Part shown: piece after piece, positions 1 through 62,360 of the stretch
Layout of the letters: each line of letters begins with the position of its first letter
Numbering within the stretch: the stretch's first letter is position 1
NCBI GenBank assembly: GCA_964413705.1
Contig: CAYPSK010000001.1
Span: 1 to 62,360, forward strand
DNA from: Candidatus Woesearchaeota archaeon
GTDB taxonomy: Archaea > Nanobdellota > Nanobdellia > Pacearchaeales > UBA284
Direction: 5' to 3'
DNA length: 62,360 bases
Position numbers and translations under genes: made by a program
Notes under the pieces: model-generated
What the model saw: the letters and a program-made list of their open reading frames with translations, nothing else
Databases searched by the model: none
What the model was told of the DNA's origin: nothing

Positions 1-852
1 TCAAATTTTATTTTCTTCATCATCTTCGGACTGATATTTTTGCTATTCCTGAGTTTAAGTTTTTATGCAACAACTCCCTTATATAGTGGGGCAATAATTA
101 ATACAAGCAATATAAACTTTATAACAATAGACCAAACCAATTACTCCCTTAATGAATTAAAAAATATAAACCTAAATATATTATCAGAAAAATCAATAGT
201 CTATACTGAAAACTCTTCATTCATTTTAACAAAAGACCTCTTTTCCCAACAATACCAGAATATTTCAAATCCAAAGAATAAAACCATCATAGCGTACTAT
301 AATGCACCATTGATAAATACAGATGTTAAAGGAGAAATCCTTGAAATAAATAGAATAAAAGCAACAGACCCAGCAGCCTTTACCTTTTTGGTGAACCACA
401 CAGCCCCTGGTCAAGTGATAGATATCAAAACAACAAAAGACACATACAAGATTATTGCAGATGAAAATCCAACAAATTCTTCAAAAGGATTTATAGGAAT
501 AAGCCACAGGAAACTAGCAAAAAGCTTTTCTGAAAAACTCCAAGAGGATGTATTAGGAATAAAAAATCCCTTTATGGCCTATGAACCATTTAACAGGGAT
601 ATATTCCCCTTCCTCTCTGTGTTCATGTTCTGGCTGGTCATGCTCCTCTTTGCAATTGCAACATTCAATATGCTTCCCTTCGGATTCTTAGATGGTGGAA
701 AATTCTTCTATCTAACAATGTTAGGACTAACAAAATCCAAAAAAAGCGCTGAAACCGGGTATAAAATAGCAAGCCTGATTATCGTCCTCCTAATTCTCGC
801 AATGGTTTTTGTCTGGCTTTGGAGAATATATCTTTTCAAAATTTTTATGTAA
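1..852 (+). CDS. Peptidase M50 (site-2 protease) family, C-terminal part; truncated by the window edge
   Basis: Frame 1 is open from nt 1. The C-terminal membrane segment carries the M50 signature NxxPxxxLDG (FNMLPFGFLDGGKFFY) after a soluble PDZ-like insert. The HExxH motif would lie upstream of the window. Confidence 0.6.
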   Translation, partial: SNFIFFIIFGLIFLLFLSLSFYATTPLYSGAIINTSNINFITIDQTNYSLNELKNINLNILSEKSIVYTENSSFILTKDLFSQQYQNISNPKNKTIIAYYNAPLINTDVKGEILEINRIKATDPAAFTFLVNHTAPGQVIDIKTTKDTYKIIADENPTNSSKGFIGISHRKLAKSFSEKLQEDVLGIKNPFMAYEPFNRDIFPFLSVFMFWLVMLLFAIATFNMLPFGFLDGGKFFYLTMLGLTKSKKSAETGYKIASLIIVLLILAMVFVWLWRIYLFKIFM

Positions 853-919
853 CAATTTGAATATTTCCCAAGATCTTAAATACAAAAATTTAAATTATCT
901 AGATCTCTTCTCAATTTAC

Positions 920-990
920 GGGCCGATAGTCCAACGGTAGAACATCTCGTTCGCAACGAGAAAACCTGAGTTCAATTCTCAGTCGGTCCA
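920..990 (+). tRNA. tRNA-Ala (anticodon CGC)
   Basis: Cloverleaf folded by hand. Acceptor GGGCCGA/TCGGTCC has the G3:U70 alanine identity pair. Anticodon stem TCTCG/CGAGA with loop TTCGCAA; T arm CTGAG-TTCAATT-CTCAG; discriminator A; no encoded CCA. Confidence 0.85.
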
Positions 991-1007
991 TTTTAAAGTT
1001 TTGAGAA

Positions 1008-1805
1008 TTGAACATAAATTTAAAAAAAAGGTTTACTTATAAAAAGATGACAAAACTCAAAGAACTTGTAAAATTTCTTGACAAAGAACTCAAAACAAAA
1101 AAAATTCCAGATATATCTGTAAATGGTCTTCAAGTAAAAATAAAAAACAAACAAGAAATAAAAAAGGTTGGTTTTGCAGTAGATGCTTGCCTATCAACAT
1201 TTGAAAAAGCAAAAAAAGAAAAGGTTGACCTTTTGATTGTTCATCATGGAATTAAATGGAAGCCTCAAAAATATATCAGAGTCCAAAAGAGAAGAAAAAC
1301 ATGGCTAAAAAAGAACAAAATAAACCTCTACGCCGTCCATGCTCCCCTTGACAAAAATGAAAAATATGGCCATAACATAGGATTATCGCGGCTTCTCGGC
1401 CTGAAAGATTTAAAGCGCTTTGGTAAATTTAACAGAACCTATTATGGCTTTGCAGGAAAGCTTAAAAGCCCCCTAGAAATAAAAGAAATTTCCAAAATAA
1501 TTGAAAAAAGATTAAAAACAAAATGCCGCGTCTTTATATTTAACAATAAAAAGATTTTTAGTATGGGAATTGTCAGCGGCTCAAGCGGAGTCGCAATAGA
1601 AGAAGCTGCTAAAAAGAAATTAGATTGCTTTCTCCTCGGAGAAATACGTTTAGGACAATTAAGACAAGCGCAAGATCTTAAACTAAATTTAATTGTTGCA
1701 GGCCACTATGCAACTGAAACTCCGGGCCTAATTCTTCTGAAAAAATTAATAGAAAACAAATTTCCAATAAAAACAGTTTTTATCGACGATGTAGTTAATT
1801 ATTAA
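1008..1805 (+). CDS. Nif3 (YbgI / GTP cyclohydrolase 1 type 2) family dinuclear-metal protein
   Basis: DLLIVHHG near the N-terminus and AGHYATE near the C-terminus are typical Nif3 metal-ligand motifs. The more likely start is the ATG at 1047 (MTKLKELVKFLD). Confidence 0.7.
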   Translation: MNINLKKRFTYKKMTKLKELVKFLDKELKTKKIPDISVNGLQVKIKNKQEIKKVGFAVDACLSTFEKAKKEKVDLLIVHHGIKWKPQKYIRVQKRRKTWLKKNKINLYAVHAPLDKNEKYGHNIGLSRLLGLKDLKRFGKFNRTYYGFAGKLKSPLEIKEISKIIEKRLKTKCRVFIFNNKKIFSMGIVSGSSGVAIEEAAKKKLDCFLLGEIRLGQLRQAQDLKLNLIVAGHYATETPGLILLKKLIENKFPIKTVFIDDVVNY

Positions 1806-2073
1806 AAAAATCACCAGAAATTAAAGAAAAATAAACTTTTTCCAGAAACCTGAAAAAAAGAAAAAGTATTTAAAGAAGTTATACATTAATTAATATCCAA
1901 AATTAAGATAATAAATCAAAAAAACACAAAAAAGAGGAGAAAAAAATGCCAAAAAAGAAAAAAGCAGCCAAAAAAAAGAAGAGATAAGATCTCTGAATAA
2001 TTTATTTTTTTATTTTTTTTTATTTAATCTTTTTTCAACCTAATTCTCAATAAATTGAATATAACTAAATAAT

Positions 2074-2436
2074 TCAGAATTCTGCGACGCCGTCTTTTGT
2101 CAAGGCAACAAACTTGATTCCAACAGGCAGATTTATCAAAGCAGACATCAGTGCCATGTGCTCTTTTCCGTCTCCAGAAGCTAAGCTCAGGGCAACTTCC
2201 ATGCCAGAGAACTTATCTTGTAGTTTTTTCTTCAAATCATCTATTACTTCAAGAATTGGCCTGTCAAAATTTGTTTTGATTATTGTTGCATTCTTTGCAA
2301 AATCAAATTCTCCTATTTTAGAAGCTGCAAATTCAGAACATACAAGAAATATCTTTTCCCACTGCCCTTTATTTATTATGCCTGCGACTTGACCCCAAGT
2401 TCCTTTTCCAGTCGACATCAATGATACAAATTCCAT
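2074..2436 (-). CDS. Hypothetical small alpha/beta protein
   Basis: A 120-aa ORF with non-repetitive composition, divergent from the 2503 gene. No motif I can name. The + strand ORF 2114..2392 is its shadow. Confidence 0.4.
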   Translation of the reverse strand: MEFVSLMSTGKGTWGQVAGIINKGQWEKIFLVCSEFAASKIGEFDFAKNATIIKTNFDRPILEVIDDLKKKLQDKFSGMEVALSLASGDGKEHMALMSALINLPVGIKFVALTKDGVAEF

Positions 2437-2502
2437 GAAAAAGATAATAATATAAAGTTTATAAGTATTATTAATCTAAAATAGATACTACTTATAATTA
2501 AA

Positions 2503-2946
2503 ATGAAAGAAACCCCTTTGTCTGAAATAACTCTAAGGAAATATGAAAAACCCTATGAGATGAATCAAAGAGAACTTGTCAAGAAGATATGCCTCTCCCT
2601 TGGACTTTTACAACCCGGGGATTCAAGAGACATTGCTGTTGATGTTCTTCTAGTCCTTTTAGATGCAAAAAAAGAGAAAAAAGAACTTGATTCTAATCAG
2701 ATTAAACAACTTGCAATAAAATCACGAGAAAAAGCAAATCTCGAGCTTAAGGGCATAGCTGAATCAAACATAAGAAGGCAATTGAAGAAGCTCCGCGATT
2801 TATTCATTATCGAGAAGCAGAATAATCTCTACAAAATAACAGAGTTCTCCAATCTAAACGAACTTTTTGAGAAGAAGATTCAGAATTTCTATCTTCCTGA
2901 GATTTTAGACAGGGTCAAGGAATATCTCAATGCTCTTGAGAAATAA
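2503..2946 (+). CDS. Hypothetical protein, possible winged-helix DNA-binding protein
   Basis: A 147-aa ORF directly upstream of the ribosomal L1 operon. Helical, basic pattern (QPGDSRDIAVDVLLVLL ... NIRRQLKKLRDLFIIEK). The family is not recognised. Confidence 0.4.
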   Translation: MKETPLSEITLRKYEKPYEMNQRELVKKICLSLGLLQPGDSRDIAVDVLLVLLDAKKEKKELDSNQIKQLAIKSREKANLELKGIAESNIRRQLKKLRDLFIIEKQNNLYKITEFSNLNELFEKKIQNFYLPEILDRVKEYLNALEK

Positions 2947-3039
2947 ATCTAAAATTCAAAGCATAATCTTTAAAAACCCAGAAAACAAAGAATTATATCC
3001 ACTAATACTACGTTTCTTAGCGTAGGAGGATGCAGAAAA

Positions 3040-3672
3040 ATGAATTTCAAACAAGCCTTAATCGAACTTAGAAGTGTGTCTGAAAAACGTGATTTTGATC
3101 AGACCCTAGACTTAGTCATAAATCTAAAAAGCTTTGATACTCAGAAAGAATCAGTCAATACCTTTGTTATTTTGCCGCATGCTTATAAGAAAAAAAGCAT
3201 AGCTGCATTCTTAGATTCTATAAAAAAATCTGAACTATTGACAAGAATCTTTACAAAAGATGAACTTGATAAGATACTGCCAAAAGAAATGAAGAAATTC
3301 GCAAAAAAGCAGGATTTTTTTATCTCTTCAGCTAAACTCATGCCCATTGTTGCTTCAAAATTCGGGAAAATCCTTGGCTCAGCAGGAAAAATGCCAGATC
3401 CAAAGATAGGTTGTGTTCTCATGCAAGAATCTGAGCAGAATCTAAAAGAGGCTGTAGAAAAGCTTCAAAAAACAGTCAAGATAAGGGCAAAAGAAAGAAG
3501 CCTAAAAATCCCCCTAGGTAAAGAATCTATGTCAGACGAGCACCTAATTGAAAACCTAGACAAGACATTTAAGACAATAGTGATGGCCTTGCCAAAAAAA
3601 GAATTTAATATCAGAGACACCCTAATCAAATTCACAATGTCTAAATCAATTAAAGTCAAGCTTGAAAAATAA
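3040..3672 (+). CDS. rpl1: 50S ribosomal protein L1 (uL1)
   Basis: N-terminal pattern ...KRDFDQTLDLVINLK...TFVILPH and its size (210 aa) fit uL1. It is first in an L1-P0-P1 gene order typical of archaea. GGAGG lies just upstream. Confidence 0.85.
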   Translation: MNFKQALIELRSVSEKRDFDQTLDLVINLKSFDTQKESVNTFVILPHAYKKKSIAAFLDSIKKSELLTRIFTKDELDKILPKEMKKFAKKQDFFISSAKLMPIVASKFGKILGSAGKMPDPKIGCVLMQESEQNLKEAVEKLQKTVKIRAKERSLKIPLGKESMSDEHLIENLDKTFKTIVMALPKKEFNIRDTLIKFTMSKSIKVKLEK

Positions 3673-3719
3673 ACTCTCTAAGACACATCTATATCAATAA
3701 ATAAAAAATCAAAAGCAAA

Positions 3720-3751
3720 CCAGCCAGGCCAAAAGGCACAATTGTGGCTGG
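3720..3751. repeat. Copy 1 of a 30-33 nt imperfect palindrome (CAGCCA-GGCC-AAAAGGCACAA-TTGTGGCTG)
   Basis: Outer arms CCAGCCA/TGGCTGG, inner GCC-AAAA-GGC. It is nearly identical (28 of 30 nt plus 3 indel positions) to the reverse complement of 6908..6940. Confidence 0.7.
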
Positions 3752-4619
3752 AAAATTAAAAAACTTACTCCAAAAAATATACAATAAAATGGCAGAAAAG
3801 AAAAAAACCAAGAGAGAAAAACAAGTTCCAGAAAGAAAACAGAATATCGTAAAAGAACTAGTTGACCTTATGCAAAAGAACCGGACAACTATGATTGCAT
3901 CTATTGAAGGGGTTCCATCTTACCAGTATCAAAAGATAAAAAAAGCACTAAGTGGAAAAGCATCAATAAAATTTGTCAAGAAGAACTTAGTTTTAATGGC
4001 AATAGACAAATCAAAAGAATTAGAACATTTAAGGAATAAAGTAGATAAGAATTTTGCAGTTCTTTTTTCACAATTAGGTCCTTTTGAACTAGCTGCAATC
4101 TTGGCAGATTTAAAAAGCCAGACAAAAGTTAAGCCAGGCCAAATTCCAGATAAGGATATTGTTCTTGAACCAGAAACAACAGACATCATGGCAGGTCCAG
4201 CTCTTGCAGAGTTCACAAACGCAAAGATAAAAGTCGGCGTTAATCAAGGAAAAATCGCAATCAAAGAAACATTCATAATTCAAGCAAATCACCCAGTTCC
4301 AGCAGAAGTCGCTTTAGTTCTTGAAAGGCTTGAGTTAAAACCCCTAACAGTAGGAATAAAACCTCTTGCTGCAATTGACCTTAAAGAACATAAACTCTAT
4401 GACAAAATAAAGGTAGACAAAGAAGAAGCGACAAAACTTATCTCAATTTGTGCTCATGAAGCGATGAATCTTGCAATAAACGCGAATTATATTTGCAAAG
4501 AAACAATAAACATGCTATTGGCCAAAGCAAACATGCACTCTTTAGCAATATCACAATTGCTAAATCAAAATGCTCCTCAGCCAGAATCACAAACTACTCC
4601 AAGTGCACCAAGCGCATGA
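3744..4619 (+). CDS. rplP0: 50S ribosomal protein L10 / acidic ribosomal protein P0 (uL10)
   Basis: Sits between L1 and L12(P1). N-terminal uL10-like region (KQNIVKELVDLMQKNRTTMIASIEGVPSYQYQKIKK). The likely true start is the ATG at 3789 (276 aa). It lacks the usual acidic C-terminal tail. Confidence 0.8.
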   Translation: MAGKLKNLLQKIYNKMAEKKKTKREKQVPERKQNIVKELVDLMQKNRTTMIASIEGVPSYQYQKIKKALSGKASIKFVKKNLVLMAIDKSKELEHLRNKVDKNFAVLFSQLGPFELAAILADLKSQTKVKPGQIPDKDIVLEPETTDIMAGPALAEFTNAKIKVGVNQGKIAIKETFIIQANHPVPAEVALVLERLELKPLTVGIKPLAAIDLKEHKLYDKIKVDKEEATKLISICAHEAMNLAINANYICKETINMLLAKANMHSLAISQLLNQNAPQPESQTTPSAPSA

Positions 4620-4696
4620 ATATAGATAAAGCACACAAAAAAATAAATTAATACCTATCAAAAAATAAAAATACTAAATAAAATCAAAAAAATAAA

Positions 4697-4978
4697 ATGG
4701 AATACATATACGCAGCTCTGTTGCTTAACAAACTAGGCAAAGAGATTACAGAAGAAAACATAAAAGCAGTTGTCAAAGCAACTGGAACAGACCCAGATGA
4801 ATCACAAGTCAAGTCACTTGTAGCCTCATTGAAGGGCGTAGATATACAAAAAGCGATTTCAGAAACAGCAGTAATGCCAGCTGCCCAAGCTACTCAAGGA
4901 GCAGCTAAGCCAGCAGAAAAGAAAGAAGAGCACAAAGAAGAAGAAGCAGCAGAAGGTTTATCTGCTTTATTCGGATAA
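4697..4978 (+). CDS. rpl12: 50S ribosomal stalk protein L12 / aP1
   Basis: [11 protein letters not shown]-terminus, an Ala/Lys/Glu hinge and the conserved C-terminal tail [13 protein letters not shown]. Confidence 0.85.
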
Positions 4979-5017
4979 ACATAAAACAAAGAACAGCGAA
5001 TGCAGTATTTACTTAGT

Positions 5018-5527
5018 CTACTTTCTAAAAATCGCTTTGACATCACTGTAAACAGGGATTTCTCTTATTCTAAAAACCTTAATGCTCAGAACCCATATCA
5101 AAAACACAAAAACTACGCTTAGAGCATACCAAAACACTAAATGAGCAACATCAAACAAACCTGATTGATTTACAAGTAATAAAGTCATCAAGAAGATTCT
5201 TACCACATTCACCACCAAGAAAACCGCGCTTGTGAATAAAAAAAGCAGAATTCTCTTCCAAGTTCCTATTAACCTTGTTGAAAGGTTTAAAAAAAGCAGT
5301 AAGAAATAAGCAATTCCTGCAACACAAGCATCAATAATCTCAATAGAATATCCCTTAAACAAGATAAAATTGCCACTCATCTGTGCCTGATAGAAAATCC
5401 TTATTAATCCATAACTCAAATAAGTAGTGACTGGCCTTAAAATAATATAAAACCAAGGCAGAGCAAAAATAGCCAAGATTATCAGAGCATACCTTATAAT
5501 CATTAACCAAATTCCCTGTTTTTCCAT
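5018..5527 (-). CDS. Exosortase/archaeosortase family protein (putative)
   Basis: A polytopic 169-aa membrane protein. It has the three family signature positions in order: Cys (IIDACVAGIAY), Arg (VVNVVRIF) and His (DVAHLVFWY). Confidence 0.5.
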   Translation of the reverse strand: MEKQGIWLMIIRYALIILAIFALPWFYIILRPVTTYLSYGLIRIFYQAQMSGNFILFKGYSIEIIDACVAGIAYFLLLFLNLSTRLIGTWKRILLFLFTSAVFLVVNVVRIFLMTLLLVNQSGLFDVAHLVFWYALSVVFVFLIWVLSIKVFRIREIPVYSDVKAIFRK

Positions 5528-5576
5528 TTCACAGATAAGAACGATTTATTTAAATACTATATGATTTAACTTAATC

Positions 5577-6245
5577 ATGCCAAAAACAAAAGAAAAGAAA
5601 AGCAAAACTTCGAATAAAAGCATTAGCAAGAATGGAATAATCTTTTTTGTGCTTATTGCCCTCTTTGTCCTAGCCCTGATATTTGATAATTCGCTTTTTG
5701 TCCTAATCCAACAATTTAGGATAAGCCTAAATCTCCCATTTAATTTTGACTTTATAGAAAGCTACTTTTTCTATGTAATTATTTTTGTTCTAAGCATGGT
5801 GTTTATTCTTCTAGATAATAAAGTCAAAAACAAGAAGAAAAACATATTCAGATATATAATTGGGATGGTTATGTCTGTCATCATCATGTTAATTTTAAAA
5901 TATACTGTCTCGAGACCAAGACCAATTCCCTCTCAAAGCAATTTCTTAGTAGAAGAAAAATCATTCCCCTCAGGACACACCACTTTCACATTCTCAACAC
6001 TCTCATTCTTAAAAAATTGGCTAGGCATAATCTGGCTCATCCTCTCAATAATTGTGGCCCTAGAAAGGGTCTGGATAGGGGCACATTTTCCAAGTGATGT
6101 CATTGCCGCCATAATACTAGGGTATTTCATTCCTATCCTCACCACAAAGATTATCAATAAGATAAGATTAAAAAATAATCAAAATAATCGGGCAAGAAGA
6201 AGTGTAAAAAAAAATAAAACAAGAAAATCAAAGACCAAAAAATGA
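5577..6245 (+). CDS. PAP2-family polyprenyl/lipid phosphate phosphatase
   Basis: All three acid-phosphatase motifs are present: KYTVSRPRP, PSGH and HFPSDV. Multi-TM with basic termini. Confidence 0.75.
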   Translation: MPKTKEKKSKTSNKSISKNGIIFFVLIALFVLALIFDNSLFVLIQQFRISLNLPFNFDFIESYFFYVIIFVLSMVFILLDNKVKNKKKNIFRYIIGMVMSVIIMLILKYTVSRPRPIPSQSNFLVEEKSFPSGHTTFTFSTLSFLKNWLGIIWLILSIIVALERVWIGAHFPSDVIAAIILGYFIPILTTKIINKIRLKNNQNNRARRSVKKNKTRKSKTKK

Positions 6246-6841
6246 GCACGCCCGAAATCACAAGGAAGGTTCTCCATATAATCTTCGGTATATTAATTCT
6301 AGTACTAGCCCTTTTATTTGAAAAAGGGGATTTTGTAAGGCTCTTGTTCATACTGCTTCTTCTTTGCATACTTTTAACACTCCTTCATCTAAAATATAAT
6401 ATTAAACCAATAGCTTGGATTTCTAAAGAAGAAGAAAAAATATTTCCACTTAAAGGTCTTTTATTTTTCATTGCCGGAGCAGGTCTAACAATCCTTATTT
6501 TTGATAAAAATATAGCCTTGGCGGCAATAACAATACTAACATTTGGGGATTCAATTAGTTCATTTGCAAATAAATTTGGTTCAAAATATGGAATTAATCC
6601 TTTTAAAAATTTCAAGAGTTTATTTGGAACACTCTGTGGTATAATTATCGGATTTCTATTTGCCCTAACTTTCATTGATCCTCTCTCAGCCTTAGTTGGC
6701 TCATTCTTCGGCATGATTACAGAAGCAGTAGCTATAAAGTTGGGGGAGTCAGATGCAGATGACAACATAATCGTGCCTCTAGCTGCTGCAACAGCAATGT
6801 ACCTCTTATCAAGACTACCAACCCTCGCTTCGATTGTATAA
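6242..6841 (+). CDS. CTP-dependent polyprenol (dolichol) kinase / cytidylyltransferase-like membrane protein
   Basis: Polytopic membrane protein with FGDSISSFANKFGSKYG and KSLFGTLCG. These resemble the GD..A..G and K(S/T)xEG motifs of the DolK/CdsA superfamily. ATGA overlap with the PAP2 gene. Confidence 0.4.
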   Translation: MSTPEITRKVLHIIFGILILVLALLFEKGDFVRLLFILLLLCILLTLLHLKYNIKPIAWISKEEEKIFPLKGLLFFIAGAGLTILIFDKNIALAAITILTFGDSISSFANKFGSKYGINPFKNFKSLFGTLCGIIIGFLFALTFIDPLSALVGSFFGMITEAVAIKLGESDADDNIIVPLAAATAMYLLSRLPTLASIV

Positions 6842-6907
6842 ATCAATTTCCTTAGATAACTTTTAAAAAGATAAAGGAGATTCAATATGTATCACAATTA
6901 TAAGTTT

Positions 6908-6940
6908 CAGCCACAATTTTGTGCCTTTTAGGCATGGCTG
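6908..6940. repeat. Copy 2 (inverted orientation) of the CAGCCA...TGGCTG imperfect palindrome
   Basis: The reverse complement reads CAGCCATGCCTAAAAGGCACAAAATTGTGGCTG, matching 3721..3750. It lies 44 nt upstream of the glyS ATG. Confidence 0.7.
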
Positions 6941-6983
6941 AACAAGTTATATTTAACATACAAACAGTTTATATCCTCTTAAA

Positions 6984-8483
6984 ATGTCAAAACCAGATAA
7001 AAATGAAGAAAAAGCCCAGGAAGCTAGCCTGAGCAAGATAATGGAAATAGCCTCTGTCCGAGGTTTCTTTTGGCCCACAGCAGAACTCTATTCAGATAAG
7101 CTAGCAGGTTTCTTTGATTATGGTCCAAATGGCCTAGCCCTGAAGAATAATATCTTAGATGTCTGGAGACAAGAGATAGTAAGAAAAGAGAACATGGTAG
7201 AGATAGATGGCTGCCAGATTCTTCCAAAATCTGTTTTTATAGCTTCAGGACATCTGACAAACTTCACAGATCCTTTGATTGCCTGTGAAAAATGTGGTTC
7301 AAAATTCCGGGCAGATAGGCTAATTCAAGAAAAAACAAACCTAGAACTTCCAGAAAAACTCTCAAATGAAGAGTATGATGAACTTATCAAAAAACATAAT
7401 ATTCTCTGCCCAAAATGTAAATCCAGATTCAAAAAAACCGAAAGATGGAACATGATGTTAAAAACAGGGATAGGCGCAGAACTTAAAGAAGCATATCTTA
7501 GGCCAGAGACTTGCCAAACAATTTTTCCAAGTTTCTTGAGAATTTTTAGGACTCAGAGAGTCAAACTTCCTTTTGGAATAGCGCAAGCAGGAAAAGTTTT
7601 CAGAAATGAAATCTCTCCAAGGCAAGGAATAACAAGGATAAGAGAAATAAATCAGATTGAATCTGAGATATTCTTCAATCCTGAAAAAGAAAACGAAATT
7701 AATGAAGAAAAATATCAACAAATAAAATCAAAAATACTTCCCTTGTATATCAAGGAAAAACAAATCCAGATAAGCATAGAAGAAACACTTAAGAAAAAAC
7801 TCATAAAAAGCAAGTTGGTTGCATATCACCTAGAACTTCTCAAACAATTCTATGTCAAAATAGGAATCCAAGAAGATAAAATGCGATTCAAATACGTTGA
7901 AAAAGAAGACCGGCCTTTCTATTCAAAAGAAACCTGGGATTTTGAAGTCCTCACATCTATAGGCTGGCTTGAATTATGCGCCTGTAACCATAGATCAGAT
8001 TATGACTTAAAAGGACATCAAACCATCACTCAACAAAGTATGGAAGTTCTTGATGAATCAACAGGGAAAAAAGTTCTTCCAAATGTTTTTGAACTCTCAG
8101 CAGGCCTAGACAGAGCCTTATTTGCCTTGTTAGACACTACATACAAAGAAGAGCCTGAAAATGACAGAACTCTTTTCAAACTTCTTCCAAGACTTGCTCC
8201 AATTCAAGTCGCTATCTTCCCTCTTGTAAATAAAGAAGGCATGCCTGAACTCGCCAAGAAAATCCATGAAATGCTAAAGTCCCAATCAAACCTAAAATGT
8301 TTCTATGATGAATCAGGCTCCATAGGAAGAAGATACAGAAGACAGGATGAAATAGGAACTCCCTGGTGCATAACAATAGACGGAGAGACACTTAAAGACA
8401 AAACAGTCACAGTTCGAGAGCGTGATTCTATGAAACAGCACAGGGTAAAGATTGAAAAGCTAAGAGAAGAACTGAGCAAGTAA
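6984..8483 (+). CDS. glyS: Glycine--tRNA ligase (archaeal/eukaryotic alpha2 type)
   Basis: N-terminal RGFFWPTAELY...GFFDYGPNG, class II core motifs (GKVFRNEISPR, FELSAGLDR) and a C-terminal anticodon-binding domain (RRYRRQDEIGTPWCITID). Confidence 0.9.
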   Translation: MSKPDKNEEKAQEASLSKIMEIASVRGFFWPTAELYSDKLAGFFDYGPNGLALKNNILDVWRQEIVRKENMVEIDGCQILPKSVFIASGHLTNFTDPLIACEKCGSKFRADRLIQEKTNLELPEKLSNEEYDELIKKHNILCPKCKSRFKKTERWNMMLKTGIGAELKEAYLRPETCQTIFPSFLRIFRTQRVKLPFGIAQAGKVFRNEISPRQGITRIREINQIESEIFFNPEKENEINEEKYQQIKSKILPLYIKEKQIQISIEETLKKKLIKSKLVAYHLELLKQFYVKIGIQEDKMRFKYVEKEDRPFYSKETWDFEVLTSIGWLELCACNHRSDYDLKGHQTITQQSMEVLDESTGKKVLPNVFELSAGLDRALFALLDTTYKEEPENDRTLFKLLPRLAPIQVAIFPLVNKEGMPELAKKIHEMLKSQSNLKCFYDESGSIGRRYRRQDEIGTPWCITIDGETLKDKTVTVRERDSMKQHRVKIEKLREELSK

Positions 8484-8515
8484 ATTTAAATATCCCCTGA
8501 ATCAAATTATCCCAT

Positions 8516-8587
8516 GGGCCTGTAGTATAATGGTTATTATGCGCCGCTGGCAGCGGTGTGACTCGGGTTCGACTCCCGACAGGTCCA
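8516..8587 (+). tRNA. tRNA-Ala (anticodon GGC)
   Basis: Acceptor GGGCCTG/CAGGTCC with G3:U70. Anticodon stem CGCCG/CGGTG with loop CTGGCAG; T arm TCGGG-TTCGACT-CCCGA; discriminator A. Confidence 0.85.
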
Positions 8588-8600
8588 TTCTATCTTATAA

Positions 8601-9950
8601 TTAAAATCCTTTTGCACATTCTAAACAAAGCTGATCCAATGAAGAAATCCTCCCATTTGAAAGCTTTGTGACAGTATTCAAAATATCCTCTGGTTGAGAA
8701 AAATATAATCCATCAAGTTTTAACTGAGCCTGCATTTCAGGAACAGATTTTACAGCCCCAATAAGTTCTCCTGGTTTAGTTGTTTTCCCATAAGGACAAT
8801 ACTTGTCTAAAAGTAACATTGCCATGAACGCATAAAGTTCTGTTGCCCCTTTTTCCTTAAGTGCACCTATTCTCTCCCCTGATTGTGATCCTCTAACCAT
8901 TGAATCATCTATCAAAATAAAAGAATGCCCCCTAATGAGAGACTCAATTGCATTCAATTTTTTTCTAGCTTCTTTTAATTGATCTTCCTGGTTAGCACGA
9001 GTAAAACTTCTATCTGAATAAGGGTATCTATAAAATGGAAGTGAAAAAGGAATTCCTGATTCCCAATGGAATCCAAGAGCATGATATATTCCCGAATTAG
9101 GAAATGGCGCAATAAAATCTGCTTTAACAGGGTATCTTTTTGCTAAAGCCCTACCGCATTCTATTCTAAATTGGGCCACATTTATTCCATCAATAATTGA
9201 ATCTGGGTCTGCAGTGTAAATCCATTCAAAAGTCCCTAAACATACTGGAACATCAAATTGTTTAATAGTTTTAATTCCATCTTCATTTATTAATACAACT
9301 TCTCCGGGATTAACATCTCTTACAATATCAAACCCGGCATTATCAAAAGAAACGCTCTCTGAAGAAACCATATATCTCGGTTTTTTAATTGAAGGATCTT
9401 TTTTACTTGGATCTTTCCGACCCAATATCAAGGGTTTTCTCCCATAACCTCGTGCAGCATAAATTCCTTCTTCTCTTAAAGCAACCACCGCAAAATCTCC
9501 TCTCAAAACATCCAATAATTTTTCAATCCCCGTAGCAAATTCCCTCTCACCAGCAATAATCCTGGAAATAATTACAGAATCGTTGACTTCTTTTGGCTTA
9601 TGGTGCCCAGTAAATACCGCCCCATTATCTAAGAACTTAGATCTTAAATCAAGATAGTTAATGACATTCCCGTCAAAAGCAAGAAGCATACCGCCTGCTT
9701 GAGAAAATGAAGAAACTGGTTGTCTATCTGTAGTCACACATCCTATGCCTGCTGCCCCATAAAGAATTTCAGCTCGTTTCTCGGGAAATTTTTCACCTAA
9801 TTTGCCTTCATGAGTTATTGGTTTCATGCCTCTTCCATCAGATAACCCAAGTCCACAGTAATCCTGTGCTCTATGTTGCAGATAGTGCGTACCTAAAAGT
9901 AAATCATCCCTGCATCCTGTATCTGAAAAAACCCCACATATTCCTGCCAT
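8601..9950 (-). CDS. purF: Amidophosphoribosyltransferase-like protein (class II glutamine amidotransferase + PRTase domains)
   Basis: N-terminal MAGICGVF (Ntn Cys nucleophile) and a C-terminal PRPP-binding loop FILIDDSMVRGSQS. Confidence 0.7.
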   Translation of the reverse strand: MAGICGVFSDTGCRDDLLLGTHYLQHRAQDYCGLGLSDGRGMKPITHEGKLGEKFPEKRAEILYGAAGIGCVTTDRQPVSSFSQAGGMLLAFDGNVINYLDLRSKFLDNGAVFTGHHKPKEVNDSVIISRIIAGEREFATGIEKLLDVLRGDFAVVALREEGIYAARGYGRKPLILGRKDPSKKDPSIKKPRYMVSSESVSFDNAGFDIVRDVNPGEVVLINEDGIKTIKQFDVPVCLGTFEWIYTADPDSIIDGINVAQFRIECGRALAKRYPVKADFIAPFPNSGIYHALGFHWESGIPFSLPFYRYPYSDRSFTRANQEDQLKEARKKLNAIESLIRGHSFILIDDSMVRGSQSGERIGALKEKGATELYAFMAMLLLDKYCPYGKTTKPGELIGAVKSVPEMQAQLKLDGLYFSQPEDILNTVTKLSNGRISSLDQLCLECAKGF

Positions 9951-10021
9951 TAAAAACCAGATTTTTATGCTTTTTAAATAATATGGTAATAAAATGCTAT
10001 AAAAATATTATAAAATAATAA

Positions 10022-10867
10022 TCAAGAACTTGCTTCAATCATGTCCTCGTTCTCAAGAATTACTTCTGGCTTGCCTTGATACAATTGAATTTTTCCCTTA
10101 ACCCTTACCAATTTATTTGCATATATCTCTGGATCATTGAACTTCTTTAAATCAGACTTAAAAATGACTGCAGTAAAACATGAATTTGGATAGGGCTTTT
10201 CAAAATTAATGAAAGTTGTTGAACTTGAGCTTTTATAGACATCAACAATCTTGCCCTGAATAATTTTTTCCTGCCCAATAAAATTGCCTGCATCACAAGC
10301 CAGGATAACATCTCTCTCATTTCCAATTAATCCTGTCCAAGCCCCTTCATTCTGGATATTGCTCCCAGGCAGCCAAGTTGAATTTTCCCATTTGCAACCG
10401 ATTCTATTTTCTCTTGCAAAATTTTCAGCACCAATAAAATCCCCTTGATACTTATCTTCTTCATTAGTCCTTGCAACAACAAATCCCTCTTGGACAAGCT
10501 TTAAGTTGATATTCTCTCCATTAAAAAGAACATATCTCAAATACCGGTCATAAATATCTTTGTCTTCTTTGCCTTGTTCAAGATAAACTTCTTTTCCAAG
10601 AACAAGCTCTTCAAGCTTTTCCTTGGCAGCAAAATAACAAGGATATCCTTTTTCATCAGCATCCATTCCAAGCATCCTCACACTCTCGCCGCCTGCAATG
10701 AATGTGTCTCCATCAATTATCTTTGTTACAGTCTTCATCTCCCTAATACCCTGGGTTGTTCCACTAGTCATGCTCCTTAATAACGCCCCATGATTATAAG
10801 TCAAGAAAAAGATAATTATCAAAACCAATAAAACTCCGAAAATACTCAAGATTTTCCCTTTTTTCAT
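10022..10867 (-). CDS. Secreted/membrane-anchored thermonuclease (SNase-like) with C-terminal OB-like domain
   Basis: N-terminal TM/signal (ILSIFGVLLVLIIIFF). SNase motif VTKIIDGDTFIAGGESVRMLGMDADEKG ... YDRYLRYV. Confidence 0.7.
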   Translation of the reverse strand: MKKGKILSIFGVLLVLIIIFFLTYNHGALLRSMTSGTTQGIREMKTVTKIIDGDTFIAGGESVRMLGMDADEKGYPCYFAAKEKLEELVLGKEVYLEQGKEDKDIYDRYLRYVLFNGENINLKLVQEGFVVARTNEEDKYQGDFIGAENFARENRIGCKWENSTWLPGSNIQNEGAWTGLIGNERDVILACDAGNFIGQEKIIQGKIVDVYKSSSSTTFINFEKPYPNSCFTAVIFKSDLKKFNDPEIYANKLVRVKGKIQLYQGKPEVILENEDMIEASS

Positions 10868-10961
10868 ATAGTTAAGGGTAAAAATACTATTTTAATTTAA
10901 CTATTCTAAAACATACTTTTTTGTTCACAAAGCTTTTTATATGCCCATTATTTAGAAAATC

Positions 10962-11084
10962 ATGGCAAAAAAAGTAAAGAAAAAAGAGGCATATGAAAAA
11001 ATAGAGGCTGAAATCAATAAAGATTTCAATCTTGAAACACCAGAAGAAAATCTTGAAAACAAAGATTTAAGATACATTGGATAA
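10962..11084 (+). CDS. Possible 40-aa charged micro-protein (MAKKVKKKEAYEKIEAEINKDF...)
   Basis: An ATG ORF in an otherwise empty 300-nt spacer. There is no homology evidence, so it could be non-coding. Confidence 0.2.
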   Translation: MAKKVKKKEAYEKIEAEINKDFNLETPEENLENKDLRYIG

Positions 11085-11108
11085 AATTTGCAAAACCTTT
11101 TTAAAAAT

Positions 11109-11140
11109 AAAGCGCATAATTACTGATTAAGGCGCATAAA
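11109..11140 (+). repeat. Bipartite GCGCA motif, copy a (AAAGCGCATAATTACTGATTAAGGCGCATAAA)
   Basis: Two GCGCA cores exactly 20 nt apart with an AATTACT centre, 27 nt upstream of the HIT gene ATG. Confidence 0.7.
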
Positions 11141-11166
11141 AAATTTTAATTCAATTATAAATCAAA

Positions 11167-11604
11167 ATGTCAGATAAAAAAGATTGCATTTTCTGCAAGA
11201 TTATCAAAGGAGAAATTCCTTGTTATAAAGTATATGAAGATGAAGATTTCTTTGCCATGCTAGACATTCATCCAGTAAACCCCGGCCATCTTCTTTTGAT
11301 GCCAAAAAAACATTCAGATACTTTTCTTGAAACAGATGACAAAATAATTGAAAAAATTTTTGTGGTTGCTAAAAAATTAGCAGAATCAATTTCAAGGCCC
11401 CTAAAAACAAATGATTTCAGCTTCACAATCAATAATGGAGAACTTGCCGGGCAGATTGTCCAACATCTCCATATACATATTATCCCTAGATTCAAAGAAG
11501 ATAATTTTATAAATTGGCCAAACAAAGCCCTTTCAGATGAAGAGATGAAAAAGATTACAGAGAAGATAAAGAATTCCTTAAAAGAAAAAACAACCCAGTT
11601 CTAA
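11167..11604 (+). CDS. HIT-family (histidine triad) nucleotide hydrolase/transferase
   Basis: CIFCKII N-terminus and the histidine triad HLHIHIIPR. Confidence 0.85.
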   Translation: MSDKKDCIFCKIIKGEIPCYKVYEDEDFFAMLDIHPVNPGHLLLMPKKHSDTFLETDDKIIEKIFVVAKKLAESISRPLKTNDFSFTINNGELAGQIVQHLHIHIIPRFKEDNFINWPNKALSDEEMKKITEKIKNSLKEKTTQF

Positions 11605-11629
11605 CTAGAATCATAAAAAGGGAAAAAAT

Positions 11630-11827
11630 TTATTTGCCAAAAAACTTTATCAGCAAGGGTATCATCAAAATTACCCCAAATATCAAGTACCAATACCATT
11701 CTAGTGCAAGAATTCCAGACCATAATTTGGCAATCATCAAGGCAAATGCTAAAACACATAACTTCAACAAAGAAATATGCCACCACTTATACCTCTTGAT
11801 TACCTTATTTAGATAACTAAAACACAT
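11630..11827 (-). CDS. Possible small two-TM membrane protein
   Basis: A 65-aa ORF with two hydrophobic helices. Overlapping ORFs exist on both strands, so coding is uncertain. Confidence 0.3.
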   Translation of the reverse strand: MCFSYLNKVIKRYKWWHISLLKLCVLAFALMIAKLWSGILALEWYWYLIFGVILMIPLLIKFFGK

Positions 11828-11889
11828 TTTATACCTCCTTTCAGTTTATTCTCTATTAAGAACAAAAAGAACTAATTCTTTATAAAGTC

Positions 11890-13479
11890 TTGCCCATTTT
11901 TCTAATCATGGCATTTGAATCTCCGATTATAACAAAGCCGAAAATAGAGCCAAGAGCCTATCAATCTTCCATTGTTGAAACATGCAAAAAAAAGAACTGC
12001 TTAGTTATCCTGCCGACAGGAATGGGCAAGACCCTAATTGCACTGATGCTGGCTCAAGAGCGTCTAAAAATCTATCCTAATTCAAAGATTCTCCTTCTTG
12101 CTCCTACAAGACCCTTAGTTGAACAACACTTTGATTCATTTAAAAAAGATTTCCTAGACTCTAAAAACTATGAGATGCACATCTTCACAGGAAAGATAAA
12201 CTCCTCAAAACGTTCAGAAATATGGAAAAGAGCACAAATAATTTTTTCAACGCCACAGTGTATCCATAATGACTTAGAAAAAGGCATACTCGACCTAAAA
12301 GATGTTTCTTTATTAATCGAAGATGAATGCCACAGATGCCTAAAAAATTATTCCTATACCTATGTTTCAAAAAAATATAAAGAACAAGCATTGCATGAGA
12401 GAATCCTTGGCCTGACAGCATCTCCAGGCTCTGATAAAGAAAAAGTCTGGGAAATCTGTGACAACCTGAATATAGAAGAAGTTGAAGTTCGAACTAGGGA
12501 CTCTGAAGACGTTTCTCCTTATATTCAAAAACTTACATTTGACCTTATCAAGATTGAATTTCCCCAAGAACTTCGAGATATCAGAGTTCTTTTAAAAACC
12601 CTTTATGATAAAAGAATTGAAGAACTTCAAAATCGCAAGCTTATCTTTAAACAAGTCACTAAAATTACTCTTCTTGAACTTCAAGCAAAACTAAGGAATA
12701 TGGTCATTCAGGGAAATAAAAATTTTAATGTCCTCAGGGGGATTTCAGTCTGTGCCCAAGCAATCAAAATAGGCCATGCTCTAGAACTTCTTGAAACACA
12801 AACTCTTGAAACACTGGTAAATTATCTCAATGACATGCACAATCAAGCTAAAGAGAAGAAAAGCAAGGGTGTTGTGCAGATAGTTAATTCAAACTATTTT
12901 CAAGATGCCTATCTCTTAGCAACAAATTTATATGAACAGGGATTTGAACATCCAAAAATCCAAAAACTTAAAGACACTGTTCTTGAAGAGATAAAGAAGA
13001 ATCCAAATGCCAAAATCCTTATCTTCTCGCAGTACAGAGACACTGTTTCCAAGATAAAGAATGAACTTGAAAAAAAAGGCATAAAAGCAGCGATATTCAT
13101 TGGACAAGCAAAGAAAAAATTAACAGGTCTCTCACAGAAAGAACAACACCAAGTCCTTCATAGGTTCAAGCAAGGAGAAATAAATGCACTCATCGCAACA
13201 TCAATTGGCGAGGAAGGTCTAGATATTCCTGAAGTCAACCTAGTCATTTTTTATGAGCCTATCCCAAGCGCAATCAGAAAGATTCAGAGAGCAGGAAGAA
13301 CAGCTAGACTAAAGCCGGGAAAACTTGTAATTCTCATGACTCAAGGCACACGCGATGAATCTCATCACTGGGCAGCGCATCATAAAGAGAAAAAGATGTA
13401 TAACATCCTTGATCAAGTCAAGAATGATTTAAGAAAAGATGCCCTGAAAGGAGATAAAAAACAAAAAACCTTATTTTAA
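11890..13479 (+). CDS. hef: Hef/FANCM-type SF2 helicase (helicase part only)
   Basis: Walker A LPTGMGKT, DEAH-type box IEDECHR, the inserted helical domain between RecA lobes, and motif VI QRAGRTAR. The likely start is the ATG at 11908. There is no ERCC4 nuclease domain in this ORF. Confidence 0.75.
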   Translation: MPIFLIMAFESPIITKPKIEPRAYQSSIVETCKKKNCLVILPTGMGKTLIALMLAQERLKIYPNSKILLLAPTRPLVEQHFDSFKKDFLDSKNYEMHIFTGKINSSKRSEIWKRAQIIFSTPQCIHNDLEKGILDLKDVSLLIEDECHRCLKNYSYTYVSKKYKEQALHERILGLTASPGSDKEKVWEICDNLNIEEVEVRTRDSEDVSPYIQKLTFDLIKIEFPQELRDIRVLLKTLYDKRIEELQNRKLIFKQVTKITLLELQAKLRNMVIQGNKNFNVLRGISVCAQAIKIGHALELLETQTLETLVNYLNDMHNQAKEKKSKGVVQIVNSNYFQDAYLLATNLYEQGFEHPKIQKLKDTVLEEIKKNPNAKILIFSQYRDTVSKIKNELEKKGIKAAIFIGQAKKKLTGLSQKEQHQVLHRFKQGEINALIATSIGEEGLDIPEVNLVIFYEPIPSAIRKIQRAGRTARLKPGKLVILMTQGTRDESHHWAAHHKEKKMYNILDQVKNDLRKDALKGDKKQKTLF

Positions 13480-13551
13480 GATCAGCCAAAATCTTTAAAA
13501 AGAAAGAGCACCATCAAAAGGATAAATTAAATAAGGAAATACCAAAAGAAA

Positions 13552-13776
13552 ATGCCCGAAGGTGGATTAGACCTTGCTCTTGCTGTAGCCAACACCCATG
13601 GTCCAGGGATTGCTCTTTCAATGTTAATTGGTACAAATAAACAGAGATTTGAAGAGTGCCAAAAAACTGGAGAAAGTATACTGGGTGAAGATATGCATAT
13701 AGGCCCAATTTCAGAGAGGCGTACAGAAGGCACAAAAAGATATCGTTGTGAACATTGCAATACTTGGTATTCATAA
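13552..13776 (+). CDS. Possible 74-aa protein in a GC-rich segment (alternative: structured RNA)
   Basis: The ORF has G-rich first codon positions (gaa ggt gga gac gct gct gta gcc ...), suggesting real coding. One CxxC (RYRCEHCNTW). The local GC is far above background and ORFs are open on both strands. Confidence 0.3.
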   Translation: MPEGGLDLALAVANTHGPGIALSMLIGTNKQRFEECQKTGESILGEDMHIGPISERRTEGTKRYRCEHCNTWYS

Positions 13777-14029
13777 ACAAAACATGGAAAAAGAAAATAA
13801 AATTATTGTATACAGCACCCAACAGTGCCCTTGGTGTCATGTTGCAAAGAACTTTTTTAAAGAACATGGCATAGAATTTCAGGATATGGATGTTGGTAAA
13901 GATAGAAAAGCAGCTCAAGAGATGGTTGAAAAATCTGGGCAAATGGGTGTTCCGGTAATAGATATCAATGGCTCAATCATCATTGGTTTTAATGAAGCAA
14001 AAATAAGGCAACTCTTAAAGATAGAATAA
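13748..14029 (+). CDS. Glutaredoxin/NrdH-like small redox protein
   Basis: IIVYSTQQCPWCHVAKNFFKEHGIEFQDMDV ... GVPVIDING is the classical Grx fold signature with a CPWC active site. The likely start is the ATG at 13784. Confidence 0.75.
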   Translation: MNIAILGIHKQNMEKENKIIVYSTQQCPWCHVAKNFFKEHGIEFQDMDVGKDRKAAQEMVEKSGQMGVPVIDINGSIIIGFNEAKIRQLLKIE

Positions 14030-14037
14030 GAATTCTT

Positions 14038-14652
14038 TCAATCAGGATAAGGAAACTCGAGAATCTTTTTCATTTCCCCGCTCTTATTTTTATCTAAATA
14101 TTTTTCTAAGTCTTCTTTCTTCGAATTAATGATTTTTTTTATTGTTTTAAATTCTTTTAAAAGTAGTTTAGCAGTTCTAGGCCCTATTCCTGGAAAACTT
14201 TCAAGAACAATCTGCTGTCTCTCTTGAATTGTATGCCCTATCCTTTTCATCTTTAAACTATTTTCATGTGGTTTTTTATCCTGTTTCTTATCCAATAAAA
14301 TAAAGAATTCTGCTGTTTCTTGAGAACTTTTTGAAAATATAATGGGAATATTAAAATCTAAAATAATAGACAACAACATGCCCCTAACTGCATTTGGATG
14401 AACTCCTCCTCTTGATTCATCTCCTTCCAGAATAAGAAGCTGTCTCGGAAACTGCTTCAAGTTCTGCAACTGAACCATCAATCTTTTTGAAATCATACTA
14501 GAAATAAAATCACTTAAAGTCTTTCTTTCTATTGCGATGTCTCCGATAATATAATCTCCAACTTCAAGATGTTCTAGCTTAACATCCTGGCCTCTTCCAA
14601 TTAATTCAGACAATACAAATGAATTCTTTTCCCTAAAATCCACTAAAATCAT
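14038..14652 (-). CDS. ERCC4 (XPF/Hef-type) structure-specific nuclease with C-terminal (HhH)2
   Basis: GDYIIGDIAIERKTLSDF matches the ERCC4 motif GDx(n)ERKx3D. C-terminal LESFPGIGPRTAKLLLKEF is a helix-hairpin-helix. Confidence 0.8.
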   Translation of the reverse strand: MILVDFREKNSFVLSELIGRGQDVKLEHLEVGDYIIGDIAIERKTLSDFISSMISKRLMVQLQNLKQFPRQLLILEGDESRGGVHPNAVRGMLLSIILDFNIPIIFSKSSQETAEFFILLDKKQDKKPHENSLKMKRIGHTIQERQQIVLESFPGIGPRTAKLLLKEFKTIKKIINSKKEDLEKYLDKNKSGEMKKILEFPYPD

Positions 14653-15170
14653 TTTAAAATAAATCTTTCAATATCTTCATAGACCGACCCCTTTGAAGTC
14701 AAAATTGATTTTTTAAGGACAAACTCTCCAACTTTGAATTCAATTGGCTTAACATTAATCTTTTTTATCTTACCTAAAAATTCTTTTTTATCGAGAATGC
14801 TTTTGATTCTTGCAAGAGTTATATGTGACTCAAAACCCCCTGGTTTATTCCCTAATATTTTCTCAATTTCTTCGTATAAAGCCCTTACTTTATCAGCAGG
14901 TTCAACACCAACCCATAAAACCCTTATAAGTTTTTCAGAAGGAAAAATACCTATCTTGCCAAGATTTGCTAAAAATGAACTTAATTTAATTTTTCTTATT
15001 TTTTCCCGAATCTTTGCAATATCTTTTTCATCAATCTCTCCCAAAAACTTCAAAGTCAGATGCAAATTCTCCTTTTCAACATATTTTCCAGAAAAACTAA
15101 ACTCTTTTCCAATTCTTACCAATTCATTCTTGACTTCATCTGGAACCTCAATAGCTAAAAAACACCTCAT
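14649..15170 (-). CDS. thpR: RNA 2',3'-cyclic phosphodiesterase / 2'-5' RNA ligase (2H phosphoesterase)
   Basis: Two HxTx motifs (HLTLKFLG and HITLARI) at the expected spacing. ATGA overlap with the ERCC4 gene. Confidence 0.8.
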   Translation of the reverse strand: MRCFLAIEVPDEVKNELVRIGKEFSFSGKYVEKENLHLTLKFLGEIDEKDIAKIREKIRKIKLSSFLANLGKIGIFPSEKLIRVLWVGVEPADKVRALYEEIEKILGNKPGGFESHITLARIKSILDKKEFLGKIKKINVKPIEFKVGEFVLKKSILTSKGSVYEDIERFILK

Positions 15171-15211
15171 AATATTAGAATAAATCTTAAGTTAATAATC
15201 TTTTCATCAAT

Positions 15212-15856
15212 CTAATGATGAAACGCATGCAAAGGATTCTGATTCAGTTTAATTTTAGCACTGACTATCTCATGGGTTTCTTTGCAGTCTGCTTGCCTCT
15301 CTTTTCTATGCTCTTTAGCAAAAAGCTGTAAAAGAATTCCACAACCCACTAGGCATAATATTCCCACAATAAGGAAAACAGGCCTAAAACCTATTTTTCC
15401 TGCAAGTGCCGAACCCCCAAGAGCTGCAAACGCAGTTCCAAATCCAACAGAACTTGAATAAATAGACCACTCCCATCCTCTTCGATTTTTATCCAGGTTG
15501 CCTGCAAATAATGAAAACCAGGCCGGATTAGCTAATCCTGCACCAATTCCATTTATTGTTGCAGCAACATAAATCCAAGTCAAGTTTTCAGCAAAAAAAT
15601 AAAGAAAAGGAACTGAAGCAATTAAAAGGGTCCCGCATACAGCCATATAATACCTATGTTTCGCTTTTGCAAAAAACCCAAATAACAACTGTAAAGAGCA
15701 CCTTATCATAATAGTTATTGTGCTTGCTATTCCAACTGCTGCTAGGGTTGCCCCAATATTTTCTTTAATAAAAATAGCAAGAATAGGAGAAACCAAACCA
15801 AATCCAGTTAAGACAAAAAGATCTGAGAATATCAATAATTTTAAAGTTCTTTTCAT
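15212..15856 (-). CDS. MFS-type transporter, half-length (about 6 TM); possibly truncated
   Basis: An MFS-like N-terminal half (LIFSDLFVLTGFGLVSPILAIF ...). The ORF ends after about TM6 in a charged tail, and no second half follows. Confidence 0.5.
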   Translation of the reverse strand: MKRTLKLLIFSDLFVLTGFGLVSPILAIFIKENIGATLAAVGIASTITIMIRCSLQLLFGFFAKAKHRYYMAVCGTLLIASVPFLYFFAENLTWIYVAATINGIGAGLANPAWFSLFAGNLDKNRRGWEWSIYSSSVGFGTAFAALGGSALAGKIGFRPVFLIVGILCLVGCGILLQLFAKEHRKERQADCKETHEIVSAKIKLNQNPLHAFHH

Positions 15857-15892
15857 TTTTCCTCTTTTTTTATCGCCTTTTTACTGCTTTTG

Positions 15893-16690
15893 TTACTTCT
15901 TTATGCTACGCTCTTTCTCAACCAAATCAATAATCATCCCTGATATTAAATTAAGAGAGTTATTATTTAAATCTTTTCCCACATTTAATTCAACAAGATC
16001 CATAGCCACAAAATTTTTCAAATCAAAAATCCTCTTCAAGAAATTCTTTACTTGATCTAAATTAAGTCCATCCTCTTCAAGATAACCTGTTGCATCAAGA
16101 AGTTTTGGATCCAAAACATCAACATCTAGACTTAGATATACGCCTTCAAATTCTTCAAGCTCTTTCCACTTCTCTTCATTTTTTAAAAAACCCCCAATTT
16201 CTCCCTTTTTTATTATCTTAATCTTATTTTTTTCAAAAAAATCCCGTTCTTCTTTGAAAATCTTTCTTGCCCCAATAATTACCAAGTTTTCTGGCTCAAA
16301 ACCTTGCTCAATTAGCGCCCTAAGCCACTCTTCGTGACTTGGCTCCTGCATTGCCTGCATAAGATCAACATGAGCATCCATCACAAATAAAAAGGAATTA
16401 TAGACCTGCCTAAAGGCATTTGCAAGCGGATAAGAAATAGAGTGATCTCCCCCTAAAAAAAGTATTTTCTCTTCACTACTCTTATGTTCTCTAAAAATCT
16501 TAATTGCCTCTGAAAAAATCACTCTTTGCGTCTCTTGAACATTATTATTATCCAAGTTAAATTCAACAACACTATACTTTAATTTCTTTTTCCTTAACTC
16601 TCTCTCAATCATGCAAGGACTATCTTCACATCCCCTAGTTCTCCCTAACCCATTTATTCCTGGAACTTTGACAAGTATCATGCTAAACAA
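15893..16690 (-). CDS. Ureohydrolase family protein (agmatinase/arginase-like)
   Basis: Mn-ligand motifs GGDHSISYP, DAHVDL and SLDVDVLDP. Confidence 0.8.
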   Translation of the reverse strand: MFSMILVKVPGINGLGRTRGCEDSPCMIERELRKKKLKYSVVEFNLDNNNVQETQRVIFSEAIKIFREHKSSEEKILFLGGDHSISYPLANAFRQVYNSFLFVMDAHVDLMQAMQEPSHEEWLRALIEQGFEPENLVIIGARKIFKEERDFFEKNKIKIIKKGEIGGFLKNEEKWKELEEFEGVYLSLDVDVLDPKLLDATGYLEEDGLNLDQVKNFLKRIFDLKNFVAMDLVELNVGKDLNNNSLNLISGMIIDLVEKERSIKK

Positions 16691-16736
16691 AAATAAGGCA
16701 TTTTAAATACATATCTAAAAGTAAACACCAATTTTT

Positions 16737-16766
16737 AAGCGCACTATTACTAACTAAGGCGCAGAG
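16737..16766 (+). repeat. Bipartite GCGCA motif, copy b (AAGCGCACTATTACTAACTAAGGCGCAGAG)
   Basis: GCGCA cores at 16739 and 16759 (20-nt spacing), in the divergent spacer between the ureohydrolase and the pilin-like gene. Confidence 0.7.
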
Positions 16767-16883
16767 ATTATAATTAATAATAGAACATATAGAGATAACT
16801 TATAAAAATATGCCCAAAAATACCAAAAGTTTAAAAATATGATTTATCCTATTAATGTATCATTATATTATTAAGTAATAAAA

Positions 16884-17591
16884 ATGGAAAATAAAAGAGG
16901 TCAATTAACTATATTTATAATTGTTGCTGTGGCAATTATTGTCCTAGTTCTTGTATTTTATTTTGGTGTCTTCAGAAATACTCAAACAAGAAATGAAAAT
17001 GATGCCAAAGCAATCAAAGCTTACATCACAGACTCTATTGAAACACGAATAATTAATAATATACTCCTGGTCTCAAACCAGGGCGGTTATGGCCTAGTTC
17101 CTGACGAACACTTTTTAACCCCTTTTTATCAAGTTGGCTTCTGGGTCAATGGCAATGAAACATTCTATCCTTCACTAACTGAAATTGAAGGCAACATTAA
17201 CTACCTAAATTATCTCTTAGGAGATATAGATTTGAACACAGTCTTTCCAGGGTATAATATAACCACCGGAGCATTGCATACAAACACTACAATCCTTCCA
17301 GAAAAAGTAATTGTTTCAATTGACTGGCCAATCACAATTAGAAAAGGAAACTCTGTTCAAACACTTGACAAATTTGATTATACTTATAATATAAGGCTTG
17401 GCAGACTATATAATGAAGCAGCCCAGGTAGCAGAAGCTGTCGCAAACAGAAACCTCCCCGAGAACATCAATCCAGAATTTAACCTAACTATCTACCAATA
17501 TGACGATGCTTCACTCTATGAAATTAAAGATACTAATAAAAATTATGGGATAAATAATGAATACTTCACGCTAGTATTTGCAGGAAAATAA
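16884..17591 (+). CDS. Secreted protein with class III (type IV pilin-like) signal peptide
   Basis: The N-terminus MENKRGQLTIFIIVAVAIIVLVLVF has a basic residue, G|Q and then a hydrophobic helix, as in archaeal prepilin peptidase substrates. The rest is not recognised. Confidence 0.5.
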   Translation: MENKRGQLTIFIIVAVAIIVLVLVFYFGVFRNTQTRNENDAKAIKAYITDSIETRIINNILLVSNQGGYGLVPDEHFLTPFYQVGFWVNGNETFYPSLTEIEGNINYLNYLLGDIDLNTVFPGYNITTGALHTNTTILPEKVIVSIDWPITIRKGNSVQTLDKFDYTYNIRLGRLYNEAAQVAEAVANRNLPENINPEFNLTIYQYDDASLYEIKDTNKNYGINNEYFTLVFAGK

Positions 17592-20352
17592 AATGAAAAA
17601 AATAACCCTTACACTAATAATAATTACTATATTTATGCTAAGTCTAAGTATGATTTATGCGCTAGACACCTCGATTGGAGATGTCCAAACAGAATCTGCT
17701 GGAGCAACAACTGCCTATCCAACCGTTGGACCTGCCTGCGTCGAGATAGTGCAAGGCAAATTATTCAAGCAAGCCGATGAAACAACTTTTGACCAAGTTA
17801 TCTTTGTTCCAACAGAAGTAACAATTATTGACTCAACAGCCTGCGCCTCATTAAGAGGCAAAGATTATAGTAACATCGCCCCCATAATTCCTGCATATTC
17901 TTTAGACAAAGTACTAACTGGGGTCCAAGATAAAACCCTTACAACAATTACTAGCAAAATTCTTCTTTCATATGATGACTTCTATACTCTTCTTGCCAAA
18001 AATACTGAAAAGATAAGTGCAAAAGCAAAGACCACAATAGATCAAACAATTCTTACACATCTAAAAAATATGGATACCGCAAACAAGAATATGATTGCCC
18101 TATCTAGTGTTCCTAAAGCACTATTTACTGCAAATAAATTAGCATTTCCCGACCCGACAAGGACAAAGAAAAGAGGAGAAGTATATCTTAGCCTAATTCC
18201 TGGAACTGCTAGTGCTAACCCAGATACTTCAGATTATGCTAATTTCTACCTCGAGAATATGATACTAGAACCAAATACAAATTCAAATGCCGCACTCGAA
18301 TTCACCTCCTTTAAAATAAATTCAGGAAATCAAGAAGTGCTGATAACACTAAACCACATTCTTGATAAAACAAAACAAGACATCAGCCTAAAATCTGATA
18401 AAAAACTTGACTTCTATTTAGATAATATAAATCTTTCAAAGACAGACTATCTTTACTTTAAGCAAGTAAAAGAAGTATTTTATGCTGAAAATGAGATTGG
18501 CACATCAATATATCTAAAAACAGATGGACTCGATATTAATAAGCCCACTGACATTTACTACTACTTCCCAAATGGAGTCGTAGTTTTTCCAGACAAAAAT
18601 GGTGAAGTAGACATCTTTGTTCTTATTAAAAATGACGAATCAGCAGTAAATGGCATTTCGCCAGCAGAAAAATCAAAAGGATTTGTTATTTTCACTCCCA
18701 AAAAAGTTCTCTTAGATAGATTACAAAAAATAGAAATTAAAGGAAAAGAAATAACCCAAATCATCCTAGACCAGGGCGATTCTTTATACTACGGTTATCC
18801 AAATGATTTAAATGTAATAAAGAACCTTGAGAGAGAACCCTTGAAGTTCGAATTTGGTTCTTCAGACAAGTTATTTAGATTTAAAAGTGACTGGACCGTA
18901 GAATTAGCCGGAAGCAAAAGCGCAGAAAATGATCTCTTTTTTACCTTTAATGATTTCTCTATATTTCTTGAAAAAGGAGTAAATCGCCAAAATACACAGC
19001 TTTCCTTAATACCTGCAATTATACAGAACAATCTTGTATCCACATCAAAAATAGTGGGCATGGCCGCGCATAAAGAAAAAATTGCTTTAGCTTCCGAGGT
19101 AGACCAAATAATCATATCCCCTACTGGATCAAAAAAACAAATCGGACCATATGGCATATCCTTCAAATTCGATGAAGCCATGAGAATACGAGACCTCATT
19201 GAAGCTGCTGAAAAACTTGAACTAATCCAAAAAGAAAAAGATACTACGCAAGCAAAAGAAATTGCCCATGCAACACTTCCAAAAGTAGAAATACCGGTTT
19301 CTCCTGAACCAAAACTCCAAGAAATACAAACTGACAAAGTCAAGATAATAAAAGCCACAACAGTTGCAGCATCCAATTATGACTCCTGTAAAACCTCTTT
19401 CTCAGAATATAGTTGCATGACCCCTTACTCTGATGGCAGAGATATAACCCAACCAATAACACCTATAGGCAATTACAAGTACGAATGCAAGATAAATAAA
19501 GATTGCAAAGATAACAACGGAGATGCAGCATGGTGTTGTCCATCAGCTGGATTTGAAACACGATGCTGTATAAAAACCGCACTTAAACTGCCTTCTGCAG
19601 GAGATAGATTACAACCCCCACTAGAATCTATTACAGAAAATCTTAAAGCACAAATAAGCATATCAAAAAACATATTTCCTTCTTCGGGAATAATAAATCT
19701 AAAAGACTTTAAAATGGAATATCCCCAAGCAGATGCATCAAGCACTAGCACATACAAACCAAACATAAAACTCGGAACTGGCTACACATACATAAACGAA
19801 TTTGAGGCTAATGGAAAAACATACTACAAAGTTCGAAACCCAGAAGGAAAAATACTGATTGTTGGAACAAAAGAAAATGGTGACCCAGACATGGCCCCAG
19901 CACTATATGGGACAATTGTTGCTATGCCCTCTGGCGCAATCGCGCCAATGGATAATACTAATCCCCTGACTGCCAAGGTTCAAAGTCTATCGAATTACTA
20001 TAAGTCACGTAGCTTTGGTGTTAGGACAGCAGCACTTTACAGAGAGCAATACGGGGGCACAATGCTAAGTGTCCCAACCCCTGCGTATATATTCAGAATT
20101 GATTTAGCTGACACAAAGGCATATATTTTATACGATAAAAATGGAGAAAAAGTAGGCCACGCCACATTTGAATTAGATGGCTTAAGATTACGGATAAACC
20201 AGGTAGGAGGATATATCAAAAACAGAGTCAATTTGGAACTTCTCAATTCTCTTAAAATAGGAATAACTGAAAAACAAGTACGAAATATGCTTCAAAATCC
20301 AAATGCCAGGGGGGAAATTGGAAGCATAACTTATACCCAAGCAACCAAATAG
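17578..20352 (+). CDS. Large secreted hypothetical protein (about 920 aa) with a C-proximal Cys-rich module
   Basis: The likely start is the ATG at 17593 (MKKITLTLIIITIFMLSLSMIYA signal). A long uninterrupted ORF with the Cys cluster CKINKDCKDNNGDAAWCCPSAGFETRCC. Confidence 0.6.
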   Translation: MQENKMKKITLTLIIITIFMLSLSMIYALDTSIGDVQTESAGATTAYPTVGPACVEIVQGKLFKQADETTFDQVIFVPTEVTIIDSTACASLRGKDYSNIAPIIPAYSLDKVLTGVQDKTLTTITSKILLSYDDFYTLLAKNTEKISAKAKTTIDQTILTHLKNMDTANKNMIALSSVPKALFTANKLAFPDPTRTKKRGEVYLSLIPGTASANPDTSDYANFYLENMILEPNTNSNAALEFTSFKINSGNQEVLITLNHILDKTKQDISLKSDKKLDFYLDNINLSKTDYLYFKQVKEVFYAENEIGTSIYLKTDGLDINKPTDIYYYFPNGVVVFPDKNGEVDIFVLIKNDESAVNGISPAEKSKGFVIFTPKKVLLDRLQKIEIKGKEITQIILDQGDSLYYGYPNDLNVIKNLEREPLKFEFGSSDKLFRFKSDWTVELAGSKSAENDLFFTFNDFSIFLEKGVNRQNTQLSLIPAIIQNNLVSTSKIVGMAAHKEKIALASEVDQIIISPTGSKKQIGPYGISFKFDEAMRIRDLIEAAEKLELIQKEKDTTQAKEIAHATLPKVEIPVSPEPKLQEIQTDKVKIIKATTVAASNYDSCKTSFSEYSCMTPYSDGRDITQPITPIGNYKYECKINKDCKDNNGDAAWCCPSAGFETRCCIKTALKLPSAGDRLQPPLESITENLKAQISISKNIFPSSGIINLKDFKMEYPQADASSTSTYKPNIKLGTGYTYINEFEANGKTYYKVRNPEGKILIVGTKENGDPDMAPALYGTIVAMPSGAIAPMDNTNPLTAKVQSLSNYYKSRSFGVRTAALYREQYGGTMLSVPTPAYIFRIDLADTKAYILYDKNGEKVGHATFELDGLRLRINQVGGYIKNRVNLELLNSLKIGITEKQVRNMLQNPNARGEIGSITYTQATK

Positions 20353-20380
20353 ATTTGCCCTTTCTTGATTTCTTAGATTC

Positions 20381-21580
20381 TTATCCAGGAATAATCATTC
20401 CCTGACTAAGGCCCTTTAGCTTCATTAAATCCTTGACATCTCCTATTTTAACAGAACTTATTTTTTCAGGATATTCATAAATTTCCTCGGCCCTAGTTGC
20501 CATCTCCTGCATAAATAACTGGACAGCCATAGCATCGCTCTGCTCATTCTGAACATTCCATCTTCCAATACACTGCTCTTTAGCTTGCTCAATCTCTCTG
20601 CTATTCAGGTTCTTCATTCCTTTAAGTTCTTTCAAAACCAACTCTTTCGTTTTCTTTAGATTTAGCTTTTCAACACCTGCATAAACCAAACAGTGCCCAT
20701 AATCTCTCTCTTGCTCAACAAAACTCTTTATAGTATAAGCCAAACCCCTTTTTTCTCTAATCTCCTGAAATAATCTAGAAGACATTCCCTCTCCAAGAAT
20801 CGCATTCATTACATCACAAGAGTATCTCTTTTTATTTCTTAAATTAGGAACATGAAATAAAAATCCCAGATGCGCCTGGTCAATATGCTTTCTTTTTTCA
20901 ATAAAATTTGAATTCCTTGGCACAAGATTGATTGCTGGCATCTCTTCATTGCCTGATTTCTTAAAAAATTTCTCACTGACCTTGAGTATATTTGAAAAAT
21001 CAGCACTTCCAACAACAGAGACAATCAGATTATTGGGATTATAAAACTTATTATGCCATCCTAAAAAAGTCTCTCTCTTAAACTTAAGGATATTTTCTTT
21101 AAATCCCAAAATAGACCACTTGAAAGGTTCTTGATAAGATATTTCCTTCATCTTGTCAAATAAGAATTGCTTTGGCTGGTCATGAATCATATTCATCTCT
21201 TGAATAATAACTCCTCGCTCTCTCTCTAATTCTTTAGCATCAACTTTAGGATTTAAGACCATGTCTGCAATAACCTCAAAACTTCCATCAAAATGCTTAC
21301 TAGGGACTTTACACCAAAAAGCAGTCATCTGTTCTGATGTAAAACCATTTAAAATTCCCCCAACTCCCTCAATAGCACTTGAAATCTTTTTTTGATCTCT
21401 CTTAAAACTCCCTTTAAATAACATATGCTCAAAAAAATGAGCAAGCCCCTTATTTTCCCTAACCTCATAGGCTGCTCCCGCCCTTGTAGCAACAACAATC
21501 GTTGCTATGGGCATTTTTCTCTTTTCAAATAATACTGTCGCCCCACTATCAAGTCTCTTTTTAAAAAATTCACCCTTCAT
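20381..21580 (-). CDS. Peptidase M16 (pitrilysin/insulinase) family zinc protease
   Basis: Inverted zinc motif HFFEH (HxxEH) near the N-terminus; size 399 aa. Confidence 0.8.
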   Translation of the reverse strand: MKGEFFKKRLDSGATVLFEKRKMPIATIVVATRAGAAYEVRENKGLAHFFEHMLFKGSFKRDQKKISSAIEGVGGILNGFTSEQMTAFWCKVPSKHFDGSFEVIADMVLNPKVDAKELERERGVIIQEMNMIHDQPKQFLFDKMKEISYQEPFKWSILGFKENILKFKRETFLGWHNKFYNPNNLIVSVVGSADFSNILKVSEKFFKKSGNEEMPAINLVPRNSNFIEKRKHIDQAHLGFLFHVPNLRNKKRYSCDVMNAILGEGMSSRLFQEIREKRGLAYTIKSFVEQERDYGHCLVYAGVEKLNLKKTKELVLKELKGMKNLNSREIEQAKEQCIGRWNVQNEQSDAMAVQLFMQEMATRAEEIYEYPEKISSVKIGDVKDLMKLKGLSQGMIIPG

Positions 21581-21916
21581 CCCATGTATAAGAAAAGGGC
21601 TTTTTTAAATATTCTTATCTCCTTGTTTAAATTTTTTAAAATCCTGGCAAAATCAGCTTAAGAAAACTATTTAAATCCAAGACCCATATATAATTAAAAG
21701 CTTTCGGGAACTGAAGGTGCCTGGAAAAAAGGGAAAAAAGACTTTTTCATATTTTTTTCTTTTTTCCAGCACTTTTCTTTCATTTTTTATAAAAAAATCT
21801 CAGAAAATTCTTTCCATAATTCTTTTTTTGTTTCTCATGAGTGTTCAGAAAGATTTATAAAAGAAAATTCTTTTTAAAGAAATTAAACTTCGGAAAAAAG
21901 AGCCAAAAAGAAAAAG

Positions 21917-22159
21917 ATGGCACAAACAGCAGGCGGATGCAGAGATTTAAGAAAGTATATGAATGACCAAAAGACACAAGAAATTTTTGGCTTCTTATTA
22001 AGTGGCAGAAAAGGTTATATCCCTGTTCAAGAAAAGAAAATTGAAATAGTTTATTGCAAAGGATGCAGAAGACAGATAGCTGAAGAAGAAAAATTCTGTC
22101 CAGAGTGCGGAACAAAAGTGGAAAAACCAGTTCCTGAACAAGAACAATCTCAAGCATAA
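21917..22159 (+). CDS. Small zinc-ribbon protein
   Basis: CKGC-x12-CPEC four-Cys ribbon (YCKGCRRQIAEEEKFCPECGTKV). Confidence 0.45.
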   Translation: MAQTAGGCRDLRKYMNDQKTQEIFGFLLSGRKGYIPVQEKKIEIVYCKGCRRQIAEEEKFCPECGTKVEKPVPEQEQSQA

Positions 22160-22226
22160 CCCTAACAAAAATACTTCTAAAAAACTTTTCTAGAAAGAAA
22201 TTTAAACCCCTTAACCCTAAAAAATT

Positions 22227-25157
22227 ATGAAAAGAGGATTACTTTTAGGTCCAGTAATTTTTATTATAATCTTGATTATCTTTCCACTAACAAATGCAAA
22301 CATATTTGATTTTTTTAAGGAAGTGCTGACCGTTGCTCCAACAAATAATCCCCAACAGGGCCCCGATAGTTCTTATTATCCTATCTGGGAACATCTAACC
22401 AACCCAGAAAAAGCCCTTTATGATAACAACTTCAATACTTTTTACCAAGAATTCAAAGAGATGGAAGCTTTAGGTGTTGTTAAGTGGCATCCTGAAGAGA
22501 AAGCAGTTATTTATGGAAGAGGTTATAATGTAAACGAAATCGGTTGTCAATTTCCTTTTTTTTTCAATAATTCTATTTTTTGCATGTCCACTTTTTATTG
22601 GGATTCTATATATAATCTTAATTTAAATGGAACTTTAGAAAAAGTGTTTGGATATAGAAATACACATTATTACCCAGATGGTTTTGCCATAGACAAAGAT
22701 TATATCTTCGTTACTGGTTTCGGGGATACAAATTCCCTCCAATATTTAAGAAGGTATTATTTTAATAATGCTACACCTGCCCCATTTATCTTAAATGGTC
22801 AAGAAACTTTTGAGGCAGTGTGTGCATCAGCAGGACACTCTTGCCCGCCAATTTATTCAGATGGAAAATTTTTATATCAAACAGATAGAAAAATAATATC
22901 CCGAGAGAATCTAGAAGTTATAGGACAACTAGTACTTCCACCAAGCATTTCAGGGGAAATAATCGATTTTGCTTCAAAAGATAATCTCCTCTTTGTTGAT
23001 TATGGCAGGCCTAGTATATATCAGCCTAACAGCACAATTTTGGTGTACAATACAGATGATTTTGGGCCACCTTACAGTCTAAACCCACAATTCCCAGAAT
23101 CCTATTTTGTAGTACCTAGTTCTTTCGGTTACACTTCCGCATCAATTTCAACTAATGGAACTTCTCTTTTTTACTTCTTTTTAAAAGGAGGGGATAGCCC
23201 ATCAAACAATTGTGAAAATTCAATGGATTGCGGTGCTGGGCAGGGTTGCATGTTTGACTCAGATCTTAGGGTTGGTAAATGTGAAAAAATTTGTAGTGCT
23301 CAAGAGGAGTGCGAAGGTTATTGTAAGACTCACGAATTGGGTTTTTGCAAGAATACTCCTTCTATTGTCACATGTAGAAAGAATAGTGATTGTCCTCCGC
23401 TGTCTTCAGAATGCATTAAAAACTGGTGCGATGATGTCCACCTATCTTCTATTTATTCTTTTAATGGGGCTCTGCTCGGCCAAAGAAATTTACAAGAATT
23501 AGATGATTATACTAGATTTAGTGGACGCAATATAAAATCTATGCACCTCTCTGGCAACTATCTGTCTTTCATTTCTGACGGGGTGATGTATATCTTTTAT
23601 AATAACAATTTATCCTTAGTTTCACAAACCCCCGTTTTTTCCCAACAAGGTCCTTCAGCCCAGTATGCTATGTTACCCCTTAAAACGGTACTGTTAGGAG
23701 GGGGTTATTTATCTTACTATCTTTGGCCTGGAACTTGGCCTAGTGGATGGCAAGTAGGACCGCCAAGAAAACCAAGCGGAGAATTAGTAACAAAGAATCT
23801 AGGAAATACTGAAATGAGCCAGAACCAAGAAGTATCGAATGATATTTGCAAGGGTTCTGAGGGAGGACAACAAAATGGCTACTATGATCATGCAACATTT
23901 AATAATCAAAAATACAAACTTGTAAGTTTTTTTGATCAAATTCCGGGCGTTAATGTTTTCGCGCTTCCAGATGAATCAGACTCTCAAAATTGTACATCGC
24001 ATGCAGATTGTAGAGCGGAATTCTACTGCAAAACAAGCCCATGGGACAAAACCAACAAAAAATGTAAAAAAGCCTGTGAAACAAACTTAGACTGCTATGA
24101 AATGCCCCAGGACTATATATTAGAATGTATAAAAGATGGTGTTTGTAGTAATAACGCCGATATTCCTTGTAAATCCAATTCAGACTGCAATGACCCTGAT
24201 TCAGACAACCCGCAAGGAGTATGCATTAAAAAATTTTGTGAAAAACAACCCCAATTCGTGAAGTTCATAAACTTTAGCACGATATATGATTATACTGGTT
24301 GGCCAGGCGGAGTGGCAGTGGACGATTCAACAATCCCCTGGAAGATGTATGTAAACTTTTTATGGGCACCTAGTAAAAATGGAAAACAATTGGGGGGTAT
24401 ACGAGTTTATTCTGTTGATCCAACAAATAATTTTGATTGGCAAGAATTGGGAGAGATCATTCCATCATCAAGAGAACAATTGCCTTATTGGCCATATGTT
24501 TCAGACGAATGGTGGGTCATTCCGACTTTTGGCTGGTATGATGGCAAGATACCTTGGGTAGACAAGCCATATAAAGGGGGTGGCGGAATTTGTTTAGTGA
24601 CCAATGAAGAAGGTAAAAAAAGAATTTATGTTGGAACTGGGAGACAAGGCAGAATAATTGCTTTTTTATCACCCAAAGTTTTAGGCCCACCTTATGAAGT
24701 AGCATATGACTCAGAACTTATTGAAGGTATAGGAACAAAAACTTCTCAAGATTCAATCACTTTTAAAAACGATGCCGCTATTTCGATAAATGAGCAAGAT
24801 CCCCCTAGAACAGAGATACAATGTGAACAACAAGGTGGCATTTGCATAGAAGCAGCATCTTGTCTTGAAGGATATACAAAGGCAGAGTATAGCTGTCAAG
24901 ACACCCAAGATACGGTTGATACGACAAGCGAAAGTGTAACCGGAAGCGGAATTTTTGATACTGCAAGTCAACCTTCTACAACATCTGGAACAACTTCTGA
25001 AACGACCCCTGCAACAAATCAAATCTGTTGCATTAAAACTCAAACACAAACAACATCAACAAGCGGCATATTCAGTTCCCTCACTGGCTCCGTAATAAAA
25101 GGACTCCCGGAAAAGATTTATGCTTCTATTTTTAACTTCATAAAAAAACTGTTCTAG
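22227..25157 (+). CDS. Giant secreted protein (976 aa) with repeated Cys-rich modules and a Ser/Thr-rich C-terminal linker
   Basis: N-terminal signal/TM (LLLGPVIFIIILIIFPL). There are two roughly 90-aa modules of the type C-x5-DC-x(n)-C (NCENSMDCGAGQGC... and NCTSHADCRAEFYC...), and a third Cys cluster before an S/T-rich tail. Confidence 0.6.
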   Translation: MKRGLLLGPVIFIIILIIFPLTNANIFDFFKEVLTVAPTNNPQQGPDSSYYPIWEHLTNPEKALYDNNFNTFYQEFKEMEALGVVKWHPEEKAVIYGRGYNVNEIGCQFPFFFNNSIFCMSTFYWDSIYNLNLNGTLEKVFGYRNTHYYPDGFAIDKDYIFVTGFGDTNSLQYLRRYYFNNATPAPFILNGQETFEAVCASAGHSCPPIYSDGKFLYQTDRKIISRENLEVIGQLVLPPSISGEIIDFASKDNLLFVDYGRPSIYQPNSTILVYNTDDFGPPYSLNPQFPESYFVVPSSFGYTSASISTNGTSLFYFFLKGGDSPSNNCENSMDCGAGQGCMFDSDLRVGKCEKICSAQEECEGYCKTHELGFCKNTPSIVTCRKNSDCPPLSSECIKNWCDDVHLSSIYSFNGALLGQRNLQELDDYTRFSGRNIKSMHLSGNYLSFISDGVMYIFYNNNLSLVSQTPVFSQQGPSAQYAMLPLKTVLLGGGYLSYYLWPGTWPSGWQVGPPRKPSGELVTKNLGNTEMSQNQEVSNDICKGSEGGQQNGYYDHATFNNQKYKLVSFFDQIPGVNVFALPDESDSQNCTSHADCRAEFYCKTSPWDKTNKKCKKACETNLDCYEMPQDYILECIKDGVCSNNADIPCKSNSDCNDPDSDNPQGVCIKKFCEKQPQFVKFINFSTIYDYTGWPGGVAVDDSTIPWKMYVNFLWAPSKNGKQLGGIRVYSVDPTNNFDWQELGEIIPSSREQLPYWPYVSDEWWVIPTFGWYDGKIPWVDKPYKGGGGICLVTNEEGKKRIYVGTGRQGRIIAFLSPKVLGPPYEVAYDSELIEGIGTKTSQDSITFKNDAAISINEQDPPRTEIQCEQQGGICIEAASCLEGYTKAEYSCQDTQDTVDTTSESVTGSGIFDTASQPSTTSGTTSETTPATNQICCIKTQTQTTSTSGIFSSLTGSVIKGLPEKIYASIFNFIKKLF

Positions 25158-25190
25158 AAAAAATTTTAAATGACTCTTTCATAGAAATTT

Positions 25191-26102
25191 ATGGCAAGCA
25201 CCAATGCACACCCAGAATATCTCGCAGCTGAAAAAAAATTCCACTTAGCCCAATCAAATGAAGAAAGACTTGAATGCTTAAAAGAAATGATGAGCTACAT
25301 GCCCCAACACAAGGGCGCAGAACGATTAAGAGCAGATTTAAGGTCGAGATATAAGAGATTAAAAGAAAAACTTGAAATTCAGAAAAAGAAGAAAAAAGCA
25401 TCAAGCAAGCCAGGCATTAAAAAAGAGGGCATCCAAGCAGTTCTGATAGGCTTGACAAATTCAGGAAAATCCTCTCTTCTCTCTATTTTAACAAATGCCA
25501 AGCCAAAAATCAGCAACCTCGACTATACCACTCAAAACCCAATCATTGGCATGCTTGATTTAGAAGGAATAAAATTTCAGATAATAGATATGCCCGCAAT
25601 AAATTATGAAACTTTTGATCAAGGAACAACGAATGTTGCAGATATTTTATTGATTATAATCACCGACTTGAAAGACCTAGAAAAAATATATCCCTATCTA
25701 AATAAGACAAGCGGCAAAAGAATAATTATCTTCAATAAATCAGATTTATTAAATGCGCAGGAAAAAAGAAAAATACAAGCGAATCTCCAGAGCAAAAGAT
25801 ATAATTTCTGCCTCCTTTCTTGCAAAACACACGAGGGCATAGATATTCTAAAAAATAAGCTCATTGAAAATTCAAATGTCCTGAGGATATATACTAAACA
25901 ACCAGGCAAACAACCAGATGAAGACCCTGTCCTCATGAAACCTTCATCAACAGTTGAAAATTTAGCAAAAAAAGTCTTTCACTCTGATATAAAAATAAAA
26001 GAAACAAGGATAACTGGCCCCTCAAGTAAGTTTCCTAATCAAACAATCGGCCTAAAACATGTCTTAAAAGACAAAGACATTGTAGAATTCCATACTGGGT
26101 AA
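25191..26102 (+). CDS. DRG/Obg-like GTP-binding protein with C-terminal TGS-like domain
   Basis: P-loop GLTNSGKSSLL, G3-like IIDMPAI, G4-like FNKSDL, and a C-terminal RIYTKQPGK...PV.M..SSTV segment typical of DRG TGS domains. Confidence 0.65.
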   Translation: MASTNAHPEYLAAEKKFHLAQSNEERLECLKEMMSYMPQHKGAERLRADLRSRYKRLKEKLEIQKKKKKASSKPGIKKEGIQAVLIGLTNSGKSSLLSILTNAKPKISNLDYTTQNPIIGMLDLEGIKFQIIDMPAINYETFDQGTTNVADILLIIITDLKDLEKIYPYLNKTSGKRIIIFNKSDLLNAQEKRKIQANLQSKRYNFCLLSCKTHEGIDILKNKLIENSNVLRIYTKQPGKQPDEDPVLMKPSSTVENLAKKVFHSDIKIKETRITGPSSKFPNQTIGLKHVLKDKDIVEFHTG

Positions 26103-26134
26103 AAATTTATGGAAAAGATAAATAAGAATCTGAA

Positions 26135-26269
26135 TTAATACGAATCCTTCGCCAATTTCAAAAGCCCAGCCCTATTCTTCTTGAATGCCCTCAAAAGAAG
26201 ATTAATTTCCTTTGCAACTGCATTCTTTAGGTCAAGAGGATGCAAAGGTTTAAATAGATTAGATAACTT
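26135..26269 (-). pseudogene. Displaced remnant of a tyrS 3' end (44 codons + stop)
   Basis: The minus-strand frame reads KLSNLFKPLHPLDLKNAVAKEINLLLRAFKKN...DSY-stop. This parallels the C-terminus of the intact tyrS at 27627..28757 (KKLHPLDLKIAIAEEIIKLLEPARKHF). No upstream catalytic part is present. Confidence 0.6.
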
Positions 26270-26271
26270 AA

Positions 26272-27615
26272 ATGAGTATGTTATATATATATCATTCCAA
26301 GCATCAAAATACAAAAAGTAGACTACTCAGAATTCAGATTCCAATAAAGATTTACGAAAAAATAAAAAATAGTTTTGTGAGTATAAAGATTAATAATGCA
26401 GAATTTTTTTATAAAATTTCTAATGAAAGAAGATTTGTTGTTCCAAAAGAATTAAAGGGGAAAATAAATTTCCAAAAAGAAAACCAGATTACAATAGAAA
26501 AACTAAAATTTATCAAAAGAACTGGAAAAAATATTGTTATAAAGAAAGAAAAACTAGACTTGCTTTCATTTATTCCCGACAAATTGCGTTCTGGAACCAA
26601 GATTAATCTTTTACTTTGGAAAAATAGTTTGATTTGTTTTTATAAAAGCCCTAAAGGAACATTAAGAAAAATAGAAATAAGAAAAGAGGTTCCTCTAGAA
26701 TTTTGTCGTCTTCTGGGTTATTACCAAGCGGAAGGAGGAAAGGAAAAGAAAATAAAAAAGAGCGGAAGACAAGTGGTTTTTACAAACACCCATATCAACT
26801 TAATTTCTGACTTTATTATTTTAAGCAAAAATTTGTTTAAAACAAATTTATGGAACGCAGAGATAAGAATTAAAAAAGCAAACAAAATGAAAGAAGCGCT
26901 TATTCAAAATATGCTAAAAAAACTAGGCATTAATAAAAAGAATATAAAAATAAGAATAGGAGATAATTTAAAAGATTTTAGTATAAGACTCTACATTTGT
27001 TCAACAATTCTTTCAGATATTATAATTAGGATTATGGAGAACATTAAGAATTATCTAATAACTGAAAATATTTTGAATAAGAAAAATAATCTAAAAATGT
27101 ATATATCTTTTATGCAAGGCTTGTTTGCAGGAGATGGAAATTATAATACCTATAAAAACAAAAAAGGCGGGGTTCACCATAGACTAATTTTCTATGAAGA
27201 AGATTACAATTATGCTCTTCAATATAAAAAATTACTCAAAAAAATAGGGATGGAAAGCAAAATAATAAAAATAAAAGATAAAAACTTGTTTATTATTAGG
27301 GCTACATTAAATTGGGATTTTTTGCTTTTGATTAAAGAATTAGGGCTATTTGATTGCCATATTCACCACAAAACATCTTTAATAGAATCTATCAAAAGAC
27401 ACAAATCCTATAGAAGCCACAAGTATCTTATTTCTATGCCTAATAAGATTGATATAAAGAAAGTACAAAAAGTAATAAAAAAAGAAAAGGTTATTTGTTA
27501 TAATTGGCTTAAAAAGATGGTTGAACGAGGAGTTATAATTAAGAGAGATGCAAATAGATGGGAGTTATCAGAAAAGGGAAAAAGAATAAAAAGGATTTTG
27601 AAAGAAATATCATAA
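26272..27615 (+). CDS. Free-standing double-motif LAGLIDADG homing-endonuclease-like protein with C-terminal winged helix
   Basis: Two LAGLIDADG motifs (FCRLLGYYQAEGG and FMQGLFAGDGNY) about 130 aa apart. An N-terminal extension of about 140 aa and a C-terminal wHTH-like tail (WLKKMVERGVIIKRDANRWELSEKGKRI). Confidence 0.75.
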   Translation: MSMLYIYHSKHQNTKSRLLRIQIPIKIYEKIKNSFVSIKINNAEFFYKISNERRFVVPKELKGKINFQKENQITIEKLKFIKRTGKNIVIKKEKLDLLSFIPDKLRSGTKINLLLWKNSLICFYKSPKGTLRKIEIRKEVPLEFCRLLGYYQAEGGKEKKIKKSGRQVVFTNTHINLISDFIILSKNLFKTNLWNAEIRIKKANKMKEALIQNMLKKLGINKKNIKIRIGDNLKDFSIRLYICSTILSDIIIRIMENIKNYLITENILNKKNNLKMYISFMQGLFAGDGNYNTYKNKKGGVHHRLIFYEEDYNYALQYKKLLKKIGMESKIIKIKDKNLFIIRATLNWDFLLLIKELGLFDCHIHHKTSLIESIKRHKSYRSHKYLISMPNKIDIKKVQKVIKKEKVICYNWLKKMVERGVIIKRDANRWELSEKGKRIKRILKEIS

Positions 27616-27626
27616 ACTCTGAAAAA

Positions 27627-28757
27627 TTATTTCGCGATTAATTTGTCAAGTTCTTCTAACATTTTTTTTGGCTTTCCACTAGCAAAATGCTTTCTTGCTG
27701 GCTCGAGTAACTTAATAATTTCTTCAGCAATTGCAATTTTTAAATCAAGAGGGTGCAATTTCTTGTTTAAGAAATCTTTTTCTAAATTAGAATAGCTTTT
27801 ATAAGCAATTTTTCCTCCAAACTTTTCTGGGCGATTTATTTCTAATTTTGAATTTTCATTACCAAAAACTAATGACTTTGCCCAATCAAGAACCGGATTA
27901 AATTCTGTCTCTCCTTCTGGACAAAAAGCATTTTTAATTTTAGTTCTAATTTCTTCTTCAGAATCATGAATAAATATGCATGTTTCTGGCTTGGATTTGG
28001 ACATTTTTAAAGAAGACCATAACTCTTGTAAATTTTCTTTTGGAATTGGCCAAATACTTGGTTTTCCTAAACCAAGAATAAGATGATGGTGTACCGCAAC
28101 AGGTTTTATTTTGTTCCCTTTTTTATCTAGAAGGGGCTTAATTTTTAAATTTAAAGCAACATCTCTTGCAATAACTTGGGCTTTTCTTTGATCTAAACCA
28201 GCATGAGGCATATTTATTCCTTGTGCAAAAATATCTGCAACTTGCATCGGAGGATAAATTAATTTGGCAAAGTCAACCAACTCTCCTTCTTTCCTACCCA
28301 TAATGGTTATGCTCCTCATCATTCTTGCTAAACTGGTATTTTTACTTATGTCGATCATCGTTTGCCAATATTCATCGTTATTATGATATAGATCAGATCC
28401 TAAAACAAATTTTAGTTTTTCTGGGTCTCCACCAACACACTTAAAACTTGCTTTCAAACCTTCTTTAAAGTAACCTCCAGCAACTCTTTTTATTGTTTCC
28501 ATATCTCCCCCGAGTTTATTATTAATCCAAGAATGCCAATCTGCCAAAAACAAAGAACACTCTGTTCCAGCATCCATAAAATCTTTTACCTTAGACATGC
28601 ACATAATTCCTGTCCCTAAATGAATTTTACCAGAAATCTCAAAGCCAATATAATGCTTGAGTTTTATTCCAGATTCTAATCTTTGTTTGAGATCTTCTTC
28701 AGTCATTATCTCTGCAGTATTTCTCTTAATCAATTCAAATCTTTTTTTTATATCCAT
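27627..28757 (-). CDS. tyrS: Tyrosine--tRNA ligase (archaeal type)
   Basis: HIGH-type motif SGKIHLGTG, KMSKS motif (LKMSKSKP), and a C-terminal RPEKFGG...LHPLDLK...LEP segment as in archaeal TyrRS. Confidence 0.85.
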   Translation of the reverse strand: MDIKKRFELIKRNTAEIMTEEDLKQRLESGIKLKHYIGFEISGKIHLGTGIMCMSKVKDFMDAGTECSLFLADWHSWINNKLGGDMETIKRVAGGYFKEGLKASFKCVGGDPEKLKFVLGSDLYHNNDEYWQTMIDISKNTSLARMMRSITIMGRKEGELVDFAKLIYPPMQVADIFAQGINMPHAGLDQRKAQVIARDVALNLKIKPLLDKKGNKIKPVAVHHHLILGLGKPSIWPIPKENLQELWSSLKMSKSKPETCIFIHDSEEEIRTKIKNAFCPEGETEFNPVLDWAKSLVFGNENSKLEINRPEKFGGKIAYKSYSNLEKDFLNKKLHPLDLKIAIAEEIIKLLEPARKHFASGKPKKMLEELDKLIAK

Positions 28758-28851
28758 AAAAAAGAGAATATTTCTAAATTCTTAAATCTTCCGCCCATAT
28801 GCTTATATTCTGAATATAAATTCTCTGTCTTCACTAAGGACTATTATTAAA

Positions 28852-28885
28852 AAAGCACATTAAACACCCTAAAGCGCACAAAACC
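28852..28885 (+). repeat. Bipartite GCGCA motif, copy c (degenerate: AAAGCACATTAAACACCCTAAAGCGCACAAAA)
   Basis: The first core has degraded to GCACA; the second is GCGCA at 28874. Same orientation as the other copies. Lies in the divergent spacer between tyrS and the OB-fold gene. Confidence 0.5.
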
Positions 28886-28926
28886 TAAAACCCCTTATAT
28901 CTTTTTAATCACTAAATTTAAAATTA

Positions 28927-29313
28927 TTGATTTCTTTGGAAAATATGCCCAACCTCCCAAAAAATCCCAAAACCCTCTGCCTAATTCTCTCACTCATTGG
29001 CATCTTCATCATTGTTATTCTTGCCCAAGTTCTCGAGCCAAAACTAATCAAGATTTCTGATATAAACAAAAAAATGCTTGATGAACATGTCAAAATTCAG
29101 GGTCAAGTAGAGGATGTTCAAAAAATAAAAAGCCAAAACTATCCAAATCCAATAGTTCTCATCACCCTAAAAAATCAATCAAGTCAAATTACTGTTGTCT
29201 GGAGACAGGATATAACTCTAACTCAAAATCAAATCATCCAAGTAGTGGGAAAAGTCTCAGAATATCGAAATGAAACACAAATTGAGGCAAGCAAGATAAA
29301 AATGCTGCTTTAG
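28927..29313 (+). CDS. Membrane-anchored OB-fold (tRNA-anticodon/RPA-like) protein
   Basis: N-terminal TM (LCLILSLIGIFIIVILA), then VKIQGQVEDV...ITLKNQSSQITVVW...IQVVGKVSEYRNETQIEA, the usual OB_NA-binding pattern. The likely start is the ATG at 28945. Confidence 0.5.
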   Translation: MISLENMPNLPKNPKTLCLILSLIGIFIIVILAQVLEPKLIKISDINKKMLDEHVKIQGQVEDVQKIKSQNYPNPIVLITLKNQSSQITVVWRQDITLTQNQIIQVVGKVSEYRNETQIEASKIKMLL

Positions 29314-29315
29314 AC

Positions 29316-29348
29316 AAAGCGCATAATTACTAAACAAAGTACATAAAA
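29316..29348 (+). repeat. Bipartite GCGCA motif, copy d (AAAGCGCATAATTACTAAACAAAGTACATAAAA)
   Basis: The first core GCGCA is at 29319; the second has degraded to GTACA at 29339 (20-nt spacing). It lies 22 nt upstream of the 29371 ATG. Confidence 0.6.
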
Positions 29349-29370
29349 AAGATTTTATTGCATAACAAAA

Positions 29371-30570
29371 ATGCTGGAAATCATCTTTGCAATCCTTATC
29401 GGAATCCTCTGCGGAATAATTACTGGGCTAATTCCAGGAATCCATATAAATCTTGTCGCAACTCTTTTATTTATTAACTCTGCAGCCTTTCTCTCAATAA
29501 CAAGCCCCCTTATTCTCGCCATATTCATAATCTCCATGACAATCTCTCATGCATTCATTGATTTTCTGCCCTCTATATTCTTAGGAGCTCCAGAACAAGA
29601 GACTGCCCTAAGTATCTTGCCAGGCCATCGCCTGCTGCTTGAAGGCAAAGGATATGAAGCAATAAAATTAACCTCTGTTGGTTGTCTAGCAGGAATAATC
29701 ATTGCAGGCGTCTTATCTATAATCTTTATTCCAACACTCTCCTTATTCTATCCCGCCCTATCCAAGATAATGGCTTTTCTTTTAATCTCTCTATCTCTTT
29801 TTTTGATTCTGAAAGAAAAAAAGAACCATAAGATTCTAGCTGCATTTATTTTTATTCTTGCAGGCATCCTAGGATATGCTGTCTTAAATTTCTCTGTAAT
29901 CAGACAACCCTTATTTCCCTTATTCACAGGACTTTTTGGAACCTCTCTATTGACTCTAAGCTTCTTCCAAGATGTAAAAATTCCCAAACAATCTCTTAAA
30001 AAAACAAAAATAAATAAAAAAGACCTTTTTAAATCTCTTAGCTTAAGTGTGGTATCATCAAGTCTTGTTTCTTTCCTGCCTGGACTGGGCTCTGCCCAAG
30101 CAGGAGTCATAGCATCTTCAATTAAAAAAATTCAGGAAAAATCTTTCTTGATTTTGCTTGGCGCAGTCAATTCAATAACTGTTCTCTTAAGTTTTGTTGC
30201 ACTATACTCCATCAATAAGCCAAGATCCGGCGTCGCAGTCTTTGTTGGAAAATTTCTTCCAAATTTTTCCCTCTCTGACCTCATGATTCTTATGGTTATT
30301 GCACTAATTGTTGGAATAATCCTCTTTCCACTGACTCTTTTTCTTGCAAGAAAGTTTTCACGATTCATAGAAAAAGTGAATTACAAATGGCTCTGCTTCT
30401 CAATCATCATCTTTTTAATAATCCTAACACCAATAATCTCTGGTTGGCTAGCTTTAATAGTCTTGATAACTTCTACATGTCTAGGCATATTCTGCTCCTT
30501 GCTAGGAATTAAGAAAATCTTTTTGATGGGCTCCCTGATTCTTCCAGTGATAATCTGGTATCTTATTTGA
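29371..30570 (+). CDS. TctA/DUF112-family polytopic membrane protein (putative transporter)
   Basis: About 10-12 TM segments. The N-terminal GILCGIITGLIPGIHINL and a later LPGLGSAQAG resemble the repeated G.lPG.g motifs of DUF112/TctA. Confidence 0.5.
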   Translation: MLEIIFAILIGILCGIITGLIPGIHINLVATLLFINSAAFLSITSPLILAIFIISMTISHAFIDFLPSIFLGAPEQETALSILPGHRLLLEGKGYEAIKLTSVGCLAGIIIAGVLSIIFIPTLSLFYPALSKIMAFLLISLSLFLILKEKKNHKILAAFIFILAGILGYAVLNFSVIRQPLFPLFTGLFGTSLLTLSFFQDVKIPKQSLKKTKINKKDLFKSLSLSVVSSSLVSFLPGLGSAQAGVIASSIKKIQEKSFLILLGAVNSITVLLSFVALYSINKPRSGVAVFVGKFLPNFSLSDLMILMVIALIVGIILFPLTLFLARKFSRFIEKVNYKWLCFSIIIFLIILTPIISGWLALIVLITSTCLGIFCSLLGIKKIFLMGSLILPVIIWYLI

Positions 30571-30614
30571 AATGAAGTTAGAAAGTTTTATTAATTAACT
30601 AAAATTGCCAGTTA

Positions 30615-31097
30615 ATGAATAAAAGAAGACTCTTGGGATTTATAGCAAAAGCCCATAGAAATACATACGCTGCTCAAAAAGAAACAAGAGCCAGGCATAA
30701 ATGCAAGGTTCCGATTCTTGCAGGCCATAAAGATTATGAATTTAAAGAAGGAGATTGGCTCTATCATGATTCATATGCGGGAAGTTTATGTGCGCCGGGA
30801 AGAGAGGTTGTTTTTTTCAAAGGTATCCCTGTTTGGTGTATGTCATATCAGGGACAACCTAATCCAAAACAGGAAGCACCCTTCTTTCAAGAGCAGTTAT
30901 TCCCATTTCTTAGAAGAGCATTAATGAATTTTGATGACAGCGTCCCCTTTCGGGGCCCAAAGGAATTCTCAGAGGGGGATTTTAAATATACTTTTGAAAT
31001 AAAAGGAGATTGCAACTATTTTAAAGGGCGAGAACAAGTTCTTTACAAAAACGAGAGGGTTTTCTTCCAAGATGTTATGGGATCCTTAATTAAATAA
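30615..31097 (+). CDS. Conserved hypothetical protein (DUF5680-like by recollection)
   Basis: FIAKAHRNTYAA ... WLYHDSYAGS...GREVVFFKGIPVWCMSYQG resembles the DUF5680 pattern as I remember it. Not verifiable here. Confidence 0.35.
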   Translation: MNKRRLLGFIAKAHRNTYAAQKETRARHKCKVPILAGHKDYEFKEGDWLYHDSYAGSLCAPGREVVFFKGIPVWCMSYQGQPNPKQEAPFFQEQLFPFLRRALMNFDDSVPFRGPKEFSEGDFKYTFEIKGDCNYFKGREQVLYKNERVFFQDVMGSLIK

Positions 31098-31157
31098 AAA
31101 ACAGAGTGCCCAAAATAGACTTTTCTTAGCTTTATCTCGGAAAATGAAAAATTAAGT

Positions 31158-31394
31158 TCAGCAGTATCCATTTGAATCGTCAACAGCAGTTATAGGGTCT
31201 ATCTCTTCAACCTTAATTCTTAACTTTCTTCCCTTATGATCCATTATTTCAACAGATTTGCCCTGCCGAGCATTGTCTGTTGCCCTAATTAACTCTGACT
31301 CATCCTCTCCGCCCTCAAATTCATCCCCGATTTCCTCTGCAAGTTCATCGTGAATGCCATCCTTGCCATCCTTAGCCTTTTTGTCTTCGGCCAT
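31158..31394 (-). CDS. Small acidic hypothetical protein
   Basis: A 78-aa ORF with a strongly acidic N-half and a beta-like C-half. No motif recognised. Confidence 0.35.
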   Translation of the reverse strand: MAEDKKAKDGKDGIHDELAEEIGDEFEGGEDESELIRATDNARQGKSVEIMDHKGRKLRIKVEEIDPITAVDDSNGYC

Positions 31395-31489
31395 TTTAGG
31401 AGGGAGAGATACAGGGTTTATAATATTTTCGGCGCTAAATTATACCATATAAATCATAAGACTTTTAAACCGCTCACTCATTTGAAATA

Positions 31490-31771
31490 ATGGCAAACAA
31501 AGCAAAAGCATCACACATTCTTGTGAAGACAGAAGAAGAAGCAAAAACCCTTCTATTAAGAATTCAGAAAGGCGAGAGTTTTGAAAAGCTTGCTCAAGAA
31601 TCCTCTCTCTGTCCATCAAAAAAGCGAGGCGGTTCTCTTGGAGAATTCGGCCGGGGCCAGATGGTTAAAGAGTTTGAACAAGCTGTATTCAATGCCAAGA
31701 AAGGCCAAATAGTCATGGTCAAGACTCAATTCGGCTGGCATCTCATCAAAGTCGAAGACATTTGGGGCTAG
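31490..31771 (+). CDS. Parvulin-type peptidyl-prolyl cis-trans isomerase
   Basis: ASHILV ... GGSLGEFGRGQMVKEFEQAVF ... FGWHLIKV is the PpiC/parvulin signature. Single-domain, 93 aa. Confidence 0.85.
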   Translation: MANKAKASHILVKTEEEAKTLLLRIQKGESFEKLAQESSLCPSKKRGGSLGEFGRGQMVKEFEQAVFNAKKGQIVMVKTQFGWHLIKVEDIWG

Positions 31772-31778
31772 TTAAGAA

Positions 31779-31812
31779 CAAAGCGCACAATTACTACATA
31801 AAGCGCATGAAA
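31779..31812 (+). repeat. Bipartite GCGCA motif, copy e (ACAAAGCGCACAATTACTACATAAAGCGCATGAAA)
   Basis: GCGCA cores at 31783 and 31803 (20-nt spacing), located between the convergent parvulin and DP2 genes. Confidence 0.7.
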
Positions 31813-31841
31813 ATTATTTATTTCTTATAAATTGCTTTTTT

Positions 31842-34800
31842 TTAAAAGAACTTTCCCAGTGCTTGCTGTTTCTCAGTCTGTTTTCCAAACATACTCTCTA
31901 TAGACCATCTTGCAAGATCCAAGCTCTGCTTAGTATAAGCAGGAACATCATAATTTTTTGCTAAGTTGGTCGCAGTCTCCAAATACTTCATAATTGAACC
32001 TTCGGCGATGGTAAATATAATTTTTCCTCCACAAATACTTTCATCATTCTTAATTCTTATGCATTTTCCAGATAAAGGCGGCCTTCTATAGATTTCATTG
32101 CAATCAACACACCTGAACTGCTGCTGAGTAAATTTATTAAAATTTCCTTTTATATCCCTGATAAAGTGCCTCTCAATTATTAATCTAGCAATATCTGCCT
32201 CGTCAACAGCCCTGATTTTCTGCACAAGTTCCATTTGTTTGTCTACTTTTTCATGCATGCTTGGAATTGATTTATAAGAAGAGTTTACAACACCATGATT
32301 AAAATCATCTGTGTCATGCGTGGACAGGGTATTTATCAAAGGGTCTTTGCCCTCTCTTAATCTCCTTTTCACATTATCAACTATAACTTTAGAAGAATGC
32401 TCTCCTTTTTCAGCAAGCTCATACATCTCTAGAGGATATTCAGATAATTCCAAGTCTAAAATCTGGTCATCTACTTCTCCAGGCCTGATTCTTGCATTTA
32501 AAACAAGAGGCGCATCTTGCGTACCCCCTCTATGCGCAGGCAAGAATTTTCTAGAGAAATTTAAAAGAACATCCAAAAGCAGCATCACTGCGACTTCATC
32601 CCCATCACATTGCCTGGTAAGTATTGAATTAGCAACAATTAAATGATTTTTATTATCCACGTTTAGGCAATAACTCTCTTTCTCTTCACTTCGATTGATG
32701 GAAACAATAGAATCATGCACAAAATCAGAATCTTGCTCTATTTTCATCCCCAATTTTTTCTTTTTTAAACATATATTCAAAATCTTATTTTTCTTATTTG
32801 ATAAAAATCCAATTTTTTTGAATTTATCGACAAAATCCGAACCAATAATCAATTTTATTATCTTAAATTTTGGGATTTTCCTTCCTTTTTTAAAATAAAA
32901 TGTTCTTACTCTTGGTCCTGGTTCTTTTTTATATTCATATCTTTTAACAAAAATCCCATATCTTAAAAGACAGAATTCCAAATCTGCTAAAAGACCCTCG
33001 CTAACACTATCGCATGAGACTCTTCTATCAGATGCGCTTACACTTCCGTCGCCTTCAAAATAACCTCTTAAAACATATGCTAATCTTTCCAATCCTAAAT
33101 TCAAAAATAAAGGGGGAATTCTTTTGTTTTTTGCATTGCTCCCTGTTTCTAAAATCTTTGTAAAAAACCAGTATAAAATCTTTGATGAAAACGTAACTCT
33201 ATCTTTTTTTCTTTCAGAAGGCACTAATCCAAATGATTTTTTCATAATCTTTTTGACAAAATTCCTTATTTTAATATCATTGGAAGCAATATAAACCTGA
33301 TTTAATCCTTTTTTTCCTTCAATACATCTTGAATAGCCTTCAGCGACATACAATCCAATAACCTCTAAAAGTTCATCGCTAATCTTTAGGATAATTGGAA
33401 CCTCAATATTATCTCTTTTAACCGCCAATTTGCCTTCGCAACATATCTTCTCTAACATATCCTTATTTAACTTTAAAATAAAATTTATTGGATAGCTGCT
33501 TCTTATATTAAAATTTTGAAATTGTCTTTTTGTAATTCCCAATTCTCTTAAAATTTTATCACGCTCTACTATTTTTAATTGTTTAATTATACCATTCACA
33601 TTTCGGACCATAACTTTTTCTTCTTTTAGTTCTTCTAATAAATTAATCTCTTTTATATCCTTAGATTCTATCTCTATTTTTTTAGGAAGAGGCAACCTAT
33701 CTCCTATTTTCAACTCTTCTGCCCTTACAATCTCCCCCTCAACTAAGAATTTATGACTCCCTGTAACACTTACCTTCTTCCCAAGATGAGTCTTAATTTC
33801 AATAAGGGGCATTTTTAAATGTTTTGTAAAATTATTTATTTTCACTTCTGAGATATTTTTATTAAGACCAATTGTTTTAAAGCCTTCAACTTTTTTTTCT
33901 TTTGTCCCATACTTATCAACAATCTTATCTGGATTCAAGTTTTCAACAAATTCCCCAACTTTGACTATCCTCCAAATTCCATTTTCTTTCAAAGGAAGAT
34001 AAGTATCATAATCAAAACAATCTCTTCTAACTGCTGCGTGCAAATAAGGAGAAGCAATTATGCCCTGAACTTTTGAAAAGCCTATGATTCTTGTGACAAC
34101 ACCTGCACAATTATGTGGCGCCATTGTAACAGTCAACTTTCCAATCAAATCCTCTTTTGTTCTGACATTATAAAACTCTTTCTGCCCATAGAGCTTAACA
34201 AGCAAAGCATCAATGAATTTAGTAGCATTGATAAACATGTGATCTGCTTTCTCATCATCAGAATCAGGACAAGAAGGAAGGACAATATCGTGCGGCTTAA
34301 GTTCTAGAATCTGATTATCATTCTCGAGCTTTTTGCCCCCAATATCAACATTATATCCTAACTCTCTCAGCTTCTCAATGCTTGTACCAATTTCTTTTGG
34401 CTTGAAATGAGTTATAGGCAATTCAGTCACATCATATCTTATAGTTCCATCTTTATTGACATGCAACCCAAAATTAGCTCTTAAGATTCCTTTTATGATA
34501 TTCTCTGGGATATGTGATTCAGAACTTGTCCCCCTAACCCCCTTAACAATTTTTAGAATATTCTGGATATCTGCTTTTTTCATAGCGATTTTATAATAAT
34601 CCCCAATATTGATTCTTCTTTCCATATAGGGTTTCATTTTCCCATGAACATTACATCCCTCGGAAAAAGATTTTTTTCCGCATAAATTACAGTAATTCAT
34701 CTTCCTGGCTTTTGAACCACACGTTTCGCAGATAAAATAAACAGTTTCTTTATTGCAAGTATCACAAAAATAAATAGGAAAATCTGCCCTTACACTTCCT

Positions 34801-36764
34801 TTTTCAATTGCTGCCTGAAAACTCCTTAACTTCCCCCCTTCTTCACCAACTGGAAAAAGGACATGTGGTGAACCTTTCAATTCTCTTGGCTTAGCTTTCT
34901 CAGGCCTCCCCATTCTCGCACCTATAAATGTTCCTGCTTTATCTTTTATCTTGAACTTAGATAAATTATTTATCAGAGCCAGTACTTTTGTCTCTTTTTC
35001 TTTTATATTCTCTATTTTTCTAGAATAACTCATAAATTTATCATCAAAATCTTTCTTTTCTATCCCTAAATTTATCAAAATAGCTCTGCTCTCTTCCTTA
35101 CTTAGAACAACATTCTCAATAGTAACATCATGCTCAACACCTAGTATCTCCAAAGCTCTTTTGCCTACCTTGAATTTGTCTTTCTCAACCCGATTATAAG
35201 GAAGAATCAACTTATCATCCCCAAGAACTCCAGATTTTATCCATTCAATTAAACTAAAAAAATCATCAACATTTATCTGGCTCCAGTAGAATATATACTT
35301 TGGATGAAGTGGGACTTTAAAGGTATTTGATAAAGAAACTGCCTGGTCAAGTGAGACATGATATTTTTCTACGTTCAAACTACTAAATTTCTCTTTCTTT
35401 TTTTCCTCATCCTCTTCTCCAATAGCTGCTGCTTTCTTTAACTCAAGCTCCCACCACTCTTCAACATAACCTGGCTTAAGCAGTTCATAGTTCCTGTTCA
35501 TTACATCCCCTAAAGAATATAAAATATCCCCAATATAGATGATTTCTTCAACATCTTTATAGAACTTTTTAGCCTCCTCAAAATCACTTAATTTCCTTGT
35601 GCTTCCATTCTTTAGCTTAACAATTGGCCCGTCAATTGAATCGCAAGAAGTTATAACACATCCTTTTGTCGGTTTCTCTGTTTTAAGCTGAGTTCCTGTT
35701 GATAAAAAACAATTTGATATGGCCATTGTCGCAGGATGTATGGATGTTGCAGAAAATCCTGAGACTCTTGATTTGCCATATCTAAATCTAAAACCTCCGG
35801 ATCTTGATGGATGAGAAAAAACAGGTCTTCCTGCAACAAGATCTTTAATATAGGTTGGAGAAGTGTCTGTCGTTCCTTTTTCTCTTTTCTTATGAATAAC
35901 AAGATACTCGTCTAAAAAATTCCATCCTGTTGATTTAAAGCCCTTTGCTTGAACCCCTTTTAACAGTCTTAATCCTTTTTGCGCTTTCTGAGCAAGGCCC
36001 TCTGAAAAAATCAAACACATTCCTCCCCGGATAAAATTTGTCTCTACTCTTGGCAAGTCTTTAAAGTTTGAGACCTCTCTTTTTTCAGTTGGCTCTCCGG
36101 CAATCTGTATAGGAAGGTTTTTTGCTAAGAATAAGGCCTCTTCCTCTGTCGGCAGATACTGCAAATTCGTGACTCTCTCATGATAATCATATATTTCTGT
36201 AACATATCTTTTAATTTCAAGCTCATCAGGATCATATTTAGCAAATCCAAACTTCTCTCTCAAATAATCAATTAACATCAAGACTACGCATGAGGCGGTT
36301 GTTCCTGCACTTCTTATTGGTCCGGAAAAATAAGCTTTAAAATATTCTTTTCCATCCCTAGTTTTCTCTATTTTAAGCGCTGTGAATCCTTCAATCGGAC
36401 TTGATACAACACCAAGAGTAGTATAAGCAAATCCGACCCTGATTCCAGCCTCTATTGCTTGTAATAAAGACTCAAACTTGCAGAATTTTTCCTTTGCAAT
36501 CTCTTCTGCAATCTTAAATGAGACTGCAGTATCCAAAGGCCCATACTCTTTTTCAAGTTCAAGTATCCGATTCACAATCTTTTTGTCATTAAGCTGGGGG
36601 TATATTGTTGAAATTAGTCCAAGGGTTTTTTCAGCAAGATTCGTTGCAAGTAAAACCTCTACTTTATCCATTGGGTCAAATCCTTTCTCTCTTGCAGCCC
36701 CTGCTACAGCATATTCGTGTTTAACATTTCCCTCAAGTTCATGAAAGTATTTTTCCATTTCCAT
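31842..36764 (-). CDS. polC: DNA polymerase II (PolD) large subunit DP2, interrupted in frame by one intein
   Basis: Zn-finger clusters (CDTCNKETVYFICETCG ... CNLCG) and the conserved ...APHNCAGV... and RRD|CDGDE catalytic region. 1640 aa including the 470-aa intein, giving a 1170-aa extein. Immediately downstream of DP1. Confidence 0.9.
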   Translation of the reverse strand: MEMEKYFHELEGNVKHEYAVAGAAREKGFDPMDKVEVLLATNLAEKTLGLISTIYPQLNDKKIVNRILELEKEYGPLDTAVSFKIAEEIAKEKFCKFESLLQAIEAGIRVGFAYTTLGVVSSPIEGFTALKIEKTRDGKEYFKAYFSGPIRSAGTTASCVVLMLIDYLREKFGFAKYDPDELEIKRYVTEIYDYHERVTNLQYLPTEEEALFLAKNLPIQIAGEPTEKREVSNFKDLPRVETNFIRGGMCLIFSEGLAQKAQKGLRLLKGVQAKGFKSTGWNFLDEYLVIHKKREKGTTDTSPTYIKDLVAGRPVFSHPSRSGGFRFRYGKSRVSGFSATSIHPATMAISNCFLSTGTQLKTEKPTKGCVITSCDSIDGPIVKLKNGSTRKLSDFEEAKKFYKDVEEIIYIGDILYSLGDVMNRNYELLKPGYVEEWWELELKKAAAIGEEDEEKKKEKFSSLNVEKYHVSLDQAVSLSNTFKVPLHPKYIFYWSQINVDDFFSLIEWIKSGVLGDDKLILPYNRVEKDKFKVGKRALEILGVEHDVTIENVVLSKEESRAILINLGIEKKDFDDKFMSYSRKIENIKEKETKVLALINNLSKFKIKDKAGTFIGARMGRPEKAKPRELKGSPHVLFPVGEEGGKLRSFQAAIEKGSVRADFPIYFCDTCNKETVYFICETCGSKARKMNYCNLCGKKSFSEGCNVHGKMKPYMERRINIGDYYKIAMKKADIQNILKIVKGVRGTSSESHIPENIIKGILRANFGLHVNKDGTIRYDVTELPITHFKPKEIGTSIEKLRELGYNVDIGGKKLENDNQILELKPHDIVLPSCPDSDDEKADHMFINATKFIDALLVKLYGQKEFYNVRTKEDLIGKLTVTMAPHNCAGVVTRIIGFSKVQGIIASPYLHAAVRRDCFDYDTYLPLKENGIWRIVKVGEFVENLNPDKIVDKYGTKEKKVEGFKTIGLNKNISEVKINNFTKHLKMPLIEIKTHLGKKVSVTGSHKFLVEGEIVRAEELKIGDRLPLPKKIEIESKDIKEINLLEELKEEKVMVRNVNGIIKQLKIVERDKILRELGITKRQFQNFNIRSSYPINFILKLNKDMLEKICCEGKLAVKRDNIEVPIILKISDELLEVIGLYVAEGYSRCIEGKKGLNQVYIASNDIKIRNFVKKIMKKSFGLVPSERKKDRVTFSSKILYWFFTKILETGSNAKNKRIPPLFLNLGLERLAYVLRGYFEGDGSVSASDRRVSCDSVSEGLLADLEFCLLRYGIFVKRYEYKKEPGPRVRTFYFKKGRKIPKFKIIKLIIGSDFVDKFKKIGFLSNKKNKILNICLKKKKLGMKIEQDSDFVHDSIVSINRSEEKESYCLNVDNKNHLIVANSILTRQCDGDEVAVMLLLDVLLNFSRKFLPAHRGGTQDAPLVLNARIRPGEVDDQILDLELSEYPLEMYELAEKGEHSSKVIVDNVKRRLREGKDPLINTLSTHDTDDFNHGVVNSSYKSIPSMHEKVDKQMELVQKIRAVDEADIARLIIERHFIRDIKGNFNKFTQQQFRCVDCNEIYRRPPLSGKCIRIKNDESICGGKIIFTIAEGSIMKYLETATNLAKNYDVPAYTKQSLDLARWSIESMFGKQTEKQQALGKFF
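32610..34019 (-). mobile_element. Intein (470 aa) with LAGLIDADG homing-endonuclease domain inside DP2
   Basis: The N-extein ends ...HAAVRRD. The intein starts CFDYDTYLPL (block A), has VTGSHKF (block B TxxH), LAGLIDADG motifs VIGLYVAEGYS and YVLRGYFEGDGS, and ends ...NHLIVANSILTRQ. It is followed by +1 Cys of CDGDEVAV. Coordinates were derived by back-translation on the minus strand and are in frame. Confidence 0.85.
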
Positions 36765-36765
36765 T

Positions 36766-38280
36766 TTAGCTGAAGTCCAGGATACTTGCTTTTCCTGTTT
36801 TCAAATTTAATAAAGGAACTTTACAAGGGTCTGGTTCATGCCCAAACTTTTCTTGATAAGAAGTTTTAGACTGCCAGCAAGCACACGAGATAGTCAAGAT
36901 TCCATTGTATCTTGAAACTCCGCTCTTGTGAATATGCCCTGCTGCAAAAACATCAGGAATCTTTTTGATTGTTAGAAAATCATTTTCAGCAGGATAGTAT
37001 GTTGTTGAAGTATGCGAGGGGGCCAGATGTCTCTTTTTCAGTAAGAAATGCATAATCATGTCTGGCTTAGTTTTGGAATTAATTAACCTTAAAGATTCAA
37101 CTCGGTCCATATAATAATCAAAAGAATCTCCATGATAGATTAAAACATCAATTCCAGAGAATGTTTTAGACTGTGCTATCCTTACCCATGAAGGGTTTGT
37201 TGTCAGAATCAGATTTTCCATTTCATACAAGCCAGGAGCAATATCTTTTGGGATTTTCGGCTGCGGTTCAACATGACAGACAGAATCATGTTTGCCCCCT
37301 GCGCACAAAATAATAATCACATCTTTTCTTATTTTTTTCAACATATCCGCAAGATATTTGTACTGCTCATAAATATCCTTAATTCTGAGTTCTGGCTCTT
37401 GCTTAGGATAAACCCCAACACCATCAATATTATCTCCTAAGACAAAAAGATATCTTATCTTCTTTGCAAGTTCTTTTTGTTTTTCAGAACCTATATGTCC
37501 ATTTAACCAATCAATAAATCTTAAAAAATTTGATTCTAAAAACTTAGAAGAACCAACGTGAACATCTGCAATAAATGCCGCATAATTTTCTTCAGGAGCT
37601 TTCTTTATTTCTTTTGCAACATCCATAAAAATCAAGTCATTTGCAAAAACAATTTCATTTGATCCTGATCCCCGAATAGCAATAACTTCATCTAAAATAA
37701 GGTCTCTTGCTTTTTCAATCAAATCTTGATTATTCTGCCTTATCAAAACACTTACTCTTCCAGTCAAGTCCTCTAGCTCAAGAATAATGTTTTTATTTTT
37801 AGTTATTCTTTTGTTATATACCATACCAATTATTGAGACTTGCCTCTGCTGTCCTGAAAGCTTGCCTATGCTGCAAAGCCCTTCTAAGTGCCTCTCTTGA
37901 AGTATTTCTTTTAAAAAAATGTATCTATCTCTAAAATACTTCACAAAATCCCCCACAGTTATTTTTTTCGTCTTAAATTCATACTCCTCCAATATTTCAA
38001 CTTCCTTTACTTCCCCACTTACTTTTGGTTCTTCTTTCTTGACTTCTGTCTTGCCAAATAAACTCTTGAGAACATCAGTGAATTGTCCAGAATAATTCAT
38101 CAGATTTGATAAGAAAAAATCTTTAGATACTAGCTTTGGTGATTTGATGTTGATGATTTGAGAGGCCAAGCTAGATAGCTCATCTTCTGAAACTCCTTTC
38201 TCAAGAGCCTCTCTAAAAAACTGGACTAAAGCAGACTCAAACAAGTATCCTTTGCCCAGATACTCCCTTATAAATTGCAT
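36766..38280 (-). CDS. polB: DNA polymerase II (PolD) small subunit DP1 (3'-5' exonuclease, calcineurin-like)
   Basis: An OB region, then phosphoesterase motifs FIADVHVGS, VLGDNIDG, CAGGKHD and AAGHIHK. Its stop lies 1 nt before the DP2 start. Confidence 0.85.
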   Translation of the reverse strand: MQFIREYLGKGYLFESALVQFFREALEKGVSEDELSSLASQIINIKSPKLVSKDFFLSNLMNYSGQFTDVLKSLFGKTEVKKEEPKVSGEVKEVEILEEYEFKTKKITVGDFVKYFRDRYIFLKEILQERHLEGLCSIGKLSGQQRQVSIIGMVYNKRITKNKNIILELEDLTGRVSVLIRQNNQDLIEKARDLILDEVIAIRGSGSNEIVFANDLIFMDVAKEIKKAPEENYAAFIADVHVGSSKFLESNFLRFIDWLNGHIGSEKQKELAKKIRYLFVLGDNIDGVGVYPKQEPELRIKDIYEQYKYLADMLKKIRKDVIIILCAGGKHDSVCHVEPQPKIPKDIAPGLYEMENLILTTNPSWVRIAQSKTFSGIDVLIYHGDSFDYYMDRVESLRLINSKTKPDMIMHFLLKKRHLAPSHTSTTYYPAENDFLTIKKIPDVFAAGHIHKSGVSRYNGILTISCACWQSKTSYQEKFGHEPDPCKVPLLNLKTGKASILDFS

Positions 38281-38329
38281 ACGAACTCCGATGGCCTTAA
38301 ACTGGCCAATTTTATTTAATGTGTGACAA

Positions 38330-39691
38330 TTAGATGCTCAGTGAGTTGACTAAAAAACCATTGATTTTATCACCAAGTGCTTCAGTCAAATCAACACGTA
38401 TCTCTCTTGTTCTGCCATATCTCCCCTTGCTTACCACCCTTGCATTAACCAACCCTAACATGTCAAACTCAGATATAATATCTCCGACTCTTCTTTGAGT
38501 TAATACTTCTGTATTTGTTCTCAAACATAACTCCCTATAGAGATTATAAGCATCCCCTGTAAAGATTTTGTCTTCATTGTTTTTGATTGATTTTTTGTAT
38601 AATTGCAGTATGGATAATAAAACAAGCTGGAATTGTTTTGGTTGATTCTCAACAGCCATCAAAACTTTATCTGCCTCAATCTTTTCCTTAGCCCTATCAA
38701 TATACTCTAAAGTGATTTTTTTCTTATGGTCCCTCTCCACAAGTTCACCTGCTATCCTTAATAAATCAAGAGCTCTTCTTGCATCCCCGTGCTCTCTAGC
38801 TGCATAAGCAGAACATTTTTCAATGACTCCATCAGAAACAACCTCTGTCTTAAAAGCTTCCTCTGATCTCGTTCTTAATATATCTTGAAGCTGCAAAGCA
38901 TTGTACGGAGCAAAGAAAATTTCTTCCTCACTTAATGAACTTTTAACCCTTGGGTCTAAAGAATCTAAAAATTTAATATCATTTGATATCCCTATCATAG
39001 AGATTTGCGCCTGGACCAGCTCTGTATTTAGTCTTGTAAAATTATATAAGAATTCATCCCCAATTCTCTTCACAGCCTGATCAATCTCGTCAAAAATAAG
39101 AATTACAACTTGTTTCTTAACATCTATCATCTCAACAAATTTCCTATACAGTTGGTCTGTGGGAAGTCCGGTCGCAGCCACTTTTCCTCCTAATTTTCTT
39201 ATTAATTCAGCAAGAATCCTATACTCTGTATCTGCAACTTTTCTTAATTTACAATTGACAGAAGGCATCAAAAGAGTTACTTTTTGCTCTTCTGCTTTTT
39301 TTAGTAATTGATTTTTGATATAACTCATAACAAGGCTTTTTCCTGTTCCAGTTAAGCCATAAAGAAAAAGATTTGAGGGCCTCTCTAATCTTAAACAAGG
39401 AGCTATAATCGGCGCTACTTGATTTATCTGCTTCTCTCTATGCAGAATATTATCTGGGGTATAATTTGATTGTAAAACTAATTTATTTTTAAAAATAGTC
39501 TGTTTAATAAAAGAATTAAAAATATCATCAACCCCTTTTTGAATCTGCATCTCCCTGCTTCTTGAGCCCTCTTTCTCTCTTCCTACTTCTCTTGTTAATA
39601 CTCCTTCCTTTCCTTTTTCTTTATTTCCCTCTTTTATTTTTTCTTTAGACATTTTATCTCCTCTCTTTTGACTCTTCGTCTCTTTTGGCAT
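38330..39691 (-). CDS. cdc6: Orc1/Cdc6 replication initiator
   Basis: Walker A LYGLTGTGKS, Walker B LIFDEIDQ, sensor regions and a C-terminal winged helix. Its N-terminus is a Lys/Glu-rich extension. Confidence 0.9.
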   Translation of the reverse strand: MPKETKSQKRGDKMSKEKIKEGNKEKGKEGVLTREVGREKEGSRSREMQIQKGVDDIFNSFIKQTIFKNKLVLQSNYTPDNILHREKQINQVAPIIAPCLRLERPSNLFLYGLTGTGKSLVMSYIKNQLLKKAEEQKVTLLMPSVNCKLRKVADTEYRILAELIRKLGGKVAATGLPTDQLYRKFVEMIDVKKQVVILIFDEIDQAVKRIGDEFLYNFTRLNTELVQAQISMIGISNDIKFLDSLDPRVKSSLSEEEIFFAPYNALQLQDILRTRSEEAFKTEVVSDGVIEKCSAYAAREHGDARRALDLLRIAGELVERDHKKKITLEYIDRAKEKIEADKVLMAVENQPKQFQLVLLSILQLYKKSIKNNEDKIFTGDAYNLYRELCLRTNTEVLTQRRVGDIISEFDMLGLVNARVVSKGRYGRTREIRVDLTEALGDKINGFLVNSLSI

Positions 39692-39758
39692 TTATTTTTT
39701 CCTCTCTAAAAATCTAACTCTAGACTCTTTTATAAATATTGTTGTTGTTTAATAGAAC

Positions 39759-39786
39759 ACACCCACCTTCATTTCCGATGGAACTC
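39759..39786 (-). repeat. ORB-like origin recognition box (reverse orientation)
   Basis: The reverse complement reads GAGTTCCATCGGAAATGAAGGTGGGTGT. This has the dyad TTCCA-nn-GGAAA followed by a G-string, as in the archaeal ORB consensus. Confidence 0.6.
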
Positions 39787-39866
39787 CCTTTCTCCCTTTC
39801 TCTCTTCTTTTTCTCTCTTTTCTCGAGGAAAAACAAAAAAACAAGAAACACATCAAAAAAAAACCC

Positions 39867-39948
39867 ATATACATAAACATATATAATATAATATATAATA
39901 ATATAATATATATAATATATAATACAAATATTTATAAATAAAAAAAGA
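39867..39948. other. AT-only duplex unwinding element candidate
   Basis: About 80 nt almost devoid of G/C, made of (TATAA/ATATA)n repeats, lying between the two ORB-like boxes. Confidence 0.55.
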
Positions 39949-39985
39949 GGAAGAAAAATCCTCGTCGGTTTATAAATCTTTCCAA

Positions 39986-40016
39986 CATTTCCATAAGAAG
40001 CATAGGGGGGAGGGGG
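39986..40016 (+). repeat. ORB-like box (forward orientation, more degenerate)
   Basis: CATTTCCATAAGAAGCATAGGGGGGAGGGGG has a TTCCA half-site plus a long G-string, inverted relative to 39759..39786. Confidence 0.45.
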
Positions 40017-40262
40017 TTTCGTAAGGAAAATGCCTCTTATTCTGCAATAATCCTTAAATACCTCAGAAAGAATAAAAAAGAATGAATCAACATAGTGCAA
40101 GTGATTTGATAAAAGAACATAATCCCCCTATGAATACTATATAATCTACTTCAATTAATTTTATAAAGTTAAACTTCTACATATATAAGAAAAAACTGAT
40201 GAAAACAAAGAGGTTTTAACTTGTTTCAATCACAAGAGAAAAGTTTATAAACAAAAAATCGC

Positions 40263-40556
40263 TTGAAAATCAGTTTTAAATATAATATCAACAAAAAAAT
40301 GGCACTTGAAAAAAGACCATCAAAAGAACTCCTCGGTAAACTAGTAGTAACAAAAGAGGGAAAAAAGATAGGTTTTGTGAAAGATCTTTCTTTTGAAGCA
40401 AGAAGTGGCGAGCTAATACATATGGTAGTAGCTTCTCCAACAGCATATGCCGCATCTCTTAGTGTAGAAGCAAAAGATGGCGGATTGCTTGTGCCCTACT
40501 CAGCAATTCTTGCAATAGGCGACTTTGTGGTTATCGGTGAAGAGGAAGTAAGATAA
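40263..40556 (+). CDS. PRC-barrel domain protein
   Basis: LLGKLVVTKEGKKIGFVKDLSFEARSGELIHMVV ... ILAIGDFVVIG matches the PRC-barrel pattern. The likely start is the ATG at 40299. Confidence 0.65.
   Translation: MKISFKYNINKKMALEKRPSKELLGKLVVTKEGKKIGFVKDLSFEARSGELIHMVVASPTAYAASLSVEAKDGGLLVPYSAILAIGDFVVIGEEEVR
40276..40285 (+). promoter_or_regulatory. TATA-box-like element upstream of the PRC-barrel gene
   Basis: TTTAAATATA is centred about 20 nt upstream of the ATG at 40299. The spacing suggests a leaderless or short-leader mRNA. Confidence 0.3.
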
Positions 40557-40581
40557 AAAGAGAGTTTCTCTATTTTATAAG

Positions 40582-41064
40582 ATGATAGTCGGTTTTAAAT
40601 TAAAAAAGATTCTTGCAGAAACCCTTGTAGAGGCATCAAGCCTAGAAAAAAATAAAGATATAAAAATAACAAAGATTAATACAAAAACAGACCTTATAGA
40701 GATATCTGAACAAAAAATAGAGATGAAAGATAAAGATGCTCTTGATATAGGTTTCTCTTTTCAGATAGATTACGAACCAAAAATTGCAAAAGTTGTTTTT
40801 GAGGGAAGAATAATTTCTTTAGTTGAAAAAAATCAAGCAAAAAAAGTCCTAGATGATTGGAAGAAAAAACAGCTTCCAAAAGACCTTAGATTAGAGGTAA
40901 TGAATACTATTTTGGCAAGATGCAGCATAAAAGCCCTGGAAGTTGAAGAAGACATAGGCATTCCTCCTCATTTCCCTCTGCCAAGATTCCAAATACAAGA
41001 GAAGCAAGATAAAGCCTCAGAAAAACAAGATAAAGGCAAGAACAATGCTGGCTATGCTGGTTAA
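40582..41064 (+). CDS. Hypothetical protein (weak SecB-like chaperone resemblance)
   Basis: A 160-aa ORF. Its C-terminal ILARCSIKALEVEEDIGIPPHFPLPRF is reminiscent of the SecB C-terminal segment. This is a weak resemblance by eye. Confidence 0.35.
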   Translation: MIVGFKLKKILAETLVEASSLEKNKDIKITKINTKTDLIEISEQKIEMKDKDALDIGFSFQIDYEPKIAKVVFEGRIISLVEKNQAKKVLDDWKKKQLPKDLRLEVMNTILARCSIKALEVEEDIGIPPHFPLPRFQIQEKQDKASEKQDKGKNNAGYAG

Positions 41065-41128
41065 TTCTTAAATATCATAACCTAAAAGTATAAATATAAT
41101 TTTTTTCTATATTCTTTTATAACCCCCT

Positions 41129-41222
41129 GCCCAGATGGGACAAAGGTACTCCGACGGTCTCGAAAGAATCCAAGATAACCGTTTTCCGCAAGGATATCCA
41201 GGTTCGATTCCTGGTCTGGGCG
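41129..41222 (+). tRNA. tRNA-Ser (anticodon CGA) with a putative 12-nt anticodon-loop intron
   Basis: Acceptor GCCCAGA/TCTGGGC with discriminator G. Long variable arm (TCC-GCAA-GGA), T arm CCAGG-TTCGATT-CCTGG and anticodon stem ACGGT/ACCGT. That stem encloses 19 nt, which is a 7-nt loop CTCGAA.A plus about 12 nt inserted after position 37. Confidence 0.7.
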
Positions 41223-41224
41223 TT

Positions 41225-41995
41225 TCAAATACCCTTTACCTTCCCAAATCTATATATTTTATCTCCAACAACAAAAACTTCAAATTCTTTTATGCTTTTC
41301 TCATTAAGAAAAGGACTTAGAAGTTCCTCTCTCTTGACATCTGTTCCCTCTGTTCCTAAAAAAGATGAAGGAATGACAACTAAGTTTTTTCCATGCCACT
41401 TTCCTTTTAAAAAGCATTTGAATTTCTCTTTCTTTATGTTGTCTTGGATTGAAATTGCAGGATGCTCATGCCCGATTATGATTGTCTTGATTTTTTTGTT
41501 GTAAATATCTTTATCAATTGGAATTTTATGCCCATGTAAAACAGCAATTTCCCCCAAAATAAGGAAATCTCTGACATCAACATCTCTTTTTCTTGCAATA
41601 GGTTCAAGAATCTTATCATGATTTCCTTTAATTAAGATAACCTTACAAGATTTAGGGATCATATCAATTATTTCAAGAGCTTCTTGCCACTCTTGAATCG
41701 AGATTTTTCCAAATTCGTGTTTTAAATCTCCATTAATTACAATTATCTTTGGTTTAAGTTTTAAAAGTTCTTCAATTTCTTTTTTCATCTCAAGAAACAT
41801 GCTTCTTGGCACAAGAAATCCTTGTTTTGCCAAAGCTTCTTCATAACCAATATGAAAATCTCCAAATATCAATGCCTTTTCACTTTTGATCCACAATGCT
41901 TTTCCTTTTATCTCAATCCCTTTAAGTATTTCCATGGAACAAGAAGAATAGAATGTATATAAAAATTTTATTGGTGACCAGTAATTCTCTTCCAT
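41225..41995 (-). CDS. Metallophosphoesterase (PdeM / MJ0037-like, Lhr-associated MPE type)
   Basis: ALIFGDFHIGYEEAL...GFLVP, INGDLKHEFG, IKGNHD, LHGH and IGHEHP motifs. The likely start is MEILKG at 41935. The stop codon abuts the tRNA-Ser 3' end. Confidence 0.65.
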   Translation of the reverse strand: MEENYWSPIKFLYTFYSSCSMEILKGIEIKGKALWIKSEKALIFGDFHIGYEEALAKQGFLVPRSMFLEMKKEIEELLKLKPKIIVINGDLKHEFGKISIQEWQEALEIIDMIPKSCKVILIKGNHDKILEPIARKRDVDVRDFLILGEIAVLHGHKIPIDKDIYNKKIKTIIIGHEHPAISIQDNIKKEKFKCFLKGKWHGKNLVVIPSSFLGTEGTDVKREELLSPFLNEKSIKEFEVFVVGDKIYRFGKVKGI

Positions 41996-42954
41996 GCAAA
42001 TGCTTGATAAACCGCAGTGGCGATTGTGTTATTTAAGGAGATAACTTCGACTTTTCCGGGATATTTATTTGGAAGAGCATCTGTAACAAAAACCCCATCA
42101 AGCCTGGCATATTTTTCAAAACCTGCATTAAATTCCCCAAATGCCACATATAAATAGACATGGGTAGCTCCTTTTCTTCTCGCTTCGCATTCACAATTTT
42201 TGCTTGTTCCGCCAGTTCCGCCAATGTCATCAACAAAAAGAACTTTCTTTCCAGAGACGTCTCCACTCAATTCTATTTGTCCAGCAACCTCTGCTTTTGG
42301 TCTGCTATGTTTATGGCAAGGAATAAGAGGGAGATATATGTCATAATCTTTAAGAAGTATGCTCTGAAGAATCTCTGTTCTTTTTAATCCACCTGCGTCT
42401 GTTGGGGCCAAAACAAGATTCTCTAAAAGGTGTCTTTTTCTACTTAAATGTTCTGCGACAGCATGTGAACTGTATATAATATTTGATCTTGTATCAAAAA
42501 AGCCAATTTCTTGTTCTGAATGCGGATCAATTAAGACTACTCTATCAACATATTTCGAAATGTCCTCTGCGACTCTTTTTGCATTAAGGACAGAGTTTTG
42601 TCTTTTGGGATCTTTATCATCATGATCTTGCCGACCATAAAGGAAATAGGGCATAAGTAAGGTGGTTTCAGTCACATAGCAATGGCCGCTTTTTTTTAAG
42701 AAAAAGGCTATTTCTTCTATTTCATCTTTCCAAATAGCAGGTGGTTTGCTTGAATCTGCAAAAACAAAGCATCTACCCACAGGCATTTCACTAAAAACTC
42801 TTTGGGGTTCATCATTTGAAAAAGGCATATTGATAACAGAGACAATATGCGCATCAACATTATGTTCATTTCTCAAAAAATTGCAAACATAAGCTACTAA
42901 GCCGTGCGGATGTGCGTCAGAAGGGGATATCAACGTAACTTTTTCATGCGTCAT
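41968..42954 (-). CDS. prs: Ribose-phosphate pyrophosphokinase (PRPP synthase) family protein
   Basis: PYFLYGRQDH, LIDPHSEQEIGFF, APTDAGGLKRT and the PRPP loop VLFVDDIGGTGGTS, all in the order seen in Prs. Confidence 0.7.
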   Translation of the reverse strand: MTHEKVTLISPSDAHPHGLVAYVCNFLRNEHNVDAHIVSVINMPFSNDEPQRVFSEMPVGRCFVFADSSKPPAIWKDEIEEIAFFLKKSGHCYVTETTLLMPYFLYGRQDHDDKDPKRQNSVLNAKRVAEDISKYVDRVVLIDPHSEQEIGFFDTRSNIIYSSHAVAEHLSRKRHLLENLVLAPTDAGGLKRTEILQSILLKDYDIYLPLIPCHKHSRPKAEVAGQIELSGDVSGKKVLFVDDIGGTGGTSKNCECEARRKGATHVYLYVAFGEFNAGFEKYARLDGVFVTDALPNKYPGKVEVISLNNTIATAVYQAFAWKRITGHQ

Positions 42955-43035
42955 TTAAAAAATGATTTTTATTCTTTATAAGGATTATTGCACAAAAAAA
43001 TATGCTTTATTCAATATTTTTTGTTTCTTGTTCTC

Positions 43036-45669
43036 TTATCTCTCCTTTTCTTCTATTCTTTTTAAAATTTTATCATGCATTCTTTTCAAGAACATCATTT
43101 TATTCTCCATTCTCATCAAGTCAGCATGGCCCTGCATCACAAGATTCATGGCAAAAGGGCTTGGCAAGTCAGTGGTAATATTTTCAATCTTCACTTTTCC
43201 CTCTTTTATAGACTCTAGAATCTTTAGAGTACTATTTATATCCATAGAATCCTCTAGAATCTCTCTTCTAGTCTCTTTTAGTATAGGGAAATCATCTGAA
43301 ATCTTTTTTATTGCATAGTAAATAAGGTCTGAACTGACCTGTTGCTTCCCTACTGTTTTGCTTCTCCCCTTGTAATTCCTTAAAATCATTAAAGACCTTC
43401 CTGCGCAGTGCCTGAATCTCCTTCTAAATACCTCTGTTTTTTCAACAGCCTCTTGAAGAATTCGCCTTAATTCCTTTGGCTTAGCAGATATCATCTTGAT
43501 AGCTTTTTCAACTTGAATTTTTTCTTGTGAAGCAATAAAAAAACCATTATCACTTATCCCTATTTCCAAGTCCCTTTTATTGCTTGCAACATAAGCCACA
43601 GCCCTGCTAAGGGCATCATTAACTCGCCTGCCATAGAGTGTATGAAAAATATAGTATCTCTTAGAACTTTCATCAATATATGTCTCAATCAACACCCTCT
43701 TTTCGTGTGGAATACCCAGATAGTGGAATTGTTCATAAAAATAATTATAGACTGCTTCACAAGAATTTCCATCAACATACAAATAATCAGAAATAAATTT
43801 CTTAATCTCAGCTTTAGAGTATTTTTTCTTGAACTTCTCTTCCATTAAGAGCCTAAATCTTTGGATTGCCATTGCAAGGTCAAAGCTTAAAGGCAGCATT
43901 TCAGAGTGCCATGAAGGGATTGTAGGTGGCCTTTGGACAGAAGCATTAACATAAGCATTCATGCCTCTAGAGTACAGGAATTGATATTTATGCCCGCCAA
44001 GAACAAAAACATCTCCTCTCTTAAGATGTTCAAGAAAAATTTCATCTATAACTCCGGCTCGCTCATTTTTTCTTTCTCCCACAGCCACAACAACATTCAC
44101 AAAACTCTCATCAGGGATAGTTCCTATATTTGTCATATAAATAACTCTAGCAAGTTTTCCTCGCTTTCCAACTTCATGTGTTTTTGGGTCATACCATATC
44201 TTGGCATAGACATTCCTGGTTTCTAAACCAGCATACTCCCCACTAAGATAGCTTATTACAGAAAAGAAATCCTCTCTACTTAGAGAATTATAACAATAGC
44301 TCTGCTTAACAACTTTAATCATATCCTCAATCTGCCATTTTTTTTCAATAGCCATGCCATATATATGCTGGCTTAGGACATCTAAACAATTTCTTGGGAT
44401 TTCAACTCTGTCTATTTTTCTTTCAACAGCCTCTTTTAATAAAACTCCGCACTCAACAAGGTCATCTCTGTCTAAAATTATCAGCCTTCCTTTACTTATT
44501 TCATGTAGCTTATGTCCTGCTCTTCCGCATCTCTGCAATGCTCTTGCAACAGACTTCGGACTTCCAAGTAAGATAACAAGATCAACATAACCAATGTCAA
44601 TTCCTAATTCAAGACTTGTTGATGTGACAACACACTTTAACTTTCCCTCTCTAAGTCTCTGTTCAATAGAGAATCTATGCTCTTTGCTTAGGCTGGAGTG
44701 ATGTGCCCCTATGCTCTCTTGAACAGCCTCATATCTATGTGGAAACATCTCTTTCAAATGATTAATAACTCTCTCAGTCGCACTTCGTGTATTTGTGAAG
44801 ATTATTGTTGTTTTATGTTCCTGAATAAGCCTGTCAATTAGACTATAGAGTTCTTCATGCATATTTTTTGAAGTTGTATTTATCAAGTCATTTACCGGAC
44901 TCAGTACAGCAAGGTCCATCTTTTTGAGATACTGGACATCAGCTAATAGGCAATCTCTCTCGACCCACTGCCGATTCTTTCTCTCAAAACCAACCAAGAA
45001 CTTTGCAATCTCTTCCAAGGGGGCGATTGTTGCGCTTAATCCAATTCTTGCAGGCACAATGACTGAGACTTGTTCAAGCCTTTCTAAAGATAATGAGAGA
45101 TGTGTCCCTCTTTTATTTGCCATTGCATGTATTTCATCAACAATCATAAATTCAACAGCACTGAGTCTCTCAACAAACTTCTTGCTCACTAATAATATAG
45201 CAAGAGTTTCAGGCGTAGTTACAAGTATGTGCGGTGCTTTTTTTAACATCTTAACTCTTTCATTTGTTGGGGTATCGCTTGTTCTCACAGATACTTTGAT
45301 GTCCTGCATTGCTTCTTGTTTTTTATTGATAATTTCTTCAATTTCTTTTAGCGGTTCAATTAAATTATGTGCAATATCATTGTTCAGGGCTTTTAAAGGA
45401 GAGACATAGATACAATAAACTTTATTTTCAAGCTCATTTTTTTTAGCCAAAGTAACAAGATAGTTTATTATAGCTAAAAAAGAAGTTAGGGTCTTTGTTC
45501 CGCCAGTTGGTGCACTTATTAAAATATTTTTTCTCTCAAAAATAGGCATGACTCCATAGAGCTGGGGCTGACTAAATTCTTTGAACTTGGAAAAAAACCA
45601 TTCTTTGACATCAGGGTCTAGGGCTTTCTCAATTTCTTGCTTTGTTCTTAGTTTAGCTTCTTTTATCAT
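43036..45669 (-). CDS. lhr: Lhr-type ATP-dependent DEAH-box helicase (Lhr core)
   Basis: Walker A SAPTGGTKT, DEIH box (MIVDEIHAM), motif VI RCGRAGH, and the long C-terminal Lhr WH/domain-4 region. 877 aa. Confidence 0.8.
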   Translation of the reverse strand: MIKEAKLRTKQEIEKALDPDVKEWFFSKFKEFSQPQLYGVMPIFERKNILISAPTGGTKTLTSFLAIINYLVTLAKKNELENKVYCIYVSPLKALNNDIAHNLIEPLKEIEEIINKKQEAMQDIKVSVRTSDTPTNERVKMLKKAPHILVTTPETLAILLVSKKFVERLSAVEFMIVDEIHAMANKRGTHLSLSLERLEQVSVIVPARIGLSATIAPLEEIAKFLVGFERKNRQWVERDCLLADVQYLKKMDLAVLSPVNDLINTTSKNMHEELYSLIDRLIQEHKTTIIFTNTRSATERVINHLKEMFPHRYEAVQESIGAHHSSLSKEHRFSIEQRLREGKLKCVVTSTSLELGIDIGYVDLVILLGSPKSVARALQRCGRAGHKLHEISKGRLIILDRDDLVECGVLLKEAVERKIDRVEIPRNCLDVLSQHIYGMAIEKKWQIEDMIKVVKQSYCYNSLSREDFFSVISYLSGEYAGLETRNVYAKIWYDPKTHEVGKRGKLARVIYMTNIGTIPDESFVNVVVAVGERKNERAGVIDEIFLEHLKRGDVFVLGGHKYQFLYSRGMNAYVNASVQRPPTIPSWHSEMLPLSFDLAMAIQRFRLLMEEKFKKKYSKAEIKKFISDYLYVDGNSCEAVYNYFYEQFHYLGIPHEKRVLIETYIDESSKRYYIFHTLYGRRVNDALSRAVAYVASNKRDLEIGISDNGFFIASQEKIQVEKAIKMISAKPKELRRILQEAVEKTEVFRRRFRHCAGRSLMILRNYKGRSKTVGKQQVSSDLIYYAIKKISDDFPILKETRREILEDSMDINSTLKILESIKEGKVKIENITTDLPSPFAMNLVMQGHADLMRMENKMMFLKRMHDKILKRIEEKER

Positions 45670-45791
45670 CTTTTAGAGGAATTATTTATGAAAAGTTTAG
45701 CAAATTTAGTGAATTTCTGTTTAAAATGAAACTAGATATATAAGGCTTTGCTTCACTCTATTATATATAAAGAATTATTTTGATGAGAATT

Positions 45792-46841
45792 CTATTTCAA
45801 TCCTCTTCTCTGGAGTTCTGCTTCAACATCCATTGGAACGCTGATCATAATATTACACACATCCCTATTTCCAGCCAACCAGTTTTGAGTGTATCCCGCT
45901 ATTTCTATATCCAAAATAAGCGCTTTTATGCTTTCCTCTCCCATTGTTATCTTAGTTTCAAATAATACTACTTTTCTAGGGATAAGTCCAGAATTAGCTT
46001 TAGAATAAAGATTTACATCAAAAACATTAACACGGAATATCTTTCCTAGCAAACCATAACAATACCATTCAAAATCATTTAAGTGAACATGATTTCCACC
46101 AGTAAGCCAATTACCCTGCTGGATTATCGTTTGTCTTTTTATATCTCTTCCATAATCCACTAATTCTGCCAAAAGTTTCTCAGCATCATTTAAATCAGAG
46201 ATATTTACTTTTACACCAACTGTTTTAAGTATAGCTTGTAAGCCTTTCTCAACTACTTGCTCTACTTTATTTCCTAAAAAAGAAGAAGGCACAAACCTTT
46301 CATCAGTAGTTGCATAAGAAGTAATCCCCTGGACTTCATTTATATCTATTTCATATGTTTTTTTGGATATGTTTGTTTGTTTAATACTTAGTGGATAGAA
46401 ATGCATACTATATATCCCCACAGACCTGATTATGCTCTGGTCATCTAAATATCCAAGAATCCTTAATTCTCCTGAACCTCCCCTCTCTCCACATTTATAG
46501 TCTGCTCTTAATCTTATGCTTCCTTGGTAGCATCCTAGTGTAAAGTAATGAGTTGCCCCAAAAAGAGGGAATACCTGGGCCCCCTCTTCTTGGCTTTGGC
46601 CTTTTCTTATAGTTCTCCAATCATCTCTGCATGGGACAAATGTTGGAGAGTAAGGTATGCAGGCTTGATTTTGAGCTTGAATAGATGCAGAATTTAATTG
46701 ATTCCCTGGACTAGTAGGGATAGTGGTTCCAGATTCTTGACCAAGAGTATTTTGGCCTAAAGCAATTCCTGGAATAGAGTTCGCAATAATACTACTTGCT
46801 AGAATCAAATCAACTAAAGAGGACCTCCTTTTTAACCCCAT
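45792..46841 (-). CDS. Secreted hypothetical protein
   Basis: Signal-like N-terminus (SLVDLILASSIIANSIPGIALGQ), then a Q/S/T-rich linker and a globular domain. No motif recognised. Confidence 0.45.
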   Translation of the reverse strand: MGLKRRSSLVDLILASSIIANSIPGIALGQNTLGQESGTTIPTSPGNQLNSASIQAQNQACIPYSPTFVPCRDDWRTIRKGQSQEEGAQVFPLFGATHYFTLGCYQGSIRLRADYKCGERGGSGELRILGYLDDQSIIRSVGIYSMHFYPLSIKQTNISKKTYEIDINEVQGITSYATTDERFVPSSFLGNKVEQVVEKGLQAILKTVGVKVNISDLNDAEKLLAELVDYGRDIKRQTIIQQGNWLTGGNHVHLNDFEWYCYGLLGKIFRVNVFDVNLYSKANSGLIPRKVVLFETKITMGEESIKALILDIEIAGYTQNWLAGNRDVCNIMISVPMDVEAELQRRGLK

Positions 46842-46861
46842 ATATAATTAAACTGAAAAAC

Positions 46862-46869
46862 TTTATAAA
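46862..46869 (+). promoter_or_regulatory. TATA-box-like element
   Basis: TTTATAAA is centred about 24 nt upstream of the ATG at 46890. Confidence 0.3.
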
Positions 46870-46889
46870 GATTATGTTTTATATCTGTT

Positions 46890-47198
46890 ATGCCAAGAAT
46901 ATCATCTAAAAAAGAGGACAAGATAAAAGAATCAGTACTGCATCTACTATTTCAGCAATCTCCTAAAGCACTGTTCACAGCCTCAATTTCTCAAGAACTT
47001 GCACGCGATGAAGAATATATCAAAAAACTTCTTCTAGACCTAGAGGGCAAGAAGCTAGTGGCCTCTATAAGAAAGAATAAAGCAGGCTTGCCCCTAAAAA
47101 AGAGAATAAGGTGGCATCTGACTCAACCAGCTTACGAGACATATAAGAAGATGCAGCCAAGCATAAATCCCCTCTATGATGCTCTGGACTTTGAATAA
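46890..47198 (+). CDS. Small winged-helix DNA-binding protein (putative regulator)
   Basis: 102 aa. The pattern SVLHLLFQQSPKALFTASISQELARDEEYIKKLLLDLEGKKLVASI fits a wHTH. Confidence 0.45.
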   Translation: MPRISSKKEDKIKESVLHLLFQQSPKALFTASISQELARDEEYIKKLLLDLEGKKLVASIRKNKAGLPLKKRIRWHLTQPAYETYKKMQPSINPLYDALDFE

Positions 47199-47293
47199 GC
47201 AAATTATTTTGCTGTTTTCTTTATTTTCGTATACTTTTAATATACCTAATAGAATACAATAAGTTATTTAAAGAAAGATAAGCAAAATTAAAT

Positions 47294-47962
47294 ATGATAA
47301 ATGAAGAGGCTGTTAAAGATTCTTTTAAGAAAATAAAGAGTGAGATGCACTATCTTGCATCAGAAATATTCTCAATTAAGAACCAGATTCAAGAGCTCAA
47401 TGATCTTATTTCTCAGATAAATCTAATAAATACTCAATTTAATCAATCCAGCACATCTGCAACAGACACACAGCAAATAGAAGAAAATCCAGCAGATAAT
47501 ACCTATTATAATGCTGAATTAAGCCTTAATTCCCAAAGTTCCATAGGAAATGAAGGGGTTCCAGCAGACAGACAACAGACAGACAGCAGACAAATTATTG
47601 GGGGAACGCCTGAAAAAAAGGCCCCAATGGAACTAGATGAATCTCAAAACATATCTCATCTTATAGATAGCCTAAAAAATGATCTAAAGCAAAAGTTCAG
47701 GAGCCTTACTAAACAGGAATTCCTTGTTTTCTCTTTAGTATATTCTCTTACAGAGGAGAGTGGCGAGGCAAGCTACAAAGAGATAGCTCTTCGATCTAAA
47801 CTTACAGAGAGCTCAATTAGAGATTATATCTCGAGGCTGGAACATAAAGGAATTCCTCTTATCAAGGAGAAAAAGAACAACAGGCTCGTTGTTATTAAGG
47901 TCCCAAAAGAGCTTAGGGACATAGCTGCCCTCGATAGTCTAGTTAAGCTCAATAAGAACTAG
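47294..47962 (+). CDS. Coiled-coil protein with C-terminal LuxR/sigma70-region-4-like HTH
   Basis: The C-terminus LTKQEFLVFSLVY...SYKEIALRSKLTESSIRDYISRLEHKG fits this HTH type. An N-terminal coiled coil and a Q/S-rich linker precede it. Paralogous in architecture to 48341..49084. Confidence 0.45.
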   Translation: MINEEAVKDSFKKIKSEMHYLASEIFSIKNQIQELNDLISQINLINTQFNQSSTSATDTQQIEENPADNTYYNAELSLNSQSSIGNEGVPADRQQTDSRQIIGGTPEKKAPMELDESQNISHLIDSLKNDLKQKFRSLTKQEFLVFSLVYSLTEESGEASYKEIALRSKLTESSIRDYISRLEHKGIPLIKEKKNNRLVVIKVPKELRDIAALDSLVKLNKN

Positions 47963-48340
47963 TTAGTAATTAATGAAAATCGTTTAACCGAATATCTATT
48001 AAGGAGTATTCCTGCCCCAATAAGCAAGTTCTTAGACTCTTCAATTTTTTGTTATATTGCTGAATTAGGCCCTATTTCCTCTTTTTAGTGTATCCCTCTT
48101 TTTTACCTCAATTTGAATTTTTTTCAGCGCTTTTTTACTCAACTACGACTCTCACTCACTTTTACCTATTTTTTGATTTTTTTTGCCATTTCACTATTTT
48201 TTCTCTTATTTTCTAGCTCTCACGAACTCTCACTTTTTCCTTTTTTAGTGTTTTTTATAGCTAAAATAAGGGATTGTACGAACCTTTTTCCCATATAAAC
48301 CCTCTCTTTTGCTTATTTTAGGCCATTTTTTTACCTATGT

Positions 48341-49084
48341 TTATATGGTATTTTCCTCAATTTCTTCACTATTTTTTCTCTTAATTCTAGCTCTATTCTT
48401 CATCTGTCTGATCAAACTTTCCTTTATTTTTGGGGCAATATAATATCTCTTTTTTCCATTATTTTCAAGTTGTTCTAAAATCAAATCAGCACTTTTGCTT
48501 TTTATGCTGTTCAATTGTCCGCGAACAGTCGCTTTGCTTTTTCCCAGCAAAACAGAAATATCATCGCAGCTTAATTTTAATTCTGAATTCAAAACAATCC
48601 AAACAATTGTTCTTTCACTAGCACTTAAATTCTTCAAAAAATTGTTAAAAACTGATGTTTGAACACCTGTTTGAACACCTGTTTGAACACCTTCAACAGC
48701 TGTTTGTTTATAAACAGCTGTTTGTCGTTGTTTAAACACCTTGCCATATTTTGATGTTTCAAAGAAAGAAATGAAACCTTTTATATCGTCGACATCTGCC
48801 TTAATTTTGAGAATTTCTTCAAACAGCTGTTTAAATTGATCCTCGTGTTTACCCCGATGGGTGTTTAAATGGCCAATCCACACACTAATCTTGTCAATAT
48901 CATCACGAACAGAATCAAAAGAACTAGCAATTTCATCCTTTAACTTATCCTCTTTCTTTTTTCCAAACCACAAAAAACCCATATAATTTATATTTTTTCT
49001 TGTTTTTAAATCTTTCTGAAAAATAGAGAAAAAACACAAAAATCGGAGCTCTCTTGAAAGATAAGGAAAAAAATATAAACTCAA
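48341..49084 (-). CDS. Coiled-coil protein with C-terminal HTH (paralog-like of 47294..47962)
   Basis: The C-terminus LSASERTIVWIVL...SCDDISVLLGKSKATVRGQLNSIKSK fits the same HTH type. There is an internal QTAV / VQTG repeat linker. The likely start is MGFLWFGKKK at 48982. Confidence 0.45.
   Translation of the reverse strand: MSLYFFPYLSRELRFLCFFSIFQKDLKTRKNINYMGFLWFGKKKEDKLKDEIASSFDSVRDDIDKISVWIGHLNTHRGKHEDQFKQLFEEILKIKADVDDIKGFISFFETSKYGKVFKQRQTAVYKQTAVEGVQTGVQTGVQTSVFNNFLKNLSASERTIVWIVLNSELKLSCDDISVLLGKSKATVRGQLNSIKSKSADLILEQLENNGKKRYYIAPKIKESLIRQMKNRARIKRKNSEEIEENTI
48656..48691. repeat. Perfect 3 x 12-nt tandem repeat (TGTTTGAACACC) inside the 48341..49084 CDS
   Basis: Read directly from the sequence. 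It encodes (VQTG)3 on the minus strand. A nearby AACAGCTGTTTGT duplication encodes QTAV twice. Confidence 0.9.
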
Positions 49085-49099
49085 ACTTCCTAAAAAATC

Positions 49100-49246
49100 A
49101 TGGTGGCAACAGTAATATATATCTCTGCAATTCTGACCATAATAATTGGCATTTTGATTTTGATTTGGCCAAAATTGATTAGAATAGGCTTAGGAATATA
49201 CTTGATTTTGGTAGGTATTTTATCGCTTCTCGGAACTTTAATCTAA
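49100..49246 (+). CDS. DUF3096-like small two-TM membrane protein (48 aa; below the ORF-track cutoff)
   Basis: The translation MVATVIYISAILTIIIGILILIWPKLIRIGLGIYLILVGILSLLGTLI has the typical DUF3096 pattern. Confidence 0.5.
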   Translation: MVATVIYISAILTIIIGILILIWPKLIRIGLGIYLILVGILSLLGTLI

Positions 49247-49298
49247 AGAAGAAAGAGGAGATAAAAATAACAAGTTTTTTCTTAGTTAAAACTTCGCT

Positions 49299-49334
49299 AA
49301 ATCTTCTGCTCAAAGCGCAGAACTTTTAGCATGA
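49299..49334 (+). repeat. Direct repeat copy 1 (AAATCTTCTGCTCAAAGCGCAGAACTTTTAGCATGA)
   Basis: Aligns with 49890..49925. In frame it reads KSSAQSAELLA-stop, versus KSSARR-stop-KLLA-stop in copy 2. Confidence 0.6.
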
Positions 49335-49421
49335 AGGAAATTCTGAAAAATTTAAAAAAAGATCAAAAAATTGTGCAAAAAATCACCATAAAGATTAAAA
49401 AGCAGAGGATTATGGACTAAA

Positions 49422-49910
49422 ATGGCCAAAACAAGACGAAAAGCAGAAAAAGCATCGAGAGATAAAAAACCAAGAGTCTACTTTACATTCTTCAGACCAT
49501 ATAGTCCAAATCTTGCCACCGCAAAAGAGGCAGCGATAGTTGGGATACTGGCCCGTTATGTGAGAAATGATTTGAACCGTAGAAAGACACATCCCGGTTA
49601 CCCCTTCAATACAAGGGTTGCATATAAACCTAAAGAAGATATTGAAGAAAACCAATTAGGTGTTACTAACAAACCACGGGTAGAAGGATTAATAGAAATG
49701 GTTCAATTAGTTTTTAGATACTGTAATGGAAGAGTTCTTTCAGAAAGACTGCCAGGTTATTTCTTTGCAAATGTTTCAGATTTAGAGGAGTTTGGGCAAC
49801 TACCAAAAAGAACAAGAGATAGTCTAAGAGAAGAAGTTGAAAGACACTACAGATCTCATGATTCTCTAGATCTATTAATATTTGGAGTCAAATCTTCTGC
49901 GCGTCGCTAG
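49422..49910 (+). CDS. Hypothetical basic protein
   Basis: A 162-aa ORF with non-repetitive composition, flanked by the 36-nt direct repeats. No motif recognised. Confidence 0.4.
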   Translation: MAKTRRKAEKASRDKKPRVYFTFFRPYSPNLATAKEAAIVGILARYVRNDLNRRKTHPGYPFNTRVAYKPKEDIEENQLGVTNKPRVEGLIEMVQLVFRYCNGRVLSERLPGYFFANVSDLEEFGQLPKRTRDSLREEVERHYRSHDSLDLLIFGVKSSARR

Positions 49911-49925
49911 AAACTTTTAGCATGA
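49890..49925 (+). repeat. Direct repeat copy 2 (AAATCTTCTGCGCGTCGCTAGAAACTTTTAGCATGA)
   Basis: Covers the last codons and stop of 49422..49910. The flanks AAATCTTCTGC and ACTTTTAGCATGA are identical to copy 1. Confidence 0.6.
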
Positions 49926-49965
49926 GTAAAAAATAGGCCAAAAATCTCAAAAAACAACCAAAAAC

Positions 49966-49989
49966 TTCACTTAATCAGTATTAAGTGAA
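49966..49989. promoter_or_regulatory. Perfect palindrome TTCACTTAAT-CAGT-ATTAAGTGAA (recombinase core-site-like or operator)
   Basis: 10-nt perfect inverted arms. It can also be read as 9-nt arms with a 6-nt spacer TCAGTA. It lies 67 nt upstream of the recombinase ATG. Confidence 0.5.
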
Positions 49990-50027
49990 CCCCCAAATTC
50001 TCATCTTTTCCACAAAAAAACATAATA

Positions 50028-50037
50028 TTTATAAATA
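50028..50037 (+). promoter_or_regulatory. TATA-box-like element upstream of the recombinase gene
   Basis: TTTATAAATA is centred about 24 nt upstream of the ATG at 50056. Confidence 0.3.
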
Positions 50038-50055
50038 AGGTTCGTTTTAATCTTT

Positions 50056-50997
50056 ATGAAAAAAGAGGATGTTGATAGTTATTTAGAAAAAGTCTCTACA
50101 GAGATTAAACTTAGAGGTCTAAGCAAAAGGACAATAGAGATATATTCCTTCTTTTTAAAAAAATATTTAGAAAGTTTAAATGTTCCTGCAGAACAAGCAA
50201 CAAGACAAGATGTTAATAATTTTTTAGCAAGTCTTGTTGATATCTATAAAAATCGAACAAGAGCTCTTGCAACATCTTCAATTCGATTTTTGTACAAAGA
50301 AATTTTAGATAAACCTGAAATAATTATCAAAATCAAAAATCCTAAAAAGCAGGAGGTTCTTCCAACAATCCTGACAAAAGAAGAAGTTCAAAATCTTATT
50401 AATTCAGTTAAAAGTCAAAAGTCAAAATTAATCATTCTTTTTTTATATGCCACTGGAATAAGGGTTTCAGAATTAACCAGCTTAAAAATTAATGATCTTG
50501 ACCTCCAGTATAGTAATGGGATAGTTCATGGCAAAGGGGGCAAGCAAAGACAAATTTACTTATCTAAGAACCTTGTCGAAGAACTAAAATTGTATTTTAA
50601 CAATAAACAAGAAAAAGAAGGAAATATCCAAAGTAATACCTCTCAGAGCCCCTATCTTTTTCCCAGCCATAAAGACCCCCAATTTCCATTAACTGTAAGA
50701 AACATCCAAAAAATAATCAAAGTTGCAACAAAAAAAGCAGGAATCAGCAAAAAAGTAACACCACATACTTTAAGACATTCTTTTGCAACACATCACCTTC
50801 AATCAGGCACAGATATAAGAAAAATTCAGATGTTGCTTGGGCACGCAAGAATAGACACGACCCAGATATACACTAATCTTTCAAATAAAGATCTAGAAAC
50901 TCTGAAAAATCCTGCAGATGATTTAGATTTTTCAGTTAAAGAAGAAGAACAAGTAAAAATAGAAGAAATAGAGGATAAACATGAAAAGTTAATTTAA
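50056..50997 (+). CDS. xerA: Tyrosine recombinase (XerA/XerC/XerD-like integrase)
   Basis: An N-terminal SAM-like core-binding domain. The catalytic region has ATGIRVSEL (Arg I), HGKGGKQR, TLRHSFATHH (His-x-x-Arg) and LLGHARIDTTQIYT (His and the Tyr nucleophile). Confidence 0.85.
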   Translation: MKKEDVDSYLEKVSTEIKLRGLSKRTIEIYSFFLKKYLESLNVPAEQATRQDVNNFLASLVDIYKNRTRALATSSIRFLYKEILDKPEIIIKIKNPKKQEVLPTILTKEEVQNLINSVKSQKSKLIILFLYATGIRVSELTSLKINDLDLQYSNGIVHGKGGKQRQIYLSKNLVEELKLYFNNKQEKEGNIQSNTSQSPYLFPSHKDPQFPLTVRNIQKIIKVATKKAGISKKVTPHTLRHSFATHHLQSGTDIRKIQMLLGHARIDTTQIYTNLSNKDLETLKNPADDLDFSVKEEEQVKIEEIEDKHEKLI

Positions 50998-51000
50998 GAA

Positions 51001-51324
51001 TCAAGCGAAAACTTCTTCTTTTTCAGGTTTAACTAAAGCAGCTTCTGATAATTTCATATCAATTGCAAACAATGCTTTAGCAATAGGATTATCTAAGTTT
51101 AATTTGTATAATCCACTTTTGCCAATTTTTCTTGTCTTGATAACAATTCCCTGTTTGATTAATCCAGGGATAATATCTATTAAAGTAGTATAAGCAACAC
51201 TACTTTCTTTTGCAATTTGTGTCAAAGAGAAATCCATTGCAAAATTATCCAGTAAAAAATCCAAGATTCTTATCTTAGGAGTATCTCCAAGATATTTCAA
51301 TAAAAATGATTCTTCTTTTTCCAT
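51001..51324 (-). CDS. Winged-helix transcriptional regulator
   Basis: LGDTPKIRILDFLLDNFAMDFSLTQIAKESSVAYTTLIDIIPGLIKQGIVIKTRKIGKSGLYKLN is a complete wHTH pattern. Confidence 0.55.
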   Translation of the reverse strand: MEKEESFLLKYLGDTPKIRILDFLLDNFAMDFSLTQIAKESSVAYTTLIDIIPGLIKQGIVIKTRKIGKSGLYKLNLDNPIAKALFAIDMKLSEAALVKPEKEEVFA

Positions 51325-51458
51325 ACAATTACTAATTAACTAAGTATTTAAATCTTTCTATTTTCGTATTTTCTTTATTTATTTCATAATTAAATTACAT
51401 AAACAACAACCTTTATATATATGTTACAATTTAGATAGGCATTAAAAGAAGCGATAGA

Positions 51459-51740
51459 ATGGCAGAATATAATTTACTTAAGGCAAATCTTTTGTTTAAA
51501 CTATACAGAAAAGGAAAATGGGGCGGAGCCCACACACCAATAAGGAATTTGTTCCATCTTTTAGATCAATCTAGTATAAAAGAATCTAAAAAAGCATTAA
51601 GAGAATTAATCAATATGGGCTTGGTTCTTATCAAGCCATCAACAGGCGAAGAACACATTAGTCTGAATTCACATAAAAGCAAAGAAATTAAGGATTTTAT
51701 TCTAAATGTTCTAAAAATTGATCCTAAATTATTAGAATAG
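51459..51740 (+). CDS. Hypothetical small protein (possible wHTH)
   Basis: A 93-aa ORF, divergent from 51001..51324. ALRELINMGLVLIKPSTGEEHISLN looks like a wing segment. Confidence 0.35.
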   Translation: MAEYNLLKANLLFKLYRKGKWGGAHTPIRNLFHLLDQSSIKESKKALRELINMGLVLIKPSTGEEHISLNSHKSKEIKDFILNVLKIDPKLLE

Positions 51741-51793
51741 GCCCACAAGATACATTATCCGTATTGCACTTTTCCAAGAAAAAGATGATGTTT

Positions 51794-52420
51794 TTAGCCT
51801 ATTGGATAAGATTTGACGATATCTAAAAATTCATCTAGATTATCAGTAATTCTGCGTATAGACTCAACAACTTGAAAAATATCTGTAGACTCTTCAATAA
51901 CATTTCTTCTTGTTTCTCCAGGCAACCAAATCTCCCCACCCAAAAACCAGGAATTTAATCTAGGTTGCTTGTTTCTCCATTCTTCTCCAGTAAGGCCTTC
52001 AAGACCTGCCCACCCATACAGTTTTAAATTAACTAAAAAGTTATCATAAGCGCCTTTAAAAGCGTCTGAAAATCCAAAAAGAAATGTTTGTTTTTTAATT
52101 TGATCAAGACGAAGATATTCTGCGGTTATGCTTTCTAAAGGCGCTCCCTGGGTTCCTCGAATGTAATTTTCTGCTGGTATATCTCCAGAAATTTCTCTAA
52201 GGGCATTTTGTGGGCTAGGGGTCTGTTGTGGATTACTAATTTTCAAACAAAGGTGTTCTTCTAATAGTCTATGATGGTTTGAAGTTCCAAAAACCTTGTG
52301 CATATTTGTAGAGTTCACATAAATAAGTGCAGGAGGTTTATTTGAAGATAAATCTGCTAACCAATCTCCCCCTTGGGATGAATCTTGATTTTGTTTTCCT
52401 ATGTTTTCTTTTGGTGGCAT
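51794..52420 (-). CDS. Hypothetical protein
   Basis: A 208-aa ORF, last gene of a same-strand cluster. No motif recognised. Confidence 0.4.
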   Translation of the reverse strand: MPPKENIGKQNQDSSQGGDWLADLSSNKPPALIYVNSTNMHKVFGTSNHHRLLEEHLCLKISNPQQTPSPQNALREISGDIPAENYIRGTQGAPLESITAEYLRLDQIKKQTFLFGFSDAFKGAYDNFLVNLKLYGWAGLEGLTGEEWRNKQPRLNSWFLGGEIWLPGETRRNVIEESTDIFQVVESIRRITDNLDEFLDIVKSYPIG

Positions 52421-52478
52421 GTTAATAGTTTCAAGAAAGATTAGGGGTTTTTCTATTTTTAAAGATTTCTGTGATTTT

Positions 52479-52880
52479 TTACTTTGGCAGATGAATACAG
52501 ATTATATCTTTAGGTCTAATATTTGTTCCAAATGTTTCGTAAACATATTCAACAGCAAGGTGCGTTTCTCTTGCTACCATTGCCCTATTTTCTTTAATTT
52601 TTTCTTTATTTTCTCCAGTTAGTTCTAATGGATTTTCACGATTTGTATAATAACCCCATATCTGGTATGCAACTGCTTCTTCAACACATTTATGGCCTTG
52701 AGTAGTAAAATAAAGCATTTGTAAACTGCCTTTATCTGTTCGGCAAACACTATAGCCTGAGCCTGGAAAAGATGAAGGCTCTTGATTTGGTTTAGAATAC
52801 CTGCCACAACCAGAAAAAGTAAATAATACTGCACTTGCAGCAGCAGCAACAATTAAAGCGATTAATCCTTTATGTTTCAT
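52479..52880 (-). CDS. Putative lipoprotein
   Basis: Signal peptide plus a lipobox-like FSGC (MKHKGLIALIVAAAASAVLFTFSGC). Confidence 0.5.
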   Translation of the reverse strand: MKHKGLIALIVAAAASAVLFTFSGCGRYSKPNQEPSSFPGSGYSVCRTDKGSLQMLYFTTQGHKCVEEAVAYQIWGYYTNRENPLELTGENKEKIKENRAMVARETHLAVEYVYETFGTNIRPKDIICIHLPK

Positions 52881-52946
52881 ATATTCTAGAAACTCAGGTA
52901 TTTTTAAGTTTTATTGTGATTTTTGGTGATTTTTGAGAAGTGTGCT

Positions 52947-53213
52947 TTAAAAGAAAAAGTCTAAAAGCTGTAATAAAAAACCAAGGCCCAATAAAACCAA
53001 AAATACAAACAATTTCTTTTCTTCTTTAGATATCTTAACTTCTTTAAGTCCTTTCTTGGTTTGATCGTAACGATATACTCTGCGCCTTTGTTCATCATCT
53101 GGATATTCAATTATCTGAAAAGATTTGGGTTTTCCAAAATTTATTAGAGTATCAAAAGCAAAATAAAAAGAACCTCCAAAACTCAAAATTAATCCGATTA
53201 AAGTTAAAATCAT
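52947..53213 (-). CDS. Small two-TM membrane protein
   Basis: 88 aa, with hydrophobic N- and C-terminal helices around a charged loop. Confidence 0.4.
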   Translation of the reverse strand: MILTLIGLILSFGGSFYFAFDTLINFGKPKSFQIIEYPDDEQRRRVYRYDQTKKGLKEVKISKEEKKLFVFLVLLGLGFLLQLLDFFF

Positions 53214-53225
53214 TTTTTATTTTTC

Positions 53226-53522
53226 TTATCTTATCAGGAGTTTTATCATTTCACTTATAGGGCCACAAATACCAATAACTTTTAAAATTGCCCAAATAAT
53301 AAATAAAACTATTGATAAAGGTAAAAAAGCAACAAATCCTCGTGTTTCAGTTCTTGTAAAAAAAGCTTCGCCAAAAAACAGCCATATCGCACCAAAAATC
53401 GCAACTAAAATAAGAATTTTATCACAATAATTTTGCGATAACAACCCCCAAAAAAGTAAGATTATTAAGAGTATAAGAATTATCCAAGCGAAGATAGTTT
53501 CTGCTTGTCCTTTCTTATTCAT
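53226..53522 (-). CDS. Small membrane protein with class III (pilin-like) signal-like N-terminus
   Basis: MNKKGQAETIFAWIILILLIILLF has KKG|Q followed by a hydrophobic helix. Two further TM helices follow. Confidence 0.4.
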   Translation of the reverse strand: MNKKGQAETIFAWIILILLIILLFWGLLSQNYCDKILILVAIFGAIWLFFGEAFFTRTETRGFVAFLPLSIVLFIIWAILKVIGICGPISEMIKLLIR

Positions 53523-53685
53523 TTTTTAAAACTTTTTTTAACTCCTTAAAACAAAAATCACACAAAGGAATTTCAGCTTGAGGAGAAGAGTATATGCCTT
53601 TAATTAAGATATTGTATTTAGCAGAGTGGCCCCTACAAACACATTGTTCGGAAATTGAATTACATTTAATTTCTACTCTACTCAT
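53515..53685 (-). CDS. Cys-rich 56-aa protein (below the ORF-track cutoff)
   Basis: The hand translation is MSRVEIKCNSISEQCVCRGHSAKYNILIKGIYSSPQAEIPLCDFCFKELKKVLKNE, with C-x6-CxC ... CxxC. Its stop overlaps the start of 53226..53522 by 8 nt, suggesting translational coupling. Confidence 0.35.
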   Translation of the reverse strand: MSRVEIKCNSISEQCVCRGHSAKYNILIKGIYSSPQAEIPLCDFCFKELKKVLKNE

Positions 53686-53755
53686 TCAAAATCCAATAAT
53701 AACTTATATTTAAACCTATCGCTTGGTACTAAGCACTTGGTAGTGGTAAGAAATA

Positions 53756-53763
53756 TTTATAAA
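53756..53763 (+). promoter_or_regulatory. TATA-box-like element
   Basis: TTTATAAA is centred about 25 nt upstream of the ATG at 53785. Confidence 0.3.
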
Positions 53764-53784
53764 TCCTTTTTTGTTAAGTAAATT

Positions 53785-54273
53785 ATGAAAAAAGAGGACG
53801 AAGAAAACAATTCTCCATTTGCAAGAGAAAGTGAAACACATGAAAGAATTCATTCTCATCTTAAAGCACATCCAAGAGGATTAACAACACAAGAAATAGA
53901 ACAGCAAACAGGAATTTCTAGAAAAGCAGTTGAAAAACATCTTCAAATGCTTTTATTTTCTAATGATATTTATATGAAACAACTTGGAAGTACAAGGGTT
54001 TATTATCCAAATCATAGGTATCATCATATAGATTTTAAATATTTTGATGTTGGCAAAAAAAGATTTTATATAGATTTAATTGAAAATGATTATGGTAAGT
54101 CTGTTCTTGTACAGCAAAAAATCAAGGAAAAAGACAAATGGATTACAAAAGGAAGTATCTTTATTCCAATAAATGCAACACAACAATTCTTAAAAAGCTT
54201 TAGCGATATAATAAACTCTAAGAGATTAAAAGATGAAATTAAAAAGGAGAAAGAAAATGGGAACAGAACATAA
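53785..54273 (+). CDS. Winged-helix protein upstream of the methyltransferase (possible R-M controller or regulator)
   Basis: IHSHLKAHPRGLTTQEIEQQTGISRKAVEKHLQMLLFSNDIYMKQLGSTRVYY is a wHTH pattern. Its 3' end overlaps the methyltransferase start. Confidence 0.5.
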   Translation: MKKEDEENNSPFARESETHERIHSHLKAHPRGLTTQEIEQQTGISRKAVEKHLQMLLFSNDIYMKQLGSTRVYYPNHRYHHIDFKYFDVGKKRFYIDLIENDYGKSVLVQQKIKEKDKWITKGSIFIPINATQQFLKSFSDIINSKRLKDEIKKEKENGNRT

Positions 54274-55072
54274 AATAATCTTAGGTGATGCTCTAAAAGT
54301 GTTAAAGAAAATTCCAGATAATTCTGTTGATCTGGTGTTTGCTGATCCACCTTACAACATGTCTAAGAAAAAAGGACTTGGTTGGGCTTATAGCAAACAT
54401 GTAACTATGCAGCAAGAATGGGATATGTTCTCTAAAGATGACTTTTTTAAGTTCAATAAAGAATGGATAGCAGAATGTTTAAGAGTTTTGAAACATGGTG
54501 GCAGTTTATGGATTTCTGGCAGTTTTCACAATATTTATCAAATTGGTTTTATCCTCCAACAACTACACCCAGAAATTAAAATAAATAATAGCATTGTTTG
54601 GTTTAAACCAAATGCTCAACCCAACATAACCTGCAGATTTTTTACAGAAAGTACAGAGCATTTAATTTGGGCTACAAAGAATGGAGATAAGAAGAAATGG
54701 AAATTTAATTATCAATTTACTAAAGATCATATTTTAGATAACATAAATCCAGAAGGGAAACAAACTAGGAATGTTTGGAGTATTCCCCTAACTCCTAAAA
54801 ATGAGAAATGGGCAGGAGCACATCCAACACAAAAACCATTTGAATTATTAAGACGAATCATTCTAAGTTCTACAGATGAAGGTGATACGGTTCTTGATCC
54901 TTTTGTAGGTTCTGGCACAACATCAGTAGTTGCTAAGTATTATGGCAGAAATTCAATAGGGATCGAAGTAGATAAAAAATATCAAGATATAATCAAAAAA
55001 AGATTAGAAAAATCACAAAAAACTGCTTCTGGAGAAGAAGCAGAGGTTATCTTTGAGGATTTTAAAGATTAA
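54233..55072 (+). CDS. DNA methyltransferase, beta-class (N6-adenine or N4-cytosine; DPPY type)
   Basis: Motif IV LVFADPPYN is near the N-terminus and AdoMet motif I DPFVGSGTT is near the C-terminus, which is the circularly permuted beta order. The likely start is the ATG at 54257. Confidence 0.85.
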   Translation: MKLKRRKKMGTEHKIILGDALKVLKKIPDNSVDLVFADPPYNMSKKKGLGWAYSKHVTMQQEWDMFSKDDFFKFNKEWIAECLRVLKHGGSLWISGSFHNIYQIGFILQQLHPEIKINNSIVWFKPNAQPNITCRFFTESTEHLIWATKNGDKKKWKFNYQFTKDHILDNINPEGKQTRNVWSIPLTPKNEKWAGAHPTQKPFELLRRIILSSTDEGDTVLDPFVGSGTTSVVAKYYGRNSIGIEVDKKYQDIIKKRLEKSQKTASGEEAEVIFEDFKD

Positions 55073-55677
55073 TTCATATACCAAAGAGGTTTGAGATTAC
55101 TTTCACATTTTTTATGTTTTTTATTCTCTTTATAAGTATATTTTGTTATTGGTGGTTGCCCATTACATACACTCATACATAAATTATCTATCTCTTTAGG
55201 GTTATCAATAAATTCTCTAATCCAACCCTGAAAAAACAGATTGGCAGGTTCAAAATAACTTTCTTTATTATATGCATACTCTTGTTCAATAAGAAATAAT
55301 TGTGCCAAAACTCCAATAATAAGTAAATCATTAAGATAATGCTCAAACTTTTCTTTTGACAGTTTAGCAAGTTCCTTTTCTGGGTTCGATCCATAAAAAA
55401 TATTGTCAAAAGCAAGTAATAAGTCTCTCTTTAAATCTTGTCTGCTTCTAACTCGGAGGTTTAAGTCAAGCATAACTCTAAGGTGATTTGGTCTAAATTC
55501 TCTTTCACCTTCTTTTAGCCATACCTGAAAATTCTTGTTTATATCATATCCTTTAAATCTTGGTGAAAGTATTGATGGCCTAAATAGCTGAACTTCTATG
55601 CCCTCTTTCTTAAATATAGTTTCCTTTTTATCAAAAGGCAGGTTTATCACGATCTTAAGCATTTCTGATTTAAGCAT
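55069..55677 (-). CDS. Hypothetical protein; positional candidate for the cognate restriction endonuclease
   Basis: Convergent with the methyltransferase, with a 4-nt overlap of the 3' ends. 202 aa. No catalytic motif could be assigned with confidence. Confidence 0.35.
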   Translation of the reverse strand: MLKSEMLKIVINLPFDKKETIFKKEGIEVQLFRPSILSPRFKGYDINKNFQVWLKEGEREFRPNHLRVMLDLNLRVRSRQDLKRDLLLAFDNIFYGSNPEKELAKLSKEKFEHYLNDLLIIGVLAQLFLIEQEYAYNKESYFEPANLFFQGWIREFIDNPKEIDNLCMSVCNGQPPITKYTYKENKKHKKCESNLKPLWYMN

Positions 55678-55713
55678 AAAACATTAAGAAACCCCAACTT
55701 TTTAAAAGGATCC

Positions 55714-55905
55714 TTGCCTAGTCTCTTCATGGCAATAATGGGTAGAACCAAAAGAGCAAATGCGCAGAGATGGAATGCTATTAATAAGCAAAGAGAAAAA
55801 GAAAATGATTGTGAACCTAAAAAAGAAGAAAAAAAGATTTCTAAAGGGGAAATGGGGAAATTAATTCAAATAATAAGGGAAGCGGCAGCAAAAAAGTCTG
55901 ATTAG
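55714..55905 (+). CDS. Possible small basic protein
   Basis: A 63-aa Lys/Arg/Glu-rich ORF. Its coding status is uncertain. Confidence 0.25.
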   Translation: MPSLFMAIMGRTKRANAQRWNAINKQREKENDCEPKKEEKKISKGEMGKLIQIIREAAAKKSD

Positions 55906-56064
55906 CCATTTTTCGCCCCCTCACACCACGCGCAACCCTTCGCAGGACACTCCCCATTCAAAAGATCTAGGGCCTCTTTCCAAACTCGCTCTACTATCTT
56001 TACATTGACTTCCATCTTAATAAGATTTGTATTGAATAAGACTTCTCCTGTCTCTAAAACTCCT
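55902..56064 (-). pseudogene. Orphan 3' end (53 codons + stop) of a Cas4-like nuclease gene
   Basis: The minus frame reads GVLETGEVLFNTNLIKMEVNVKIVERVWKEALDLLNGECPAKGCAWCEGAKNG-stop. This is colinear with the C-terminus of 57049..57768. Nucleotide identity is about 85% by eye over about 150 nt. No upstream part of the gene is present. Confidence 0.65.
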
Positions 56065-56419
56065 AGTTTTTATTCTTTTCTAAATCTTTTTTTATTTTTT
56101 GGATCTTTTCTTTTAAGTCCGGAAGATCTTTTTTGATAATATTCCAAACTATGTTCAAATCGACTCCAAAATAATGGTGAATCATTTTATCCCTTGTTCC
56201 TACAATCTCTTTCCAAGGTATTGAAGAATATTTTTCTTTTAAATTATCTGAAATATTTTTTATTGCTTCACCTATAATCTCTATCTCTCTTACAATTGCA
56301 CTCTGTTTCATCCTATTTGAAATTAATTCTTCCTTGTCCATATTTTTAGAAAATTCATCTATTGCATTGATACTTTCTAAAATATGTTTAATAAATATTA
56401 CATCTTCTTTATTATTCAT
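56063..56419 (-). CDS. hepT: HEPN (DUF86) toxin of a HEPN-MNT module
   Basis: WKEIVGTRDKMIHHYFGVD carries the Rx4H HEPN motif. 118 aa. 4-nt overlap with the upstream MNT gene. Confidence 0.8.
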   Translation of the reverse strand: MNNKEDVIFIKHILESINAIDEFSKNMDKEELISNRMKQSAIVREIEIIGEAIKNISDNLKEKYSSIPWKEIVGTRDKMIHHYFGVDLNIVWNIIKKDLPDLKEKIQKIKKDLEKNKN

Positions 56420-56889
56420 ATTATCCTCACTTCCTGACTTAAAATCTTATCTTTAAGATAAGGGCTTATTCCATTATAGCTTACTAAATCTACTTTTCTT
56501 TTTAATGCTTTTTCAAGTTCAAATTGAACTCCAACAAACTGCAAACCCATCCCCTTAGGGGGCTGTATTAAAATATCAATATCACTATTTTTTTTCTGTT
56601 CTCCCTTTACGTAACTTCCAAATATTCCTGCTTTTTTTATTTTATTTTTTTTTAAAATTTTAATTATTTTCGGTTTTATTTTTTCTATGACACTTTTCTT
56701 TGCATCTTTCTTTAATTTATTTTTTAGAAGCACTTTATCTGCTTTTTTTTCTTTTTCAGCTAATTCCTTATCAAACAAGTCAACACCCAAATATTTTCTT
56801 TTTTTTGAAACTTTATTTCCTTTTCTAACAGAGATAACTCTATAATAATATTTTTTTTTATTTCTCTTCTGTATTTCAGTATATACCAT
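56416..56889 (-). CDS. mntA: Minimal nucleotidyltransferase (MNT) antitoxin with a Lys-rich N-terminal extension
   Basis: GIFGSYVKGEQKKNSDIDILI matches GSx(n)SDxD of the pol-beta-type NTase. An extra basic segment of about 70 aa lies at the N-terminus (KKKYYYRVISVRKGNKVSKKRKYLG). Confidence 0.8.
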   Translation of the reverse strand: MVYTEIQKRNKKKYYYRVISVRKGNKVSKKRKYLGVDLFDKELAEKEKKADKVLLKNKLKKDAKKSVIEKIKPKIIKILKKNKIKKAGIFGSYVKGEQKKNSDIDILIQPPKGMGLQFVGVQFELEKALKRKVDLVSYNGISPYLKDKILSQEVRII

Positions 56890-57048
56890 GTTGTGTGTAT
56901 GTCTACATTGTTTATAAATCTTTCTGTAGACATATAAGCGAAGGGCATAAAAAATAGTTTGCTATATTATTTTAATCAATTATGAAAAATTGTGAAGAAA
57001 TAACTACTATTCTTCCTCTTTCTCCTCCTTAAACTCCTCCCAAACTTT

Positions 57049-57768
57049 TTATTTTTCTCCTTTTCCTTCACACCACTCACACCCCTTCTTAGGACACTCT
57101 CCATTCAAAAGCTCAAGGGCCTCTTTCCAAACCTTTTCTACTATTTTTATATTGACTTCCATCTTAATGAGATTTGTATTGAACAAGACTTCCCCTGTCT
57201 CTAAAACCTCTTTTGGATGATAGAATAATAGGAAAAAATGATCCCCTGTTTCAAATCCGTTTTTTTGTAATAAGAAATTATAGATATTCTGCTGCAACCT
57301 ATAGTGCTCTGCAGTATCTTCTTTTAATGGAAAGCCCCGAGTCTTATAATCTAAAACAAATAACTTGTTTCCATCAACTAATATATTATCAACAGCCCCA
57401 TGCAAAACATTTTCTTGTTCATCTGTCCAGGTAATTCCCTTAAAATTATTTCTCCATTTATCTAATAACTCTTTGTTGTTGAATAACTTCATGTTCTTGC
57501 AATGAACATGCTCTCTGATTTCAGGAGGCAAAGTCCCTTGTTCAGCAAACTTGTCAAAATGTTTTTTTAAAACTCCATCCATGCCACTTGGAAGACTTGG
57601 AAAAATCCCTAAAGGTCTTTTCCAAACTTCATGTTGTGTAAGCCAGAAACATCTTGGGCACTCTTTCATCAAGTTTAGTGTGCTTGGGGATAATTTGTAT
57701 GTTTGTGGCATTTTGTATAAAAAGGCTAGAGAATTGGATGTTTTAAGAGTTTCTATTCTAAGAACCAC
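57049..57768 (-). CDS. Cas4/RecB-like PD-(D/E)XK nuclease with Cys cluster, stand-alone
   Basis: An N-terminal Cys (ECPRCFW). Nuclease motifs GAVDNILVD...LFVLDYKTRG (D...D/ExK) and QQNIYNFLL (QhxxY). The C-terminal cluster is CPKKGCEWC. The likely start is MPQTYK at 57711. Confidence 0.7.
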   Translation of the reverse strand: MVLRIETLKTSNSLAFLYKMPQTYKLSPSTLNLMKECPRCFWLTQHEVWKRPLGIFPSLPSGMDGVLKKHFDKFAEQGTLPPEIREHVHCKNMKLFNNKELLDKWRNNFKGITWTDEQENVLHGAVDNILVDGNKLFVLDYKTRGFPLKEDTAEHYRLQQNIYNFLLQKNGFETGDHFFLLFYHPKEVLETGEVLFNTNLIKMEVNIKIVEKVWKEALELLNGECPKKGCEWCEGKGEK

Positions 57769-57772
57769 AGAA

Positions 57773-58129
57773 CTAATTGTAGACTAATACTTCTTGTCTG
57801 GGTGTTTTATGCCCCAAGTCCAAAGTAAGAGGGATTTGAACATTGACCTCTTTATCTTCTTTCTTGAATGTTATCATAAGTAAAACATAAACATGATTGG
57901 TTTTATAGTTTACAGACATTTTCATGCTTTTAATGTTCTTCAAGATGTTTTTGTCTATTCCTAAGTTCTCACTCGCATCCATAATCTCTATACCACAAAC
58001 AAGATTTTCATGATTTACATCTAAAACAAAATCCCCTATATCTATAGAAGCTTTTACTTTCTCCTCATTCGATATAAAGAGTATATCGCTATTTTCATCG
58101 TAATCTATTGTTTTAATTGGTTTTGCCAT
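57773..58129 (-). CDS. DUF2283-like protein (putative antitoxin)
   Basis: The N-terminus IDYDENSDILFISNEE... is the characteristic DUF2283 (YuzE-like) opening. It overlaps the upstream DUF4258-like gene by 25 nt. Confidence 0.55.
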   Translation of the reverse strand: MAKPIKTIDYDENSDILFISNEEKVKASIDIGDFVLDVNHENLVCGIEIMDASENLGIDKNILKNIKSMKMSVNYKTNHVYVLLMITFKKEDKEVNVQIPLTLDLGHKTPRQEVLVYN

Positions 58130-58422
58130 TTTCTATTGCTATTCCAAGCACTTATAACTTTTAAACCTTTTGGATTTATTTCAATGATAATTTCACTAAT
58201 GATAATCAAAGAGTATTTTTTGCTCATCTTAAACCATAGCTTAAACATATCTTTTTCTTTTCCTCTTTCAATTTTTTCTAATTTATTAGTTTGAGATAGA
58301 AAACTTCGAATCATGCTTTCATTTATGGGTCTTTCTTTAGTCCTTTTATAAAAATGAGGATCAAAAAGAACATCATTTTGATTTAATTCTTCAAGAAAAC
58401 TTTTAACCTCATTTAATTCCAT
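58105..58422 (-). CDS. DUF4258-like protein (putative toxin)
   Basis: 105 aa. FDPHFYKRTKERPINESMIRSFL resembles the H...R..(E/R)R.I opening of DUF4258. It is paired with a DUF2283-like gene, as in predicted TA modules. Confidence 0.45.
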   Translation of the reverse strand: MELNEVKSFLEELNQNDVLFDPHFYKRTKERPINESMIRSFLSQTNKLEKIERGKEKDMFKLWFKMSKKYSLIIISEIIIEINPKGLKVISAWNSNRKWQNQLKQ

Positions 58423-58537
58423 TTCGCATTCCTATTTTCTATAAGAAGACTATTATTTCAATTCTTTTAAGAGTTTCGTTTTCCGATTCTTTAAAACAAA
58501 AGGCAAAGTTTTTAAGTTTGTAACTCTCTAATTTTAT

Positions 58538-59353
58538 TTGAAAATGTTGCGAGCGACATCAAAAGTAAGAGAAATAGCAGAACGAATGGAAAAGTATAGA
58601 TGGGATATCCCGCGCCAGATAGAATATATGAAACAGGACCCTAGTACTTATGCTGATTGTCACACTCTAAGGCAGTATAGAGGGCTGATTTTTGAACTGG
58701 CTGCACAAGATGTCTTAAGGGGCCTTTCTTTTGATCCAGAAGCTCAAATGGAGCCAATTACTGGGGATCATCCAGATTACTGGGAAACTTTTGGCAGGGG
58801 CACTTCTAAAAAATTCGGGCCTGTTTGCTTGTCTGGAAAAGCCATGCTAACAAGAAAACGAGAGTATGATTCAGTTGTTAATATTGCAGGCACACCTACT
58901 GTATTTGAAGCCACTCTTTCAACTAGGAGGGTTCAAGAACTCGCAAACCCAACTAAAATTATAACTCGCCTACAGCCCCTTGAACATAGATTAAATCAAG
59001 AGGTCGCTTATGTTATTGTCACCATAGCTGATTCATTTGCAGGCACAAATCCTGAATCACGCGATATAAGGCGCAGTGTCTATGATTTCATGAATAAGGG
59101 TGGGGTGATAGTTAGAGCTCCATTCAGTTGCAGAGACTTTAAAGAAGAGGTCACTGGGCGCGTAATAGAATCTGCTTTTCCTGTTCATTTCGAGTCTTCT
59201 GCTCCTACCCCTGTGTATTCTTGGATGTTTGTGAGAATCGGAAAGTCTGGGAGGAAGTCAAATGGTACGTATACGCCCCACAAATCAAGAGAGACAGACG
59301 CTCATGTGAGAAGGTTTTTAAAATCAGAAGGAAAAAGACTTGGTCTTGTTTAA
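58538..59353 (+). CDS. Hypothetical protein, compositionally GC-richer than its surroundings
   Basis: A 271-aa ORF with non-repetitive composition. The segments GLIFELAAQDVL and EYDSVVNIAGTPTVFEATLS could be a degenerate nuclease-like core, but this is unproven. Confidence 0.45.
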   Translation: MKMLRATSKVREIAERMEKYRWDIPRQIEYMKQDPSTYADCHTLRQYRGLIFELAAQDVLRGLSFDPEAQMEPITGDHPDYWETFGRGTSKKFGPVCLSGKAMLTRKREYDSVVNIAGTPTVFEATLSTRRVQELANPTKIITRLQPLEHRLNQEVAYVIVTIADSFAGTNPESRDIRRSVYDFMNKGGVIVRAPFSCRDFKEEVTGRVIESAFPVHFESSAPTPVYSWMFVRIGKSGRKSNGTYTPHKSRETDAHVRRFLKSEGKRLGLV

Positions 59354-59470
59354 GGCTTTCGCCCATATTCCCCCTCCTTATTTTTCAGAACTCTGTGATT
59401 TTTATTCTCTATTCATTGCGGGCACCGTGATTCTTTTTCGATTTTGCGCTCAGTCGCCCACGGTTGTTTT

Positions 59471-59800
59471 TTATCTTCTTTCCTGATAATGCTTAACTAC
59501 AAAATCTAAGCCCTTTCTGATGCTTGGAATTAAAGAACGAGCATGATCTTTTATGAAATTTGCAGTAGATTCTCCAATACCGCTATAATATGCTGCAACA
59601 AATGCTTTTCCTGCCTCATATTTCATAAGAACATGATCTCTAAATTCTCTAAGAACATCAACTTGTGGGGCATTTATATTATTATAAGCCACTGTGGCAA
59701 CAAAGCAGATGCCTTTTCTTGGTATAGCTGGAGGACCATTAGATTCTGCAGGACCAATCTCCTTAAGGCCTCCCATCAAATTTTTATTATCAAATCTCAT
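59471..59800 (-). CDS. Hypothetical protein with a C(F/I)xAT.AY ... LR.FRD motif
   Basis: GICFVATVAYNNINAPQVDVLREFRDHVL is a motif I recall from a widespread domain of unknown function. I cannot name it reliably. Confidence 0.45.
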   Translation of the reverse strand: MRFDNKNLMGGLKEIGPAESNGPPAIPRKGICFVATVAYNNINAPQVDVLREFRDHVLMKYEAGKAFVAAYYSGIGESTANFIKDHARSLIPSIRKGLDFVVKHYQERR

Positions 59801-60086
59801 GTTTCTATCTGGCCTTTAGACTTTTTAAGGATTATTGCTTTCTATTATAATATAAAATCCTTTCGCCTCCTTCGCTCGGCTGATTCTTTTAAGAAACAGA
59901 AAACGAAATATTTAAATCTCTAAAAAACATATATAAAACATAGGGAAACAGACCCTGACGAAACCTATGCTTGACATAGTTAGTAGGATTGACTGGCCTA
60001 CTTACCCTATGTGTTCTAGGAATTTAGACAGATGATTTTACCATGTGGTTTAGAAATTCCAGGATTTTTAAGTTTTTGGTGATTTT

Positions 60087-60689
60087 TTGGATGATGAAGA
60101 ACATAAATTATTTAAAGAAGTTCGCATAATCTCACATATGAAAAAGAGAAAAATGAAGAAAATGAAAAAAAAGTGGGTACATCACTCCTTTAAAAAATAT
60201 AATCCTAATTTTCCAAAGTGGTTTGCTCAAGAAAAAAATAAATTAAAAAAGGTTCTTGGAAAAATTAAAAATGCAAAAATTGAGCACATTGGAAGCACAG
60301 CTGTTCCAGGGCTTGGAGGCAAAGGCATAGTAGATATTGCGATTTTTTTGCCAAGACAAGGGATAGATGCAGCAAAAAAGAAGATATCTAGTCAGGGATA
60401 TAAAGAGTGGCCTGTTCCTAAAAAACTGAATTTTTTTTCTTTTAAAAAATTTTATGGTCCAGAAACCTCCCTAAGCAAAGTTTTCCATATTCATATAACT
60501 GCAGATAAAAAAGTATTTGAAAAAATGTTTGTCTTTAGGGATTATCTAAGAGAGCGTCCAGATATTTCAGAGAAGTATGCAAAACTTAAGAAAAAAGCAT
60601 CTAAAATATGCAAGGGCAGCTTTATAGCCTATAGGAAATTGAAAAATCCATTTATCAAATCCATTATTAAAAAAGCTGAGAAAAATTAA
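60087..60689 (+). CDS. GrpB (UPF0157) family nucleotidyltransferase-fold protein
   Basis: HIGSTAVPGLGGKGIVDIAI and FRDYLRERPD are GrpB signatures. The true start is probably an internal Met (around 60129-60162). Confidence 0.7.
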   Translation: MDDEEHKLFKEVRIISHMKKRKMKKMKKKWVHHSFKKYNPNFPKWFAQEKNKLKKVLGKIKNAKIEHIGSTAVPGLGGKGIVDIAIFLPRQGIDAAKKKISSQGYKEWPVPKKLNFFSFKKFYGPETSLSKVFHIHITADKKVFEKMFVFRDYLRERPDISEKYAKLKKKASKICKGSFIAYRKLKNPFIKSIIKKAEKN

Positions 60690-60737
60690 AAGCCCTATCG
60701 ATGGTCCGATGAATAAAGAGATTTCTGAAAAAGATAA

Positions 60738-61361
60738 TTAAAAATAATCTTTAAAATTTTCTCGGATTTCATCAAAACTCTGTTCTGAAAGGTCAAAATT
60801 TCTCTGAGGCCCAGTATTATTAAGGTCTTCAAGAAGCTCAAAAAATTCGTCTTTATCAATTGGGTCAAGATGAAATTCTTTGCATACTTCTTTTATCTCT
60901 TGGATTATTCTGTCTGCATCTTCTTTTTCATGGACAATTCTCTCTGCTTCAAAATAATCCAATCCTGTTGTTTTTACAAGCGCGAATTCAGTGTCTTTAT
61001 AATTAAAAATATAAGCCTTTGTAGCAATTGTGACCCCATGGTTCCATTCTAACAATTTGAGCATTTCAACTGCTTTTTCAAAGTCACTAGTTTGTATTGG
61101 GATAAGAATCTCTTCTCTGCCTTCGCATCCGCTAAGTTTTCCGTATTTTAAAACTAATTCGGGTTTTTTATTTGTAATCCTTATCCTAAGGTCAACTAAT
61201 TCATTTTCAACATCTTCCCTAAGCGGCCTAGCCCCTTTTCTTAGAAAAAGCATAGTAAATCTATCCTTCTCCTTAACAAACTGGACGTCCTTATCTTTTC
61301 TAAATTTTTCAAGAGTTTCTTCAAAGTTCTCCACTCTTCCACGGACTTCCACTTCAATCAT
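60738..61361 (-). CDS. CYTH-domain protein (CyaB-like class IV adenylyl cyclase / triphosphatase fold)
   Basis: An N-terminal MIEVEVRG (ExExK-like), then DLRIRI, LVLKYGK and a later FEAER, as in triphosphate tunnel metalloenzymes. Confidence 0.65.
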   Translation of the reverse strand: MIEVEVRGRVENFEETLEKFRKDKDVQFVKEKDRFTMLFLRKGARPLREDVENELVDLRIRITNKKPELVLKYGKLSGCEGREEILIPIQTSDFEKAVEMLKLLEWNHGVTIATKAYIFNYKDTEFALVKTTGLDYFEAERIVHEKEDADRIIQEIKEVCKEFHLDPIDKDEFFELLEDLNNTGPQRNFDLSEQSFDEIRENFKDYF

Positions 61362-61427
61362 AAGAGTTTCAAGTGATTATACTATTAAAATTTTCGCTTT
61401 ATTTTCAAGAAACAGTTATACCCCGCT

Positions 61428-61952
61428 TTAAGCAAAAGCAGCCAAACCTGTTAAAACAGCTGCAAATGCAACCCATAGAAGATAGGGCACTAGCATCCAG
61501 GCTGCTTTCTTGTCAATTCTCCATGAAAGAATAAGCATGAATATAATAGATATCTCCATGGCAATTATTTCAATAAAAGCAAACAAAGGATTTTTTAAAG
61601 TAAAGAACAAAAGACTCCATACTATATTAAAGATAAAATTAAATCCATAAATCCAGACAATTCTTGGCTTATCATCCTCTTTTGCATTTGTCCAGGTAAA
61701 ATACAAAGCCAAGGCAATAAGTACAAAGAGAATTGTCCATGCAATTGGAAAAACAAAATTCGGCGGCGTTATACTTGGTTTAATCTGCTGATACCAAGCA
61801 GAGCCAGTTCCCTGGCTAGTAAATATACCCCCAAGATAAGCCACAAAAATAACAATGATGAAAGATATAAGAAATACTTTCCAGTTGAACTTCTTTTTCT
61901 TTGATTTTATCTTTGTAATCTTCTTTTTAACTGATTTCTTTTTTCTCACCAT
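61428..61952 (-). CDS. tspO: TspO/MBR family tryptophan-rich sensory protein
   Basis: WYQQIKPSITPPNFVFPIAWTILF..., five TM helices, and the Trp-rich pattern typical of TspO. Confidence 0.85.
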   Translation of the reverse strand: MVRKKKSVKKKITKIKSKKKKFNWKVFLISFIIVIFVAYLGGIFTSQGTGSAWYQQIKPSITPPNFVFPIAWTILFVLIALALYFTWTNAKEDDKPRIVWIYGFNFIFNIVWSLLFFTLKNPLFAFIEIIAMEISIIFMLILSWRIDKKAAWMLVPYLLWVAFAAVLTGLAAFA

Positions 61953-62066
61953 TTTTTACCTCTTTTAATAGACATAATACCAAAACTCTAACTTCTTTTA
62001 AATAGTTCGTTTACTAAAGGGTTTTTATAAAAAGTAAATTAAAATAAAATTTAAATTAATACTTCT

Positions 62067-62273
62067 TTATTCCTTCTTAAACAAGAAATAAATAGTATAT
62101 AGTGCAGCCACACCCACTAGGATGTAGACTATTGTTGAAACAACAGAACCCACTCCAAAGATAGCATCAACAAGGTTCCAATTAAAAATTCCAACTAATC
62201 CCCAGTTTAGACCGCCTATAATCACAAGGATTAAAGCAATCCAATCTACAGAAACTGTATTCGTACCTAACAA
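62067..62273 (-). CDS. DUF378 small membrane protein
   Basis: VDWIALILVIIGGLNWGLVGIFNWNLVDAIFG is the DUF378 signature. Confidence 0.7.
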   Translation of the reverse strand: MLGTNTVSVDWIALILVIIGGLNWGLVGIFNWNLVDAIFGVGSVVSTIVYILVGVAALYTIYFLFKKE

Positions 62274-62360
62274 AGAAAAGCAAGCTAAAGACGCTCACCA
62301 ATTGGAAGAAATGTTTACAGTTAATGAACCAGAACCAGAAACGGAAACAGAAACAGAAAC

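Follow-up and report, generated by a model that had tools for sequence, protein, structure and literature searches.

A HepT-MntA toxin-antitoxin cassette bracketed by two diverged copies of a nuclease gene end in a nanoarchaeal genome

Introduction

How toxin-antitoxin (TA) and other small defence cassettes move without transposases or integrases is poorly understood, especially in uncultured DPANN archaea. In the 62,360-nt stretch of DNA analysed here (the window), an mntA-hepT pair lies between two diverged copies of the end of a PD-(D/E)XK nuclease gene, and the locus raises the question of how one gene came to have two ends with a cassette between them. The original prediction regarded the arrangement as the footprint of a cassette insertion with replacement of the target gene's end, or of a duplication followed by replacement, and proposed that TA modules in this lineage move by a mechanism that copies or targets gene 3′-ends. 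In the following sections we consider the repeat, the genes, the divergence of the two copies and related loci in other Nanoarchaeota.

The duplicated gene end

The coordinates of all features are collected in Table 1. The two copies align without gaps over 143 nt at 87% identity (55918-56060 against 57065-57207) and with gaps over 157 nt at 85.4% identity (55908-56060 against 57051-57207; BLAST E 2.9e-45), in good agreement with the ~150 nt at ~85% first estimated by eye. Self-comparison of the entire 62 kb window reveals no other repeat longer than 47 nt. The left copy translates as GVLETGEVLFNTNLIKMEVNVKIVERVWKEALDLLNGECPAKGCAWCEGAKNG* and is preceded, three codons away, by a stop in the same frame; it has the 53 open codons plus stop, without a 5′ part, that had been described. 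As had also been stated, it starts at the end of hepT, the stop codon of which (TAG, 56065-56063) immediately adjoins the first homologous base. Translation of the fragment by frameshifting from hepT was considered and rejected, since the frame is closed by that upstream stop and the sequence offers no slippery site.

Table 1. Features at the cassette site, with positions in the window
Feature	Position	Strand	Description
Convergent 63-aa ORF	55714..55905	+	Stop overlaps left-copy stop; marks the flank outside the duplication
Left repeat copy	55902..56063	-	Displaced 3′ fragment of the nuclease gene, 53 codons plus stop; open frame without start or 5′ part
hepT, predicted toxin (HEPN RNase)	56063..56419	-	Rx4HxY motif RDKMIHHY; 4-nt overlap with mntA
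mntA, predicted antitoxin (nucleotidyltransferase)	56416..56889	-	GS-x10-DxD motif; N-terminal extension of ~70 aa
Conserved cassette promoter/operator	56890..56940	-	TATA box TTTATAAA (56911-56918) between 9-nt inverted arms
Upstream DNA travelling with this cassette sub-lineage	56941..57015	-	Comparison with L155
Unique spacer (33 nt), nuclease stop to cassette-associated block	57016..57048	-	Absent from L155; not repeated
Right repeat copy	57049..57210	-	Working end of the nuclease gene (final 53 codons and stop), with the three C-terminal cysteines; alignment and translation
Complete PD-(D/E)XK nuclease gene, Cas4-like	57049..57711	-	N-terminal CPRC and C-terminal C-x4-C-x2-C cysteines
Tract of recent interspecies recombination covering the DUF2283 gene, immediately 5′ of the nuclease gene	57763..58172		Identity to L001

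The convergent ORF was called as a 58-aa gene on the short contig L154, and profile searches of Pfam and NCBIfam gave no family match for it. A candidate relic of the nuclease gene end (KVW...) in the 107-nt / 33-nt spacer upstream of the cassette was not significant (P=0.32).

Contigs from six samples (L009-L014; ENA ERZ27248920, ERZ27248895, ERZ27248937 and ERZ27248953, and JGI 3300028299 and 3300028191) match the cassette region at 99.3-100%. Repeats tend to break assemblies, and L011, L012, L014 and L154 do end in or near a repeat copy, as might be expected of a chimera. On the other hand, L009 and L010, from different samples, each span both copies, and L013 spans the junction of hepT with the left copy. 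The copies are not collapsed reads of one locus, since they differ at 19 sites, and the E value speaks against chance resemblance of AT-rich sequence. The layout, found in six independent metagenome assemblies, is not a mis-assembly, and chimera or chance as an explanation of this locus is scarcely credible.

The nuclease gene

The nuclease ORF (57049-57768) is open up to a GTG at 57768; the true start is likely the ATG at 57711, since homologues are ~215-220 aa in length. Its product matches Pfam PDDEXK_1 (4.7e-10), which bears out the claim that the right copy is the true 3′-end of a Cas4-like nuclease gene. The score against the NCBIfam cas4 model (TIGR00372) is 24 bits, far under the cut-off of 65. 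The 3580 homologues (~215 aa, ~70% identity) are named Nanoarchaeota PD-(D/E)XK nuclease; the viral collection contains a single match, and no relative of solved structure was found by sequence. Neighbouring genes in the window and related loci belong to restriction-modification and TA systems or are unrelated, with no cas genes among those listed. Judging from these matches, the accurate name would be "PD-(D/E)XK nuclease with Cas4-like cysteines" rather than CRISPR-associated Cas4.

The mntA-hepT cassette

HepT scores above the cut-off of Pfam HepT-like (1.8e-31), and MntA, the motif stretch of which reads GSYVKGEQKKNSDID (ORF 56416-56889), above those of Polbeta (9.3e-17) and NTP_transf_2 (1.2e-13). 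Against the NCBIfam equivalog models HepT_toxin (NF047751) and MntA_antitoxin (NF047752) they reach 51 and 53 bits, respectively, each under the cut-off of 60. MntA has 1764 homologues. We predict that the pair is a TA module, belonging to a divergent archaeal subfamily of type VII HepT-MntA. These Pfam matches, together with the sequence, confirm that mntA, hepT and a promoter with an inverted repeat are all that lies between the copies.

The arms of the inverted repeat, ATGTCTACA (56899-56907) and TGTAGACAT (56925-56933), surround the TATA box. Conservation of this promoter extends to about -52 relative to the ATG in ~45 mntA loci, and sequences further upstream are unrelated. The inverted repeat is the cassette's own conserved promoter/operator and not an insertion signal; it is found in these ~45 unrelated contexts. 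The same ~45 loci place the 5′ edge of the block at -52 and the 3′ edge at the hepT stop. In another locus of unrelated context, L155 (MntA 85% identical), the alignment follows the window from 57015 to 56067 at 82.5% and stops there, which puts its upstream edge at 57015. The ends of the block are, by these comparisons, sharp and independent of context. No conserved terminal motif was seen downstream of hepT, and the nuclease adjoins other mntA-hepT cassettes at 0 of 58 metagenome loci and 0 of 7 further loci. A possible nuclease-end relic upstream of the L155 block amounted to a mere 10-nt match (P=0.26).

Divergence of the two copies

The 19 nucleotide differences between the copies, 13 of them at third positions, change 5 amino acids over 48 aligned codons (NG86: sd 12.5, nd 6.5, dN/dS 0.09), so that the description of the differences as mostly synonymous is upheld. 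In simulation, at least 10 of the 19 arising as neutral hits on the fragment has P<=0.027, and at least 13 has P ~0.001; decay of the fragment is thereby rejected as the origin of most differences. This synonymous bias means that one end, if not both, derives from a different lineage, and the codon pattern shows that the two diverged mainly under purifying selection, as parts of working genes in different lineages. Insertion of a cassette with replacement of the target end, as originally proposed, fits this bias. The identity of the copies to each other (85-87%) is similar to that of each to orthologues of other species (83-88%), and they are roughly equidistant from the relatives L001 and L005. 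Comparison with the nearest relatives shows saturation at synonymous sites (pS ~0.6), so that either copy may be the native one.

Two diverged copies shaped by selection would also be left by former tandem paralogous nuclease genes, had the cassette replaced most of the downstream one. Tandem nuclease genes, however, occur in 0 of 80 related species representatives, L001 and L005, the closest relatives, each carry just one copy, and unrelated genes carry the same bracket elsewhere; we consider this origin very improbable.

Recombination near the cassette, and alleles sought

L001 represents a co-occurring but different species, the nuclease gene of which is 82.6% identical in DNA. Throughout the 410-nt tract that precedes the nuclease gene, the window and L001 have identical sequences, and the same-population contigs L009 and L010 show 20 differences from the window. 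Beyond the tract it is L009 that the window matches exactly, with 39 of 278 sites differing in L001. Interspecies homologous recombination is therefore active here and, as judged from this tract, operates less than 600 bp from the cassette site.

The cassette insert of the window contains no recombinase, and neither an integrase nor a remnant of one was found between the copies in any case, including the window, L118 and L131. Searches for an empty-site allele, a donor genome or a circular intermediate returned none; exact-protein look-ups with the 202-aa neighbour and the nuclease gave solely the filled arrangement or short contigs, and neither the window nor L118 yielded a true empty allele.

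Recurrence in other Nanoarchaeota

Whether other HEPN-MNT pairs are flanked by duplicated gene ends can be answered in the affirmative: bracketing repeats occur at ~4 of 38 cassettes, where the background density of such repeat pairs, ~13 per Mb, would lead one to expect ~0.1. At L118 a 154-nt duplication (93% identity) surrounds the same cassette type. Comparison with the syntenic L113 and L107 shows that the extra copy, with 16 nt of filler, is a derived gain, acquired in a lineage already carrying the cassette; it is what an "empty" and a "filled" allele joined at one illegitimate junction would give. A 48-nt duplication brackets the cassette of L141. L117 is a further recurrence, although its repeats, like those of L070, may lie away from a gene end. 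L065 is a mirror case, at the nuclease 5′-end, in which the copies differ by 11 synonymous and no non-synonymous changes; in both L065 and L045 the nuclease 5′-end is duplicated together with its promoter. Cargo found within such brackets extends beyond TA pairs to an AAA_14 ATPase, an SNase, a C5 methylase, a BglII-like endonuclease and a patatin.

The junctions lie close to the minimal cassette (0 nt away in the window, 16 and 0 nt in L118, ~10 nt in L141), and their tightness hints at defined cassette ends. It would also suit an in-situ duplication of 50-300 nt of target, made through staggered breaks or template switching during replication, with later overwriting of one copy, through homologous recombination, by the allele of another lineage. 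Congruent with such an origin are the lineage-specific states that both L118 copies share, the 100% identity of their 65 nt of non-coding DNA, the 45 nt upstream of the L065 gene, which differ at one site, and the presence at the window locus of short interspecies conversion tracts. Each case would nevertheless require two events, the lengths (48 to ~285 nt across cases) are given by no known transposition chemistry, and the L118 cassette was in place before its duplication arose. In the window, moreover, the differences are scattered across the whole 143 nt and form no single tract. Duplication followed by overwriting is, on this evidence, unlikely.

In the array of L131 there are three TA cassettes, and behind each of them lies a copy of the 3′-end of one and the same gene. 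Fragments A and C have their starting nucleotide in common, fragment B begins elsewhere; a similar motif after each stop, bounding the repeat unit, is borderline (P=0.057) and only a hint. A shared start is what site-specific integration predicts, whether the cassette is the remnant of a larger element or was moved in trans by a tyrosine recombinase; the att site would lie inside the nuclease gene, the element would bring a replacement 3′-end, and the TA pair would survive decay by addiction. In layout the product matches attL/attR exactly, the gene being reconstituted; both left junctions share an identical 14-nt stretch, GTTTTAGAGACAGG; and tyrosine integrases are known in the lineage (L073). 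This account is set against the missing integrase noted above, against inter-repeat DNA that is the minimal cassette in several independent cases, and against the occurrence of the block without nearby nuclease homology in L155 and the 58 metagenome loci. The junctions at the nuclease gene also vary (-53 codons in the window, +44 nt in L070, and two different 5′ positions in L065 and L045), as does the boundary of L131 fragment B, and a second nuclease gene fragment was detected, at the protein level, in just 1 of 80 species representatives. We therefore rate integration at a dedicated site as rather unlikely.

Proposed mechanism

The best reading of the scar is a gene-end displacement produced by host recombination without a dedicated mobility enzyme. 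Specifically, we propose, with a probability of roughly 0.45, that one-ended, homology-anchored recombination displaced the end of the nuclease gene. The donor would have been a compact, self-promoted mntA-hepT block (window ~57015-56063) beside a nuclease 3′-end, entering a genome whose nuclease gene was without the cassette. On the first side, homologous recombination inside the conserved nuclease gene would provide the anchor; on the second, a non-homologous joint would link the hepT stop to the resident gene at a point 53 codons short of that gene's end. A circular molecule of gene end plus cassette, integrated by a single homologous crossover, could yield the same product. In either case the gene would retain a complete end encoding the three Fe-S cysteines, the other copy of the end would be shifted downstream as a dead fragment, and the cassette would come to lie between homeologous direct repeats. 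The one-ended or single-crossover route itself we infer from the product alone. TA addiction presumably selects against loss of the cassette through recombination between the repeats, which may be why TA pairs are common as cargo.

The variable junctions, the non-TA cargo, the 5′ cases, the missing recombinase and the late gain at L118 favour general homology-anchored recombination over dedicated gene-end targeting. The process is specific neither to TA cassettes nor to 3′-ends. Of the original proposal for TA modules, then, the association with gene ends stands (L118, L131, L141 and L065); specificity for TA pairs gives way to the other cargo, specificity for 3′-ends to L065 and L045, and a dedicated mechanism to the varying junctions and the lack of a recombinase.

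Several observations count against homology-anchored displacement. The junctions hug the minimal cassette, where random one-ended recombination predicts less neatness; two L131 fragments share a start, as in a site-specific event; and the mosaic at L118 and L065, with near-identity in the non-coding portion of the duplication and divergence in the coding portion, requires additional recombination steps.

A broader possibility, which we regard as doubtful though worth stating, is that DPANN Nanoarchaeota possess a recombinase-free system in which small TA and defence cassettes with promoters of their own travel with a copy of a conserved gene's end and "home" into that gene in further genomes by host homologous recombination, with integron-like arrays (L131) arising from repeated events and insertions stabilised by addiction against loss between the repeats. 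The present locus and its relatives offer a concrete, testable footprint, namely a sharp-ended cassette, homeologous gene-end brackets and visible interspecies tracts. If general, host recombination at conserved gene ends would be a major route by which defence islands are built in streamlined archaeal genomes. For annotation, orphan gene-end fragments beside small cassettes signal recent acquisitions.

Comparison with known systems

Our literature searches found no earlier account of archaeal TA cassettes bracketed by gene ends. The cassette itself resembles type VII HepT-MntA modules, in which MntA polyadenylylates HepT and so neutralises it: mntA precedes hepT with a 4-nt overlap, and both the Rx4HxY (active-site / AMPylation) and GS-x10-DxD motifs are present. 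It departs from them in its sub-cut-off NCBIfam scores, the extra ~70-aa N-terminal domain of MntA and the conserved palindromic operator.

Prophage e14 and phage 21 integrate into icd with an element-borne replacement 3′-end, and there, as here, a direct duplication of ~150-165 nt of the gene's 3′-end brackets the insert, its copies differing mostly synonymously. The likeness extends to the intact gene and the displaced pseudo-end that remains. Elements of this type are prophages of 15-40 kb that encode an integrase and use a fixed core site, whereas the insert here is ~1 kb and lacks an integrase, and junction positions vary between events.

Small cassettes, often TA pairs, in tandem arrays with repeats between them (L131) also recall integron gene cassettes, including those of archaeal integrons (Ghaly 2022, PMC9668308). 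Unlike integrons, the loci have no IntI among the genes listed, what is repeated is the end of a host gene, and each cassette is self-promoted; attC hairpin sites are probably absent, to judge from the coding nature of the repeats.

Similar in another respect are Rhs, CDI and T6SS effector loci, where C-terminal displacement was proposed to proceed via homology-facilitated illegitimate recombination (Jackson 2009; Kirchberger 2017, PMC5361080, and, cited therein, de Vries & Wackernagel 2002 and Prudhomme 2002). There, as here, a conserved part of the gene anchors the incoming DNA, which supplies a new 3′-end and linked small genes; the old end is orphaned downstream, repeated events give arrays (compare L131), and no dedicated recombinase takes part. 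The window and the L131 array both show a complete gene, imported genes and an orphaned homologous end, and the ends point to different lineages in the window (dN/dS and simulation) and in L065 (synonymous changes exclusively). In Rhs/CDI/T6SS systems, however, the new end encodes another toxin tip and is accompanied by the cognate immunity gene; in the present case it is an equivalent, homeologous copy of the same housekeeping-type nuclease end, the passenger is an unrelated self-promoted TA cassette, the host is a DPANN archaeon, and 5′-ends are affected too. If general, the process described here would be an archaeal counterpart to Rhs/T6SS C-terminal displacement.

Anatomy of the locus

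The window is AT-rich (GC approximately 33%) and its proteins have homologues in Nanoarchaeota, Woesearchaeota and Pacearchaeota; a tRNA-Phe gene of 96 nt with room for an intron (41128-41223) is consistent with an archaeal origin.

Features of the nuclease and mntA-hepT region
Feature	Coordinates	Strand	Remark
105-aa ORF	58422-58105	minus	upstream of DUF2283 gene
DUF2283 gene	58129-57773	minus	upstream of nuclease
PD-(D/E)XK nuclease	57711/57768-57049	minus
mntA	56889-56416	minus
hepT	56419-56063	minus
53-codon fragment of nuclease 3′ end	56063-55902	minus
63-aa ORF			convergent; beyond fragment
N6_N4 methylase	54233-55072		after 63-aa ORF
Methylase plus 202-aa ORF	54233-55677		202-aa ORF convergent, ends overlapping, no family match

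A hepT-mntA cassette had been predicted to lie within a diverged direct repeat of roughly 150 bp formed by the 3′ end of a Cas4-like gene. This is borne out in every factual particular: an ungapped alignment of the copies runs for 143 nt at 87% identity (157 nt at 85% with gaps; BLAST E 2.9e-45), and they are the sole sizeable repeat within the 62-kb window. The predicted open frame of 53 codons in the left copy, its junction precisely at the hepT stop and an inverted repeat in the promoter are likewise present. As regards mis-assembly, six contigs from six samples, in independent ENA and JGI assemblies, reproduce the region at 99.3-100% (two cover both copies, one covers the hepT/left-copy junction, and three terminate in or near a copy), and an artefact is unlikely.

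The nuclease

The nuclease family is highly conserved (3580 homologues of approximately 215 aa at about 70% identity). The protein resembles Cas4 in its cysteine pattern only; it falls short of the cas4 model, and no cas genes occur among the nuclease neighbours listed. Three C-terminal cysteines are encoded in the duplicated segment, and insertion at that point with no replacement end would disrupt the gene.

In other contigs the gene directly downstream of the nuclease is often an N6_N4 DNA methylase, adjacent or overlapping in L018, L028 and L031 and within 300 nt in L019 and L053; in L045 (12443-13255) a methylase 79% identical to that of the window is found 1.8 kb downstream. A functional link between the nuclease and DNA modification is possible, and on the methylase side the window probably retains its native flank. 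The window's methylase and 202-aa ORF have the look of a type II restriction-modification pair whose endonuclease would be novel. In contig L073 (56-2917) the nuclease gene breaks off at residue 195 and continues into a 5′-truncated HsdM methylase gene, with a tyrosine integrase and tRNA-Asp downstream; the fusion is either an assembly chimera or a junction left by a deletion beside an integrated element.

The mntA-hepT cassette

HepT possesses the Rx4HxY motif and MntA the GS-x10-DxD motif, and their genes overlap by 4 nt. Both proteins give strong Pfam matches, yet fall under the NCBIfam equivalog cut-offs. The cassette is a discrete unit. Across some 45 loci with related pairs, conservation sets in sharply some 52 nt before the mntA start, in a stretch with a TATA box between the palindrome arms ATGTCTACA and TGTAGACAT, and ends at the hepT stop; the contexts are unrelated (e.g. 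a prolyl-tRNA synthetase stop codon or putative tRNA 3′ ends). Conserved with the cassette amid these surroundings, the inverted repeat is thus the promoter/operator of the cassette itself and no signal for insertion. The nearest relative of the window cassette (L155, MntA 85% identical) occupies another context and shares DNA with the window only over 57015-56067; the imported block therefore begins 33 nt from the nuclease stop and ends at the hepT stop.

A Pfam search with the N-terminal extension of MntA (approximately 70 aa; residues 1-70, 56680-56889; MVYTEIQKRNKKKYYYRV...KRKYLG) gave no match; a Fic-motif protein in L117 (5990-6913) has a similar N-terminus. The extension could serve to bind DNA, recognizing the palindromic operator. 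By eye, the cassette promoter in L105 and L128 starts beside, or at most about 35 nt from, the 3′ end of a putative tRNA gene. In L107, L113, L118 and L139 the cassette comes right after the prolyl-tRNA synthetase stop; these four lineages show up to 31% DNA divergence, which marks the insertion as an old one passed on vertically.

Divergence of the two ends

The copies differ at 19 positions in 48 codons, 13 of them third positions (NG86: 12.5 synonymous and 6.5 non-synonymous changes; dN/dS 0.09). In simulations of random hits on a dead fragment, an open frame with no more than five amino-acid changes had a probability of at most 0.027 given at least 10 hits, and of about 0.001 given at least 13. 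The copies are 85-87% identical to each other, and each is 83-88% identical to orthologues from other species. Synonymous bias, simulation and orthologue-level distance therefore reject simple duplication in place followed by decay. To judge from these comparisons, most of the differences arose while both ends were part of functioning genes, and at least one end derives from another lineage. Synonymous sites, used in asking which end is foreign, are saturated relative to the nearest relatives.

Window positions 57763-58172 (410 nt, covering the adjacent DUF2283 gene) are identical to L001, a contig of a different species from the same samples whose nuclease gene has only 82.6% DNA identity to the window's. 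Against L009 and L010, contigs from the window's own population, it shows 20 differences there, and immediately outside this interval the relationship is reversed. The interval, some 600 bp from the junction, is a recent interspecies conversion tract and shows recombination at work in this region. The DUF2283 gene, usually paired with a partner gene of 105-118 aa, is itself a roaming cassette: in the window the pair adjoins the nuclease on its upstream side (57773-58422), in L001 it is 3 kb upstream (4287-4936), in L070 just downstream (10740-11427), and in L065 (8605-8964) the gene sits within a 5′-end duplication among other neighbours.

Recurrence of the bracketed layout

Flanks were compared for 40 mntA-hepT loci, or 38 after removal of duplicates of one locus. 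About four of the 38 carry a bracketing repeat (the window arrangement, L118, L131 and L141); on a rough estimate, the background of approximately 13 such repeat pairs per Mb would bracket about 0.1 by chance. The repeat in L118 (154 nt, 93%) begins at the hepT stop and takes in the 3′ end of a 37-aa gene together with the region beyond it, and that in L141 (48 nt) lies directly at both cassette ends. Three toxin-antitoxin cassettes of different kinds form an array on L131, a 3.6-kb metagenome contig (1-3594): MntA-HepT, a PIN_2 pair and a weak HicA/HicB pair. After every one of them comes a copy of the 3′ end of a single sigma-70-r4-like HTH gene; these copies share 85-99% identity, and two fragments have the same starting nucleotide. 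A short relic resembling this shared start site follows each stop codon.

Other cargo is bracketed as well. The nuclease 5′ end and promoter are duplicated around a DUF2283/DUF5678 cassette in L065, where 11 of 11 coding differences are synonymous, and in L045 an SNase gene lies between copies of the 5′ end; in L070, repeats just downstream of the nuclease surround DUF2283 and MazE/ParE-like pairs. Further brackets hold an AAA_14 ATPase, an MNT, a C5 methylase, a BglII-like endonuclease and a patatin. Separately, a GC-rich stretch of some 100 nt occurs three times close to a reverse-transcriptase-like ORF in L146 (250-3710), and L124 (2614-4598) has a tandem gene array with a common leader of about 200 nt.

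Possible mechanisms

No recombinase was found in any bracketed case, junction positions vary among events at one gene, and duplications range from 48 to approximately 285 nt. Three loci syntenic with L118 (L113, L107 and L139) have the cassette at the same place with no extra copy; L118 therefore gained its copy, and a 16-nt filler, after the cassette. An empty and a filled allele could there have been joined via one homologous and one illegitimate junction; a single crossover with a circular molecule of end plus cassette would give the same product. We favour, at a probability of roughly 0.45, this family of host-recombination routes (homology-facilitated illegitimate recombination, C-terminal displacement or single crossover). 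Two features fit it poorly: the junctions fall within 0-33 nt of the minimal cassette, and in L118 and L065 the non-coding duplicated part is nearly identical whereas the coding part resembles a different allele. They lend some weight to two rivals, each rather unlikely: duplication in place followed by allele conversion, and, slightly less probable, an integrative element since decayed or a recombinase supplied in trans. The second rival is helped by the common boundary of two L131 fragments. Tandem paralogues are unlikely. A bolder reading, in which a recombinase-free system of homing cassettes builds integron-like arrays, is compatible with these data but rather unlikely.

Relation to known systems

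The closest known product is that of e14 or phage 21 integration at icd. The gain of a copy and filler in L118 matches homology-facilitated illegitimate recombination. The closest known process, which the host-recombination reading matches, is the C-terminal displacement proposed for Rhs and T6SS loci (PMC5361080). L131 bears no more than a superficial resemblance to integron arrays, archaeal ones among them (PMC9668308). Compared with these systems, the new points are that the host belongs to the DPANN archaea, that the passenger is a self-promoted type VII-like toxin-antitoxin cassette, that the replaced end is equivalent to the original, and that 5′ ends are involved too.
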